Shown: one piece after another, positions 1-42,277 of the stretch | Layout of the letters: the number at the start of each line of letters is the position of its first letter | Position numbering within the stretch: position 1 is the stretch's first letter | IMG/VR virus record: IMGVR_UViG_3300020045_015493 | Location: 1-42,277 of that record | DNA from: a virus | Taxonomy: Duplodnaviria > Caudoviricetes | Reading direction: 5' to 3' (one strand) | DNA: 42,277 bases | Notes under the pieces: generated by a model | What the model was told of the DNA's origin: nothing | Seen by the model: the letters and a program-made list of their open reading frames with translations, nothing else | Database searches by the model: none | Made by a program: the position numbers and the translations under genes

Positions 1-121
1 GCCTACAACGTCAAATGTAACCGAAGTAGCGGAATTAATATAGATGAATTATCAATTTACACTAAAAATTATAAAAATGGAAACACTTAAATTACAGCGA
101 GTAACCCGCTATTTTGGTTAC
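1..121. repeat. Terminal direct repeat (circular assembly overlap), identical to 42157-42277
   Basis: 121 nt GCCTACAAC...TTTTGGTTAC at both ends; 115 nt of it (7-121) also recur at 40165-40279. Confidence 0.95.
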
Positions 122-316
122 CGTCCCGCAGGTATGGAATCGGTTTTTTACGGATTTGAAACGATAAAATAAAATAATATTATGAATAAAATTGAGAAGG
201 CAATATTAACAGAACTTAATGAATGGGATTTATCTTGTTCTGAAGAACCAACCTTGAAAATAGAACTTGCTAAGGTATTGGGAAGAGTAGTAAAAAACTG
301 TTCTATACCTGCTGTT
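122..316 (+). repeat. attC-like hairpin site with a long coding loop; the AA of its AAC is missing
   Basis: GCAGGTATGGAATCGGTTTTTTAC (128-151) pairs with GTAAAAAACTGTTCTATACCTGC (290-312), followed by T-GTT at 314. Confidence 0.75.
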
Positions 317-415
317 ATAAAATCGGTTTGCGAACATGATTACCAGAAGGTTACAAAGTATGGTTATAAGTGTAAGAAATGTGGTAAGACAGGATTCTCC
401 CCAATACACGGGTGA
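182..415 (+). CDS. Cassette protein with a C-terminal Zn-ribbon-like module (CEH...CKKC); starts inside the hairpin loop
   Basis: ORF track; GTT at 314 is the in-frame Val of IPAV. Confidence 0.7.
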   Translation: MNKIEKAILTELNEWDLSCSEEPTLKIELAKVLGRVVKNCSIPAVIKSVCEHDYQKVTKYGYKCKKCGKTGFSPIHG

Positions 416-429
416 GCAAACTGTTTTAT

Positions 430-555
430 AACGTTCCGCAAATAAAACCAGTAAAAGATATGAAAGAAGAAATATTAAGCATTGCCAGCGACCTTAGAGA
501 AGGACACATCACTTCAAATGAAGCCAAACGCCTTTTATTTGTTTTATTTGGTGTT
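430..555 (+). repeat. attC-like hairpin site
   Basis: AAC 430-432; CAAATAAAACCAGTAAAAG (439-457) pairs with CTTTTATTTGTTTTATTTG (532-550); GTT 553. Confidence 0.8.
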
Positions 556-711
556 GGCAAATCGTTGCCGATTGGTGACGTAGAGATTTTATTAAAAGGA
601 CTTGAACATATTGGCAAATGGGGCGATGAAGAAGAAGAACGATGGGATGATCCAGGCGATTGTGCAATGGATACACTTACTCAATATCGTTATTCAATGA
701 GTATTCGTTAG
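460..711 (+). CDS. Hypothetical cassette protein; starts inside the hairpin loop
   Basis: ORF 412-711 with probable ATG at 460 (MKEEILS...); reads through GTT 553 in frame. Confidence 0.7.
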   Translation: MKEEILSIASDLREGHITSNEAKRLLFVLFGVGKSLPIGDVEILLKGLEHIGKWGDEEEERWDDPGDCAMDTLTQYRYSMSIR

Positions 712-723
712 GCAATGTTTGCC

Positions 724-806
724 AACGGCCGGGGCTAAACGCAGCCCTTTGTAGAATTTAATGTTAAACCACTGTCGCTGATCAGGGTTGCGTTTTAGCC
801 CTTGTT
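724..806 (+). repeat. attC-like hairpin site (short, 83 nt)
   Basis: AAC 724-726; GGGCTAAACGCAGCCCT pairs with AGGGTTGCGTTTTAGCCC (one bulged T); GTT 804. Confidence 0.85.
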
Positions 807-829
807 ACCGCCAGTTAATTTAAAAATCA

Positions 830-1015
830 ATGGGAGATTTATTAAGACAGTATAAAGGAAATCAGTCAAATTACGACTGCATTAAAAACGAAGTTCAAAA
901 TTTACTCGATGAACTTGAAAATGTAAATCGACTAAAAGTTAATAATGAATTTAGCGAGGAAGTTCTTAATCATATAAAAGAAATTAGACTGTCAATTATT
1001 TCTATTTCTGATTAA
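830..1015 (+). CDS. Hypothetical cassette protein
   Basis: 61-aa ORF bracketed by GTTACCGCCAGTTAAT / ATTAATTGGCGGTAAC. Confidence 0.75.
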   Translation: MGDLLRQYKGNQSNYDCIKNEVQNLLDELENVNRLKVNNEFSEEVLNHIKEIRLSIISISD

Positions 1016-1061
1016 TTGGCGGTAACTCGTTACTACACGCTATAAAATCATATCAAAAAAC

Positions 1062-1256
1062 ATGAAACCAATTGATTTTCAATTTACTTACAAAAAACAA
1101 ATTGGATTTACAGAAATTCAGCACAAAACATTGATAAAACTGGAAGGTTACAATGTAAATGTTTGCCAATTCATCAGGGATGCCATAAAAGAAAAAATTC
1201 AACGTGAATGGAAACAAATTAAAGAGTCTAAAATTAAAGAATACTGCCCATTTTAA
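1062..1256 (+). CDS. Small putative DNA-binding protein (ribbon-helix-helix-like)
   Basis: 64 aa; strand-helix-helix pattern with NVCQFIRDAIKEKI. Confidence 0.55.
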   Translation: MKPIDFQFTYKKQIGFTEIQHKTLIKLEGYNVNVCQFIRDAIKEKIQREWKQIKESKIKEYCPF

Positions 1257-1308
1257 AAATAAATGTATCTTTTTTAAAAAAAAATGTATTTTATATTAAA
1301 ATAATTTG

Positions 1309-1316
1309 TATATTTG
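1309..1316 (+). promoter_or_regulatory. Bacteroidota -7 promoter box for the early/replication operon
   Basis: TATATTTG matches TAnnTTTG in an AT-rich intergenic region 40 nt before ORF 1356; -33 box is weak. Confidence 0.55.
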
Positions 1317-1355
1317 AAGAGTGGAATTTTAGTATTAATTTAAAAACTTGCAAAA

Positions 1356-1544
1356 ATGAAAACATTATCAGAAATTAAGTACGAAGCTGAACAATCAATT
1401 ATTATATTCAGTGATTGTTCTAATGATTTTAAAAAATGTGAAAGAATTCATTTGTTTGTGGATTCTATTTTTGGAAGATATCAACAGGTTTTATTATCTG
1501 ATCTTGATAAAGCGATAAACACGTTTAAAACTTTTTTAAAATAA
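1356..1544 (+). CDS. Hypothetical protein
   Basis: 62-aa ORF downstream of the promoter with an A-rich leader. Confidence 0.7.
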   Translation: MKTLSEIKYEAEQSIIIFSDCSNDFKKCERIHLFVDSIFGRYQQVLLSDLDKAINTFKTFLK

Positions 1545-1582
1545 CTCGCCTGGTTTCCTGCAAGTTTTCCTTGCTGGTTCGA

Positions 1583-1610
1583 GCCGGGTATCTGAAAAGA
1601 ACCCGGTTTT
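1583..1610 (+). terminator. Possible intrinsic terminator or attenuator hairpin
   Basis: GCCGGGT(A)TCT-GAAA-AGAACCCGGT followed by TTT. Confidence 0.45.
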
Positions 1611-1635
1611 GGCGGTGAAAATAATAAGTAAAATT

Positions 1636-1911
1636 ATGAATTTATCAGAGCGTTATAAAAAACTCGATCTGGAAACAAAAAAAAGATGGAGGCAATTGGT
1701 AAAAACAGTTTGCAACTTAGAAGAAAAAAGCGTCGATCAATATTTATCTGATTGGACGCGTGTACGGAGAAAGAACCGCCAACCTATCGCAATGGCTTTA
1801 GGGATTGAAAAAAACGAGTTATTCCCAGAGGGCGAAATGGAAAAGAATGTCTTAACTGCTATAATTTTATTTGGTGCGGCTTTTTTACTTGACGAAATAC
1901 AAAAATCATGA
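1636..1911 (+). CDS. Putative Cro/HTH-like regulator
   Basis: ORF 1609-1911 with probable ATG at 1636; contains IAMALGIEKNELFPE, typical of an XRE/Cro final helix. Confidence 0.5.
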   Translation: MNLSERYKKLDLETKKRWRQLVKTVCNLEEKSVDQYLSDWTRVRRKNRQPIAMALGIEKNELFPEGEMEKNVLTAIILFGAAFLLDEIQKS

Positions 1912-2006
1912 CAAAGCAAAGTCAATCATTACGGTTTACGATGCCTGTACGATGGCGTTTGATAGGATGAATGAACAGTTCCGTGGTTATAATTTTTGCA
2001 GCCTTG

Positions 2007-2043
2007 GTTTCAATCCTTGTTTTGATGGATGGTAGTTTCAGAG
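2007..2043 (-). CRISPR. Solitary CRISPR-repeat-like unit (37 bp)
   Basis: Minus strand reads CTCTGAAACTACCATCCATCAAAACAAGGATTGAAAC: ATTGAAAC 3' end and an ATCC/GGAT hairpin; intergenic; no cas genes seen. Confidence 0.65.
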
Positions 2044-2194
2044 TAGGAAAAGTGGAGGCAAAGGGAAAAGTCCCCGTTTTAAAAAAAAGTTAATTAATGA
2101 AAATAAAATATTTATATGGGCTTTATTGTGGAAATTATGCCACTCGATTTGAGTGCGAAAAATATTATTTTGTTTTATTTAATAATTAAAAACT

Positions 2195-4102
2195 ATGAAA
2201 ATCAAAATCAGAAAATTTATGGAGCTTTCAGATGTAAATTTTGAAACTCCGGTAAAAATTGAAGCTGGCCACGATGTTGGGAAATCGACAATCTTCAGGG
2301 CTGTTTTATTTGCCATTACTGGAAAGGATATTGACGGCAAGGAATTTGACGGGCGAATATATCCCAAAAAATCTCAATCGCTTTCAGATTTGAATGCCGA
2401 AGTTGAAATTGAACAAAATGGTGTTGTTTTCAACAAAAAAGCAAACGGCAGTGAAAAACGGCAAAAAGGAAGCGATGAAACCGAATTGCAACGGTCGGTA
2501 ACTTCTATTTATTCGATCGATTTTCGAGTTGTCGGAAAGGCTGAATATGATGCCAAAATTTTAGAAGTGTTCGGAAACTTCCATCTTTTTTGCAACCCCG
2601 ATTATTTTCGCAACTTGAAAAAAGAGGACAAAAGAACTATTTTTGCAAGCCTTGTAAAACTTGACAAAAATAGCTACTTCAACGGGCTTTCTGACAAAAA
2701 AACCGTTTCTGGAAAAATCAAAGCGCAAAAAGATGAAATCGACAATTGTAATGCGAAATTATCTGAATTTTCAAAAGTCCATGAGCCGGAAAAAATTGAG
2801 GTTGTGGATTATGATTCTCAACTTGCAGAATTGAGAAAACAACGGGAAAATGCAGAACCGAAATTTACAGATCAGCAATTGAAAGAAAACGATGCAATTA
2901 ATAGGCAAATTTATTTTCTTGAAAAAGAAATATTTATCCCTGAAAAATTCATTCCGCTTTTGCCCGAAATTGAAAAACCTGCTTTGATCGATGTCGATGC
3001 TTTGGAAAAAAAACTTGAAAAAACTCAATTGTCAGAGCCGGATACGGTTTTTATAGATACACAAATTGAGCGAATGAAGGTTAAAATTTCGCAGATAAAA
3101 TCGCTGACTTTGCAGATTGAAAACTACGAAGAAAACGTAAAATCTGCAAAATGTACGTTATGCCAGGTTTGCACGGCCCCGGATTGCCAATTCAAAAAAA
3201 TCGAAATTACTCCGTTGGAAGATTTAAAAAATGAACTTTCAAAATTCATGTCGCTTTTCGATGCTGAAAAGTCACTTGAAAATTTTGAAAGTAAAAAAAT
3301 TGACTATCTCCGGGATTTTGAAGCCAACAAAAATGAAATGATTGCCAGCATTGAACGAGCTATTTCTGATTCAATCAAAAGAAATTCAGATTCATTGGAT
3401 GTTTTTGAATTGAGGTCAGCCGATATTAATGCAATAAATGCCGGAATAGTTGATGAGAATTTCGATATCAATAAAGGCAATTTAAGAATAAAAGCCAATT
3501 TTGAAACCGAAAAAGCACAAAAAATTGCAGACCTTAAAAAACAACTTCACACTTTGCCGGCTTTCGATTATTCTGAAATTGACGATCAAATTGAACAAAT
3601 TGAAAGCTACAATACCTGTCAACAAAATCAAATCGACGGCTATAATGAACTTAACGGGGCTTACATTTACGCTCAAAATCGTACCGTCGTTTTATCGAAT
3701 GATTTGAAACTAATGAAAGAAGCACTTTACGCTTCAGAGCGGGAACTCATCAAAATAGAAAAAGCTGAAAACGATTATTACAATGATTTTGAAAATTTAA
3801 TTAATGCCGAAATGCCAGAAAATGTGCGGGTATCGCTTTTCAAAAAGAACTTGTCGAACGATGACCGCTCTGATGTTTTTGAAATTGAATTTGATGGGTC
3901 TATTTATGCCGGAAATGGTAAAACTATTTCTTTCTATATTTGGCTTTGCTCCTGGTTTCAGTCAAAATTTGAGAAAGACCTGCCTATCTTCATTGACGAG
4001 GCGATAATCCTGAATGAGAAACTTTACACCGATGTAAAAAATACGGTTATCTTGATGCGAAATGATGAATGTAAAACGCTTAAAATTTCGCAAAATGTCT
4101 GA
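2195..4102 (+). CDS. SbcC/Rad50-like (SMC-type) coiled-coil ATPase
   Basis: Walker A GHDVGKST, long coiled coil with central CTLC..C...C hook, C-terminal Walker B PIFIDE. Confidence 0.85.
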   Translation: MKIKIRKFMELSDVNFETPVKIEAGHDVGKSTIFRAVLFAITGKDIDGKEFDGRIYPKKSQSLSDLNAEVEIEQNGVVFNKKANGSEKRQKGSDETELQRSVTSIYSIDFRVVGKAEYDAKILEVFGNFHLFCNPDYFRNLKKEDKRTIFASLVKLDKNSYFNGLSDKKTVSGKIKAQKDEIDNCNAKLSEFSKVHEPEKIEVVDYDSQLAELRKQRENAEPKFTDQQLKENDAINRQIYFLEKEIFIPEKFIPLLPEIEKPALIDVDALEKKLEKTQLSEPDTVFIDTQIERMKVKISQIKSLTLQIENYEENVKSAKCTLCQVCTAPDCQFKKIEITPLEDLKNELSKFMSLFDAEKSLENFESKKIDYLRDFEANKNEMIASIERAISDSIKRNSDSLDVFELRSADINAINAGIVDENFDINKGNLRIKANFETEKAQKIADLKKQLHTLPAFDYSEIDDQIEQIESYNTCQQNQIDGYNELNGAYIYAQNRTVVLSNDLKLMKEALYASERELIKIEKAENDYYNDFENLINAEMPENVRVSLFKKNLSNDDRSDVFEIEFDGSIYAGNGKTISFYIWLCSWFQSKFEKDLPIFIDEAIILNEKLYTDVKNTVILMRNDECKTLKISQNV

Positions 4103-4320
4103 TATTAAAACAAGATTTTCATTTGATCAAAAAGTTTGGTTGATGAAAGATAACAAGACTGAAAATTCAACTATTTCTGTCATAGATGTCAAAAAATACA
4201 AATCTGGGTATCAACAGGAGAAATATGAGCTTTCGGGAATAATAGGAATTTATGATTCTATTTTGCTTTTTGAATCGAAAGAGGAACTTTTAAAATCATT
4301 GTAAAACGCTTAAAATTTCG
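4070..4320. repeat. 21-bp direct repeat flanking gene 4095-4304
   Basis: TGTAAAACGCTTAAAATTTCG at 4070-4090 and 4300-4320. Confidence 0.9.
4095..4304 (+). CDS. Small hypothetical phage protein
   Basis: ORF 4062-4304 with probable ATG at 4095; similar to the C-terminal half of 5534-6022. Confidence 0.7.
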   Translation: MSDIKTRFSFDQKVWLMKDNKTENSTISVIDVKKYKSGYQQEKYELSGIIGIYDSILLFESKEELLKSL

Positions 4321-4325
4321 GAGCT

Positions 4326-4580
4326 ATGAGAGCAATAGTCGATGTACATGGAATTTGTATTGATAATATTGATTCTTTTCGGAAAAGTGCTGAAAACGAT
4401 GAAGGGTTTGAAATCATGATATATAAATCAGGAAAAGATGTGGGAGTGTGGCTTCGGTCCTGTTTTACTGAAAAAGATGCAATAATTATGTTTGACTTGT
4501 CAAGAAAAAACGCAATTTTTTTAGGTCATGCGCTCATCGGTATTTCAAAGACAGTTAAAAGAAAAAATAATAAAAAATGA
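4326..4580 (+). CDS. Hypothetical protein
   Basis: 84-aa ORF within the operon. Confidence 0.7.
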   Translation: MRAIVDVHGICIDNIDSFRKSAENDEGFEIMIYKSGKDVGVWLRSCFTEKDAIIMFDLSRKNAIFLGHALIGISKTVKRKNNKK

Positions 4581-4731
4581 AAGAATCCGACCTTTTCTCC
4601 TTTATTCAGCAACATTTCAAAATCGTTATTGAATACCGGATCGAAAACAAAAGACACCGACATTTTATAAATGAGAAAAACGTTCAAAAATTAGCAGTAT
4701 TAAAAAATTAACAATTTAAAATCATAAAGTT

Positions 4732-5553
4732 ATGAATGAATTAAAACCACTTGGGGAAATCCCCAAAAAAGAATCTGAAAAAGTTCAAGAAGTAAAACCG
4801 ACAACAGAGGACGTTAAAAGAGCGGTCGAAAAACAGGTAAAAGAAGTTTGTAATCCTGAAAAACCTGAAAGTTTCAGCCTGTTGCGAAAAATAAACGGGG
4901 AATTGTTTTTTGAACTTGAATTTTCAACTGGCAAATTGGTTGTTTCGGAATCAAAATGCAACCAGCTAATTCCTGAATTTAAAAAAATGACACCGGAGCA
5001 AAAAGAAACATTTTTAATGCAAGCCGCAATTTTCGGAGCAAATCCATTTAGTGTACCTCCAGAAATTTACCCGCTTCCATTTGAATCGAATGGAGTAACA
5101 ATTATCGCCCCGGTGATTTCGGCAAAAAAGTACATTAATAAAGGGATGGAAAATCCGCAATTTGATGGAATGAAATCAGGGGTTGTGATCGAAAAACAGG
5201 ATGGCAGTTTTGATTTTCGCAGAGGCCAAGTTTTCGGGAAAACAGAAATTTTGAAAGGCGGTTGGGCAGAGGTTTTTATCAAAGGATTGAGGGAACCGAT
5301 TTTTAGGAGCGTAAATATCGAGGAGTTCCAAATGCGAAAAAAAGATGGGACACTTAATAAATTTTGGAACGAAACATCTGGAAAGCCAGCTTTAATGATT
5401 GAAAAAGTCGCTCAAAAGCAAGCGATGGAGATAGCGATGCAAATGCCAAAAACCTACATTGCAGAAGAACTCCCGGTCATCGACATTGAACACGAAGATT
5501 TGACAAATCAAAAAGCCATTCCGGCAAACAACGATGAATTTTTTAATAAGTAA
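4732..5553 (+). CDS. bet: RecT/Bet-family single-strand annealing protein
   Basis: Motifs NPF..EIY, FDGMKSGVV, GGWAEV and W..KPALMIEKVA; located between the SbcC-like and MBL genes. Confidence 0.85.
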   Translation: MNELKPLGEIPKKESEKVQEVKPTTEDVKRAVEKQVKEVCNPEKPESFSLLRKINGELFFELEFSTGKLVVSESKCNQLIPEFKKMTPEQKETFLMQAAIFGANPFSVPPEIYPLPFESNGVTIIAPVISAKKYINKGMENPQFDGMKSGVVIEKQDGSFDFRRGQVFGKTEILKGGWAEVFIKGLREPIFRSVNIEEFQMRKKDGTLNKFWNETSGKPALMIEKVAQKQAMEIAMQMPKTYIAEELPVIDIEHEDLTNQKAIPANNDEFFNK

Positions 5554-6022
5554 AATGGAAATTGAAGACATCGAATTGCTATTTAAAACCGAAAGTTTCA
5601 TTGACGAAATTAATTGTGGTGGGGAAAACATAGGAGTTATGTTCTTACAAAAACATATTCTTAAATTTTACCCAAATGAAACGATCAGAGATATGCGCGA
5701 ATATATTAGAATTATTTTTCGTATTCCCCGCCTTCAACACTTTATTAAAAGGTCTCAAATTATTTTAAAACTAAATGAAATGAAAAAAATGAAAATTGAA
5801 ACAAAATACGAAGTAGGGCAAAAAGTTTTTTATCTCGAAGGTACTAAACTGGTTGAAGATACAATTCATTCGATAAAGATCGAAGTAACCAAAGATAAAA
5901 TTGAAATAAAATACTGGTTTTTCGATGAAAATAAAATTACTGATCGATTCCAATCAAGGCTTGAAGAATTGGTTTTTTTCTCAAAATTGCAGTTTTTGAA
6001 CCAATTAAGTAACCAAGGATGA
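5534..6022 (+). CDS. Hypothetical protein, possibly two fused genes
   Basis: ORF track; internal MKKMKIETKYEVGQKV begins a domain like 4095-4304. Confidence 0.6.
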   Translation: MNFLISKMEIEDIELLFKTESFIDEINCGGENIGVMFLQKHILKFYPNETIRDMREYIRIIFRIPRLQHFIKRSQIILKLNEMKKMKIETKYEVGQKVFYLEGTKLVEDTIHSIKIEVTKDKIEIKYWFFDENKITDRFQSRLEELVFFSKLQFLNQLSNQG

Positions 6023-6675
6023 TTTTTACTTGTTTGTCGACCGGGAGCGACGGTAACGCCTATATTTTAGAATCCAAAAATTCAATTTTGATAATTGAAG
6101 CCGGGAAAGGGACTTTTAAAAAAATATTGGCGGCTATTCCAGATAATAAAAAAGTGGTGGGAGTTATACACTCCCACCAACATTCTGACCATTTTGGAGA
6201 TGTCGAAAAAATATCCAAAATATTCGACATTTTACAATTTACTGAAAATCGTTTTGAGGATAAAAATTTCATAATCAAAAGATTTTTAGTTTGGCATAAT
6301 GTCGAATGTTTTGGATTTGCGATTTTTTGCAAGGAAGAAAAAAAGACACTTGTTTTTATGACTGACTTTGCGAAGGTGATCGACAAATCAGCCTATAATT
6401 TGAAGGTCGATTTTTTAGCAATAGAATTAAGTTATAATTCAATGCTATACGCTTCTTTGACCGAAGATCAAAAAATAGGGCTTGAATGGCATTGCAGCGA
6501 TTTTCACGCAATAGGAATCATGCGAAAATTTTTTGACCGAAATAGCAACATGAAGGCGATAACACTTCACAAGTCCGACAGGGCTTGCAACTATGCTTTG
6601 ACAAATCGGGCATTATATAAAAATTTCGGACTTCGTGCTGAAATTGTGAGTATTGGAAGAAAATATTATTTTTAA
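6019..6675 (+). CDS. Metallo-beta-lactamase-fold hydrolase (YycJ-like nuclease)
   Basis: STGSDGNAYIL, HSHQHSDH (HxHxDH), downstream H and TD motifs. Confidence 0.85.
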   Translation: MIFTCLSTGSDGNAYILESKNSILIIEAGKGTFKKILAAIPDNKKVVGVIHSHQHSDHFGDVEKISKIFDILQFTENRFEDKNFIIKRFLVWHNVECFGFAIFCKEEKKTLVFMTDFAKVIDKSAYNLKVDFLAIELSYNSMLYASLTEDQKIGLEWHCSDFHAIGIMRKFFDRNSNMKAITLHKSDRACNYALTNRALYKNFGLRAEIVSIGRKYYF

Positions 6676-6699
6676 AAACAACTAAAAGAAAATTAAATT

Positions 6700-7341
6700 A
6701 TGCAAAATGAATTAGTTTACAGACCAGCCAACATTGAATTTGATGTAGCAAACAATTCGATTGTTCCTGACAATTTGGGGCATTTTGAAAGTGCAAAAGA
6801 AGCAATGGATTTTATCCATTCAAAAATGACAGCTGTCAATCAAAAATTGACAGTATGCAGGTTTATGGATAACTTTGAGAAAAACGAAATTCGCAAAGAA
6901 TATTCAGAATTGCTCGAGACAAAATTACCATTCCTTGAAAAGGAATTACAAAAAGCATCATCCGTTTATGCTCAAGCAAAAAAAGAATTTTCCGAAGCAC
7001 AGGAGTATGTTAATGCAACTACGAATGAAGCAAAGGCTCTGGCAGTTGAGGTAAAAAGAGGCGTAAAAGATATTTCACTTGATGATCAATTCACATGGAG
7101 GGCTGCTTATGATGGAAAGTATTATTTTTATACTTTCATAGATAATCAGATAAAACTATGCAAAATTCAGGATATTCCTGATTTTGAAAAACAGACACTT
7201 TGGAATGCAATGGCTGATAATGAGTCATTTTTTACTGGAAAAATTAAATCCGAAAATGAAGTAGAAAAAGTCACAAATGAAATTAAAAAGATGGTTAAAG
7301 CCGGAGCCTTGAAAATTACATCAAATAAAAAAGGTGAGTAG
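6700..7341 (+). CDS. Hypothetical phage protein with a coiled coil
   Basis: 213-aa ORF in the operon. Confidence 0.75.
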   Translation: MQNELVYRPANIEFDVANNSIVPDNLGHFESAKEAMDFIHSKMTAVNQKLTVCRFMDNFEKNEIRKEYSELLETKLPFLEKELQKASSVYAQAKKEFSEAQEYVNATTNEAKALAVEVKRGVKDISLDDQFTWRAAYDGKYYFYTFIDNQIKLCKIQDIPDFEKQTLWNAMADNESFFTGKIKSENEVEKVTNEIKKMVKAGALKITSNKKGE

Positions 7342-7579
7342 GCTTCAACATAAGAGGGGGCGCAAATCAAATTATGCCCTCTCTTTAAATTCTGAATATT
7401 GGAAAGAGGTTCGACAAAGAATTTTGGCACGTGATCGAAAATGTGCCAAATGTGGCTCGATCCTTTTTCTTGAAGTTCATCACAAAACATACAAAAGTAT
7501 TGGCAATGAACTGGAGCATTTAGGAGATTTGATTTTACTTTGCTCAGATTGTCATAAAAACGAACATCAAAAAAAATAG
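7334..7579 (+). CDS. HNH endonuclease
   Basis: RD..CAKCG...LEVHH...LLCSDCHKNEH. Confidence 0.85.
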   Translation: MSRLQHKRGRKSNYALSLNSEYWKEVRQRILARDRKCAKCGSILFLEVHHKTYKSIGNELEHLGDLILLCSDCHKNEHQKK

Positions 7580-7583
7580 AAAA

Positions 7584-8162
7584 ATGAAACTAATTTTAAG
7601 AAATGTAAAAATTTATGGGTTTGACCCGACATCTTACCGGAATTCTGAATATGACGGCAAAACTTCAAAGCAGTATAACGTGCCTCTTTATATTTCCGAA
7701 AATGATAAAAATTTGATTGATAGCTATATTTTTGGAAAAACATCTAAAAACGAAAAGGACGAATTTGTTTTTTACGGAACGTCGAAAACACCAATTCCTT
7801 TTTTTGACGAAACTGGTAAAAAAACCAGTAAAATAATTAACGAGGTTTTTTTAGCCGATGTTTCAATTTTGATTGATGAGTTTCAGAAAAAAAATAAATC
7901 AGGGGAATTGGAATTTGAAGAAGATGGAAGCCCGAGAATAGTTCGTTATTCAAAATGCCTGGGGATTCGCTACATTTCAAAAATTGAAAATGAAGCCCCA
8001 AAAATACCGCCTAAATCATACGATACTTATGAGGATATTTTTGGCGGCGAAGATGTTATTCAGTCGGATTCTGTGAAAAAACCTATATTTAAAGAGGTGA
8101 AAAACAATCTTATTGAAGATGTAGAACCAGAAGAAAGCAAACCGGACGACTTACCATTTTAA
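7584..8162 (+). CDS. Putative single-stranded DNA-binding protein
   Basis: Beta-rich N-terminus, acidic tail ending DDLPF, replication context. Confidence 0.6.
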   Translation: MKLILRNVKIYGFDPTSYRNSEYDGKTSKQYNVPLYISENDKNLIDSYIFGKTSKNEKDEFVFYGTSKTPIPFFDETGKKTSKIINEVFLADVSILIDEFQKKNKSGELEFEEDGSPRIVRYSKCLGIRYISKIENEAPKIPPKSYDTYEDIFGGEDVIQSDSVKKPIFKEVKNNLIEDVEPEESKPDDLPF

Positions 8163-8275
8163 AGATTAAAACTATGATTACGTTTATTATTGTATTTTTA
8201 ACGCTTTTGCCAGCCCCAATAATTGGTTGGATGTGGATTAAACATTTTAGAATAACAAGAAAATAATTTAAAATC

Positions 8276-8488
8276 ATGGAAGATTCAAGAAAATCTCACA
8301 AAAGAGAACAAACAAAATTTTTTAAAAATGTATATGTCGAATTTTTAAAAGACAATAAAGGATACTCAAATCCTCTGGATTATATTGAAGGTGTTTACGA
8401 AGGAGATAAAAATTATTGGGCAAAAGTCGCCCGGTGGGCTGGATTCAAGTGTATAAAAAGAAACGGAGTTTTTTATTTTGAAGCCTAA
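8276..8488 (+). CDS. Hypothetical protein
   Basis: 70-aa ORF. Confidence 0.7.
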   Translation: MEDSRKSHKREQTKFFKNVYVEFLKDNKGYSNPLDYIEGVYEGDKNYWAKVARWAGFKCIKRNGVFYFEA

Positions 8489-8500
8489 AAAATATAGGCT

Positions 8501-9994
8501 ATGTGGAAAAAAATATTGTGGTGGATTAAAAATCGACCTGATAAACCATTATCCTATTCATTAACGGTTGCGGCCGTTGTTGCGGAAAAAGCCAACCCTG
8601 AAGATTTTTGCAGAGAATTTTTATTCAAAGGTCGTGATAATTTTATTTCTGATTGCCAAAATAAAAATCAAATTTTTGATAGCGATGACAAGGTTAAAAC
8701 TGAATTTAAAAATGAAACAGGTGTCAGCATTGATGAGCTAATTGACAGCGAAATTTTGATGGAGATAATTTTAATGGACAACGTGAATGATTTTATCTCA
8801 TCGAAAACATTTGATTCACAGGAAGAAATAAAACATTTATGCAACCGGATTTATTATGATTTTTTAAATGAAAAATGTTTTCTGAATCCATTGAAAAACA
8901 TTGGAAACATTTACGGCCAGCGCGGTATTGCCTTTGTAACTCAAATGCAAAATCTCGGTAGAGGGGTTGATAACCGGGACAGGTGGGCGGAAGGTACGGC
9001 TAATCAATTTTGGTTTGGAAATAATGCGATCAGTTGCATTACTAAAAAAATGAATGAACTTTTAATTGTTGACCAAACGGATGAGTTATACCGGGATTCT
9101 GTTTTAAAACTAATTGATGCTTTTGGATTTTCTATGTTGCAAATCGAAATGTTAAAATATTTTGTTTGCCAATCCCGGGATGGAGATTGTCCATCTCACA
9201 GAAATAAAGGCCTGTTTTTTTGGGGTGAAACAAAAGGCGTTGGAAAAACTACAATTGCTTCAACAATTGTGTCAATACTGAATGGCGAAAAAGACATTAA
9301 TAATATTAGAAAGTATAAAAGTTCTTTGGCTCAAGAACTTCAATACGTTCAGCATATTGCTCCGTTAATTTGTAGCGCAAGGGCTGTTTTATTGGATGAA
9401 GCTATTCCTCATGACAGTTCTAAAAGTTACGGGAATTTAAAAGATAGAATGACATCCGACGGGGCAAAAGTTAGGTTTGTTTTTAAAAATCAAATTGATG
9501 TTAAGGCTAAACCTAACTATGTTTTTATTTCTAATGACCCTTTAGAGTATTTTATTCAGGATAAATCTGAACGTCGATTTTTTGAATTTCGCATTGAGGA
9601 AAAACGAAAAAAATTGAGTTATGATGAAATTTATAATCTGTTCCTTAAATTTATTCAACAGTGCAAACGTGAAAAAGACTGGCTTGAATGGTCGGATTTT
9701 ATGGCAACAGATACAGAAGTAAAAGGTATTGAAAGCCGCAATATTGAAGATGTACGGTCATTTTTTGAAATGGAAGGGTTTTTTTATGTAATTGATAAAG
9801 GTTCTGATAAAGTAAGTATCGGTACTTTTTACAAATGGGTGCATGACATTGATAAGTCAGCATCAAAAAAGACTATCAGGGAATGTATTGAATCAATGTT
9901 CGGTGATCCTATAAGGCCGTCCACTTGGAAAAAATCAGATATTATTTCGGTTTTGTCAGGGGAAGAAAATAAAGAAAAAGAAATACCATTTTAA
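8501..9994 (+). CDS. SF3/VirE-D5-like P-loop replicative helicase
   Basis: Walker A GETKGVGKTT, Walker B VLLDE, motif C FISN, arginine finger SERRF. Confidence 0.8.
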   Translation: MWKKILWWIKNRPDKPLSYSLTVAAVVAEKANPEDFCREFLFKGRDNFISDCQNKNQIFDSDDKVKTEFKNETGVSIDELIDSEILMEIILMDNVNDFISSKTFDSQEEIKHLCNRIYYDFLNEKCFLNPLKNIGNIYGQRGIAFVTQMQNLGRGVDNRDRWAEGTANQFWFGNNAISCITKKMNELLIVDQTDELYRDSVLKLIDAFGFSMLQIEMLKYFVCQSRDGDCPSHRNKGLFFWGETKGVGKTTIASTIVSILNGEKDINNIRKYKSSLAQELQYVQHIAPLICSARAVLLDEAIPHDSSKSYGNLKDRMTSDGAKVRFVFKNQIDVKAKPNYVFISNDPLEYFIQDKSERRFFEFRIEEKRKKLSYDEIYNLFLKFIQQCKREKDWLEWSDFMATDTEVKGIESRNIEDVRSFFEMEGFFYVIDKGSDKVSIGTFYKWVHDIDKSASKKTIRECIESMFGDPIRPSTWKKSDIISVLSGEENKEKEIPF

Positions 9995-9995
9995 T

Positions 9996-10346
9996 ATGAA
10001 AAAACAAATTGAAAGTTATTCAGAAATTATAAGTGAGTTTCAAATCCGCGAGTTTGATTTAATAATAGAGAACTTAAAGTTAAAGGAAAATTTTGAAAAT
10101 ATGATTAAAGAAATAGAATTGATTCCAATTGCTCAGGATTTTTGTGATTTTAATCTTTTTTCAATTATTTGCATTCCTTCTACTTTAAGTATCGAAACGA
10201 TTGAATTTATGGTTAAAAACAAATCAGAAATTAAACGAAAATTTACGCTCAAGGAAATATTCGCGTTGGATTTCAATGTCCGGGATTTAAAACCAGAAAA
10301 TTTTAAGTCCTTAAAAAACAAATTAAATGAATTAAAAGAAATATGA
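9996..10346 (+). CDS. Hypothetical protein (paralogue of 10343-10711)
   Basis: Shared C-terminal ET.EF..KNKSE.KRK.TLKE..ALDFN.R.L.P.NF..LK.KL. Confidence 0.75.
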   Translation: MKKQIESYSEIISEFQIREFDLIIENLKLKENFENMIKEIELIPIAQDFCDFNLFSIICIPSTLSIETIEFMVKNKSEIKRKFTLKEIFALDFNVRDLKPENFKSLKNKLNELKEI

Positions 10347-10711
10347 ATAGTTCAATTTTTTTAGAGTCTGAATTGATTAATTTTTTTAACCTTAAATATG
10401 CAGAATCTTTTTTTGAATTTTTTAACATGATAAATGAATATGAGAGGTTGACATATATTGCTAATATTATGAATGAAGCCCAATACTATTGTTCTTTTAA
10501 TATTTTTTTGGCATTAAATTATTCACAATATATAAAAATAAGATTTGAAACGTTTGAATTTATCGCAAAAAATAAATCAGAATTAAAACGCAAATTGACT
10601 TTAAAAGAAGTTGCTGCCCTTGACTTCAATATCCGCTATTTACAACCAACAAACTTTAATGATTTAAAACTAAAATTAAAAAATGAAAAATCAATTCATT
10701 CCACGCCTTGA
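10343..10711 (+). CDS. Hypothetical protein (paralogue of 9996-10346)
   Basis: Same shared C-terminus; ATGA overlap with the upstream gene. Confidence 0.75.
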   Translation: MNSSIFLESELINFFNLKYAESFFEFFNMINEYERLTYIANIMNEAQYYCSFNIFLALNYSQYIKIRFETFEFIAKNKSELKRKLTLKEVAALDFNIRYLQPTNFNDLKLKLKNEKSIHSTP

Positions 10712-10913
10712 CCGATTCGATATTTATAATAATTTGCCAACCGGGGCTTATTCAAAAATCGCAGCAAAATTAAATATTTCTATTACTCAGGTATCTTATG
10801 TTTTGTCTGGAAAAAGAAAAGACAACTATGGAATTATCAAAGAAGCCGAATTAATGGCCGCAATAAACATCTGGAAATCCAGATTTTGTAAATTGGCTAA
10901 ATCACAACTTTAA
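10683..10913 (+). CDS. HTH DNA-binding protein
   Basis: YSKIAAKLNISITQVSYVLSGKR helix-turn-helix pattern. Confidence 0.7.
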   Translation: MKNQFIPRLDRFDIYNNLPTGAYSKIAAKLNISITQVSYVLSGKRKDNYGIIKEAELMAAINIWKSRFCKLAKSQL

Positions 10914-10930
10914 CCAATAACAAGTGCTAT

Positions 10931-10961
10931 AAAAAAACCGGAGAATTTCTCCCCCGGCTTC
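10931..10961 (-). terminator. Terminator-like hairpin between the convergent operons
   Basis: A7-CCGG...CCGG, giving a U-tract on the minus strand. Confidence 0.5.
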
Positions 10962-10997
10962 TAAACAAAACTATGAAAAAACAAACTCGTTATGGAG

Positions 10998-11264
10998 TTA
11001 TACTTTTTCGGTGTATCCAAGTCCTGCAAAAATTGCATCTACCACCTGATAAAGAAAGGCAATATACTCCTCTGCTTTATCTTCGCCAAGTTTTTTAATG
11101 ACAGCTTCTTTTGCTTCTTGTAATCCTTTGTTATCGGCAATATTAATAGCCAATCCATCAACTGCTTCCATGATTCCTTTGTTAACCCAAAGTTCATCTG
11201 CAAATTTTTCCTGCCCAGGAGTTAAAACTCCTTTTCGTGGGTCAATCCATGTTACTTCTCCCAT
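10998..11264 (-). CDS. Hypothetical protein
   Basis: 88-aa ORF at the end of the late operon. Confidence 0.7.
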   Translation of the reverse strand: MGEVTWIDPRKGVLTPGQEKFADELWVNKGIMEAVDGLAINIADNKGLQEAKEAVIKKLGEDKAEEYIAFLYQVVDAIFAGLGYTEKV

Positions 11265-11363
11265 AACTTTTGTCTCCTCTTTTTTAAAAACATTAATAAT
11301 TTATTGATATTTAATTTTACAACTGGAAATTTAATTGCTTTGCTCCAGTATGCTTTTTCTATG

Positions 11364-11651
11364 CTATTTTTTGAACAAATCGGTTGCTGCTCCGCCAATG
11401 GCTTTTGCTGCATTCCCGATTGTCTGGTTTTTATTTTCATTCTTTACAATTTTATGGACTGCCCCAGTACCAAAAAGAACCCCAAAAATAATCAATAATC
11501 CATTGTAAACATCAGCACCCATTAAATCAGGTTTTATACCGTTTACAATCATTGTTGCCCCGGTGACTAACCCACCTATTTCAGTTTTTTTCCCATCCAT
11601 AAACTGCCAGGCTGATTTAAGCCCTTTCTTTATTTTATCCAAAATTTTCAT
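11364..11651 (-). CDS. Putative holin
   Basis: Two hydrophobic segments, basic termini, adjacent to the candidate endolysin. Confidence 0.55.
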   Translation of the reverse strand: MKILDKIKKGLKSAWQFMDGKKTEIGGLVTGATMIVNGIKPDLMGADVYNGLLIIFGVLFGTGAVHKIVKNENKNQTIGNAAKAIGGAATDLFKK

Positions 11652-12055
11652 ACTCCAATTATTGTTAATTCAAACCTATCAGGAACAATAGCCATAATAT
11701 TTAACATTATCATTGCAGATGAAACAACATCTTTTAATCCATCGTTATCAATGTCAACAAAGGATTTTCCGGGCAAAATACACCCGTGAGTATCTTCGTT
11801 AAAATTTCCAACGTGAAATAAAATTTCATCCCTATTAGGTACTCCAAAGACTTTCAGGCATTTCCCGAATTTTGGGCTATAATGTTTTTTAACTTCATAT
11901 TTCCCAATAGGAATGCAAGATTTTTGCCGTTCATTATTTTCCCAGCCCAATTCAAGGGTAAAACAGTCAAAAGCTTTTTGGTCGCCTTCGTAAAAATTAC
12001 AATGTCCCCTTGTTTGAATGCCTTCGTCAATTAATCGTGTTAATATTGCCTTCAT
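11648..12055 (-). CDS. DUF5675-family protein, candidate endolysin
   Basis: TLE..W..N....SCIP.G.Y and R..IL.H.GN...DT.GCIL.G motifs; lysis-module position. Confidence 0.8.
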   Translation of the reverse strand: MKAILTRLIDEGIQTRGHCNFYEGDQKAFDCFTLELGWENNERQKSCIPIGKYEVKKHYSPKFGKCLKVFGVPNRDEILFHVGNFNEDTHGCILPGKSFVDIDNDGLKDVVSSAMIMLNIMAIVPDRFELTIIGV

Positions 12056-12156
12056 TACCCAAATATTAAAATTAATACAATTGCCAACGGAATGATTAAA
12101 ATCATCATTAACGCTGCTGCAACGCCTATTGTCTTACCTGCTAAATCGTCTTTCAT
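12055..12156 (-). CDS. 33-aa single-pass membrane peptide
   Basis: MKDDLAGKTIGVAAALMMILIIPLAIVLILIFG; exactly fills the gap between neighbours; below the ORF-track cutoff. Confidence 0.6.
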   Translation of the reverse strand: MKDDLAGKTIGVAAALMMILIIPLAIVLILIFG

Positions 12157-12157
12157 T

Positions 12158-12496
12158 TCATCTTATATTTGTTTTTATTTTTTCAGCCATTGGCAAAGTG
12201 CGGATTATTTCCATTATCTCCTTCTGCCCTTCCATTATTTCTTTATGATCTTCCCGGTTTTCTTTCCTGAACGTTTCAAACCTTGCATCCTGTTCTTTGT
12301 TTATTTCAAGCATTTCCTTATACTTTGCATCAACATACGGGTATGTTGCTTTTTCTATTTTTAAAGCCTCAATATCCTTTACAATGTTTGTTTTTTTTGT
12401 ATCTGAATTTGCAACCCAGAAAGCAACTAATACAACCAAAATAGAAGTCAATAGGTTTACTATCATTTTTTTATAGTTTTCGCTTATCCATTTCAT
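12158..12496 (-). CDS. Membrane-anchored coiled-coil protein (lysis module)
   Basis: N-terminal TM helix followed by a charged coiled coil. Confidence 0.65.
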   Translation of the reverse strand: MKWISENYKKMIVNLLTSILVVLVAFWVANSDTKKTNIVKDIEALKIEKATYPYVDAKYKEMLEINKEQDARFETFRKENREDHKEIMEGQKEIMEIIRTLPMAEKIKTNIR

Positions 12497-12830
12497 AACG
12501 TGAATAAAATAAGAAGATTAATACTGTGAAAATAATAATGCCTCCAATTTCATAACTCCTATTGATCTTATTAAAAGTTTCCATATCGAAAAATGAATAA
12601 AAACTTAATAATAAATCGAGCATGGTAATCCCAATGATTATCTTGAAAATAATCCTCGAAATAGAATCTCTTATGAATTTCAGCAACAATGTGAATGAAA
12701 ATAATAGGGTTAAGTCTATTATTGTAAAATAATAACTTCTCCAAAAGTCCATATCAGGGTCTGCAAATAGCTTATAAACAGCTATTAAAACTATTAATAA
12801 CAACCCCGATATGTTTCTTTGATTAATCAT
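12471..12830 (-). CDS. Multi-pass membrane protein
   Basis: About four hydrophobic segments in 119 aa. Confidence 0.65.
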   Translation of the reverse strand: MINQRNISGLLLIVLIAVYKLFADPDMDFWRSYYFTIIDLTLLFSFTLLLKFIRDSISRIIFKIIIGITMLDLLLSFYSFFDMETFNKINRSYEIGGIIIFTVLIFLFYSRYEMDKRKL

Positions 12831-12913
12831 TTCTTACCTTTTTTAGTCTTTTTGACTGGGGCTTTTAACCCTTCATCGCCTTCTCCGGGCGGTTTTGTTG
12901 GATGTGTAGGCAT
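12827..12913 (-). CDS. 28-aa basic, Pro-rich peptide
   Basis: MPTHPTKPPGEGDEGLKAPVKKTKKGKK; ATGA-coupled to 12471-12830. Confidence 0.5.
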   Translation of the reverse strand: MPTHPTKPPGEGDEGLKAPVKKTKKGKK

Positions 12914-12967
12914 AATTTCTAATTTTTAAATTAATACTAAAATACAAAATTTTTATTTCTTTTTGTA

Positions 12968-13159
12968 TCATTTCAAAAATTTTAAAATATCTTCTTTTTT
13001 AATTATAAACCTGCACTTATCATCTTCAATAGATAAATTTTCGTCAAATTTATTAAACCCATTAAACAGGTTTTTGGCAATAACTTTAACTACCTCATTC
13101 CAAATTTTTAATTTTAACTTGCCCATTATTTTAATATATTTAGATAATAAAAAAGACAT
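12968..13159 (-). CDS. Hypothetical protein
   Basis: 63-aa ORF. Confidence 0.45.
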   Translation of the reverse strand: MSFLLSKYIKIMGKLKLKIWNEVVKVIAKNLFNGFNKFDENLSIEDDKCRFIIKKEDILKFLK

Positions 13160-13226
13160 TCAAAAAAACCAGATATTATCTTCCATAGTAATTCTACCCC
13201 CACAATAATATATCCTAAATATTCTT

Positions 13227-14420
13227 TCATCTCCCATTTACTGTTGAAATATTGTTAATATTTAACCCGTTAATCCCACCTATATTGGTTGAATTTAGCC
13301 CGTTCATATCGTTTGCCCAACCCGTAGATGGCGTTGTATATGTTATTACAAGTTTAGGGTCTGAAGCTGTGCCGGATGTTTCTGCGGTATTGAAACCCAC
13401 ATAAGCATTCATTCCATATTGCCAACTTGGCGGTGAATTATTGACATCAATATTAGACTTTACGGCAAATTTACTTACCCCTGTTTTGGAGATATTAGAT
13501 ATGCCAGAAGAATTTAATGTAAAATCTTTATATCCTGAACTCCCCCATGTTGTAGTTGATATATTTGAAGAAAATGCAGTTGTGTATGTATTATAAACAA
13601 ACCTATTGCCACCTATTGATGTATTGGAAAATGTTATACCCTGATAAATATTTACTTCAAAACCCATTGATAATTCGTCTCCTGAAGCCCCCACCCCAGA
13701 ATAAAGGGATAATATGGCAGAACTTATTTCGGCATTGTCGGGCAAATTTTCTGTATAAAAAGTTACTATTCCCCTGGTTATTTCTTCCCAATTAGGGTCT
13801 TCTTCAGAAGCCTGTACTTTTACACTTACAGTTGTTTCATTGTCAGATGCACCTAAATTATAACTTCCATAATAAAGGTCAGCCCACGGCACACCGGGAG
13901 AACTTGCTCTGGAATTACAATGTCCATCCACAGAGTTAATTTCTGGATCAGAGTCGGGATAATAGGTATCTGTTGTATGCCCAATTTTCCTTTTGATTAT
14001 TTTATCTCCACCTTTGGATGTTAGTTTTATAGCATTTAATAAATCAGATTTCAACGACCAAGTAGGGTCATCTTTAAAAACTACCGTATCCTTTTTTAAG
14101 TGTTGAATTTTTTTAGACTCAATAGTATCCGGCATGGATGTTTCAATGCCAAAGAACCTAAACCTTTCAATCTCTACGGTTGAATCAGCACCAAAACCCA
14201 CGGGCTTTTTATCCTTCCACGCTTTTGCATAAACTTCTATACCACCCTCAATTGTATCAACTGAAATTATTTCAATCTCAAAACCTTTGTCTTTAAATTT
14301 CCCTTTTGGCTTTGCTTCTTTGATTTTTTTAGCATAATCATTTGCGGTCAAAACTCTTAAAGGTTGTGCAACCCCCCAAAAGCAGGTAAACAATAGTAAT
14401 ATCGTAAGTATTTTTTTCAT
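13227..14420 (-). CDS. Signal-peptide protein with a DNRLRE-like beta-sandwich domain (putative adhesin or virion accessory)
   Basis: MKKILTILLLFTCFWGVA|Q; RGIVTF...LPDNAEISSAILSLY...PKLVITY pattern. Confidence 0.65.
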   Translation of the reverse strand: MKKILTILLLFTCFWGVAQPLRVLTANDYAKKIKEAKPKGKFKDKGFEIEIISVDTIEGGIEVYAKAWKDKKPVGFGADSTVEIERFRFFGIETSMPDTIESKKIQHLKKDTVVFKDDPTWSLKSDLLNAIKLTSKGGDKIIKRKIGHTTDTYYPDSDPEINSVDGHCNSRASSPGVPWADLYYGSYNLGASDNETTVSVKVQASEEDPNWEEITRGIVTFYTENLPDNAEISSAILSLYSGVGASGDELSMGFEVNIYQGITFSNTSIGGNRFVYNTYTTAFSSNISTTTWGSSGYKDFTLNSSGISNISKTGVSKFAVKSNIDVNNSPPSWQYGMNAYVGFNTAETSGTASDPKLVITYTTPSTGWANDMNGLNSTNIGGINGLNINNISTVNGR

Positions 14421-14421
14421 G

Positions 14422-16236
14422 CTATTTTAATTTAATAACAACATTGTCAGGGTTAAAAAAGAACTGGGTAGAATTTTTTGAATAACCCAAAATACGCATC
14501 CAGTTATTTACAGTCGAGGGTTTAGTAGTTGTTTTTGCCCCGGCGGTCGTATCCAAATACCATGTTTGTGCCCTTGTTAATCCCGAAGTAGTAATAACCC
14601 CACGGGTAATAAACTTTTTCCCCGTGTTCCCTTGCACGGCGGATTCGAGGGCAACTGCTATCAACCCGTAAACCCGGAGGCTGTCGGTCTGTTTCGCCAA
14701 CTTCATTCCACTTGCAGTCAATATGCAAATCTGCCCTGCTTCAATAGTGGTATCACAGGCGAATGTGTCAATACTTAAATTCAATAAATCTTGTTTGGTA
14801 GATAAAAAAGTCAATGTGTCGGACGATTGCCAATATGAAGCCGAATCATGTTTAAATTGGTCAACAGCATTTGCCATTGATACTGTGAACGCTCGTGTTG
14901 TGGCATTTAAAGTGTCACGGTTTGAATGGTATATTCCGGTTGTATCCTTACCTGTATTTGATGAAATTGCACTTGCAATTGTAGTTGTAAAACTGGCTGT
15001 CGTTGCATCCAGTATTGACCTATTTGAATGGAATATGCCAGTAGTGTCTTTCCCGGTATTAGCAATAACGGCATTATCTTTTGCCGTTGTAAAACTTGCA
15101 GTAGTTGCATCCAAAATAGCCCTGTTGCTGTGAAATAGCCCGACAGTATCCCCGGCTGCAATTGATCCACTTTGGTCTGAAAAAGTTATTGAATTACCAC
15201 CTAAAATTGTTATCTTAAAATCCCTTTCTGCTGTTGAATCAATAGAAAGGGTTTGATTATCTGCCCCCCCTGCTGGTAGTTTTACATAGTTCCCGTTAAC
15301 TAAAAATATAGTATCATTTGATATGCTTAAATCCTGTGTATCCGTATTATCTAAATAACCAGAAAGGTCAACCGTTGTGCCATCTCCTGATAAAGAAAGC
15401 GTATTTACACTTAATGATAAATCCTGTATTTCATTTGTTGGGTCAAAATCGGCATCATTTGGGGACGTGATAAAGCCTAAGTCATTGTTTAAATCCGAAA
15501 CAGCCAAAGGGATTTCACCGCGAATATTAATTTTTGCCGTATCGTTTTGAAAATGGTTGACGTAAATAGAGGAATCACTGATATTCAATTTATCGCTTAT
15601 CAAAGCCCTTATAGGATTCAATGAATCAGGCAATTCAGAAGTTTGCAAATAAGGTGATAAAGCGTTATACAATTCATTTGTATAAATGATCGAATCAGGC
15701 AGGGTCGTAACTGAATTTTCCTGCACAAAAGCTAATAATCCATTAACCTGATCAGTAGTTAAACGAAACAAGGTTGAATCAAACCGGGTCAAAAGTATTT
15801 CAGAGATAGAATCAGTAAAGGCATTTATCGGCAAATATAAGTAATGCAAAGCCGTGTCCCCGGTGTTTGTTCCACTCACCAAATCCAAAAATGTACGGTT
15901 TGAATGCCACACACCAGTTGTATCTTTGCCAGTATTGGCAATAATCGCATTTAATATATCAATTGTAAACGCCCTGTTTATTGAATCCAGAATAACCCTG
16001 TTTGAATGTGTAATCAAATAAAATCCTGTTGTGTCAATTGGCGTTTCTACCAATGAAATAAAACTGGTATCAGAGACAAACCCGTTATCCCATATAACAG
16101 CTATTTTAACCCCTGACCCGGTTGATTTTGTCAAATATAAATTGTCGATTGCAGCCTTTGATTGGTCACCACCGTTTATCTGGCTAAACCCCTGAATTGA
16201 GGCAAAAATAAAAACTAAAATTATTAACTTTTTCAT
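14422..16236 (-). CDS. Signal-peptide, repeat-rich fibre-like protein
   Basis: Probable start 16236, MKKLIILVFIFASIQGFS|Q; five DT.G..HSNR..L repeats; DFDPTNEIQDLS motif. Confidence 0.7.
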   Translation of the reverse strand: MKKLIILVFIFASIQGFSQINGGDQSKAAIDNLYLTKSTGSGVKIAVIWDNGFVSDTSFISLVETPIDTTGFYLITHSNRVILDSINRAFTIDILNAIIANTGKDTTGVWHSNRTFLDLVSGTNTGDTALHYLYLPINAFTDSISEILLTRFDSTLFRLTTDQVNGLLAFVQENSVTTLPDSIIYTNELYNALSPYLQTSELPDSLNPIRALISDKLNISDSSIYVNHFQNDTAKINIRGEIPLAVSDLNNDLGFITSPNDADFDPTNEIQDLSLSVNTLSLSGDGTTVDLSGYLDNTDTQDLSISNDTIFLVNGNYVKLPAGGADNQTLSIDSTAERDFKITILGGNSITFSDQSGSIAAGDTVGLFHSNRAILDATTASFTTAKDNAVIANTGKDTTGIFHSNRSILDATTASFTTTIASAISSNTGKDTTGIYHSNRDTLNATTRAFTVSMANAVDQFKHDSASYWQSSDTLTFLSTKQDLLNLSIDTFACDTTIEAGQICILTASGMKLAKQTDSLRVYGLIAVALESAVQGNTGKKFITRGVITTSGLTRAQTWYLDTTAGAKTTTKPSTVNNWMRILGYSKNSTQFFFNPDNVVIKLK

Positions 16237-17096
16237 CTTAATATTGAATATTGGTAAATACTTGAATGTTGGTATCCGGGAATCCACATCTTATTCCAAT
16301 CAGTTTTAAAATGGATTGAAACTGCACTTGTATCCTGTTCTATCGCAAATGACGAATAAGCAGACCCTGAATAATATGCCCCTGAAATATTATAAGGAGT
16401 TGGGCAATTATAAATGTATTCTTTATCGGTAGCTGTCCCTATAATATGTAATTCTGTCCCGTTAAGGCAATAAGCTAAACCAACAGGGTGTGTATCTTGA
16501 TTCCCTACATACAAAGAAATATAATCATAACTCCCATTTAATAAATTCCATCCAGTCGGCAATGTATATTGGAATATGCTATCCGTGGCATTATCAAGAA
16601 TTAACACCTTTGTTCCTGTTAAATTAGTTTCAATCCCTAAAGGAATAGTGGCTTGGCTTCCAATGCTTAAAGATGTTATATAACTCATATTGCCTATATC
16701 AACAGGCGTTGAATTTGAATAGGAATAAATTTTATCATTTCCCATTCCGACTGAAAAAAGGGTGTCTGCATCAGAAGTTAGTTTAAACGCCGTATTTTGA
16801 GCATCTTTTACTCCTAATGAAAATCGTTTATTACTATATGTTGTCACCGTATTCCCAGTTATCCACGGAATAGAGTTAGTATATTGATATACATATTGGT
16901 CAGACCAATTTAAAACATATAATTTACTCCCATCGTCCCGTTTAAAATCAGCATAATAAGGATAAACCATTTGTCCTGATACCGAAAAAGCTGAATCAAA
17001 GGTTATGCTGTAAGTTGAAAGCAATAGCCAATCTAAATTTTGAGCTTTTCCAATAAACCCAAATATTAATAAAAGTATCAATGTTTTAATTTTCAT
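16233..17096 (-). CDS. Signal-peptide protein, beta-propeller-like
   Basis: Probable start 17096, MKIKTLILLLIFGFIGKA|Q; repeated ~48-aa blades containing YQY/YSY/FQY. Confidence 0.65.
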   Translation of the reverse strand: MKIKTLILLLIFGFIGKAQNLDWLLLSTYSITFDSAFSVSGQMVYPYYADFKRDDGSKLYVLNWSDQYVYQYTNSIPWITGNTVTTYSNKRFSLGVKDAQNTAFKLTSDADTLFSVGMGNDKIYSYSNSTPVDIGNMSYITSLSIGSQATIPLGIETNLTGTKVLILDNATDSIFQYTLPTGWNLLNGSYDYISLYVGNQDTHPVGLAYCLNGTELHIIGTATDKEYIYNCPTPYNISGAYYSGSAYSSFAIEQDTSAVSIHFKTDWNKMWIPGYQHSSIYQYSILR

Positions 17097-20000
17097 ATAC
17101 ATAACCATAATATAATGTAGAACCATGTCTTTCATAAGTAATCATTGTAACTTTTCCATTTCTTGTATCCATGGTATTTCTATTACCCATAATTTTTTCA
17201 TTTGAATAATTAGTTCCTCCATTTAAAGTACAAGTTTTTGCAGGAGACATCTGAGTTACAAAAATTTTACCCTCAAATCCATCTGGCAAATTATTAATTG
17301 TAATAATAGTATTGTCGGTTAATGTTATATCACCTTTTGCACCTAAGTTATAATCCATTGTAGAAGTAACTGACTGAACCCTATTGACATCTGAAGTTAC
17401 AATCCCATTTGATACCACATTGCCAGTTGTAGCTTCTACTGAGAATTTTGGTTGATTAGGGGCATTCCCTACAAGCAAAGAATCTGAAATGGTTAATTTT
17501 GTAATCCCTGTAATTTGATGTACGGAATCGTATGACATACCATAGCTATAATTAAACCCATTTTTTGTGGAGTTAACATACGGGATAAGATATTCAGTTG
17601 AACCATAACTTAAATTTGGGCTTGAAATAGTAACCTTATTCGTATTAAACGTTGCAGTTGTGCCTCCTGTTCCTTCTATATTCAATGTGCCTCTCGATAA
17701 AACACTATCACGCAAAGTCCCGTTAACTTTCAAAGCCCAAGCACGGTAATAGTCATAGGGAAGGGCTGGAAAGTCGGCTGCAACGGCTGTTGTTATTTCC
17801 CCGGTCGAAGTAGTTATTTTTGCTATCCCAGTAGCGTTTAAACCCATGTAATATTTTGTGAGGATTGTTGTACTCGTATTTGGTAAAGTATATGTTTTTT
17901 CAGAAGTTACAGCACCTGTAAACTTAGTGAATCCGTTTCCTGTCCCTCCATAACTTGCCCCGATTATATTTGTACCTGATACTGTCCCTGCCGACCCGTC
18001 AAACGAAAATCCATATAAATCACGGGCTGTTGTAAGTTTTGCAGCCGTCCCTGTTGTGTTTTGATTTAATGTAGGAAAACTTGTTAGGTTTGCAGCACTT
18101 CCATTTGTATTTAGTTTCGTATCCAAGGCTGTTTTAACTGCTTTTTCAGTAGGCACGGCTAAATCGCTATTCCCTGCAAAAGAACCATCAATTGAAAATT
18201 CGTTAATAGTTGCACCAGAAGCTAATTTAACACTATCGGAAGTAAGTAAATCAGATATGATAAAAGGAACATTTGATGTTATACCGTTAGTAGAATTAAA
18301 GTCCAACATATTTATCCAACTCCCGGCACTATTCATGTAATCAAAATAGTAATGTGCAGCCGAAACCCTGTCCCTGTATTGTTGCCCGTTAAATCCAGTC
18401 CCCCAGTCCGTATCTTTCATTGTCCGGGTAGGTTCGGCATCAAACATCGCTATTCCACCATTTACTTGTAATTTTTCAGCACCTAAATCCGTTATTGTCC
18501 CTATCCTTACTTCGTCTGTTATCGTAGTTGGATATACATACCCACTTGCACTTGTCCAACCGCCTGTATTTTCCCAAAGTTCAGAAAGAGTTTTGGTTAA
18601 ATAGGCATCTTTAAATTGAAGACTTGACCCACTCAGTAAAATTGATGTTGAATTATTCTTAATTTGATAACCCATACAGTTTACAATCCCCGATCCATAA
18701 AGCGTAAATAATGCACTTGTATTGTTATAGTTTCTGATATAAATTGCATCCCCACCCGTTGAATTTCCAGCCTCCATATATATCCCCATTCCGCTTGAAT
18801 GCTTATTGGAAATCTTGACTGCATATTCACTTGCCATACTATCTTTAACAGTAAATTTATTGGTTGGGCTTATCCCTATACCGAATTTATCTGTTAAAGT
18901 AGTCGGATATAAAATTCCATCCGCTTTTGTAAAATAATTGACCGATGGTTGTGACCAAATGGATACGAATGATTTAACATTTGTTGCTAAATTCACACTA
19001 TCAATTTTTGCTGCATTCAATATTTGCCCCCCTGATTTTGTCAGGTAATTTTCACCAGTTACTGTTACAGAATCGTGTTGTATTGGTAATTCTATAAAAC
19101 CTCCACCATCACTTAATTTGATCGTATCATCCACTATTGAAATAAATTGTATTTCGTTTGTTGAATCATTATCTAAGTTAACTGGCAGGATTGCATATCC
19201 ACCATTCGGATTTAAAAATAGTGTGTCCCCATTAATTAAAATAGTTTGTATTTCCCCTGTCCCCCCAGCCGGATAAATGTGCATCGTATCAGATACAAAG
19301 TATTGCAGCCACCCAGTCCCTTTGCCTAACTCCAAATCAAATCCGTCAATCCTGTTTACAAAGTTTGAAATCTTATTGTTTGCCCTTACTGTTTTACCAT
19401 CTACTGTTTCATCGTTCCACGCTTGAATCAAAGGGAAGTAATTTAAGTTCCTTAAACTTTCCGGGTATTCTACTGATATTGAAGTTGAATTAACTGGAAT
19501 AACACCTGAATAAAGGTGCATCGTATCCGTATTAACCACTATGTTGACAAGCGTATCAGAGGCAATGTATTTTATAAACCCTTCCGCTTTGCCAAGTTCC
19601 AGATCAAATCCGCCTATCCTTTTTACGAAATTTGATATCTTGTTCCCGTATTGTATTTCTTTGCCGTCTATGCTATCAATAGTATAAGCCCAAACAAAAG
19701 GGGAATAATTGATATCAACCATCGAATCAGGGTAATTAACCGACATAGATAATCCTGTAACCGGGATAACATCGGTGTAAAAATGCCCTGTTGAAGCTGA
19801 ATCAGTAGGAATCGAACCGCCAACCCCAACATAAAAAGAATCCACGAACACCCCGCCTTTATAAGTTGAAATATAACCATCTGTATCAACGTTTCCTATT
19901 GAATCAATGTTTCCAGACATTTGCCTCCAAAACAATTCATTGTCTGCTGCTAAAATTTTAAACCATGATAAATTATCAACCGATGTTATATCAACACCCC

Positions 20001-20340
20001 CGATATAGTTAGCTTCACCATTACCAACCGATTGGTAAACCCGCCCGATTTGGTCTGTTTGAGGTTCTTTTCCTGTTGAAAATTCGTCCCTTACTGTTAT
20101 CGTAGTTGAAGTTGAATCTATGATTTTATACCTATTCCCCGCAAAGTCAACAAAATAATTCCCGATTGTCTTATTTATTGCACCGGGATCATTTAGGTCT
20201 ATGGGTTCTGCTTCAAATTGAAAAGTGTCAACCCCAACCATAACAACGTTTCGGACGTATGTTTTCCAGTCGGTAACCCTATACTGAGCGGATAAATTGA
20301 GGGCAAAAAATACCAGTAATATAGTTAATAGTCTTTTCAT
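17086..20340 (-). CDS. Large signal-peptide tail-fibre-like protein
   Basis: MKRLLTILLVFFALNLSA|Q; G/S/T-rich; internal duplicated ~80-aa domain; TAAKLTTARDLYGFSFDGS fibre-type motif; downstream of tail genes. Confidence 0.7.
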   Translation of the reverse strand: MKRLLTILLVFFALNLSAQYRVTDWKTYVRNVVMVGVDTFQFEAEPIDLNDPGAINKTIGNYFVDFAGNRYKIIDSTSTTITVRDEFSTGKEPQTDQIGRVYQSVGNGEANYIGGVDITSVDNLSWFKILAADNELFWRQMSGNIDSIGNVDTDGYISTYKGGVFVDSFYVGVGGSIPTDSASTGHFYTDVIPVTGLSMSVNYPDSMVDINYSPFVWAYTIDSIDGKEIQYGNKISNFVKRIGGFDLELGKAEGFIKYIASDTLVNIVVNTDTMHLYSGVIPVNSTSISVEYPESLRNLNYFPLIQAWNDETVDGKTVRANNKISNFVNRIDGFDLELGKGTGWLQYFVSDTMHIYPAGGTGEIQTILINGDTLFLNPNGGYAILPVNLDNDSTNEIQFISIVDDTIKLSDGGGFIELPIQHDSVTVTGENYLTKSGGQILNAAKIDSVNLATNVKSFVSIWSQPSVNYFTKADGILYPTTLTDKFGIGISPTNKFTVKDSMASEYAVKISNKHSSGMGIYMEAGNSTGGDAIYIRNYNNTSALFTLYGSGIVNCMGYQIKNNSTSILLSGSSLQFKDAYLTKTLSELWENTGGWTSASGYVYPTTITDEVRIGTITDLGAEKLQVNGGIAMFDAEPTRTMKDTDWGTGFNGQQYRDRVSAAHYYFDYMNSAGSWINMLDFNSTNGITSNVPFIISDLLTSDSVKLASGATINEFSIDGSFAGNSDLAVPTEKAVKTALDTKLNTNGSAANLTSFPTLNQNTTGTAAKLTTARDLYGFSFDGSAGTVSGTNIIGASYGGTGNGFTKFTGAVTSEKTYTLPNTSTTILTKYYMGLNATGIAKITTSTGEITTAVAADFPALPYDYYRAWALKVNGTLRDSVLSRGTLNIEGTGGTTATFNTNKVTISSPNLSYGSTEYLIPYVNSTKNGFNYSYGMSYDSVHQITGITKLTISDSLLVGNAPNQPKFSVEATTGNVVSNGIVTSDVNRVQSVTSTMDYNLGAKGDITLTDNTIITINNLPDGFEGKIFVTQMSPAKTCTLNGGTNYSNEKIMGNRNTMDTRNGKVTMITYERHGSTLYYGYVYEN

Positions 20341-21152
20341 GGAGCGAATACGATATAAATTTTAATTGTCTTTGTAACTGTTGCCAAAGACTGTATTCTT
20401 AAAGTATTCACATCTGGCGTAAATATCCCACTATATGCCGGGAGGTCTTTAAGTTGTTGTTCCTCTGTTCCGTTAACCGCAAACACCGTTACACTTGCAA
20501 CCCTTCGATTAAGGTTATGAGTTACAACTAAATCAATCGGACTAACACCAGCCGCTAATGTCCATGTTGAATCCCAGTCAACCCCGGAAGTCCCGGCGGC
20601 TATCCTTGCGGCTACGCTTGCCGCCGAAGGTAAACTAATTGAATAAATATCTTGTGCCATTGCTGTTATAAATTTATCGTAAATTGCATTCCTTGTTGCC
20701 ACATCTTGACTACCGTTCCACGTACTTGAAAAAGCAGAATCCTTTAAAGCCCCGCCATCCAATAGTTTTGAATTTTCAACTGTCGAATCACTATCGGTAT
20801 CATAAACTGATTTTAAAAGGAATCCAGACGGGTTAAATTCTAAATCCTGATCCGTTAAACTAAACCCATTTGCTGCTGCTGCGCTGTCGAGGGTTAAAAT
20901 TGTATGACCCCCGGCTGCATGGTCAACGAAATATCTAAAATTAACTCCGTCCAAACTATCAACCGGGTCTGCCATATTCATATATCTGTAAGCAGTTGAA
21001 TCAGAATTAACTATCATAAGAGTATCTACTGAACTATTTGTATTGAGGCTATAAATAAAACCGACCAGTTTCATTTTGTTGACTGAAATATTATTCTGAG
21101 AAAAAGCCCCTATCGAAAGGATTAAAAAAACAAATACTATTAAATTTTTCAT
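20337..21152 (-). CDS. Signal-peptide fibre-associated protein
   Basis: MKNLIVFVFLILSIGAFS|Q; C-terminal VTHNLNR motif; tail-module position. Confidence 0.65.
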   Translation of the reverse strand: MKNLIVFVFLILSIGAFSQNNISVNKMKLVGFIYSLNTNSSVDTLMIVNSDSTAYRYMNMADPVDSLDGVNFRYFVDHAAGGHTILTLDSAAAANGFSLTDQDLEFNPSGFLLKSVYDTDSDSTVENSKLLDGGALKDSAFSSTWNGSQDVATRNAIYDKFITAMAQDIYSISLPSAASVAARIAAGTSGVDWDSTWTLAAGVSPIDLVVTHNLNRRVASVTVFAVNGTEEQQLKDLPAYSGIFTPDVNTLRIQSLATVTKTIKIYIVFAP

Positions 21153-22327
21153 ATTGTTGGAATTAATGATATAAATTGTATTGAAATGTCTAAGATTTCC
21201 CCAGCCCCATAAATACTAAAATAAATATTACTTGCAACGTCTTGATTTTTCAAACTATGCAATGGAAATGAAGCTGGTACAGAAGTTGATGAATACATTG
21301 AAAGTGGCAAGTTACCCATTTCTTCATCAATTAAATCATTCCCTCCTGGTGTTGTTCCACATATCACTATTGCATCTCCGGCACTTGTTGCGGCGTGTTT
21401 TATTAAAATTATGTGGACAAAATATCCTAATTTATTTGCAACTGCCCACCCAGAACCATTGACTGCCGTGTTGCGTTTATTGTCAAATGCCATATTATCA
21501 TTTATTTGTGTTGATTCAGAACCCAAGTCATCTACGTTCAGCCCTACTATGTTTTTCGCAGTCAAATCTAAGGATAGTTGAACAGAAGTACTACTCCCGG
21601 CGATTTCTTCGCTAAATCCTTTCTGAATAAATTGGATTCCATTGACTGCAAAATAAGTCAAACTGCTAACCACAATTATTTTAAGCGAAAAAAGAGGCGG
21701 AATAATTCCTGTCTCGAAAGTATTTCCGAAAAAAGTATTTGACGAAACAATCGTATCGCTTTGTGCGCCTTCGATAACTTCGTTTGAATTAGTATTTTTT
21801 GGCTTCCGCAAAACGCTTTCGACATAAAAAAACATCGAATAATCATTGGCCCAATCGTTAAAGCAGCCATTCAGATCGCTGGTGAAACTATTCACCCCGG
21901 AATATTCAAATTTTAAAATTCTCCCGTTTGCCAAATCCTCTGTTAAATCTTCGCAAAAAATAGGTTCGCTGGTTAATTCAATCGCGCCCTGTGTAGCTAT
22001 AAGTTGAATTTTCTTATCATAGTAAGAACTTCCGAGCGTGACCTCGAAATTATAAAAATACCTTAATGTGTCAGTCCCGTAGCTTGTAGTTAACACTGGA
22101 GCAAGCGCTTCATTCAACAAAGGCGTGTAGGATTTTAAACTTGGAGCAGTAGCGGAATCGCTTTCAAATTGCAACTTAATAACATCCGCCTTGTTAAATC
22201 TCTGGCAATATGGGATGACTTTGAACCCGCCTTTCTTGTAATCTGCATGTAGCGTATTCATTGCATTTGGAAGTCCTCCATCCAAATTCAAAAACGGGAT
22301 ACTATTTGCAAGCGACGAACTAAACAT
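21149..22327 (-). CDS. Putative tail or baseplate protein
   Basis: 392 aa, second gene after the tape measure; called by position only. Confidence 0.55.
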   Translation of the reverse strand: MFSSSLANSIPFLNLDGGLPNAMNTLHADYKKGGFKVIPYCQRFNKADVIKLQFESDSATAPSLKSYTPLLNEALAPVLTTSYGTDTLRYFYNFEVTLGSSYYDKKIQLIATQGAIELTSEPIFCEDLTEDLANGRILKFEYSGVNSFTSDLNGCFNDWANDYSMFFYVESVLRKPKNTNSNEVIEGAQSDTIVSSNTFFGNTFETGIIPPLFSLKIIVVSSLTYFAVNGIQFIQKGFSEEIAGSSTSVQLSLDLTAKNIVGLNVDDLGSESTQINDNMAFDNKRNTAVNGSGWAVANKLGYFVHIILIKHAATSAGDAIVICGTTPGGNDLIDEEMGNLPLSMYSSTSVPASFPLHSLKNQDVASNIYFSIYGAGEILDISIQFISLIPTI

Positions 22328-24518
22328 ATTTCTTCAATATTGAGATCGTTATTTTTTTACCCTTAAGTTCAATTTTGCCATTCAACCAGTAACCAAAAAT
22401 TTCATCTGTAAATTTAACAATTCCGCACAATTTTGGCTTCCCATTTGGTAAATTTTCAAATAGCGAATTTAACTCTTCTTTCGTTATATCGCATGTGACG
22501 GTTGCCTTTTCTGGCAAGTATATCGGATCGTCAAGATAACTCGCGGCAATGTCTTGATTTTCTTTAATTACGTGTCCGTCGCCACTCGTTTCAAGTGTCT
22601 GCAATTTGTCGGAAGATTGGAATCTGACTACCGATGTTAGGAATTTTGTCAATGATGTTTTTATCCTGGAGCCATTCCTCAACATATTCCGAAGCCCGGT
22701 AATGATTAGGTTATAGGCATTTTCGACATTCGTGTTCGCGCTTCCATTTAGGATTTCAATATTTTCGTTGGTTTCCGGCTTCCATCCTCCCGGATAGTGC
22801 TGAGTTTTTAGGATGAATATGTCATTGTCGCCGTCCACATCGGTTGTCCCGTTTTCTTCTAAATGATTATTGAAAGATAATTTAATCCCTTCCGGATCAG
22901 CCCTTAATTCGCATTTGATATTTAATTCAGTATCGGTATTGACTATTGTAGTCCTGTCTTGCTCGTTTATGTACGAATTTCGCCCCTCCGCCTCATCGTG
23001 TTTTATTGCATTAAACCCTGTTTTTATTTTTGAATAAGCCAATTCCGGCATTGCCTCGGTTTCGATGTCATACCATTTTACCCGGTCGGACAAATCGAGT
23101 ACTACCGTGTCGTCGAAAAACCAAGAAAATTGTTCAATCCGGACACGATCAAACCCTTCAATGTTTTGAATAATATATCCTAAATTCAGGATAGCCGAGG
23201 CAGCGTTATAAAGTTTGTCAAAATTTACCGCCATCGGTATATTTTCATCTGAAATTTTACCACCCCTGAAATTCAGCCCGGAGCCGATACTGAAATAAAC
23301 AAGCTGCTCGTTTTCTTTATTCGCGTAAACGTCGCCACTTAAATTTTTGGAAATCTTTGCATCGGCTGTATTGTAGCTCAAATAATCCGACCAAAAAGGA
23401 AACTGATAATCTAAATTATGCTGCAAAACACGCTCGAAAGCATTGAATAACGGATATAATTCGAGCCATCTGGAAGCAACATTTAATTCGATTGCATGGA
23501 CTTTTATGTAGGCGTGTGTTAAAAAAGCAGATATATCCGGCTCGTCCGCCACCCTCACGGCGAGAACCAAATTATTTCCAATTGCTCCAAAAGTCAAATC
23601 AACAGACCCTTTATAGGTGTGGACTTCTTTTGTCGAACCGAAAACTCCGCCACTTAACGAAAATTCCTGTATAAAATTATTGTCAGAATCGGTTTCGATT
23701 AAAAGAATCTCCCATGGCCGATCGTTATCTTTATTCCTTACATCAATTGAAATGTCATAGGCGACATTGCAATAATATGCCTTAACTGCGTTTTTGAAAA
23801 ATGGGTCTATTGCCGAAACATTTTCAATCTGGACTACATAACTCACTTTTTGGGTTTCCGAAAAATCAGAAAACAGCAAAGATAAAGGCAATTGAACATA
23901 GCTAATAACGCCTGGTTTTCTCTGTAATATCCAACTGCCAGTACTTTCAAGGGCACCATTGAGATTATAGGCTGAATTATGAAAATAGTGTTCCTTCATT
24001 AATGGGTATAAAAGCCCGTTAAATTCGGTCGGGTAATCCACAATTTGATAGCCTCCAATTGAAATAGTCTTGGTTATATCGACATCCGTTTTCTTTCGAT
24101 TGTCAAGTTTTACTTTTGTTTCGTTGTTGATTGCCTCGACTTCAATTCCAATCGAAAACCGACCAACTTTTACGCGGGGTTTGCATGCAAAATTGATATT
24201 TAAAGCACTTGGAAATTCAACATAAGCCTGAGTTGAGAACCGATACCAGTAGATATGCAGATCACATCTGCCATTAAAACCATCTTTATCCCAAATATCC
24301 CTTAGAAATTTTGCTCCATTTCCAACAAACCTTAATGATCCAACCGTAAACTTAGAAAACACGCCTCCGATTTCGACTTTTCGGTCGATTTCCCAAGTCC
24401 CATTTTCCCAACCAATCGGCTCGACATTGCACTCGCATTGCGAACTATCCTCTAAATTAATCAGGACAAATTTGTATGGCTTAGGGCTATTTGATTTTAT
24501 GTTGTTGGGAAATGTCAT
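22320..24518 (-). CDS. Putative tail-tip or hub protein
   Basis: 732 aa immediately after the tape measure. Confidence 0.6.
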   Translation of the reverse strand: MTFPNNIKSNSPKPYKFVLINLEDSSQCECNVEPIGWENGTWEIDRKVEIGGVFSKFTVGSLRFVGNGAKFLRDIWDKDGFNGRCDLHIYWYRFSTQAYVEFPSALNINFACKPRVKVGRFSIGIEVEAINNETKVKLDNRKKTDVDITKTISIGGYQIVDYPTEFNGLLYPLMKEHYFHNSAYNLNGALESTGSWILQRKPGVISYVQLPLSLLFSDFSETQKVSYVVQIENVSAIDPFFKNAVKAYYCNVAYDISIDVRNKDNDRPWEILLIETDSDNNFIQEFSLSGGVFGSTKEVHTYKGSVDLTFGAIGNNLVLAVRVADEPDISAFLTHAYIKVHAIELNVASRWLELYPLFNAFERVLQHNLDYQFPFWSDYLSYNTADAKISKNLSGDVYANKENEQLVYFSIGSGLNFRGGKISDENIPMAVNFDKLYNAASAILNLGYIIQNIEGFDRVRIEQFSWFFDDTVVLDLSDRVKWYDIETEAMPELAYSKIKTGFNAIKHDEAEGRNSYINEQDRTTIVNTDTELNIKCELRADPEGIKLSFNNHLEENGTTDVDGDNDIFILKTQHYPGGWKPETNENIEILNGSANTNVENAYNLIITGLRNMLRNGSRIKTSLTKFLTSVVRFQSSDKLQTLETSGDGHVIKENQDIAASYLDDPIYLPEKATVTCDITKEELNSLFENLPNGKPKLCGIVKFTDEIFGYWLNGKIELKGKKITISILKKYV

Positions 24519-27322
24519 CTTCCGTATTTTAGCCTGTTTAGGTAAATATTTCTCTGAGTTGGGGTTTGGTCGCCGATAACCCGGTATTCGTTATCGAGAA
24601 TCCATTCCTTTTTATTCTTGATTGCCTTCTCGACACTATCCAGTTTTTTAAGAAGTTTTGAATCCGAAAATGAAACAGCCCCAAATCCTTTATGTTCTGT
24701 TGATGACATAATTTTTTCTGTTTCCGGGTTTGAAAATACAGTTGCACCTTTAAATTTATTCCCGGAAAATAAAGTGGCTTTGTTTGCCATTAATACTTCA
24801 CCTGTTTTTAAGGTAACCAATTCCCGCCCGGCTTCACCTGCTATAAACTCTTTCGGTGCATTCTTTGAGCCTTTAGCTAATGCAACAGGTAAAGGAGTTG
24901 CTAATACAGTAGCTGCCTGTATTGCACCCAAAACACCTGCCATAATTGCAAGGGCTACATTCGGTAACGCTTGTACAATGGCAGAGGCTGTATTAATTGC
25001 AATTTCAAACAAGGCTTGCATTTTTTGTTGTTTTGCTTGTTTTAATTCAAGTTTTGATTTCTGTTTTGCATATTCTTGATCTGAAATTAAACCTTTTTTA
25101 TTTTTATCTTCAAGGGCTGTTAATTCACCCTGGGTTTTATTTATTGAAAATGCAAATAATGCCGAACCAATACTTTTGACAGCATCCATGTACTCTAATA
25201 TTTTTTTCTTTTTTTCTTCGGCTGTTTTTGTATCGTCTTCCATCTCAGCAAGAGCCGCTTCATGTTTTAAGTCTTTTATTTTTTCAATCCAGTAAATTTC
25301 TTCCTCGCTTGTAAGGTCAAGGAATTGCAGCATATCTTGGGCGTTCTGGATTTCCTCGTCAATTGTCTTTTGATTTAGAACATGGATTTTCTCCCGCTTG
25401 TCAGTTTCATTTTTTGCCGTTGCCTCAATAATCGCAACTTCCATTTCATATTGGCGTTGCTTGTCGGCAATTGCGGCTTCAATATAAAGTTGGTCAATTT
25501 TAGCCTGTTCCTTTGCTGTTTCTTCTGCTTTTTTCTTTTTTTCGTCCTCTATGTTTTTCCAAGCCTCAAGTTGTTTTTTCCATAAATCCAAACCTTTTTT
25601 CTGGATAGCTTCACTTTCTTTTAATTTTAGGTTGTCAATATCAGTTTGAATTTTTAGGGTTTCATCTTCATTGCCTTTATAGATTTCAAGTTTCCGGGTT
25701 AAAAATGCCAGTTGCTTTTTTGTGTCTTCCGAAAAATATTTTTCGTCAATGCCTATTTTTGCTGTTTGAGTTTTAGTAACCTCATTCAATTCCTTTTGGC
25801 TTAAATTTTCAGCATCTTTAATTTTCCTTTCCTGTGATTCTTTTAAACTTGCTTCCTCATCACGCCTTAAGTCAACTTTAAACGTAAAAAGCGATGTTTG
25901 AAGACGTCTTGTTTCTGTAACCAAAGACGTTTCATTGTCAACATCTCCAGCCCTTAATTTTTGTAATTTTTGAAAATCTTTTTCATTTTTATTATAGAAA
26001 TTAGCAAACTGTTTATTTTTTTCAAGTTCTGATTGTAACTGCAAATCGTCAATTTTTAACCACTCTTCAAGTAACTCTTGTTTTGATTTAACTGTTAAAT
26101 TATCGCCTTCAATTAATGAAGCAAGGTTATTTTTTTCAGCCTCTGTTTTTTGTTTTGAAAATCCAACTTCTAATTCACTTAACTCTTTGGATTTTTTCAT
26201 TGCTAATTCTGCCAACCTTATTTGTTCGGTTGAACCTAAATTCCTATTTTTTGAAGCAACTGTTAATTCTTCTATTTCTTTCCTTAATTTTGCTGCTCTG
26301 GTTAGTGATGCTGATTCCCTATCTTCTATTGCATCTAATACCTGAGCGTATTCCCATCCAGCCCTGGCAGCATCGCCAATTGCTTTTCCAATTCCACCAA
26401 AAGCATCAACGGCATTTTCTTTCATTCCCTTAAAATCAAGGGTTATAATATCGAATAAAAGTTTTCCAAATGAAACAAGCCGGTCAACTAAAACATCAAT
26501 AATATTTCCAAGTGCTTTCATTACACCTGCAAAGGCTGTCGCCCCTTCGTCTGTAGATTTGAATACTTTTACTAACCCAACAATAGCACCGATTATTGCA
26601 GCAATAGCCAATAAAATTGGATTCATTAATATAGCCTTTGCCATTGCTTTTCCGATCCCTATTATTCCTGTCGCTAATTGTTTGGATGAAATTTCACCGT
26701 TTTTAAACTGAGTAATTAAATTAGAAAATGCGCTTCCGTAATTTCCAATATTTATTTTTTGCGCTGAAAGTGCGCTTGAATTTTCTTTAATCTTAACATT
26801 ATTTTTGTCAATAGCAGACCTTAATAAATCTGCTTTTTTTCTACCCTCTTCAGTGGTTAAATTAACAGCCTTTAACCGTTTTTCAAGTATGGAATTAACC
26901 GCAGAAAGTTGATCAATACTTCCCTTTTCCGCTTGTTGTGCTTTAATTTTTAGTTTTATTTCGGCTGCGGATTTTTGATATTCTTGTTGACTTTTTACTA
27001 ATGTTTTATTTGCCTCAGAATTTACAGTCAATAATTTGGCTTCGGTTTGTGTTAATTGTTTTTGTTGAGTTTCCAGATCCTTTGCCGTCGCTGTTAATTT
27101 GTTTTGGTCATCGGCTGCTTTGTTCAGAAGTTTAGCATACTCATTTGTCTTTTTATTTGTGTTATCAGTTGAAGCGGCCGCCTCGTCAATCAGTTTTTTA
27201 TATTGCGATTGTTTTTCAAGAAATTTTATCAATGAAGCAGTCGATTCATTAAGATTTGTATTTAAGTTCTTAATAAATTCGACCTCTTTCGGGTCAACTA
27301 TTCCTTGAATATCGTATGCCAT
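24515..27322 (-). CDS. Tail tape measure protein
   Basis: 935 aa helical/coiled coil; NIGNYGSA motif; hydrophobic Ala/Ile segments; C-terminal AGEAGRELV. Confidence 0.85.
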   Translation of the reverse strand: MAYDIQGIVDPKEVEFIKNLNTNLNESTASLIKFLEKQSQYKKLIDEAAASTDNTNKKTNEYAKLLNKAADDQNKLTATAKDLETQQKQLTQTEAKLLTVNSEANKTLVKSQQEYQKSAAEIKLKIKAQQAEKGSIDQLSAVNSILEKRLKAVNLTTEEGRKKADLLRSAIDKNNVKIKENSSALSAQKINIGNYGSAFSNLITQFKNGEISSKQLATGIIGIGKAMAKAILMNPILLAIAAIIGAIVGLVKVFKSTDEGATAFAGVMKALGNIIDVLVDRLVSFGKLLFDIITLDFKGMKENAVDAFGGIGKAIGDAARAGWEYAQVLDAIEDRESASLTRAAKLRKEIEELTVASKNRNLGSTEQIRLAELAMKKSKELSELEVGFSKQKTEAEKNNLASLIEGDNLTVKSKQELLEEWLKIDDLQLQSELEKNKQFANFYNKNEKDFQKLQKLRAGDVDNETSLVTETRRLQTSLFTFKVDLRRDEEASLKESQERKIKDAENLSQKELNEVTKTQTAKIGIDEKYFSEDTKKQLAFLTRKLEIYKGNEDETLKIQTDIDNLKLKESEAIQKKGLDLWKKQLEAWKNIEDEKKKKAEETAKEQAKIDQLYIEAAIADKQRQYEMEVAIIEATAKNETDKREKIHVLNQKTIDEEIQNAQDMLQFLDLTSEEEIYWIEKIKDLKHEAALAEMEDDTKTAEEKKKKILEYMDAVKSIGSALFAFSINKTQGELTALEDKNKKGLISDQEYAKQKSKLELKQAKQQKMQALFEIAINTASAIVQALPNVALAIMAGVLGAIQAATVLATPLPVALAKGSKNAPKEFIAGEAGRELVTLKTGEVLMANKATLFSGNKFKGATVFSNPETEKIMSSTEHKGFGAVSFSDSKLLKKLDSVEKAIKNKKEWILDNEYRVIGDQTPTQRNIYLNRLKYGR

Positions 27323-28002
27323 TATTCGTTGTTTTGATTGTTATTCTTTTGCCGTTCTGCTTTTTCCATCGCTTCTGCATTATACTCCAAAAAAACAGAA
27401 CATTTTATTTTTTCAACTTCTAAAGATTTTTCCAGGTAGTTCATAATCCTAATTGCGTATCTGATTATATAAACTTTGCCGTCTTTTTTCTTATCTTCAG
27501 TTTCTTTGAGTTTCATGTTTTCATAGTCGCTCAACTTTTCACACCGATATTTAACCCATTCTTTGAATTTTGAAATATCTCTCAGGTTGTTAATTTCAAT
27601 ACCTGAAATTTCTTTGGCTTTTTTACAGGCATAAGCTAACTGATCTGGCTTTTCTGTAATCTTTCTTAATTTCCGTCCCCGGATCATTGACTTAATCCGC
27701 AATAGTGTAGTCAACCGTCCCAACAATAGGAAAAACAACATTTCAATAGCCCGTAATTGATTGACTTCTATTTTTAATTTGACGTAATATTCCAAGTCGT
27801 CAAGTTTTATTATTTCATCTGTTTCATCCGAAATCCCATTATTGATTATAGAAAAAAACTGGTTGTTTACAAGGTTGGATATTTTTTTGATAAATAATTT
27901 TGATGGTAGAAAATTATACCACATTTTAAAATGGCTAACCCTTCCAGTCCGTTCCATTTTAGCAATGTCAATTAATTCTATCTGATCTATTGTTTTTATC
28001 AT
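27322..28002 (-). CDS. Hypothetical protein (possible tail assembly chaperone)
   Basis: Directly upstream of the tape measure. Confidence 0.55.
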   Translation of the reverse strand: MIKTIDQIELIDIAKMERTGRVSHFKMWYNFLPSKLFIKKISNLVNNQFFSIINNGISDETDEIIKLDDLEYYVKLKIEVNQLRAIEMLFFLLLGRLTTLLRIKSMIRGRKLRKITEKPDQLAYACKKAKEISGIEINNLRDISKFKEWVKYRCEKLSDYENMKLKETEDKKKDGKVYIIRYAIRIMNYLEKSLEVEKIKCSVFLEYNAEAMEKAERQKNNNQNNE

Positions 28003-28063
28003 TTTTAAATATTAAATTTGATTTGTGTAAAGAATTTTCATATTTGATTGATTTTGGTTTTTT

Positions 28064-28092
28064 AACCGGGAGTAAAGACTCCCGGTTTTTTT
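28064..28092 (+). terminator. Perfect hairpin with a U-tract on the + strand (antisense to the late operon)
   Basis: AACCGGGAGT-AAAG-ACTCCCGGTT followed by a T run. Confidence 0.55.
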
Positions 28093-28522
28093 ATGTTAAT
28101 CCAACATTTGATTTTAAACTTGCCCCGATTGCATGGTTTGTTATCGAATAGGCTTTGATTTTATTTGACGGCGCTATCCCAAATAAAGGATTTACACGTG
28201 AATATTTTTTTACAAGTTTTTCGTTTTTCCAATCAGTTGAATGAATATCATATTTATCTTTTGTTGCGCTGAAAACAAATTTATTTTGAAACGACCCAGT
28301 ATCATATAAATTCGGATAAGTTAATCCTTTTATTGATTTCCATTTACTTGAGTATTCAGGTAAAATTGGATTATCATTTGAGGCAACTTGCCTTTTCTTC
28401 ATTTGCTCCCGCTGTAAATCCAATAGCATCCAATCAACTGTTATTAAAGCATTATCAATATTTGAGTCCATGTTGCGAACCCAATTATTTAACGATTCTG
28501 ATATTTTTCTGATATTACTCAT
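28091..28522 (-). CDS. Putative neck or tail-completion protein
   Basis: Probable start 28522 (MSNIRK); NLYDTGSF motif; morphogenesis position. Confidence 0.55.
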   Translation of the reverse strand: MSNIRKISESLNNWVRNMDSNIDNALITVDWMLLDLQREQMKKRQVASNDNPILPEYSSKWKSIKGLTYPNLYDTGSFQNKFVFSATKDKYDIHSTDWKNEKLVKKYSRVNPLFGIAPSNKIKAYSITNHAIGASLKSNVGLT

Positions 28523-28526
28523 AGTT

Positions 28527-28556
28527 AAAAAAAAAGGGGCAATTAACACCCCCTTT
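28527..28556 (-). terminator. Intrinsic terminator
   Basis: Minus strand AAAGGGGGTGTTAATTGCCCCTTTTTTTTT. Confidence 0.7.
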
Positions 28557-28559
28557 ATT

Positions 28560-28739
28560 TTAATCCGGTGTTTCTTCACCTTTTGATTTTACCGATTTTG
28601 GCAATTTGCCCCCCAATTTTTCATACACGTATTCCGCAGTTTCGGGGTTGCCGACCATTGCTTTGGAATACCAATTTTTAAAGGTTTTCCAATCCCACTG
28701 CCCGAACTCGTCGGGTATAGACATGAATCCAATTACCAT
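28560..28739 (-). CDS. 59-aa hypothetical protein
   Basis: MVIGFMSIPDEFGQWDW...; TAATG-coupled to the tail gene; below the ORF-track cutoff. Confidence 0.6.
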   Translation of the reverse strand: MVIGFMSIPDEFGQWDWKTFKNWYSKAMVGNPETAEYVYEKLGGKLPKSVKSKGEETPD

Positions 28740-29653
28740 TAGGCTGCATATTTATGAATCACTAATGGATTCGATAAATGAGTAATTACTCCAGCGGTAA
28801 TCTTGTAAGCACGTATTGTTACGTCTCCTGTAATATCAGCGGCAGCCGCTAAAATTGCCAATGTGTACTGACCAATTGCAGCATTTGCAAATGAGTTAAC
28901 AGCAAGCGTAACCCCGGCATCATTTACAGCGGCAATATTCCATTCTGATGTGGTTGTTAAATCGGCATAAACCGAAGTATCATTCCTAAGATTTGCCTGA
29001 ATAACTACTAACCCGGTTGTTTGAGTAATCGGAGTCAAAACTTTTATGTCAATTCCAATAGGATTTAAGTCCCTTACAAGCTGGATGTAACTGAAATCCG
29101 TACGAATTAATTCCACATTCTGTACTTCCCATTCCGTAATGTCGTCAAAGTAAATATCAAATTCATACGATTTGATACGGTCGGCACCGACTTTTGGCAT
29201 CGGGGTGACGAGTTCAAAATGGCCGCTAAACGGCGTATAATTGGTATTGCTGGCATTCGTGCCAAACAATCCTTTTTTTGCATCGAATAATGCAAACTTT
29301 TTATTTACCCCTTGAGCGGCGGCATAACCCTGATAATCATTCCATGTCATTTTAGCGTAGAATTTTAACATCGGCAAAGAAATGCCTGTCTTTACATCCC
29401 AGCCAAGGTTTGACTTTGTAATTTCATTCTCCCCCCCTGAAGGCTCAACTCCATTACGCCCGTCAAGTACTGCTCCTTTAATTGCGCCAATAGTGGCAGG
29501 TGATATGTTCGTCCGCCAACCTACTAAGGTTTTAACGGCGGCTTTGGTCATCACGGTGAAATCGGTGTCCAGCATCGCAACGCCAACAATCGGGTCCATG
29601 AGTGCGAAATTCGTACCTTGCCCCGGATAAAAAAATGGTGTTCCTTGTTCCAT
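28739..29653 (-). CDS. Putative major tail tube protein
   Basis: 304 aa, beta-rich, follows the head-tail genes and is followed by a terminator. Confidence 0.6.
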   Translation of the reverse strand: MEQGTPFFYPGQGTNFALMDPIVGVAMLDTDFTVMTKAAVKTLVGWRTNISPATIGAIKGAVLDGRNGVEPSGGENEITKSNLGWDVKTGISLPMLKFYAKMTWNDYQGYAAAQGVNKKFALFDAKKGLFGTNASNTNYTPFSGHFELVTPMPKVGADRIKSYEFDIYFDDITEWEVQNVELIRTDFSYIQLVRDLNPIGIDIKVLTPITQTTGLVVIQANLRNDTSVYADLTTTSEWNIAAVNDAGVTLAVNSFANAAIGQYTLAILAAAADITGDVTIRAYKITAGVITHLSNPLVIHKYAA

Positions 29654-29656
29654 TAT

Positions 29657-30175
29657 TTAATGTTCTTTAATTATTAATTTTTCAAAATTTACTTCTATTC
29701 CCGTAAGCGTATCAAACATTTTATTCTGGTAATTTTCGCCCCAGTGAGGATGTTCGTTAATGCGTTTTGGAAAATCTATAAAAGCCTCAATATTTGGATG
29801 GCAAAACATTTCATCAAGTATTTCATCCAATATCGGTATCAATGTTGGTTTTATGTAAGTTTCCCGGCAATATTCTGAACTATTATCTAATTCGCAACGG
29901 GTTAATAAAAAAACCCGTGGATTTAACTCGTAAATGTCGCCAACAATCCAATGTTCATTATCTTCACCTGCATCCCAGACTAACCAAACTAAAGGATATT
30001 TTATATTTTGGTTATTATCGTCGATTAACGAACTTGATACCAATTCTGCATAGCTTCCACATTTGAATATAGGAAAAACCCCGCCTGTTTCGCCGACAAT
30101 CGGATCAATAGTCAATCTAACATTGTCGATTACTTCTTTAAAAATATCAGGGAAGTGCCTATATTCTTTGCTCAT
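29657..30175 (-). CDS. Putative tail terminator or head-tail joining protein
   Basis: Size, position and YPLVWLV motif. Confidence 0.5.
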   Translation of the reverse strand: MSKEYRHFPDIFKEVIDNVRLTIDPIVGETGGVFPIFKCGSYAELVSSSLIDDNNQNIKYPLVWLVWDAGEDNEHWIVGDIYELNPRVFLLTRCELDNSSEYCRETYIKPTLIPILDEILDEMFCHPNIEAFIDFPKRINEHPHWGENYQNKMFDTLTGIEVNFEKLIIKEH

Positions 30176-30783
30176 ATTCCAAGTTTATTGATGTTTCCAA
30201 GTTTCGTAAAAACCCAATTTGAATAATCTGACTTATTTGCATACATAAAATTGAAAAGGCTTGGATTGTCGTTTAATATAATAAAATTTTCCGGCTTTTG
30301 AGCCACAAACCTATTTTGTGATCCAGTTAAATCGGCATCTCCATATAAATCGAACAACCTATTCCAGGCACTAATCATTTTATCTTCTGGCGCAACTCTC
30401 TCACCGCTTTCTGATTTTAAAACTATCGCACCAACGTTAGATAAATGGGTTGCTTCTCTTCCAATGATTTTGTAAAACACATAGTAAGCAATTAATGACT
30501 GCTTTTGTGTGTTCTTTAATCCTTCCCATTTTAGCGTTATCGTTTCGCCAGTTATGCTTTCATGTTCAAATTCAGACCCGTTAACCAAATCTTTATATTT
30601 TTGTGTGGCCGGAACAAAATTATCACAATCAGAAATCAACAACGAATACAATTTATAACCCAGTGCCGAAATCAAAATTTCTTTTTCATACTGAGTTATC
30701 GCCGACGTTAACATCGATGCATTGTCCGTTAAATTCGGATAAGCAATTTCGCCATGAAGATATGTACTGTCAATGAAAGACAT
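30172..30783 (-). CDS. Putative head-tail adaptor
   Basis: Size and position; LGYKLY and SLIAYYVFY motifs. Confidence 0.55.
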   Translation of the reverse strand: MSFIDSTYLHGEIAYPNLTDNASMLTSAITQYEKEILISALGYKLYSLLISDCDNFVPATQKYKDLVNGSEFEHESITGETITLKWEGLKNTQKQSLIAYYVFYKIIGREATHLSNVGAIVLKSESGERVAPEDKMISAWNRLFDLYGDADLTGSQNRFVAQKPENFIILNDNPSLFNFMYANKSDYSNWVFTKLGNINKLGI

Positions 30784-30785
30784 TT

Positions 30786-30947
30786 TTATCCTTTACTTTG
30801 TTTACTTTCCTTTTTTTCTTCAACATTAGCAGCCATGCCATTAGTAGCTACGCCTTTTTTAATCAAAAGCAAAGCATAGGCATCGGTGACATTAGGAGTG
30901 TCGCCCACTTTCAATTTTTTGTATTCCTTTACAATTTTTATTTGCAT
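30786..30947 (-). CDS. 53-aa protein with an L9-N-terminal-like fold pattern
   Basis: MQIKIVKEYKKLKVGDTPNVTDAYALLLIKKGVA...; fills the gap in the head operon; below the ORF-track cutoff. Confidence 0.6.
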   Translation of the reverse strand: MQIKIVKEYKKLKVGDTPNVTDAYALLLIKKGVATNGMAANVEEKKESKQSKG

Positions 30948-30965
30948 GACATTAATTTTTTCGTG

Positions 30966-31640
30966 TTAATTTGCTTCCTGAAAATACCATTCAATATCTT
31001 TTAGCTCAATGCCTTCGCCAACTGAATCATCACCTTGTCTGATAATTTCGACCTGTATTTGCCTCCAGCTTGGTTTTATAGAAACCGTTGGTGTCGCTGT
31101 TGCTGCTGCCTCGGTAATGGTTTGCGCCCCCTCTGTGAATGTAATCACAGGGAATGTAGTAGTACTATCAGCATTTAATGTACTGGTAAAGATAGTGCTG
31201 GCAAGTGTGTGAGATGGATGACTAAGGGTGTGACTTGCCGTTACTAAAGTATAATCGGCATCTGTTATGCTTTCTATAACTGTATTAATTTCCGCACTTA
31301 TAGCGGCTGTAGTAACTGTTTCAATCAAAGTCCATGATTCATCATCAAACATTCGCCCGTTGATATTGATTGTACAAGTTGTGTCAACTCCTGCAATGGA
31401 ATCAAGTCCAACTTTGATGTAATAATTCATGGGGACAGCTTTATTTAAGGTTATATTGTAAAGTAAAGTATCCTGATTCGCAGTCATTGAATCAGCCGCA
31501 ACCCCGATATATGACCATGTTACTGAATTAGATCTTAATGGATCAGCAGAAAGAACCTTATTAGGCTGAATTGTCCTTGTTTGTGCGTTAATTGCCAATG
31601 ATACAAAGGCAAGCAACAAAAAAAACATTAACTTTTTCAT
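30966..31640 (-). CDS. Signal-peptide protein immediately after the capsid gene (possible head decoration)
   Basis: MKKLMFFLLLAFVSLAINA|Q; Thr-rich and beta-rich. Confidence 0.65.
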   Translation of the reverse strand: MKKLMFFLLLAFVSLAINAQTRTIQPNKVLSADPLRSNSVTWSYIGVAADSMTANQDTLLYNITLNKAVPMNYYIKVGLDSIAGVDTTCTININGRMFDDESWTLIETVTTAAISAEINTVIESITDADYTLVTASHTLSHPSHTLASTIFTSTLNADSTTTFPVITFTEGAQTITEAAATATPTVSIKPSWRQIQVEIIRQGDDSVGEGIELKDIEWYFQEAN

Positions 31641-31643
31641 GGT

Positions 31644-32894
31644 TTATGAAATTATATTTGTAGTTAACTCGTCAATAACACCTGCAATTGAATCGTAAAT
31701 TGTGGTCACAACGTCCGTTCCACGAATAACAATTCCTTCATTAAGGTATTCGGCCAGGATCGCAATTTGGTTCTTTTTGAAGTTGTCGCCGGAAACCCCA
31801 CGCCCATTAAGTTCATCCGATCCAATCCACATTCCATCATTGTAAAACCGAACACTTAAGTCGCCAACCCATGCGAAAATATCGTCATCGGTATAGGTAG
31901 CTGTTGCAATGAAATTTTCAATTGCTAAATCAGGATAAGACACCTTCGCGAGCTTGTTTTCGTTCTTGTCTTTAAGTAAATTGAACTCTTTTTGCTTTTC
32001 GCTCGAAATGCAAACATGGATTGTTTTCCCATTTGCATAAGGTTTCAATTGCCAGTATGCAACTTCAATGACATCGGTAATAGTAGGAACACCATTATTT
32101 ACAGTTGCTGTGGTTGCAATAGGATTATTTGCAGCTTTCAAGACAGCGGCAACCTGCAAAGCAATCTTGTCCTGAAGGTCCCCCTGCAAGTCATCTTCGT
32201 ACAGACTTTGGACCCCGTTTATTGCTTTCAAAAGTTGAACTGGGACGGTTACTCCCTGGGCGAGTGTCTCTGTAGCAAGAGTTGACGGGGCAGTCGTGTT
32301 TGTTTTAAATGGTTTGTCAGCTCCAATAGCAACAATGGCGGCAATATTTGCGCCCCTGGTGCCTTCTGTCCAAAGAATTTGGTTTGTTCCCTCAGCCATC
32401 ACAATTTCTTTAAGCCCGGCTAAAAAACCATTTTGCCTCAACTTCTGATCAAATGAAAATTCATCTTCAATTGTTTTGGTAAAATTTGCGTTATTGGCAT
32501 TAAAAACTTTGAGCTTGCCGCCGTTTTTAATCAGGGCATCCATGTTCATGTTTTTAACCTTTTTAGTTCCGCTGCCAAGTTTTTTTTGCTCGGAATCGAA
32601 AAGCTTCATCGCTGCGTTGACTGCAACGAATTTAGCTTCTGTGAGTTTGTCAATCACGGCAGTTTTCACTGCTGAATTTTTAACTTTTTCTGTCAAGTCG
32701 GTCATCCTCTGTAAAAGAGAATTAGTAACTTCAACATTGTTTGTGGGCGGTTGGCCTTCCCCTCCACCATCAAGCGCACCGATAGCCTCTTTCAGACTGT
32801 CGATTTCAGATTGCATTTCGGGAGTAATTTCACCCCCATCAGGCGTCAAAGCAGTAAGCAGCAACGCCAAAAAATTCAAAAGAATTTCTTTCAT
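31644..32894 (-). CDS. Major capsid protein (HK97-like, with N-terminal scaffold region)
   Basis: 416 aa directly after the portal and protease; helical N-terminus. Confidence 0.75.
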   Translation of the reverse strand: MKEILLNFLALLLTALTPDGGEITPEMQSEIDSLKEAIGALDGGGEGQPPTNNVEVTNSLLQRMTDLTEKVKNSAVKTAVIDKLTEAKFVAVNAAMKLFDSEQKKLGSGTKKVKNMNMDALIKNGGKLKVFNANNANFTKTIEDEFSFDQKLRQNGFLAGLKEIVMAEGTNQILWTEGTRGANIAAIVAIGADKPFKTNTTAPSTLATETLAQGVTVPVQLLKAINGVQSLYEDDLQGDLQDKIALQVAAVLKAANNPIATTATVNNGVPTITDVIEVAYWQLKPYANGKTIHVCISSEKQKEFNLLKDKNENKLAKVSYPDLAIENFIATATYTDDDIFAWVGDLSVRFYNDGMWIGSDELNGRGVSGDNFKKNQIAILAEYLNEGIVIRGTDVVTTIYDSIAGVIDELTTNIIS

Positions 32895-33523
32895 TTTAAC
32901 GAATTTTTAAAGTTAATATACCTGTTGAATGCGTTATTGCTTAACGCCTTTTTTCTTTCAATATAATTGTTCATAACTGAAATTTGCTTTGTTTGTGCCT
33001 TGTTAAAAATTGCACTTTGTCCTACCAAATTAAAACCAAGTTGAGTGACGGCATCACTGGATGACATCCACCATTCTGTTTTAATTGCTTCTGCCATTTC
33101 TTCAATCGGTTTTCCGGTTCTGACTGAAAGGTTTTTTAAAATATTTTCGTTTTCAATTTGATCCAACCATTCGGCATTCTTTCTTTGATCGGTTGCATTT
33201 CCTGAAATTTGGTTTTCAGGTTTATGATACATAACCATTGCACCGTTGTAAATATTTACCTCATCGGTTTCGGAAAATAGCATAGTCGCTGCACTTGCGC
33301 ACACTCCAAAAATGTTAAACGTTTTCTTTGCCGGACTAGATGCGATTAAGCTCCGCATTGCAACGGCTGCGAAAACTTCACCCCCGTAACAGTTTATATT
33401 TATTTCGAGTTCATCATTTTTTGAAAGTCCGCTAATCGAATCACTCACCATTGCCGGGGTCACGTCTGTGATTTCGGTTGCAGTTGAAACAATGTCTCCA
33501 AATATATTGAGTACTTTTTTCAT
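32891..33523 (-). CDS. ClpP-like (S14) prohead protease
   Basis: ININCYGGEV, CASAA (Ser), MYHKP (His), EWWMSSSDAV..GF. Confidence 0.9.
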   Translation of the reverse strand: MKKVLNIFGDIVSTATEITDVTPAMVSDSISGLSKNDELEININCYGGEVFAAVAMRSLIASSPAKKTFNIFGVCASAATMLFSETDEVNIYNGAMVMYHKPENQISGNATDQRKNAEWLDQIENENILKNLSVRTGKPIEEMAEAIKTEWWMSSSDAVTQLGFNLVGQSAIFNKAQTKQISVMNNYIERKKALSNNAFNRYINFKNSLK

Positions 33524-34444
33524 TTAGATAATTCCCTTTCCTTGTTCCGCAATCGTTTTATAAGTAATGTCTAATCCAATTTCATTTTTAACAAAATTAC
33601 AAAAGTATTCCAAATACTTTGAATGATTTTCATAAAGAATTTTATTTGCCTCTTCATAGTTTGCGTATGTTAATTCAGTTCCTGAAACCAACATCCTGGG
33701 GACTCCTAATTTTGAACACACAAATTCTTCACATATTTTTTTAGCGTCTAAAATTCCCATCTTGGTTGAATCAAACATCATTGTTTTAATGTCAACCTCC
33801 CGGCGCAAAATCAGCATATTGTTTTGACCGCCATTAACCCCGTGATTTTCCGACAGATCTTTTTCTATTGCCCGAATATCTTCATCAGTGAGTTGCAACA
33901 TAGCTGGCATCGCACTTGGAGTTTTTGGCGAAATTACATTCACATAGCCAGATTTTGACATTCCATTTTTCTGGCAACTCAAAGCGATGTTGTAAAGTCG
34001 TTGGTATGGTTCGCACTTTTGATAGATAGTTTTTTCTCCGCAAAAAGCGTTCGGCTCTTCAAAACAGAATACCTCGACATTTGGGTAGCCATGTATCGAA
34101 ATCCGTTGATCTGATTTCGTATAATTTTTAGCGGAGACATAAAATATTTTGTCATCAATTTTTGCAAAAACAGAATATCCGAGAGAACAATAGTCGTTAA
34201 AAATAGATGTCGAATACTTCCACAACATCCGAATAAATTGTAATGTAGCAAAATTATTATAATTTACTGATGTCCAGTTTGTTCCGTTTAATAAATCAGT
34301 CCGATAATCTTTCACCTGAGAATAGAGGTTAAACTCATCAATTTCAAAACCAAGCCCAAAAGCAGAACCAATGATATTACCTGATTTACCCAAATAATAT
34401 TGGCTCGGTGTTTTTTTATTGCTTCCAAAATTGAATATTCCCAT
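33524..34444 (-). CDS. Portal protein (short, 306 aa)
   Basis: Between TerL and the protease; VCSKLGVP..L......TYANYEEA portal motif. Confidence 0.75.
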   Translation of the reverse strand: MGIFNFGSNKKTPSQYYLGKSGNIIGSAFGLGFEIDEFNLYSQVKDYRTDLLNGTNWTSVNYNNFATLQFIRMLWKYSTSIFNDYCSLGYSVFAKIDDKIFYVSAKNYTKSDQRISIHGYPNVEVFCFEEPNAFCGEKTIYQKCEPYQRLYNIALSCQKNGMSKSGYVNVISPKTPSAMPAMLQLTDEDIRAIEKDLSENHGVNGGQNNMLILRREVDIKTMMFDSTKMGILDAKKICEEFVCSKLGVPRMLVSGTELTYANYEEANKILYENHSKYLEYFCNFVKNEIGLDITYKTIAEQGKGII

Positions 34445-34454
34445 GCCTTCAAAA

Positions 34455-35678
34455 TTAGAATAAAATTTTCAATTCACCAAATACTAAAATGTAAGCCATA
34501 ATTGCATTATTAAGGCAGTCGATGTTATCATCGTTTATTTCTTCCGTTTTCCTTTTGCCGTCGCTATCCTTCGCATCTGGGTGCCGGAAAATGTAAATTT
34601 GCTTTACAAAGTTTCGATTGTTTTCATTATCGACAAAAAATGTTTTGCCAGTCATTACATCGAAATTCGACATTATCCGCTCAAATTTATCCTTTCGGCT
34701 GTACCATGCATCAACCGAGATTTTTGACAATAAACAATCATTAAAAAATTTCTGGCCATATTCACCATTGACCTCAATAAATGTCCTTTCGACTGGATAA
34801 TCGCTCTGCCATTTTTTTATTTGTTCGGCAATCAAAACCTTTTCAATCCGGTTGCATGAAAATGAATCGATTAAATAAAGGTTGCCATCTTCGCCAATTG
34901 CCGTTAAAGTCAATGCGAAAAAGTCCCCCCCTTTAGCATTTGATGGGTCAGCAAAAATCATAAAATGGCGCAACCTTTCACCTGCCTTTGTGCAAAAATG
35001 GATGTTATCTGTTGTAAAAATATCGCCTGTTATTTCAGCAAATATACCTTCACACAATACCTGCCAACGCCAATAATCATAACTTCCAACCTCTGATTTT
35101 TGTCCTGCCTCCGTCCACTTTAAAAAAAGTTCAATTTGTGGCTGGCTTAAAAATGGATTATCCCTCCATGTTGTTTTTAAGAAATTTTTATCCGTTATAA
35201 AATCGCTGATCCAAAATTCCCGATACGGGTTGTAATCAAAAAATATTTGTTCTCGATTATTGATCATTAATTTTTCAATTACATCCTTATCCCACGAATT
35301 TACTTCATTGACAAATCTAATATCTGAAGCTCCAATTGAGTTAACTATTTTATTCGCGTGTACGTTATTTATAATATTGATAAAATCGAGTTCATTATAA
35401 CCATATCGAAACGTTTTCTGGGTTGCATTTTGTTTTGTTTGATTTAAAATAGGGTTAAATAAATTCTGGAAGTCTGACATTAAACCAAAATTTTGCTGTT
35501 TCGGAGATTCCGAGAAACATTGAAATCTTTTACCATTTGCCGAAAAAAAATCAATACCAATATTTTGAAGGATTGAATAAGTTTTCCCAGATCTCTTTGA
35601 TCCTTGTAAAATTACAACTGGTTCGTTTTTTGTTTGCTGAAAAAAGTCATCATATTTGGCAATAAATTTTAACCTCAT
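34455..35678 (-). CDS. terL: Terminase large subunit
   Basis: LQGSKRSGKT Walker A, FVNE Walker B, DYNP, TTWRDNPFL; nuclease motifs DPS and DDNID. Confidence 0.9.
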   Translation of the reverse strand: MRLKFIAKYDDFFQQTKNEPVVILQGSKRSGKTYSILQNIGIDFFSANGKRFQCFSESPKQQNFGLMSDFQNLFNPILNQTKQNATQKTFRYGYNELDFINIINNVHANKIVNSIGASDIRFVNEVNSWDKDVIEKLMINNREQIFFDYNPYREFWISDFITDKNFLKTTWRDNPFLSQPQIELFLKWTEAGQKSEVGSYDYWRWQVLCEGIFAEITGDIFTTDNIHFCTKAGERLRHFMIFADPSNAKGGDFFALTLTAIGEDGNLYLIDSFSCNRIEKVLIAEQIKKWQSDYPVERTFIEVNGEYGQKFFNDCLLSKISVDAWYSRKDKFERIMSNFDVMTGKTFFVDNENNRNFVKQIYIFRHPDAKDSDGKRKTEEINDDNIDCLNNAIMAYILVFGELKILF

Positions 35679-35977
35679 ACCCTTTCGATTTCTATCCTGT
35701 TATCGCCGCCGTCATTATCTATGTCTTTTAGCAAGTCGAGTACCTTTGATTGCACCCCGGAATTTTTGCCTTTGCTTCCTTCGATAATCATATCATAATA
35801 ATATCGCTTAAAATTTTGGATGGATTCAGAAATTGCCTGATTTAATTTATCATTTACTTTTCTTTCCCTTTCCAGCCATGTAAAAGTGACATTTAATTCG
35901 TGTGCTATTCTCGAATAAGAATAGCCATCCGCCCCCATCTGAATAATCTTGTTTAATATTTCATCAGTAAACACCAT
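35675..35977 (-). CDS. terS: Terminase small subunit
   Basis: N-terminal HTH (YSYSRIAHELNV); overlaps the TerL start. Confidence 0.7.
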   Translation of the reverse strand: MVFTDEILNKIIQMGADGYSYSRIAHELNVTFTWLERERKVNDKLNQAISESIQNFKRYYYDMIIEGSKGKNSGVQSKVLDLLKDIDNDGGDNRIEIERV

Positions 35978-36000
35978 AAAAAAAGCCTGACATACAGGCT

Positions 36001-36118
36001 CAAAGTTAATCTTTTTAATTCATTCTTTGTTTTATAAGTTCAAATAGTCCTCATTTGTTTCATTTCATCACAAAATTAACTGTATTCTTTACAATTTTAT
36101 GTTGTTTCAAAGTTAATC
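36001..36118 (-). promoter_or_regulatory. Tandem late promoter-like boxes GATTAACTTTG
   Basis: CAAAGTTAATC at 36001-36011 and 36108-36118 contains TAACTTTG (TAnnTTTG) on the minus strand, upstream of terS. Confidence 0.6.
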
Positions 36119-36139
36119 AATTTTTGATTAACTTTCCTT

Positions 36140-36820
36140 TTACCCATTTTTTAAAATCCTCTTCAGGTTTGATTTTTGGTGTACTACCGTAATTTTTTCA
36201 AGTTTTGCGATCAACTGGAGTGCTTTCTCTTTTGAAGGTTCTGGTAGGTGGTGATTTTTACTGTCGTTTCCAATGTTTATTTGTGAGGGGTTGCATCTTT
36301 TAATTAAATTTACCATTTTTTCCAAATCAAAATCCATAATAGGCTCAATTGTAATATGTTTTTCAAACCCATTTATCCTCGACATCCATTTTGCCCGTTC
36401 CTGTGGTGTTGGTGTGTTGCCCATATATTCTGGATACCAACGGTTTGTCTCAATTGTCGTGCAAATAATTGAATCTTCGGGCAATAAATCAATAAATTTA
36501 CACAACCTTTCAGGGTTTTTAGTTTGAAAGAAATATTTATTCGATGGATATTTATTGCAATGGCTTAAAATATCACGGATAATGCCATTAATGATATTTT
36601 CTTCAAACAAATCATTTTGAGCTACTACAAAAATAGTTTCTCCTGATCCAAGGTTTTTTAGTTCTTTTTCTATTAATTTTGGCCTGCCTGAATATTTTTC
36701 TACAAATGCAGGATACCGCAAAAAACTCAAAGAACTGCAATACCCACATTTGTGCCTACATTCTCCGCCAAGAGGATTCCACGGTTTTGCAAACTCATAC
36801 ATATTACCTTTTTGTTTCAT
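36140..36820 (-). CDS. Gp37/Gp68 (DUF5131) radical-SAM-like phage protein
   Basis: WNPLGGECRHKCGYC (CxxxCxxC), QTKNPER, TIEPI. Confidence 0.85.
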   Translation of the reverse strand: MKQKGNMYEFAKPWNPLGGECRHKCGYCSSLSFLRYPAFVEKYSGRPKLIEKELKNLGSGETIFVVAQNDLFEENIINGIIRDILSHCNKYPSNKYFFQTKNPERLCKFIDLLPEDSIICTTIETNRWYPEYMGNTPTPQERAKWMSRINGFEKHITIEPIMDFDLEKMVNLIKRCNPSQINIGNDSKNHHLPEPSKEKALQLIAKLEKITVVHQKSNLKRILKNG

Positions 36821-36824
36821 AATC

Positions 36825-36857
36825 CAAATTTAATCTATTTTTTTAAAAAATTACAAA
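36825..36857 (-). promoter_or_regulatory. Bacteroidota promoter TTTG-N21-TAAATTTG, probably leaderless
   Basis: CAAATTTA at 36825-36832 and CAAA at 36854-36857; -7 box ends 4 nt before the ATG. Confidence 0.55.
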
Positions 36858-36859
36858 AA

Positions 36860-37270
36860 ATTTTAAACATCAATCAAAATAAATGATTTTTAAATTACCT
36901 CACTGTTTTTTAATTTTACCGATCACTTTTTTAATATTTCCTCTTATATTTTATATTTTATATTTATAATATATTATATATCAATAAGTTATATATATAA
37001 ATCGGTAAAAAAATAATAGGTATTATTAATAGAAAAAAAATAAAAATATATACATTAATGGAAAAATTTTTTCCCTTTTTACCGTTTTGGCTTAATTTGC
37101 TGAATTTCAATATTTTGTTGTCGGTAAAAAATATTTTAAAATCGGTAAAAATTTGGATTTTTACCGGGTGTTTTTGGTGTTGTGTGTTTTTTAACGGTAC
37201 TACTATTAATATAATGTAAAAAATAGGTGTTTTTTACCCGGTTTGGTTAAAAATTTTTACCGATAAAAAA
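36860..37270. other. Putative replication origin: AT-rich region with TTTTACCG iterons
   Basis: TTTTACCG/CGGTAAAA at ~36914, 37002, 37076, 37121, 37142, 37158 and 37254, plus a variant at 37231; non-coding, between divergent operons. Confidence 0.65.
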
Positions 37271-37361
37271 TTAGCCACAATGATTACGGGCGAAAATATG
37301 CAGATAGAACTGTACTGCTGCAATATATTTTTTAAATATTTAAAAAATATATTGAAATATG

Positions 37362-37393
37362 TTTGCATTATTCAAAAATATGTGTTATCTTTA
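37362..37393 (+). promoter_or_regulatory. Bacteroidota promoter TTTG-N20-TATCTTTA
   Basis: One mismatch to the -33/-7 consensus; 30 nt before ATG 37424. Confidence 0.6.
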
Positions 37394-37423
37394 CTTCATC
37401 AAATAACAATAAAACATACAACG

Positions 37424-37585
37424 ATGAAAACGGCAGAATTAAAAAACAAAGTAATTGCAAAGTTAATCACAGGTGGTAATAATGTAGAAGATGTTAATAA
37501 TATGGTTGCAAAGCATTTTGAATATGCAGCAAGTAAATACAGCACAGTAAAAACAATTTGCGAATGTATCAGAACAATATATTAA
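37424..37585 (+). CDS. Hypothetical protein
   Basis: ORF 37280-37585 with probable ATG at 37424 after the promoter. Confidence 0.65.
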   Translation: MKTAELKNKVIAKLITGGNNVEDVNNMVAKHFEYAASKYSTVKTICECIRTIY

Positions 37586-37974
37586 AAACTAAAGGCGGAA
37601 AACGTAAAGGGGCTGGCAGAAAGTTAGCCCCTTATAAAACCACTACGATTGCTTTTAGGGTTCGTATTGATTGGATTTCTGAACTAAAAAGCTTAATAAA
37701 TAACCGAATAAAAGAACTTAAATTAAAAGAAATGAAAACTTACTCATTGATCAAAACAAAGGATGGTGAACGCAAAGGAACTGAAATTTCACATTTCATT
37801 GGTGAAAATGAAAATGATCCTAAAATGCTGGATGAAGTGAAAACTTACCTAACTGAATGGCTGAATAGTTATACAAGCATTTCGGATGAAGAAATTTCCG
37901 ATTTGTTCTCTGCCTTCGCTGGCAGTTTTTCCTATGACGTTTGGATTTTTGAATTAATCGAAAATGACAATTAA
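37564..37974 (+). CDS. Hypothetical protein with N-terminal GGKRKGAGRK DNA-binding-type motif; possible second start at 37732
   Basis: ORF track; basic N-terminal half and acidic C-terminal half. Confidence 0.6.
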   Translation: MYQNNILKTKGGKRKGAGRKLAPYKTTTIAFRVRIDWISELKSLINNRIKELKLKEMKTYSLIKTKDGERKGTEISHFIGENENDPKMLDEVKTYLTEWLNSYTSISDEEISDLFSAFAGSFSYDVWIFELIENDN

Positions 37975-38155
37975 AGAACTCAAAAAAGAACTTGATTTAA
38001 CCAATAAAGACATAGCCGGGTTCTTTGGCTTGTCGCCTACTGTGTACGCAAATTCAAGCGCAAAAACACGTTATGAAGCTGTACTCTGTCAATTTTTAAA
38101 ATATGTTAAAAAGAAACTCAATGTAGAAGAACAGAGCGACTTAAATAACCCATAA
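37964..38155 (+). CDS. Small HTH-like protein
   Basis: IKELKKELDLTNKDIAGFFGLS; stop codon lies in the TAAC of the first array site. Confidence 0.6.
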   Translation: MTIKELKKELDLTNKDIAGFFGLSPTVYANSSAKTRYEAVLCQFLKYVKKKLNVEEQSDLNNP

Positions 38156-38276
38156 CGGTCGCAAATACCAGCAGTTAGGGATAAAAAGCTCTGACCTGTC
38201 GAGCTGGCAAAAAGTAACAAAAGAGCTTTAAACAATGGCAACGCACGAATACCTTAATTGACTGGTATTTGTTGTT
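38154..38276 (+). repeat. attC-like hairpin site (123 nt)
   Basis: AAC-GGTCG-CAAATACCAGCAGTTAGGG pairs with CCTTAATTG(A)CTGGTATTTG-TT-GTT. Confidence 0.85.
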
Positions 38277-38300
38277 AACGCCAGTTATTTGTCAATCAAA

Positions 38301-38864
38301 ATGCAAACAGTGACTTTTAAGATGAACGGACTTACCTATAATAATTATAGGTTAATTAGAAATTTAGACGAATACTCTGAATTTTTAAAAGAACTAAACA
38401 ATAAATTCACTTTATCTGATGCTGAAATAAAAGATAGGCATGAAAGAAAATACATAGGACATGATTCAACACTCCTTACTTCTATTGCCGAATTTTTCAG
38501 TATAAACGACATTGAGCCATTATCTTTAGATGAAATATTATTGCGATCTAAAATACTTTATGGACGAGTATTATCAGACCAGCTAAAAGATATTTGCAAT
38601 GGTTGCAGTTTAGCCATAAACGATAAAGGTGGTTATTTCCCAATAAAAATTACCGACCATATTTATATAGTATCATCTAATGATATAAAAGAATTTACCG
38701 TGAAAGACATTAAAATATCAAGATGGGCGAATGGACGGCATTTTTACGCTAAGGTCGGGAACATTGATGTTGTCGATAGCGATGGAAATGTAAAGTGGAA
38801 TACTCACTATGCTGCTAAGAGAGAGTCTAATCGGTTTTTAGAAAAACTAAATAATTCTAAATAA
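38301..38864 (+). CDS. Hypothetical cassette protein
   Basis: ORF 38289-38864; ATG at 38301, 27 nt after GTT 38274. Confidence 0.75.
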   Translation: MQTVTFKMNGLTYNNYRLIRNLDEYSEFLKELNNKFTLSDAEIKDRHERKYIGHDSTLLTSIAEFFSINDIEPLSLDEILLRSKILYGRVLSDQLKDICNGCSLAINDKGGYFPIKITDHIYIVSSNDIKEFTVKDIKISRWANGRHFYAKVGNIDVVDSDGNVKWNTHYAAKRESNRFLEKLNNSK

Positions 38865-38896
38865 AATGGCAGAAACTACCCACAAAACTTTATACA

Positions 38897-39190
38897 ATGA
38901 ACGAAAATTTTAACACAAACGAAACTGACAACAAAGTGATTGATTTTATTAATTATCACGCAGCAAGTTATGTAAATGAATTTATGAACGGTGATTCAAT
39001 AACGAGAGCAAGAATGCAGGAAATTTTAACATCTTTTGGAAAACAATTGCTTGACTGCTATCCGTGCGATGTAAAAGAAACTCTCTACGAGAGTAGTAAC
39101 TGCATTAAACCTGATGTTAGCAAACGTCATCTAATCAAATTATTAAAGATATGGAAGGCAAGCATCCCGAATACCATATTGATGTCGTAA
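38897..39190 (+). CDS. Hypothetical protein reading through a degenerate site (CIKPDV|SKR)
   Basis: GTT at 39116 is an in-frame Val. Confidence 0.65.
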   Translation: MNENFNTNETDNKVIDFINYHAASYVNEFMNGDSITRARMQEILTSFGKQLLDCYPCDVKETLYESSNCIKPDVSKRHLIKLLKIWKASIPNTILMS

Positions 39191-39251
39191 AAAGTTATCT
39201 CGATTATGCGTTGTTAGTGCCAGTATTTTGTTGAATATTAATAATTTATAT

Positions 39252-39584
39252 ATGAAAAAGCAAAAATTATACTTTAGTGATTTCGATGAAGAAAGAGCTT
39301 ATACGCTTGATTACATCATTGATGAAATGAAAGAAAGAGAACTTACAGAATGTGAAGTAGCTGTTGCAACCAGAGACACTGATAAAAGTTATTTCTTTTG
39401 CAGAGCAGTACAGGAAGTTTGCGTTAAACCACCAGAAGGAGAACCATGTGGAAAAGAATGTTGTGACTACGAACCAAGAAATGGGAAGAATGGGTGCTGC
39501 AAATTCAGAGGTTTTTGTTATGAGCCATCTGATCGAAAATTTATTCTTAAAATTAATGGAAAACTTTCGCTATTGCCGTTTTAA
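39252..39584 (+). CDS. Cys-rich hypothetical cassette protein
   Basis: ORF 39228-39584 with probable ATG at 39252; 9 Cys; follows GTTAGTGCCAGT at 39213. Confidence 0.75.
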   Translation: MKKQKLYFSDFDEERAYTLDYIIDEMKERELTECEVAVATRDTDKSYFFCRAVQEVCVKPPEGEPCGKECCDYEPRNGKNGCCKFRGFCYEPSDRKFILKINGKLSLLPF

Positions 39585-39667
39585 TGGGGCTTAACGATTT
39601 GTATATAAGCCGTATTTATTTTATTATCAGTTATAAGTAAAATAATTTAAAAATAAACAGTAAATAG

Positions 39668-39698
39668 TTTGTAAATACAAAGTAAATAACTATTTTTG
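39668..39698 (+). promoter_or_regulatory. Bacteroidota promoter TTTG-N19-TATTTTTG inside the array
   Basis: Exact -33/-7 consensus, 34 nt upstream of ORF 39733. Confidence 0.75.
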
Positions 39699-39732
39699 TT
39701 GAGCAATAATGCAATAACTTATTTTTTATATT

Positions 39733-40005
39733 ATGAAAACTGATATTATTAAATTTTGCTTGTTTGACAGAAAGCCAAACGCAAAAGAACTGTACTACAA
39801 CGAAGATGGTATGATGTATATGTGCGATTCTCCTGAAAAAAATAATGAAATTGGATGGCCAGGCCGAAAGATATACACAATTATACCAACATTAGAAAAA
39901 ACAAATCTTTCCATTGAAGAAATGAAAGATTTGACTGCTTTTGTTTGGAAAAATAAAGTGAAAGACGGAACTGTAATTAATATTAAACACAGTTTTGAAG
40001 TATGA
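39733..40005 (+). CDS. Hypothetical protein
   Basis: 90-aa ORF after the promoter. Confidence 0.75.
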   Translation: MKTDIIKFCLFDRKPNAKELYYNEDGMMYMCDSPEKNNEIGWPGRKIYTIIPTLEKTNLSIEEMKDLTAFVWKNKVKDGTVINIKHSFEV

Positions 40006-40154
40006 AAACTAAAAAAGTGACAATAAGCCTTACAGAAGAACAGCAACAACAGGCTAAAGAGATAAGCAAAGAACTACTTGGTAATCAAAACATATCTGGG
40101 TTATTTGCTTTTTGGATAAATCAACACCTAAAGAAACGCTCGAAGGCTTCTTAA
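40002..40154 (+). CDS. 50-aa ribbon-helix-helix-like protein
   Basis: MKTKKVTISLTEEQQQQAKEISKELLGNQNISGLFAFWI; ATGA-coupled; below the ORF-track cutoff. Confidence 0.6.
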   Translation: MKTKKVTISLTEEQQQQAKEISKELLGNQNISGLFAFWINQHLKKRSKAS

Positions 40155-40164
40155 TATGGTGGCT

Positions 40165-40287
40165 AACGTCAAATGTAACCGAAGTAGCGGAATTAATATA
40201 GATGAATTATCAATTTACACTAAAAATTATAAAAATGGAAACACTTAAATTACAGCGAGTAACCCGCTATTTTGGTTACATATTGTT
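40165..40287 (+). repeat. attC-like hairpin site (123 nt); first 115 nt duplicated at 42163-42277 / 7-121
   Basis: ATGTAACCGAAGTAGCGG pairs with CCGCTATTTTGGTTACAT; GTT at 40285. Confidence 0.85.
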
Positions 40288-40651
40288 AGCTACCGTGCTA
40301 TTTTCATCTTGCTTAAAAAGAGTGGCTGAATTGAAGCACGAAAAAGGTATCGTAGTTGCAAAACAATATCAAGGAGAAATAAACACAACTGCAACTGGGG
40401 TTGGAATGTCAACATCTGGAAATATGGTTGCAACAACTCATTCCATACATGAAGATGCCAAATTTAACGTAGTGTTTAAATGTGAACATGGAGTTATATT
40501 CACTATAAACAGTGATGAAGTTTACCTTAAAGTAAAAGAAGGCGATACTGTTACAATTGATTATTATGAAATGCTAAATAAAAAAGGTGAGGTAAAGGAT
40601 TTCGATTTTATTGATGCTAATAAATGCACGAAGGCTGCCCAATCATGGTAG
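40202..40651 (+). CDS. Putative lipoprotein whose signal peptide starts inside the hairpin
   Basis: METLKLQRVTRYFGYILLATVLFSS|C lipobox-like (second ATG likely); body flanked by GTTAGCTACCGTG / CATGGTAGCTAAC. Confidence 0.7.
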   Translation: MNYQFTLKIIKMETLKLQRVTRYFGYILLATVLFSSCLKRVAELKHEKGIVVAKQYQGEINTTATGVGMSTSGNMVATTHSIHEDAKFNVVFKCEHGVIFTINSDEVYLKVKEGDTVTIDYYEMLNKKGEVKDFDFIDANKCTKAAQSW

Positions 40652-40653
40652 CT

Positions 40654-40775
40654 AACGGTGAGTGTAACCGCAGTAGCGGATTAAAAAGTAATAACCTATC
40701 AAATTAAACTAACATGAATAAAGAGCAGAAAACTTCGCACCCCACAGAACCCGCTATTGCGGTTGACACTGTGTT
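40654..40775 (+). repeat. attC-like hairpin site (122 nt)
   Basis: GTGTAACCGCAGTAGCGG pairs with CCGCTATTGCGGTT(G)ACAC; GTT at 40773. Confidence 0.85.
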
Positions 40776-41007
40776 AGCACCATTATTTGTTTATGAATTT
40801 CTTTATAATTCGGATTGTTGCGAATGTGCAGCATTGACTATAAGTATTCACAAAACAAAGAAAGGTGCTGAAATGGCAATGGAGTTTCATAAAAACGAAA
40901 AACTAAAAGAGTGGGAAGCGGAATGTAAAAAATATTTATCTTCAAAAGAATATCCATTTGATTTTGACCAATGGTGGGGTGTTCGTGAATGCGAGTTGCT
41001 TCCTTAA
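40714..41007 (+). CDS. Hypothetical cassette protein starting inside the hairpin loop
   Basis: Reads AVDTV|LAP through the site; body flanked by GTTAGCACCATTATT / AATATTAGTGCTAAC. Confidence 0.75.
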   Translation: MNKEQKTSHPTEPAIAVDTVLAPLFVYEFLYNSDCCECAALTISIHKTKKGAEMAMEFHKNEKLKEWEAECKKYLSSKEYPFDFDQWWGVRECELLP

Positions 41008-41017
41008 TATTAGTGCT

Positions 41018-41141
41018 AACGGTTTTGCAGCTATGCAACGGCATGGGGTTAAAAGCACTTCCCTATCAACCGTTGAAAAATTAACTAAGTGCTATAATGT
41101 TGGCTAACCACGTAATCCATGCTGTTGTATGAGGTTCTGTT
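41018..41141 (+). repeat. attC-like hairpin site (124 nt)
   Basis: ATGCAACGGCATGG pairs with CCATGCTGTTGTAT; GTT at 41139. Confidence 0.8.
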
Positions 41142-41164
41142 ATAGCCAGTTAATACTTTAAATC

Positions 41165-41383
41165 ATGATAAAATTAGACACTTACACAGACGAAAATGTA
41201 TTTGAAGAAGCAAAAAAATACATAAAATCGAATTTGAAAACAGGTGATTACTACACAACATCAATGCTTCAAAGAACTTATAGCATTGGTTATAATAAAG
41301 CTTCTCGAATTTTAGAAATGCTAAGTAAAGAAAAAATCATAAAATTTAGTTCTGATAGAGTGAAAGCTCCGATGGTTCTTTAA
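41165..41383 (+). CDS. Stand-alone FtsK gamma (winged-helix) domain protein
   Basis: TTSMLQRTYSIGYNKASRILEMLSKEKII matches the FtsK-gamma consensus S.S.LQR...IGYNRA.R....L...G.V; flanked by GTTATAGCCAGTTAA / TTAATTGGCTATAAC. Confidence 0.8.
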   Translation: MIKLDTYTDENVFEEAKKYIKSNLKTGDYYTTSMLQRTYSIGYNKASRILEMLSKEKIIKFSSDRVKAPMVL

Positions 41384-41391
41384 TTGGCTAT

Positions 41392-41513
41392 AACGTTGGT
41401 GGTATGGTTAGTTGCCGATTGCGGGCTACTTTCCTATCAAATTACAGATAATTACAAGCGGGTGGTAACGCTTAAATTTAGTACTAATACGGCAATTAAC
41501 TATACCACGGGTT
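41392..41513 (+). repeat. attC-like hairpin site (122 nt)
   Basis: GTGGTATGGTTAGTTGCCG pairs with CGGCAATTAACTATACCAC; GTT at 41511. Confidence 0.85.
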
Positions 41514-41540
41514 AACTGCTGGCTTTTAATTAATTATCAA

Positions 41541-41837
41541 ATGACACGAATAGAAATTGAACAAAAAAGAAAAGAAAACTTTGATAAAATCGAAGAACTT
41601 AAAAAGGAAAATATTGAGCTTTATAAACAAGCAATGGTTATATCTGACGAAAAACAATGGTTTACTGAAGAAATTGAATCGCATCCAAAAGCTAAATATC
41701 AAAGAGAACCGAATTATTTAGATGGTAAATTGGTAGGACGCATTCATTGGAATGAGGATTTTAAAGACGAAGATACTGGCAAGTTAATTACCATTGAACG
41801 TTCTCAATTAGTAAAAGTTGACGGTGAGTGGGTTTAA
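41541..41837 (+). CDS. Cassette protein with an RpoB-like WxEDFxDEDTG..IER motif
   Basis: WNEDFKDEDTGKLITIER; flanked by GTTAACTGCTGGCTT / AAGCTTGCAGTTAAC. Confidence 0.7.
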   Translation: MTRIEIEQKRKENFDKIEELKKENIELYKQAMVISDEKQWFTEEIESHPKAKYQREPNYLDGKLVGRIHWNEDFKDEDTGKLITIERSQLVKVDGEWV

Positions 41838-41847
41838 GCTTGCAGTT

Positions 41848-42046
41848 AACGTATGGTGGTATGAGTATGTTTTTTAACCGATAAAATAGAACGAATATGA
41901 AAGCACATGAATTTATAAGAGAAACATTTGATTTAGACAACAGGACAAGTATAAGTGAACTACCTGATTTACCAATTTCATTAATAGTAGAAATGCTTAA
42001 TAATTACAAGGAAGGTAAGGTTAAAAAATTACTTATACCACGTGTT
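41848..42046 (+). repeat. attC-like hairpin site with a long coding loop (199 nt)
   Basis: GTGGTATGAGTATGTTTTTTAACC pairs with GGTTAAAAAATTACTTATACCAC; GTT at 42044. Confidence 0.85.
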
Positions 42047-42154
42047 GTAGGGCGAAGCGAACAGTTAATTTGCCCTCATTGCGGAAAATATAAAAGCCTG
42101 CAAGGTAATGGAATTATGCACCAACTTTGTGAATGTGGAGAACAAGCAAATTAA
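41897..42154 (+). CDS. Cassette protein with a C-terminal Zn ribbon (CPHC...CEC); starts inside the hairpin loop
   Basis: Reads LLIPRV|VGRSEQL; GTT at 42044 is in frame. Confidence 0.75.
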   Translation: MKAHEFIRETFDLDNRTSISELPDLPISLIVEMLNNYKEGKVKKLLIPRVVGRSEQLICPHCGKYKSLQGNGIMHQLCECGEQAN

Positions 42155-42156
42155 TT

Positions 42157-42277
42157 GCCTACAACGTCAAATGTAACCGAAGTAGCGGAATTAATATAGA
42201 TGAATTATCAATTTACACTAAAAATTATAAAAATGGAAACACTTAAATTACAGCGAGTAACCCGCTATTTTGGTTAC
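42157..42277. repeat. Terminal direct repeat (circular overlap with 1-121)
   Basis: Exact match to 1-121. Confidence 0.95.

Follow-up and report, generated by a model that had tools for sequence, protein, structure and literature searches.

The dif site of the Xer system is a conserved 28-bp double-stranded sequence with a XerC-6-XerD layout. Integrons recombine their gene cassettes at attC sites, whose biology, including the crossover at AA|C and the G-T bias on the recombining strand, is described by Escudero 2016 and Nivina 2016. According to the former, an L-box event was seen once in 607 in a forced assay, and the extrahelical bases together with the I2 helix were argued to block L-box cleavage. 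Integrase-less clusters (CALINs) in phages, including Polaribacter phage P12002L, have been reported and treated as attC (Qi et al. 2023, PMC9892861). In that study P12002L_attC1 was the sole one of six sites which IntI1 did not integrate. Beyond Qi 2023, we found no description of the hairpin-cassette system presented here, in a literature coverage that lies mostly outside subscription journals.

In this study, we describe an array of hairpin-bounded gene cassettes in a phage record of 42,277 nt, referred to at its full length as the window. Comparison with other genomes makes it probable (about 0.8) that the array consists of cassettes fixed at AAC triplets and likely moved by a Xer-like recombinase, supplied in trans and acting on the folded gene-sense strand.

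A terminal repeat of 121 nt closes the record into a 42,156-bp circle. The initial annotation took the genome to be complete; this is likely but uncertain, because CheckV gives a completeness of 78% and the terminal repeat is itself a duplicated hairpin. A strict scanner, whose background was one match summed over ten block-shuffled genomes, detected eight intact hairpin sites in the whole window, all on the + strand (38154, 40165, 40654, 41018, 41392, 41848, 430 and 724), and none on the - strand. Six of the eight are 122-126 nt long, the remaining two 83 and 199 nt. Together with broken sites they make up the array, the left third of which is decayed. About 12 sites of the form AAC-hairpin-GTT had been proposed. 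The array is real, but the copy at 42163/7, identical to the 40165 hairpin over 115 nt, lacks GTT, the site at 122 lacks AAC, and the supposed degenerate sites within 38874-39215 are by eye half-sites instead, with further half-sites at 39593 and 1024. The features of the array and its right-hand neighbour are:

38154..38276, +, intact hairpin site found by the scanner, leftmost in the array
38274..38876, +, gene segment with a 187-aa ORF (38301-38864) and a degenerate right arm, judged by eye
38874..39215, +, broken region by eye, not scored intact: the left arm is gone near 38874, 39116 and 39213 are right half-sites, and ORF 38897-39190 reads through
39213..39595, +, gene segment with a 110-aa ORF (39252-39584); by comparison, the L020 homologue starts exactly at the 39213 GTT
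39593..39615, +, left half-site without right arm
40167..40655, +, cassette: hairpin 40165-40287 and ORF 40202/40235-40651, starting within the hairpin, with a putative leader that is lipoprotein-like by its motif
40656..41019, +, cassette: hairpin 40654-40775 and ORF 40714-41007, starting within the hairpin
41020..41393, +, cassette: hairpin 41018-41141 and a stand-alone FtsK-gamma-domain gene, 41165-41383 (PF09397, E 6.6e-12, above cut-off)
41394..41849, +, cassette: hairpin 41392-41513 and a 98-aa ORF, 41541-41837
41850..42164, +, cassette: ORF 41897-42154, which starts within the long hairpin 41848-42046
42163..42277, +, copy of the 40165 hairpin without a gene (equal to window 7-121), whose last bases are the inner triplet TAC
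116..127, +, L-box-type junction TAC|C where the truncated hairpin meets the cassette that follows
122..431, +, cassette: long hairpin 122-316 without AA (C only) and ORF 182-415
432..725, +, cassette: hairpin 430-555, with ORF 460-711 starting within it
726..1025, +, cassette: short hairpin 724-806 and ORF 830-1015; last in the array and likely the newest
1024..1045, +, terminal site without hairpin (AAC, 6 nt, NTA), attI-like
1062..1256, +, 64-aa gene, ribbon-helix-helix-like by inspection (weak Pfam match, E 0.037)

As the initial annotation held, the arms of each segment match their own partner. In the 40285-1026 block the own partner has the top score in its row for 8/8 gene-end arms, with 9, 9, 10, 9, 5, 8, 7 and 10 of 11 positions matching, and over 108 segments own arms match on average at 7.4/11 positions vs 4.1/11 for random partners. 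The pairing claimed for arms of 13-18 bp is real, but it ends near position 15 from GTT rather than at 18, and position 11 is always taken by a G-T mispair. R boxes of the form RYYYAAC / GTTRRRY, complementary within a single cassette, are present, and in folding the circle-form junction is more stable than the linear one for 6/7 window sites. The spacers, of 7-10 nt and 5 nt, do depart from canonical attC as had been suggested, the latter having spacers of about 5 nt with extrahelical bases. Among 146 hairpins, a set not selected by the search pattern, G-T stands at stem position 10 in 131, elsewhere in the stem G-T occurs 111 times vs 4 for A-C, and 126 have no bulge; four of the eight intact window sites have one bulge each (partly by eye). 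G-T at stem position 5 was dropped as a feature, since it is forced by the search pattern. The longest ORF lies on the strand that integrons call bottom in 106/108 viral gene segments and begins inside the hairpin in 48/106.

No tyrosine recombinase was found in the record, in agreement with the earlier reading, which had proposed a host IntI or Xer-like enzyme acting in trans; trans supply and Xer-likeness are supported, IntI is not. An attI-like site (1024) marks the array end of this phage, and the gene at 1062..1256 occupies the position of the recombinase in complete systems. Elsewhere, a recombinase is present in 8/152 loci and in 8/90 of the hairpin-bearing loci of at least 4 kb, most sampled arrays being without one in the DNA examined. 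It follows a terminal AAC site in 8/8 loci having one; the hairpins of these loci all lie upstream, on the same strand, and the link of the enzyme to the array is positional. Three array-linked recombinases were scored: they reach 145-158 bits vs a TIGR02249 cut-off of 265 and lie far under the XerC and XerD cut-offs. The recombinase of L049 can be aligned over its full length with XerA and XerD, whereas in the region of the insertion it has about 48 residues fewer than IntI4. A Chryseobacterium plasmid carries the recombinase, the terminal site and three hairpins, and in two bacterial plasmids gene orientation is canonical (integron-like).

The sites might alternatively be recombined by the housekeeping XerCD of the host, perhaps activated by the stand-alone FtsK-gamma cassette. 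The Xer-sized arms would fit, as would a FtsK-gamma-only gene within the array, the activation of XerCD-dif by isolated gamma (Grainge 2011), and the fact that most phage arrays have no enzyme of their own. However, FtsK-gamma is one among many cassettes, and all eight loci that have a recombinase place a dedicated one at the terminal site, with scores far under the XerC and XerD cut-offs; we regard host XerCD as very improbable. As in Xer/dif and pdif, the enzyme fold is Xer-like, the arms measure 11-12 nt and the overlap would be 6 nt, but hairpins of 83-199 nt, variable self-complementary arms, covarying stems and a dedicated enzyme beside the array set the system apart.

Our preferred reading is a Xer-like tyrosine recombinase supplied in trans, which would excise and insert cassettes on the folded gene-sense strand. 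Each site would offer two near-symmetric binding arms of 11-12 nt with the G-T mispair at equal register, the outer arm would be fully paired solely in the excised circle, and the main cut would fall at AA|C. New cassettes would enter at the terminal site 1024, distant from the upstream phage promoter, and many cassettes appear to supply their own start codon within the hairpin. With no IntI insertion in the enzyme and no extrahelical bases in most sites, control may be looser; the inner (L) box would then sometimes be cut, giving the 121|122 junction, and hairpins would be re-paired at GTT.

Comparison between phages shows the apparent mobile unit to be C-hairpin-GTT-gene-AA with the crossover at the left AA|C, the C moving with the cassette. 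The earlier equation of the array with the known footprint of integron cassettes is not supported: the unit is a hairpin plus the following gene, with a left AAC crossover and a mirrored strand. In a set of 250 unique hairpins for which flanks were available, pairs with an identity of 80% or more have only the downstream flank in common in 53 cases, only the upstream flank in 0, both in 1 and neither in 207, counts that are not independent of one another; with neither flank common to 207 pairs, the linkage of hairpin and gene is less than strict. Across 13 independent families, identity rises from 0.15-0.38 at positions -4 to -2 to a full 1.0 at and beyond AAC. Three gene-end pairs end at AACG, and the homologues of cassette 40654 in L011 and L012 have both boundaries at AAC triplets. 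Breakpoints at the triplets in other phages support the view, already put forward in the initial annotation, that the cassettes are individually mobile. The comparison which it recommended, made here with other phages, yielded breakpoints at the triplets, but no syntenic relative showing gain, loss or reordering in this lineage was found.

Such a pattern could also arise by homologous recombination through common hairpin sequence, driven by a phage RecT/Bet-like protein, the hairpins being RNA leaders or regulatory elements. The phage does encode a RecT/Bet-like protein (4732-5553), the hairpins group into families common to several phages, nearly half of the longest ORFs begin inside a hairpin, gene-sense G-T pairs would be G-U in mRNA, fitting an mRNA structure, and some cargo swaps lie within genes (L032, L101). 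Against this, breakpoints fall at AA|C even between unlike hairpins, gene-end arms pair over hundreds of bases with their own partner only, the zero-overlap TAN|C junction recurs in a single register, and no Rfam family matches the sites, none reaching gathering score anywhere in the array. We regard homologous recombination, too, as very improbable.

At junction 121|122, the inner (L-box) triplet of one hairpin is joined to the C of the next. The L-box register was predicted beforehand from the conserved G-T mispair and then searched in other phages. The pattern TAN|CG was found at 41 loci, 13 of them with an intact second hairpin (8 distinct junctions); in three distinct phage junctions besides that of the window the first stem is complete and stops at TAN, and a shifted-register control gave 0/118 (scan of 48/64 collection parts). 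The L-box reading is based on these four distinct junctions and would class them as products of inner-box cleavage, that of the window being read from the assembled sequence, where it borders the terminal repeat. Five of the eight distinct TAN|C junctions were not counted as L-box events, the full first stem being missing, nor were the truncated-hairpin candidates L041 and L054. Microhomology deletion was rejected for 121|122: it needs a 10-nt spacer beginning with C, which occurs in 1/260 hairpins, and there were 0 matches in the shifted register. Since other phages have the same junction type, a pure assembly artefact is unlikely. It is this class of L-box-type junctions that is new here.

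Hairpins are moreover joined to different genes exactly at GTT, which produces in-frame protein fusions. The hairpin at 41392 recurs in L027 with 95% identity and different genes on either side. L-box exchange was rejected as the source of these swaps, since each hairpin retains its 5-nt spacer and identity falls only past GTT(A). We tentatively consider, with more doubt than belief, that the recombinase never acquired the IntI insertion and represents a living intermediate between Xer and integron integrases. Folded sites would be cut by it at AA|C in the gene strand, at G|TT by way of the opposite strand and, in the L box, at TAN|, and hairpin modules (start codon plus N-terminal leader) would be swapped apart from gene bodies, making new proteins by in-frame fusion at GTT. 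If true, this three-cut, two-part shuffling would supply a mechanism for the birth of new cassettes.

Compared with integrons, the array likewise has one-gene cassettes in tandem, folded single-strand sites with AAC/GTT ends and own-end complementarity, a crossover that is placed by comparison at AA|C with a G-T bias confined to one strand, a terminal site that lacks a hairpin and adjoins a tyrosine recombinase, and hairpin families of about 123 nt common to many genes. It differs in a recombinase without the IntI insertion (I2), in sites mostly without an extrahelical base and with a fixed G-T mispair in both arms, in outer arms of about 15 nt, and in L-box junctions seen in natural genomes. 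In the phages, the recombining strand is also the gene strand, and each gene comes after its own hairpin and often starts inside it, whereas the integron gene precedes its attC; the phage genes point toward the terminal site, whereas the integron promoter Pc expresses the newest cassette. As a whole, the array is integron-like in its working, yet it falls outside both IntI and attC. By our own reading of Table S3, P12002L_attC1 has the geometry of this array, and the scanner gives ten matches in P12002L (one doubtful), whereas two sites were tested in PMC9892861. Also very improbable is an ordinary CALIN, whose canonical attC cassettes would come from an integron of the host and be served by the IntI of that host: AAC/GTT ends, own-arm complementarity, the AA|C crossover and the G-T bias do match attC biology as given by Escudero 2016 and Nivina 2016, and phage CALINs have been published (Qi 2023), but the spacers, the mostly absent extrahelical base, the genes on the opposite strand, the associated enzyme without the IntI insertion, the failure of IntI1 to integrate a site of the same geometry and the rarity of IntI integrons in Bacteroidetes (Neron 2022) all speak against it.

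These results suggest that Bacteroidota plasmids and phages, the latter likely of Bacteroidota too, contain a second and widespread integron-like system of gene capture, which work centred on IntI has filed as ordinary attC or missed. With I2 and extrahelical bases mostly absent and L-box-type junctions in natural genomes, the path from Xer to IntI becomes testable with a natural enzyme. The precise change of partners between hairpins and genes at GTT, and the in-frame fusions that it gives, offer a handle on cassette birth and on the diversification of phage accessory genes.

The host of the phage is probably a member of the Bacteroidota, as judged from the hairpin site family, because the hints given by a structural protein (Tenacibaculum phage and Rhodobacteraceae phage) are weak. 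No syntenic close relative of the phage was found; 0/5 loci of its terminase relatives carry sites, and none is syntenic with the array. A plasmid search with the array gave two weak matches, and an 18-mer from site 122 had 36 matches in metagenomes, 0 with a hairpin site. In a scan of a genome collection, the match was a phage-like contig inside an unrelated MAG. Among the sequencing runs listed were one DNA run, with a small share, and no RNA run. The DNA run left large parts of 38100-42277 uncovered and contained no circle joints over this region; one related piece in it stops at the 41018 AAC, and another spans a hairpin alone, but we do not count this run as evidence.

The cassette array (38149..42277 together with 1-1033 of the window) is real and works in the manner of an integron, yet it does not agree with integrons when tested for the integron integrase (IntI), for the geometry of the attC site or for gene polarity. 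A site is a hairpin lying between AAC and GTT. A pattern scanner (AAC, 6-11 nt, stem, 5 nt, GTT) detected eight intact sites in the window, every one on the plus strand, and a single match in total over ten shuffled genomes. About 12 sites had been counted before; eight are intact, and other positions were read as follows.

38874-39215, half-sites, sequence read by eye
39593, half-site, sequence read by eye
42163/7, site, not intact, from sequence reading
122, site, not intact, from sequence reading

The claim that arms pair with their own partner holds: for gene segments (GTT to next AAC) in the 40285-1026 block, the own partner was the best arm match in 8/8. The two leftmost gene segments of the array have degenerate arms. 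The array also contains an insert without the look of a cassette (39596-40164), comprising an AT-rich gap and ORFs of 90 and 50 aa; its right end is a cassette-type right arm.

The mobile unit was defined by comparison with homologues of four cassette genes and with 125 loci fetched by site pattern from 24/64 parts of the collection (about 330 stretches estimated); the loci fetched for comparison are designated L. A set of 250 unique hairpins was compared together with 150 nt of flank on each side. Pairs with an identity of 80% or more, which are not independent of each other, had the downstream flank alone in common in 53 cases, the upstream flank alone in 0, both in 1 and neither in 207. In 13 families (one pair each) identity rises from 0.15-0.38 just ahead of the site to 1.0 at AAC, which supports individually mobile cassettes, as initially proposed, with breakpoints at the triplets. 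Therefore, the unit is a hairpin plus the gene after it. Gene-end similarity stops at AACG in three pairs. The window cassette 40654 recurs in L011 and L012, again bounded at AAC; in L013 its gene is present without the hairpin, yet still ends at AAC. The longest ORF lies on the hairpin-then-gene strand in 106/108 segments, a polarity which is the mirror image of that of integrons; two bacterial plasmids have the canonical gene direction. Cassettes beginning with C at sites without AA (L196, L205, L210, L219, L225, L213) are probably secondary-site insertions or AAC point mutants.

A second boundary lies at GTT. In 26/32 hairpin families at least one pair shares the hairpin and carries unrelated genes, with identity of 0.85-1.0 through GTT(A) that falls afterwards; the window hairpins 41392 and 40654 likewise occur with different genes. 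In 48/106 segments the longest ORF begins within the hairpin and continues across GTT, which is translated as valine in 30 of these 48. Actual fusions are found: the 40714 leader is joined to a different body in L019, the 40235 leader to another body in L101, and the 40235 body to another leader in L006. Hairpin right arms at window 40235-40310, L006 3995 and L101 about 915 presumably encode lipoprotein-like signal peptides fused to different bodies. This re-pairing of hairpins and genes could result from a cut in the opposite strand or, equally well, from the creation of cassettes with shared hairpins, as in chromosomal integrons. Window 41392-41850 and L032 have the hairpin and both outer arms in common and different genes between them, which reads as a cargo exchange inside a cassette shell.

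The junction 121|122 concerns the L box, the inner TAN triplet of the hairpin. At 42163 a copy of the 40165 hairpin is identical over 115 nt and ends after the inner TAC, the next base being the C of the following cassette; it was the sole such case among the hairpins collected at that stage. When both arms are aligned by their G-T mispairs, the inner cut is placed after TAN, and 121|122 would therefore be the product expected if a cut at the L box were joined to one at AA|C. With this prediction set beforehand, TAN|CG ahead of a second hairpin was searched for and gave 41 loci, with the second hairpin intact in 13 (8 distinct junctions). In three distinct junctions (L193; L202/L229; L213/L222/L226) the first stem is complete and ends at TAN; another junction retains a right-arm remnant, and four without a first hairpin were left out of the count. 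In the one-base-shifted register control (48/64 parts scanned; 119 loci returned, 118 analysed) no second hairpin was intact. The TAN|C junction thus recurs in other phages, and the two scans also show that the cassette always keeps its C. L-box cleavage would account for the origin of these junctions, including 121|122 as assembled. For integrons, Escudero 2016 (PMC4792948, accessible text) found L-box recombination of attC at 1 in 607 under forced assay conditions, with extrahelical bases and the I2 domain together blocking it.

The stems covary between hairpins. In a set not chosen by search pattern, a G-T mispair occupies stem position 10 in 131/146 hairpins and a bulge is absent in 126/146. 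In the outer arms this mispair has its counterpart at position 11 (left arm G in 82/108, right arm T in 107/108). In attC, G-T richness marks the recombining strand (Nivina 2016, PMC5027507, accessible text), which agrees with a crossover of the phage sites on the gene-sense strand. G-T pairs on that strand would be stable in mRNA too. We infer that the folded single strand is the substrate of recombination.

Neither a Pfam profile nor a family enzyme used as query detected a tyrosine recombinase in the window, as the initial annotation had it. Such an enzyme is encoded in 8/152 loci; two of these, L031 and L051, seem to be the same phage. In 8/8 it starts within ~130 nt of a hairpin-less, attI-like terminal site (AAC, 6 nt, NTA), and all hairpins lie upstream of this site. 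The window array ends at the same site form, at 1024, and a 64-aa gene comes next. This gene (1062-1256) is small and ribbon-helix-helix-like, with homologues after the terminal site in four other phages (L050, L078, L085, L103); in these five recombinase-less arrays it resembles a conserved platform module. By position, the array-linked enzyme is likely to act on these sites, and such an enzyme would presumably serve the window's array, supplied in trans. The three array-linked enzymes that were scanned missed the cut-offs for integron integrase, XerC and XerD. With XerA and XerD the L049 enzyme aligns in one piece, with IntI4 in two, being ~48 residues shorter between them; among 7,999 candidates scored, at least 3,256 homologues reached E 1e-60 or better. 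Homologues of the array recombinase with 48% identity occur on many Acinetobacter plasmids, and one, on another plasmid, is annotated tnpF; such genes may lie near tet(X) genes. Cassette 41165-41383 (+) encodes an FtsK gamma domain only. Since the gamma domain on its own is an activator of XerCD in E. coli (PMC3130261, accessible text), this stand-alone cassette might modulate host Xer recombination.

Phage CALINs (attC clusters without integrase) are described in the accessible text of Qi et al. 2023 (PMC9892861), where integration by IntI1 was verified for five of six sites, the exception being P12002L_attC1; by sequence reading, this last site has the present phage geometry. Integrons are very few in Bacteroidetes according to the accessible text of Neron 2022 (PMC9024848), and that of Ghaly 2021 (PMC8618304) contains nothing on this site family. 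No description of this cassette system was found in the literature searched, most subscription papers being outside its scope. The site family occurs in Polaribacter phage P12002L and in Chryseobacterium and Emticicia plasmids, which points to a Bacteroidota host. P12002L (L189, NC_028924) has ten matches to the family, 8 of them co-oriented with early genes, and offers a cultured model for experiments on these sites.

As a virus record, the window carries direct terminal repeats (42,156 bp once the 121-nt repeat is removed; CheckV completeness 78%). Its minus strand encodes terminase, portal, protease and tail genes, its plus strand a RecT/Bet-like gene. Between divergent gene blocks, at a switch in GC skew, 36840-37280 is AT-rich with nested inverted repeats, possibly an origin or control region. 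A single intergenic CRISPR direct repeat lies at 2007-2043 (-) (Rfam CRISPR-DR7, 40.8 bits), without another Rfam match; it is a possible solitary-repeat RNA anti-CRISPR (Racr) of the kind described in the accessible text of PMC10651486.

Follow-up and report, generated by a model that had tools for sequence, protein, structure and literature searches.

The closest described systems are integrons (IntI, attI and attC; class 1 and Vibrio chromosomal forms). As these are set out in PMC5027507 and PMC2727003, the phage array described here has in common with them AAC..GTT imperfect hairpins with an unpaired central spacer, one strand that is richer in G.T wobbles and folds at lower energy, with the crossover inferred at its AA|C, a terminal non-hairpin site beside a tyrosine recombinase, and one small gene per unit. 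The G.T-rich, better-folding strand of attC is the recombining strand according to PMC5027507, and extrahelical bases together with the I2 segment are reported to block the second cut in IntI (PMC4792948, PMC2727003). The phage array departs from integrons in that its genes lie on the folding strand and face the attI-like site, a gene upstream of its attC not being the arrangement found. About a third of the phage-type genes start within a hairpin, most sites lack extrahelical bases, and the linked enzyme is shorter than VchIntIA (PDB 2a3v) by about 48 residues across the IntI insertion and scores 152–159 against TIGR02249, below the cut-off of 265. In its workings the array resembles an integron; judged by the IntI insertion and the extrahelical bases it falls outside that class, and its gene orientation is inverted.

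Clusters of attC sites in phages have already been published as phage CALINs (Qi et al., 2023, PMC9892861). These have in common with the present array attC-like clusters in phages that lack an integrase, and one of the phages infects Polaribacter. As described there, the sites are typically co-oriented with some divergent ones and were tested with IntI1, whereas the text of that paper, its supplement aside, describes no systematic gene reversal, no insertion-less recombinase and no gene starts within hairpins. The inverted-integrase integrons of Treponema (Cury et al., 2016, PMC4889954) share an unusual relative orientation within the platform, but in that account they carry a true IntI and it is the integrase that is turned, whereas in phage arrays it is the cassette genes that are flipped with respect to the sites; in the Flavobacteriaceae locus L219 the recombinase has the direction of the cassette genes.

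Escudero et al. (2016, PMC4792948) report that a folded site can be exchanged at its second cutting position, the L box, in laboratory attI1 × attC recombination with IntI1; they saw this in 1 of 607 recombinants and in 3 of 642 once an extrahelical base was removed. The junctions considered below are instead natural, join hairpin to hairpin in one register and belong to a phage/Bacteroidota family without the I2 segment and without most extrahelical bases. In a literature search that took in few subscription journals and the main text of PMC9892861, whose phage sites are listed in its supplement, no paper was found on the reversed phage cassette layout, an insertion-less Bacteroidota integron or such a junction. 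New here are the candidate L-box junction at 121|122 and the re-use of a hairpin with unrelated gene bodies.

Organization of the array

The window, by which we mean the whole stretch of DNA analysed (42,277 nucleotides; IMG/VR record IMGVR_UViG_3300020045_015493), carries the tailed-phage markers terminase, portal, head protease, tail and RecT/Bet-like genes. Positions 1–121 are identical to 42157–42277, a 121-nt end overlap that makes the contig circular (the record is one with direct terminal repeats), so that both array ends form one continuous array. Between 40165 and 806, by way of the overlap, there are nine attC-like hairpins; full sites have AAC and GTT cores around an imperfect inverted repeat with an R stem, an L stem and a central spacer left unpaired. 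The array ends at an attI-like half-site at 1024. The family consensus was built from 260 sites. The features, in array order, are as follows.

38154..38276, + strand: S0, full AAC..GTT hairpin site in an older upstream part of the array; two G.T-type stem pairs; −14.9 against −11.5 kcal/mol, + strand lower
near 39113 and 39210: two orphan right arms of the older upstream part
39586..39610, + strand: left arm or half-site only, AAC at 39593; a partner arm was sought and none found
40165..40287, + strand: S2, hairpin site containing the start codon(s) and first 17–28 codons of the following gene
40202..40651, + strand: cassette gene of 149 aa; lipoprotein-like signal peptide (judged by eye), its first half hairpin-encoded; no Pfam or PHROG match
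40654..40775, + strand: S3, hairpin site whose 3' arm carries a bulged G; gene 40714–41007 begins within it
41018..41141, + strand: S4, imperfect hairpin site, followed by gene 41165–41383 (FtsK gamma domain)
41392..41513, + strand: S5, hairpin site, followed by gene 41541–41837
41848..42046, + strand: S6, hairpin site of 199 nt; gene 41897–42154 begins within it
42163..42277, + strand: S7, copy of the S2 hairpin shortened in its right arm; the same DNA as 7–121
121..122, + strand: junction at which the S7 right arm, cut between −9 and −8 (last T of GTT = −1), is joined to the C of the S8 AA|C; candidate L-box × R-box crossover
122..316, + strand: S8, hairpin site without its AA; gene 182–415 begins within it
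430..555, + strand: S9, hairpin site; gene 460–711 begins within it
724..806, + strand: S10, hairpin site of 83 nt, followed by gene 830–1015
1024..1045, + strand: terminal attI-like half-site, AAC then T, no hairpin
1062–1256: 64-aa orphan gene directly after the half-site, where relatives have the recombinase
4732–5553: RecT/Bet-like annealing protein

With two or more attC-type sites on one strand and no nearby integrase, this is the CALIN layout. The preliminary description had the array begin with a full site and end in a half-site; the end at 1024 stands, and an older part of the array lies further upstream (38154, 39113, 39210, 39593). The 115-nt duplicate hairpin that it reported, starting at AAC with differing upstream neighbours, is present; since the contig ends overlap it amounts to two copies, and the second stops 8 nt short of the end of its GTT.

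Five genes start within a hairpin (40202, 40714, 41897, 182 and 460) and read on through its right arm, and three start after one (41165, 41541 and 830). In 8 of 8 cassettes the sequence that follows a GTT can pair with the sequence that precedes the next AAC, and for the most part not with the left flank of its own site, as expected if the stretch between two sites was once a closed circle. The segments 804–819 and 1011–1026, offered earlier as the two arms of a hairpin stem, are instead the outer flanks of one cassette and would pair only in the excised circle.

Among the cassette genes, the only one to pass a Pfam cut-off in the Pfam and PHROG searches is that with the FtsK gamma domain at 41165. 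A promoter scan, of a design not meant for Bacteroidota promoters, returned 20 sites against 23.7 expected. Only three GenBank phage records match the array; they include jumbo phage LR756500.1, which holds one hairpin, a 95% identical copy of S5 with other flanks, and Cellulophaga phage phi19:3, with a 46-nt piece. An exact search of viral contigs with the S2 left arm gave 0 matches, and the 24 matches to the head of S8 were rejected as unrelated chance matches. The 635-aa gene at 2195 has two phage relatives (74–79% identity), neither of which has an array ahead of this gene, so that no empty-site comparison is possible. No sequencing run contains more than 8% of the words of the window, and no RNA run is among those listed as containing them. 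The hairpin family occurs mainly in Bacteroidota genomes, as judged by record titles; to judge by where the same sites occur, the host of the phage may belong to this phylum.

Strand polarity of the hairpins

The favoured strand of the sites is the coding strand. The arm pairs cited in the preliminary description as evidence of G.T wobbles on the + strand do hold 2, 2 and 1 G.T and no C.A on that strand, the last of them (804–819/1011–1026) being the pair that is no hairpin stem. An alignment score that makes no distinction between G.T and C.A gives, over the inner stems of the nine sites together, 17 G.T and 4 C.A on the + strand. The folding energies of both strands, computed with DNA energy parameters as had been proposed, are lower for the + strand in 8 of 9 sites; the exception is S9 (430), where the minus strand folds better (+ strand −11.0, minus strand −12.8), and S3 (40654) is almost even (−18.2 and −17.8).

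The same asymmetry holds in an orientation-blind set. Sites were called in a strand-neutral manner in 151 loci and 82 of 110 neighbouring pairs with matching flanks were kept; after 17 with unclear gene direction had been dropped, the remaining 111 distinct sites were oriented by gene direction alone. On the coding strand these have 204 G.T and 36 C.A, with G.T in excess in 100 sites and C.A in 1 (p = 8e-29, the sites not being fully independent). A G follows AAC in 108 of the 111, the 5' spacer is the longer in 109, and the coding strand has the lower energy in 99, by a mean of −2.2 kcal/mol. The polarity caller finds 121 sites in 40 loci against 3 in shuffled versions. The first 16 stem columns contain no bulged base in 394 of 518 sites from viruses and in 139 of 218 from genomes, although the aligner may have put some bulges into the spacer, and bulges occur on both arms. 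The two or three extrahelical bases on one L-stem arm, the known signal for strand selection in attC, are thus missing from most sites of this hairpin family, and strand choice rests on the wobbles and the spacer asymmetry.

Opposite gene orientation in phages and bacteria

Of 98 viral cassettes, 80 have the gene on the folding strand and 2 on the other, with 16 ambiguous, and genes are on the folding strand in 9 of 13 metagenome cassettes, whereas around the same hairpins in bacterial genomes they lie on it in 8 of 118 and opposite to it in 106. Counted by locus, 28 of 30 bacterial loci have genes opposite to the folding strand and 40 of 41 viral loci are reversed, with 1 tie; the loci were seeded by site patterns or by the recombinase and are not a random sample of phages. 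Gene orientation is thus opposite around sites of a single polarity, and gene direction depends on the setting of the array, phage or chromosomal. The arrangement had been described as the reverse of canonical integrons. This is correct for gene orientation but not for the chemistry of the crossover: AA|C on the G.T-rich strand is the canonical position, and bacterial arrays have the same polarity.

Since the coding strand is the folding strand, each hairpin is the 5' leader of its gene, and incoming cassettes would be placed at the 3' end of the transcription unit. The attI-like site is where phage arrays end, so that added genes would come last in a unit driven from upstream, each incoming phage cassette bringing a start codon that lies within its hairpin or shortly beyond it. 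If phage genes are co-directional with replication, it is the coding strand that would be the lagging-strand template, and the site would be single-stranded there; in the account of PMC5371416, the lagging-strand template orientation raises integron cassette turnover.

The unit of movement

Related DNA breaks upstream of the hairpin. A first co-segregation test restricted to complete bodies (134 bodies, giving 19 pairs, of which 18 had both hairpins in common and 1 was unclear) was replaced by flank-wise tests on 527 viral and metagenome site contexts, among which 271 pairs have enough words in common; 107 of these are intermediate or unrelated. Hairpin and downstream DNA are shared beside different upstream DNA in 14 pairs (11 clusters), and upstream DNA is shared beside a different hairpin and downstream DNA in 8 (5 clusters), whereas upstream DNA and hairpin are kept beside different downstream DNA in 0 of the 271. 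Identity in the upstream-break pairs switches within the T-A-A-C-G core. The proposal that a cassette is a hairpin plus its downstream gene is therefore borne out, with 22 pairs (16 clusters) breaking at the upstream TAACG and none that keep the upstream gene with the hairpin.

Both ends of one cassette are visible in two loci (L033 and L052). The unit at 429–727 of the window is found as a block in another sample, and other contigs diverge from the window at 427–428 and after 727–739. Bacterial loci break on the same side (17 and 10 pairs against 1 and 1). The site at 122 had been read as starting with the lone C of an AAC; in another sample TAA precedes position 122, which confirms the reading and places the crossover to a single base. 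Taken together, the positions at which identity is lost indicate that a cassette moves by crossover at the AA|C of the favoured strand.

Re-use of hairpins with unrelated gene bodies

A second boundary lies at the GTT end. In 134 pairs (41 clusters) the hairpin alone is shared and the bodies are unrelated, the boundary falling right after GTT(A), and in 8 pairs (3 clusters) the body alone is shared and the hairpins differ. In the window itself this boundary is seen at S2, S5 and S6. A hairpin is thus not permanently tied to its gene, and crossover at the left end is not the sole event. Hairpins of the S2 family supply the start and the first 17–28 codons of at least 7 different bodies, several with signal-peptide-like ends. 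A frame runs out of the hairpin in 182 of 527 contexts, against 14 on the other strand, and where such a frame leaves the hairpin in either member of a hairpin-only pair it is the same frame in both in 46 of 51 pairs, which are not independent. Hairpin/body swaps at the L-box cut were considered and rejected, as positions −8 to −5 stay with the hairpin (90–100% identity in the 134 pairs). The boundary at GTT more likely marks a second, less frequent event, or else the point at which cassettes are initially put together, and homology-dependent recombination may contribute to these swaps.

The linked recombinase

In a motif scan, tyrosine recombinases lie directly after the arrays of L002, L075 and L104 and beside the 13-site bacterial array of L219. 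The array-linked phage enzymes are Xer-like proteins of 267–268 aa without the IntI insertion. An intI gene with the IntI-specific insertion is found neither in the phage genome nor among the linked recombinases, so the enzyme is not IntI, the integrase named in the preliminary description. Viral recombinase loci were surveyed among the best 80 of 224. Within these 80, same-strand sites lie upstream in 55 of the 58 loci with at least 1.5 kb of upstream DNA, a site lies downstream of the recombinase in 1 of 80, and a half-site within 150 nt of the recombinase is present in 49 loci, in 44 of which T follows AAC as at 1024. The half-site at 1024 belongs to this recombinase-adjacent class and is attI-like, with the recombinase missing beside it. 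The genes of the array had been said to point toward the insertion site, and the terminal half-site, with the recombinase after it in relatives, agrees with this.

Neither PF00589 (no match and no remnant) nor tblastn with the enzyme that accompanies arrays in relatives finds a tyrosine recombinase anywhere in the phage genome. Of 151 sampled genomes from the class to which the L219 host belongs, 41 contain homologues. Among 30 bacterial recombinase loci, 9 have an opposite-strand site less than 1.5 kb downstream, the other three arrangements do not occur, and 21 have no site within 1.5 kb, 8 of them with less than 700 nt of downstream DNA. The occurrence of homologues in phages and in genomes of the L219 class makes supply in trans plausible, and it is in trans that this phage would need its recombinase.

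The junction at 121|122

The S7 right arm is cut 6 nt before its GTT. This junction is probably a rarer exchange at the second cutting position of the enzyme, the L box, that deleted the body of cassette S7. Two register-blind scans (21 and 66 rows, mostly decayed or mis-called ordinary sites) yield two more joins, L044 and L323, that are compatible with the −9|−8 register, the C being assignable to either partner, as also in L449. A scan for the predicted register finds an unambiguous case inside contig L387 (1 of 26 matches). Allowing a gap of 0–8 gives 70 matches, of which one has both hairpins (the L387 contig, in the same register); one further sequence, present in two samples, has the same register with no left arm within 400 nt, and no junction at any other register is seen among the 70. 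A search for the junction pattern across 384 loci gave 0 matches.

That the junction is an artefact of assembly or of the library, produced at the end of the contig, is improbable though not negligible. This is suggested by the location of the junction exactly at the end of the 121-nt overlap, and the second case, L044, is only 119 nt from a contig start; yet a true branch point between intact and recombined hairpins would itself be expected to break the assembly there, and the same register recurs inside contigs L323 and L387 and in the further sequence from two samples, with none at another register. The number of junctions is small, and the register is seen in three contigs beyond the window.

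Discussion

The array is very likely a set of swappable cassettes, each a hairpin with its downstream gene, rearranged by an integron-like tyrosine recombinase supplied in trans. The host or another phage would supply this enzyme, which would cut the coding strand, folded while single-stranded in the cell, at AA|C, and new cassettes would be added at the half-site at 1024. If the geometry were canonical, the hairpin would belong to the upstream gene and the main crossover would be at G|TT, that is, at AA|C on the non-coding strand. The sharp boundary just past GTT in the hairpin-only and body-only pairs, and Logan contigs that match only a hairpin (41847–42046, 40163–40290) or only a body (42043–42156), are what this geometry predicts. 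As the main route, however, it is largely refuted by the excess of left-end breaks over pairs that keep upstream gene and hairpin together, and wobbles, energy and the terminal half-site all favour the coding strand; we regard it as very improbable.

Shuffling between similar hairpins by the RecT/Bet-like annealing protein, which would depend on homology and dispense with a site-specific enzyme, draws on the presence of that protein in a phage without a tyrosine recombinase and on the identity of S2 and S7 over 115 nt. The breaks, however, are confined to a 5-nt core, the flanks and hairpins on either side being unrelated, and a single recombinase family accompanies the arrays in a constant arrangement, so that this route, too, has little likelihood as the general explanation. 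Hairpins acting as RNA structures, in translation control or in processing, would account for the start codons inside five of them and, G.U pairs being normal in RNA, for the coding-strand bias; but Rfam gives no match across 37000–42277, the break points lie at the AAC core, and in bacterial cassettes the same polarity is on the non-coding strand in the 106 of 118 counted above, so polarity follows the site and not the transcript. This explanation is exceedingly improbable, with a side effect of the hairpins on translation still conceivable.

The preferred reading of a recombinase-driven array can be extended, tentatively, to a second integron lineage in Bacteroidota and their phages, in which an enzyme without I2 would cut both arms of the folded hairpin and the phage hairpin would serve as a re-usable gene front. 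This wider proposal is possible rather than probable. The usual cut at AA|C would move whole cassettes, and an occasional cut at the L box, 6 nt ahead of the GTT, would have left the scar at 121|122 and those in three other contigs.

On the prevailing view of integrons, strand choice serves the sense insertion of genes behind a promoter, and the I2 segment and the extrahelical bases permit recombination of hairpins while blocking the second cut. The present family contrasts with both tenets, since the same sites have opposite gene direction in bacteria and phages, the enzyme lacks I2 and the sites are mostly without bulges. A bacterial cassette in a phage array, or the reverse, would be antisense, so that two pools of cassettes would be kept apart under one chemistry. 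Natural L-box junctions, if such they are, predict a second cutting position, and one hairpin with many gene bodies bears on how cassettes are made. If the second-lineage proposal is true, phage hairpins carrying a start codon and part of a signal peptide are joined in frame to unrelated bodies at their GTT end, and the creation of cassettes would have been caught in natural sequences as a device for shuffling protein N-termini.

Cassette boundaries and bodies

Across all sites, the position 7 nt outside the cores is a conserved T (93%) before the left core (AAC), opposed by G (66%) after the right core (GTT). As a facing pair these bases would add a further wobble, predicted to form solely once the cassette is an excised circle and solely on its coding strand. 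Short, similar and apparently non-coding cassette bodies form a family in six loci (L346, L351, L355, L356, L331 and L332), where they sit behind differing hairpins and account for the 8 pairs of contexts that share a cassette body but not a hairpin. The junction 121|122 creates a chimeric reading frame of 42 aa (window 44-172), in which the part of the S2 gene encoded by its hairpin forms the front and is followed by a tail that is out of place. L126 and L226 have an identical site context although one is a viral contig and the other belongs to a genome bin with the label Deltaproteobacteria; in the latter a phage contig was probably binned together with a bacterium.

Placement of the attI-like site

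In the Flavobacteriaceae locus L219 (region 1560-1620) the attI-like site lies ~50 nt past the recombinase stop codon, and the recombinase and cassette genes share one direction, whereas in the phages the site precedes the recombinase start codon. One cassette of the phage array in L075 (positions 3900-4350 of the minus-oriented locus) carries its gene in the opposite, bacterial orientation and directly adjoins the attI-like site; this cassette is a candidate for recent capture out of a host array.

Upstream remnants and other features of the phage genome

Additional features of the window are:

38897-39230, a pair of orphan right arms, near 39113 and near 39210, located within small genes or ahead of them
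36140-36820, minus strand, DUF5131 radical-SAM-like gene, adjoining the terminase genes

No matching left arm was found for either orphan right arm; both are decayed cassettes from an older upstream array. Inverted repeats at 37142-37167 and 37236-37273, a possible origin or regulatory element, occupy the AT-rich gap separating the divergent late and early regions. A 157-nt direct repeat (71% identity; 10186-10342 and 10539-10695) links two adjacent small genes and thereby suggests that they arose by gene duplication.

A stand-alone FtsK gamma domain

The cassette gene at 41165-41383 encodes an FtsK gamma domain standing alone (PF09397, E 7e-12). This domain is a KOPS-reading module, and the product may interfere with segregation of the host chromosome.

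Follow-up and report, generated by a model that had tools for sequence, protein, structure and literature searches.

Protein parts are joined in new combinations by shufflons and invertible tail-fibre systems, where a recombination site lies within the reading frame; these systems flip a small, fixed set of C-terminal segments, at conserved double-stranded sites, behind a single constant N-terminus. Tyrosine recombinases of the Xer group act at dif. In integrons, the integrase IntI has been described to cleave within the 5'-AAC-3' of the better-folding attC strand, which is also the one richer in G:T pairs (PMC5027507). An insertion in IntI holds the extrahelical bases that set the strand choice (PMC4792948), and for IntI1 the other strand is reported as 1,000-10,000 times less active, while both strands become able to recombine once the extrahelical bases are deleted (PMC5027507). 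Recombinases found near attC sites without this insertion were judged not to be IntI by Cury et al. (2016, PMC4889954), and Neron et al. (2022, PMC9024848) name one complete integron in Bacteroidetes. The closest phage counterparts are the CALINs of Qi et al. (2023, PMC9892861), whose main text presents 17 of them, with whole-gene cassettes and IntI1 assays. The array presented here resembles them in being an attC-type cluster in a genome without an integrase, and a flavobacterial host is among their cases (Polaribacter phage P12002L, PMC9892861). It differs from them in its in-site gene starts, chimeric proteins, exchange at a second end and dedicated short recombinase, none of which is described in that main text (PMC9892861). 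A search of the literature outside subscription journals returned no published account of read-through genes, of chimeras or of an insertion-less array recombinase.

The DNA analysed (hereafter the window) is the whole of virus record IMGVR_UViG_3300020045_015493, which has 42,277 bases, a 121-nt terminal repeat and a completeness rating of 78%. Its gene content includes a terminase, a portal, a Clp-type protease and a RecT-family annealing protein (4732..5553, + strand; PF03837, E 5e-21), the latter coded outside the array, while no tyrosine recombinase was found among the encoded proteins by Pfam and a genome check. The terminase resembles, at low identity, only those of phages of Bacteroides, Flavobacterium and their kin, and most of the 22 genome loci with the array motif are in Bacteroidota records, so the host of the phage is likely to belong to the Bacteroidota. 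A DNA search of an annotated phage collection gave a single match, of 125 nt. Before the array, an AT-rich, non-coding region (37130-37275) that contains inverted repeats as well as several TTTTTACCG-like motifs is possibly an origin or a regulatory region. At 9996-10711, two paralogous ORFs of 116 and 122 aa lie side by side and have a 157-nt repeat in common, with 71% identity. Sigma-70 promoters were not in excess (23 against 27.9) in a scan whose model does not cover the promoters of Bacteroidota.

The array starts at 38154, continues across the contig ends and finishes at 1026. It is made of hairpin modules, running from AAC to GTT, which alternate with body modules running from GTT to AAC, and all of the features described below are on the + strand. 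There are nine hairpin modules, namely eight that were folded as intact stems (38154, 40165, 40654, 41018, 41392, 41848, 430 and 724) and a truncated copy at 42163, plus a tenth at 122-316 without the AAC. Folding of whole modules gave z-scores between -0.87 and -3.48, so that some sites are not significant by themselves, but the pattern is. The first module (38154..38276) is headless and forms its stem with a z of -0.87, and is followed by ORF 38301, which has its own ATG. The stretch at 38874..39740 is decayed, with a lone right arm (GTT 39116, crossed by ORF 38897), a lone GTT at 39213 and a lone left arm (AAC 39593). The next two modules carry leaders in the G|TT phase: a 28-aa one at 40165..40287 (ORF 40202-40651, z -3.07) and the 20-aa EPAIAVDTV leader at 40654..40775 (ORF 40714-41007, z -2.54). 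Hairpins of the 40654 class have one unpaired G on the arm opposite the AAC; no such base was seen at 40165. Two headless modules follow, one at 41018..41141, where the stem forms ahead of ORF 41165, and one at 41392..41513 (z -3.48), which has a 95% match in LR756500.1 and precedes ORF 41541. ORF 41165 (41165-41383) is a stand-alone FtsK gamma domain carried as a cassette (PF09397, E 6.6e-12).

The hairpin module at 41848..42046 (199 nt, z -1.90) holds in its loop the ATG and the 49-aa head of ORF 41897, and its right arm codes for VKKLLIPR-V. It is continued by a body module of 122 nt with inverted terminal arms (42044..42165), coding for VVGRSEQL and a CxxC..CxC body. The start arm of this body (42052-42061) is longer than the end arm by about 10 bases, which include GCGAAGC, known as an unusually stable DNA mini-hairpin. 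At 42163..42277 lies a second copy of the 40165 hairpin module, identical to bases 7-121, which starts from the AAC, where its identity to the 40165 copy begins, and ends before its GTT. The module with the head of ORF 182 (122..316) misses the AAC at its base and has TAC (119-121) instead, exactly at the end of the 121-nt terminal repeat; the fold of 119-316 has a z of -2.71. At this joint (121/122), the 40165-type copy breaks off inside its right arm and passes into the ORF 182 hairpin at the latter's left arm, creating a 42-aa ORF (44-172). Since the joint sits exactly at the end of the terminal repeat, it represents an off-site crossover or else a branch in the assembly. The module at 430..555 carries the 31-aa head of ORF 460 and forms a stem with a z of only -1.11, and a short headless module (724..806) precedes segment 804-1026, which holds ORF 830 with its own ATG. 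No hairpin follows the last AAC (1024, within 1012..1045). It lies where the relatives described below have their attI-like site, matches their consensus only weakly, and is followed by ORF 1062 and not by a recombinase.

A first-pass annotation made from the letters of the window had listed six ORFs as beginning in a hairpin loop and crossing the GTT without a stop. The crossing holds for all six, and the loop start for five. ORF 38897 has no closing stem (folding z +0.77), no left arm could be located for it with up to 3 mismatches allowed, and no relatives were found in viral contigs; with neither hairpin nor relatives, it was rejected as a chimera. The same division applies to the proposal that the stem arm is both structure and code, which stands for the five ORFs with a long-range stem and a coding right arm and fails for ORF 38897. 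The phases were read correctly: GTT is a Val codon in ORFs 182 (GTT 314), 460 (GTT 553), 38897 (GTT 39116) and 41897 (GTT 42044), and the codon boundary falls at G|TT in ORFs 40202 (GTT 40285) and 40714 (GTT 40773). Segments with their own ATG do mostly start with GTTAnnGCCAGT, four out of five doing so (804, 38274, 39213 and 41139; the exception is 41511). For the suggested Zn-ribbon modules, the Cys/His spacing is present while a Pfam family is not, as none of the six ORFs matches one; Atlas gave only weak Zn-ribbon leads for the chimeric proteins, and the single PHROGs match, a weak one to a family of unknown function, was for ORF 182. The three Val-phase ORFs of the chimeric type are ORF 41897 (41897..42154, 85 aa), ORF 182 (182..415, 77 aa, with a Cys/His-rich body in segment 314-432) and ORF 460 (460..711, 83 aa).

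Searching heads and bodies separately, as had been proposed, recovered the same head on other bodies and the same body behind other heads, with the break at the Val/Leu junction. Homologues do not always align over their full length without a break at the GTT, as shown by matches to the head only and to the body only. The head of ORF 41897 (residues 1-44) was found in 14 proteins, one of them its own, and all of the other 13 have another body; nine keep the Val and then diverge, and four break 1-3 residues earlier. Its body occurs in 34 other proteins, of which 28 keep the Val-arm junction, behind 22 other heads (counted by eye) that do not include the one in the window, and six have the Cys-rich core without the VVGRSEQL arm (P0043-P0048). 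All four other proteins with the head of ORF 182 have a different body after the Val. No intact homologue of ORF 41897 or ORF 182 was found outside the window's own cluster, their parts occurring in other combinations. ORF 460 gave 55 matches: 30 to the head (26 with the Val), 17 to the body (8 directly after a Val), 8 with neither pattern and none to both, in a library holding one protein per 50% cluster, which therefore cannot count intact copies. In the 40654 class, 11 of 14 distinct viral sites have a G|TT-phase leader, spread over nine bodies; the leader of ORF 40714 is on other bodies in two loci (L186, L187), and its body is behind another leader in a third (L201). Among 88 distinct VVG[RQ]SEQ genes, more than one body was seen in six of seven multi-member head clusters and more than one head in seven of eight body clusters, and paired Cys/His motifs are present in 42 of the 88 bodies. 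The recombination of heads and bodies in ORFs 41897, 182, 460 and 40714 supports the earlier suggestion that exchange at the GTT gives chimeric proteins, and on these comparisons the chimeras are real. The bodies of the VVGRSEQL class (L001-L101) have a constant size of 32-39 aa and fixed terminal arms around unrelated interiors, while P0002 and P0102 have a similar interior within different arms. Contigs of run X1 show the same arms joined around other interiors and contain pieces of related modules; the run itself has only 5% of the words of the window and is not from this phage.

The fit between heads and bodies was assessed on 229 sites chosen only by their neighbouring recombinase. Val-phase heads stay open for at least 25 codons past the GTT in 69 of 75 cases, compared with a permuted mean of 30.7 (maximum 41), and G|TT-phase heads in 24 of 28, compared with 8.1 (maximum 15), while the third phase is rare (3/13). 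Neither the length of the spacer nor the opening bases of the body showed a code for the phase, and an out-of-frame joint exists (L120), so the matching of phases probably comes about by selection. With roughly nine in ten heads in frame and no code for the phase seen in the sequence, this selection must be strong. In 11 pairs of heads, hand-picked from protein listings in a way that favours low pN/pS, and with the arm-coded ends left out, uncorrected pS was 0.34 and pN 0.08 (ratio 0.24). The heads thus appear to be under purifying selection, which argues that the ATGs in the loops are used.

The first-pass annotation had allowed that crossover might take place only at AA|C, leaving the genes intact. 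For this array that is refuted, as the partners on the GTT side change too. Three metagenome contigs (L178, L179 and L180) match the window over 41847-42046 with 94-96.5% identity and diverge on both sides, that is from AAC 41848 to GTT 42046, and a fourth (L181), with damaged arms, matches 41868-42041. The window and L178 have 33 identical bases up to the GTT and differ in the first base after it. Of 24 other arms in this class, none has the last 12 bases of head 41897 and one ends in the same 10, so the crossover at this head would lie within about -2 to +4 of the GTT, where no longer homology is available. A survey of 185 loci, 30 of which were dropped as redundant, showed alignment ends piling up at both the AAC and the GTT in the remaining 155. 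Hairpins with loops at least 90% alike formed 17 clusters, of which one with the same flanks throughout was set aside. In the other 16, most of them two-membered and part of the sample having been seeded on arm motifs, the upstream neighbour changed in all 16 and the downstream one in 12; the downstream body was kept in four and the upstream neighbour in none. Both ends of the hairpin are therefore exchange points, with AA|C as the main one and G|TT as a close second.

Several properties of the sites are those of integrons: folded sites closed by AAC and GTT, complementary unit ends, a fold bias for one strand, an unpaired terminal site by a tyrosine recombinase in related loci, and crossover at the AA|C of the better-folding strand, which is deduced here from genomes in which homology starts or ends at the AAC. 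Run on 30 related loci, a site detector picked out 101 sites, and a single one when the same loci were shuffled. Left arms match their own right arms in 44 of 69 loci, picked by the motif after the GTT, compared with 7 of 207 foreign arms. Of 200 sites, 91% fold better on the gene strand than on its complement, and these comparisons indicate that the hairpins are attC-like sites placed antisense to the genes. Over 259 adjacent pairs, the body ends are complementary, with 4.7 of 6 positions pairing with the next site and 2.2 of 6 with their own. In one hairpin class, 96% of inner-stem cells pair and two pairs change on both sides, a score reached by 9 of 500 shuffles; the covariation in this class is modest. 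The sites are almost all oriented alike (324 forward and 10 reversed), five of the reversed ones being separate from forward sites. In one locus (L184, 398-2450), a forward array adjoins a block of five reversed sites whose genes are on the opposite strand, and an inverted repeat of some 100 nt separates the two; this block is either a real inversion or a misassembly. On bacterial contigs the same hairpins accompany relatives of the recombinase. They stand before it, with opposite-strand genes, in L288 and L287, the arrangement in L288 being the usual integron layout, and after it in L285, L286 and L289. Given the better-folding gene strand and the opposite-strand layout on bacterial contigs, the phage genes would be antisense to an ordinary cassette, which would put the start of a gene inside its own site. 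In this the array departs from integrons: its genes start in or after a hairpin instead of ending before an attC, the usual cassette layout having been seen only on bacterial contigs such as L288. Its AAC-side arm also carries 2-4 extra spacer bases, the G|TT end is exchanged nearly as often as the other, and the strict strand choice that keeps a gene with its attC was not observed, the downstream partner having changed in three quarters of the hairpin clusters.

A tyrosine recombinase directly follows the array in three genome loci and four viral contigs (among loci seeded on arm motifs), and one was found within the flanks fetched in 6 of 156 oriented loci. A profile search of viral contigs with this recombinase gave 266 relatives. 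For the best 80 of these 266, uncorrected for kinship, sites occur upstream of the recombinase in 56 of the 57 loci that have 1 kb of sequence on that side and downstream in 4 of the 75 that have 1 kb there, with 235 upstream sites of which 3 are reversed. Before the start codon of the recombinase there is an unpaired terminal AAC site, fixed on its right side and variable before the AAC, with the consensus AAC-TAC-TATATATA and mostly 40-57 nt from the start; this attI-like site is clear in 54 loci among the best 80 of the 266 relatives. The best match of the recombinase is archaeal XerA (NF040815, PDB 5hxy), with all scores under the curated cut-offs, including 124-185 bits for TIGR02249, the cut-off of which is 265. 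As in XerA, XerC and XerD, its best sequence matches, the IntI insertion (I2) is missing, residues 172-196 of the query facing 179-246 of VchIntIA (2a3v), which makes about 43 aa fewer. It differs from the Xer proteins in adjoining hairpin cassette arrays instead of acting at dif, and from integron integrases in the missing insertion and in falling below the TIGR02249 cut-off. Closer relatives of the recombinase are encoded in all five genomes checked. The recombinases on three bacterial contigs (L285, L286 and L289) are longer (347-395 aa) than the 266-278 aa forms and differ from them in that their sites are reversed and lie downstream. Two cultured phages, Leef_1 and Ingeline, carry the short recombinase; in the Polaribacter phage Leef_1 (MT732473.1) it is encoded by Leef1_38, along with four sites and a gene in the Val phase (Leef1_37). 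The paper describing them lists two integrases for each phage, and integrons are not mentioned in the part of its text considered here (PMC8776804). From its position beside the arrays and its sequence, this recombinase is likely to be the enzyme that makes the GTT crossover.

The reading we consider fairly probable is that modules gain new neighbours at both of their joints and that the exchange at the GTT produces chimeras, likely by means of a borrowed, short, integron-like tyrosine recombinase. The hairpins would be attC-type sites whose normally recombined strand is the sense strand of the gene, and crossover at AA|C would move a whole head-plus-body unit, that is an ordinary cassette. 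The enzyme would also recombine the hairpin of the other strand, the AA|C of which is G|TT here, such weak strand choice following from the missing insertion. Excision between two G|TT points would then give a circle of body n and hairpin n+1, in which head n+1 is joined to body n, and the circle could re-enter at either point. In-frame products would most likely be enriched by selection. Supply of the enzyme in trans, by the host or by a co-resident prophage (another phage), is assumed because the phage has no tyrosine recombinase. Several points speak against this reading: free activity on both strands should invert segments, yet reversed sites are rare (10 compared with 324); the other strand is far less active with IntI1; the selection for in-frame heads must be strong; and four of the 13 homologues of head 41897 break 1-3 residues ahead of the Val.

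The rarity of reversed sites also suits a second explanation, in which the GTT joint is produced not by the recombinase of the array but by the process that creates cassettes, a segment being captured beside a hairpin already in place, or else by template switching at the hairpin base. In ordinary cassettes, gene and attC meet at the position of the GTT joint, the formation of cassettes is described as an open question (PMC8618304), and the unrelated interiors within the same arm pairs point to a further process. On the other hand, capture would have had to happen 22 separate times to place one body behind 22 heads, and the two ends of a body are complementary, which is what passage through a circle would predict. 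We regard this explanation as unlikely.

Annealing of the RecT type is a third possibility: the 20-45 nt arm motifs common to many modules could serve to swap heads and bodies, with the enzyme acting only at AA|C. The phage encodes a RecT, the arm motifs recur across many modules, several pairs with the same head have a near-identical body start (L035/L044, L019/L068), and the only same-body pair at the DNA level has 37 common bases after the GTT (L045/L074). Head 41897 however retains its own arm right up to the GTT while its bodies have 0-3 common bases after it, and in 10 of 17 same-hairpin pairs the common run after the GTT is likewise 0-3 bases. As a general explanation this seems to us quite improbable, while short-homology recombination may add to the swaps among bodies of the VVGRSEQL class. 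That crossover occurs at AA|C only, head and body being one intact gene that starts in its own hairpin by chance, is hardly credible, for although AA|C is the more frequent point (the downstream body being sometimes kept, the upstream neighbour never) and in-frame read-through taken alone fits such a reading, the heads and bodies of ORFs 41897 and 182 were met only in other combinations outside the window's cluster.

With the two-ended exchange by a recombinase as the preferred reading, the array is like shufflons in that a recombination site within the reading frame joins protein parts anew, and unlike them in that both halves vary, come from a pool common to phages and keep their orientation. 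The sites are not arranged for shufflon-type flipping, being co-oriented both in the whole set (324 and 10) and upstream of the recombinase among the best 80 of its 266 relatives (235 and 3). Judged from the genomes compared, the array is a real and widespread variant of the integron design, one that shuffles protein halves. A broader reading, which we offer tentatively and which falls a little short of probable in our view, is that Bacteroidota phages run a dedicated combinatorial device for building proteins. A strand-indifferent integron-like recombinase would cut both ends of the hairpin, the heads in the loops and the arm-bounded bodies would form two separately mobile pools with two fixed phases across the phage community, and the second crossover would be a general route for cassettes to gain or swap an attC. 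If true, this would challenge the integron rules of strict strand choice and of the need for the insertion of IntI, and would provide a testable route for how cassettes acquire their attC sites, for which Leef_1 is an existing cultured test system. It would also be a prokaryotic parallel to exon shuffling with phases, and a large class of short 'hypothetical' phage proteins would be head-body combinations made at a defined base.
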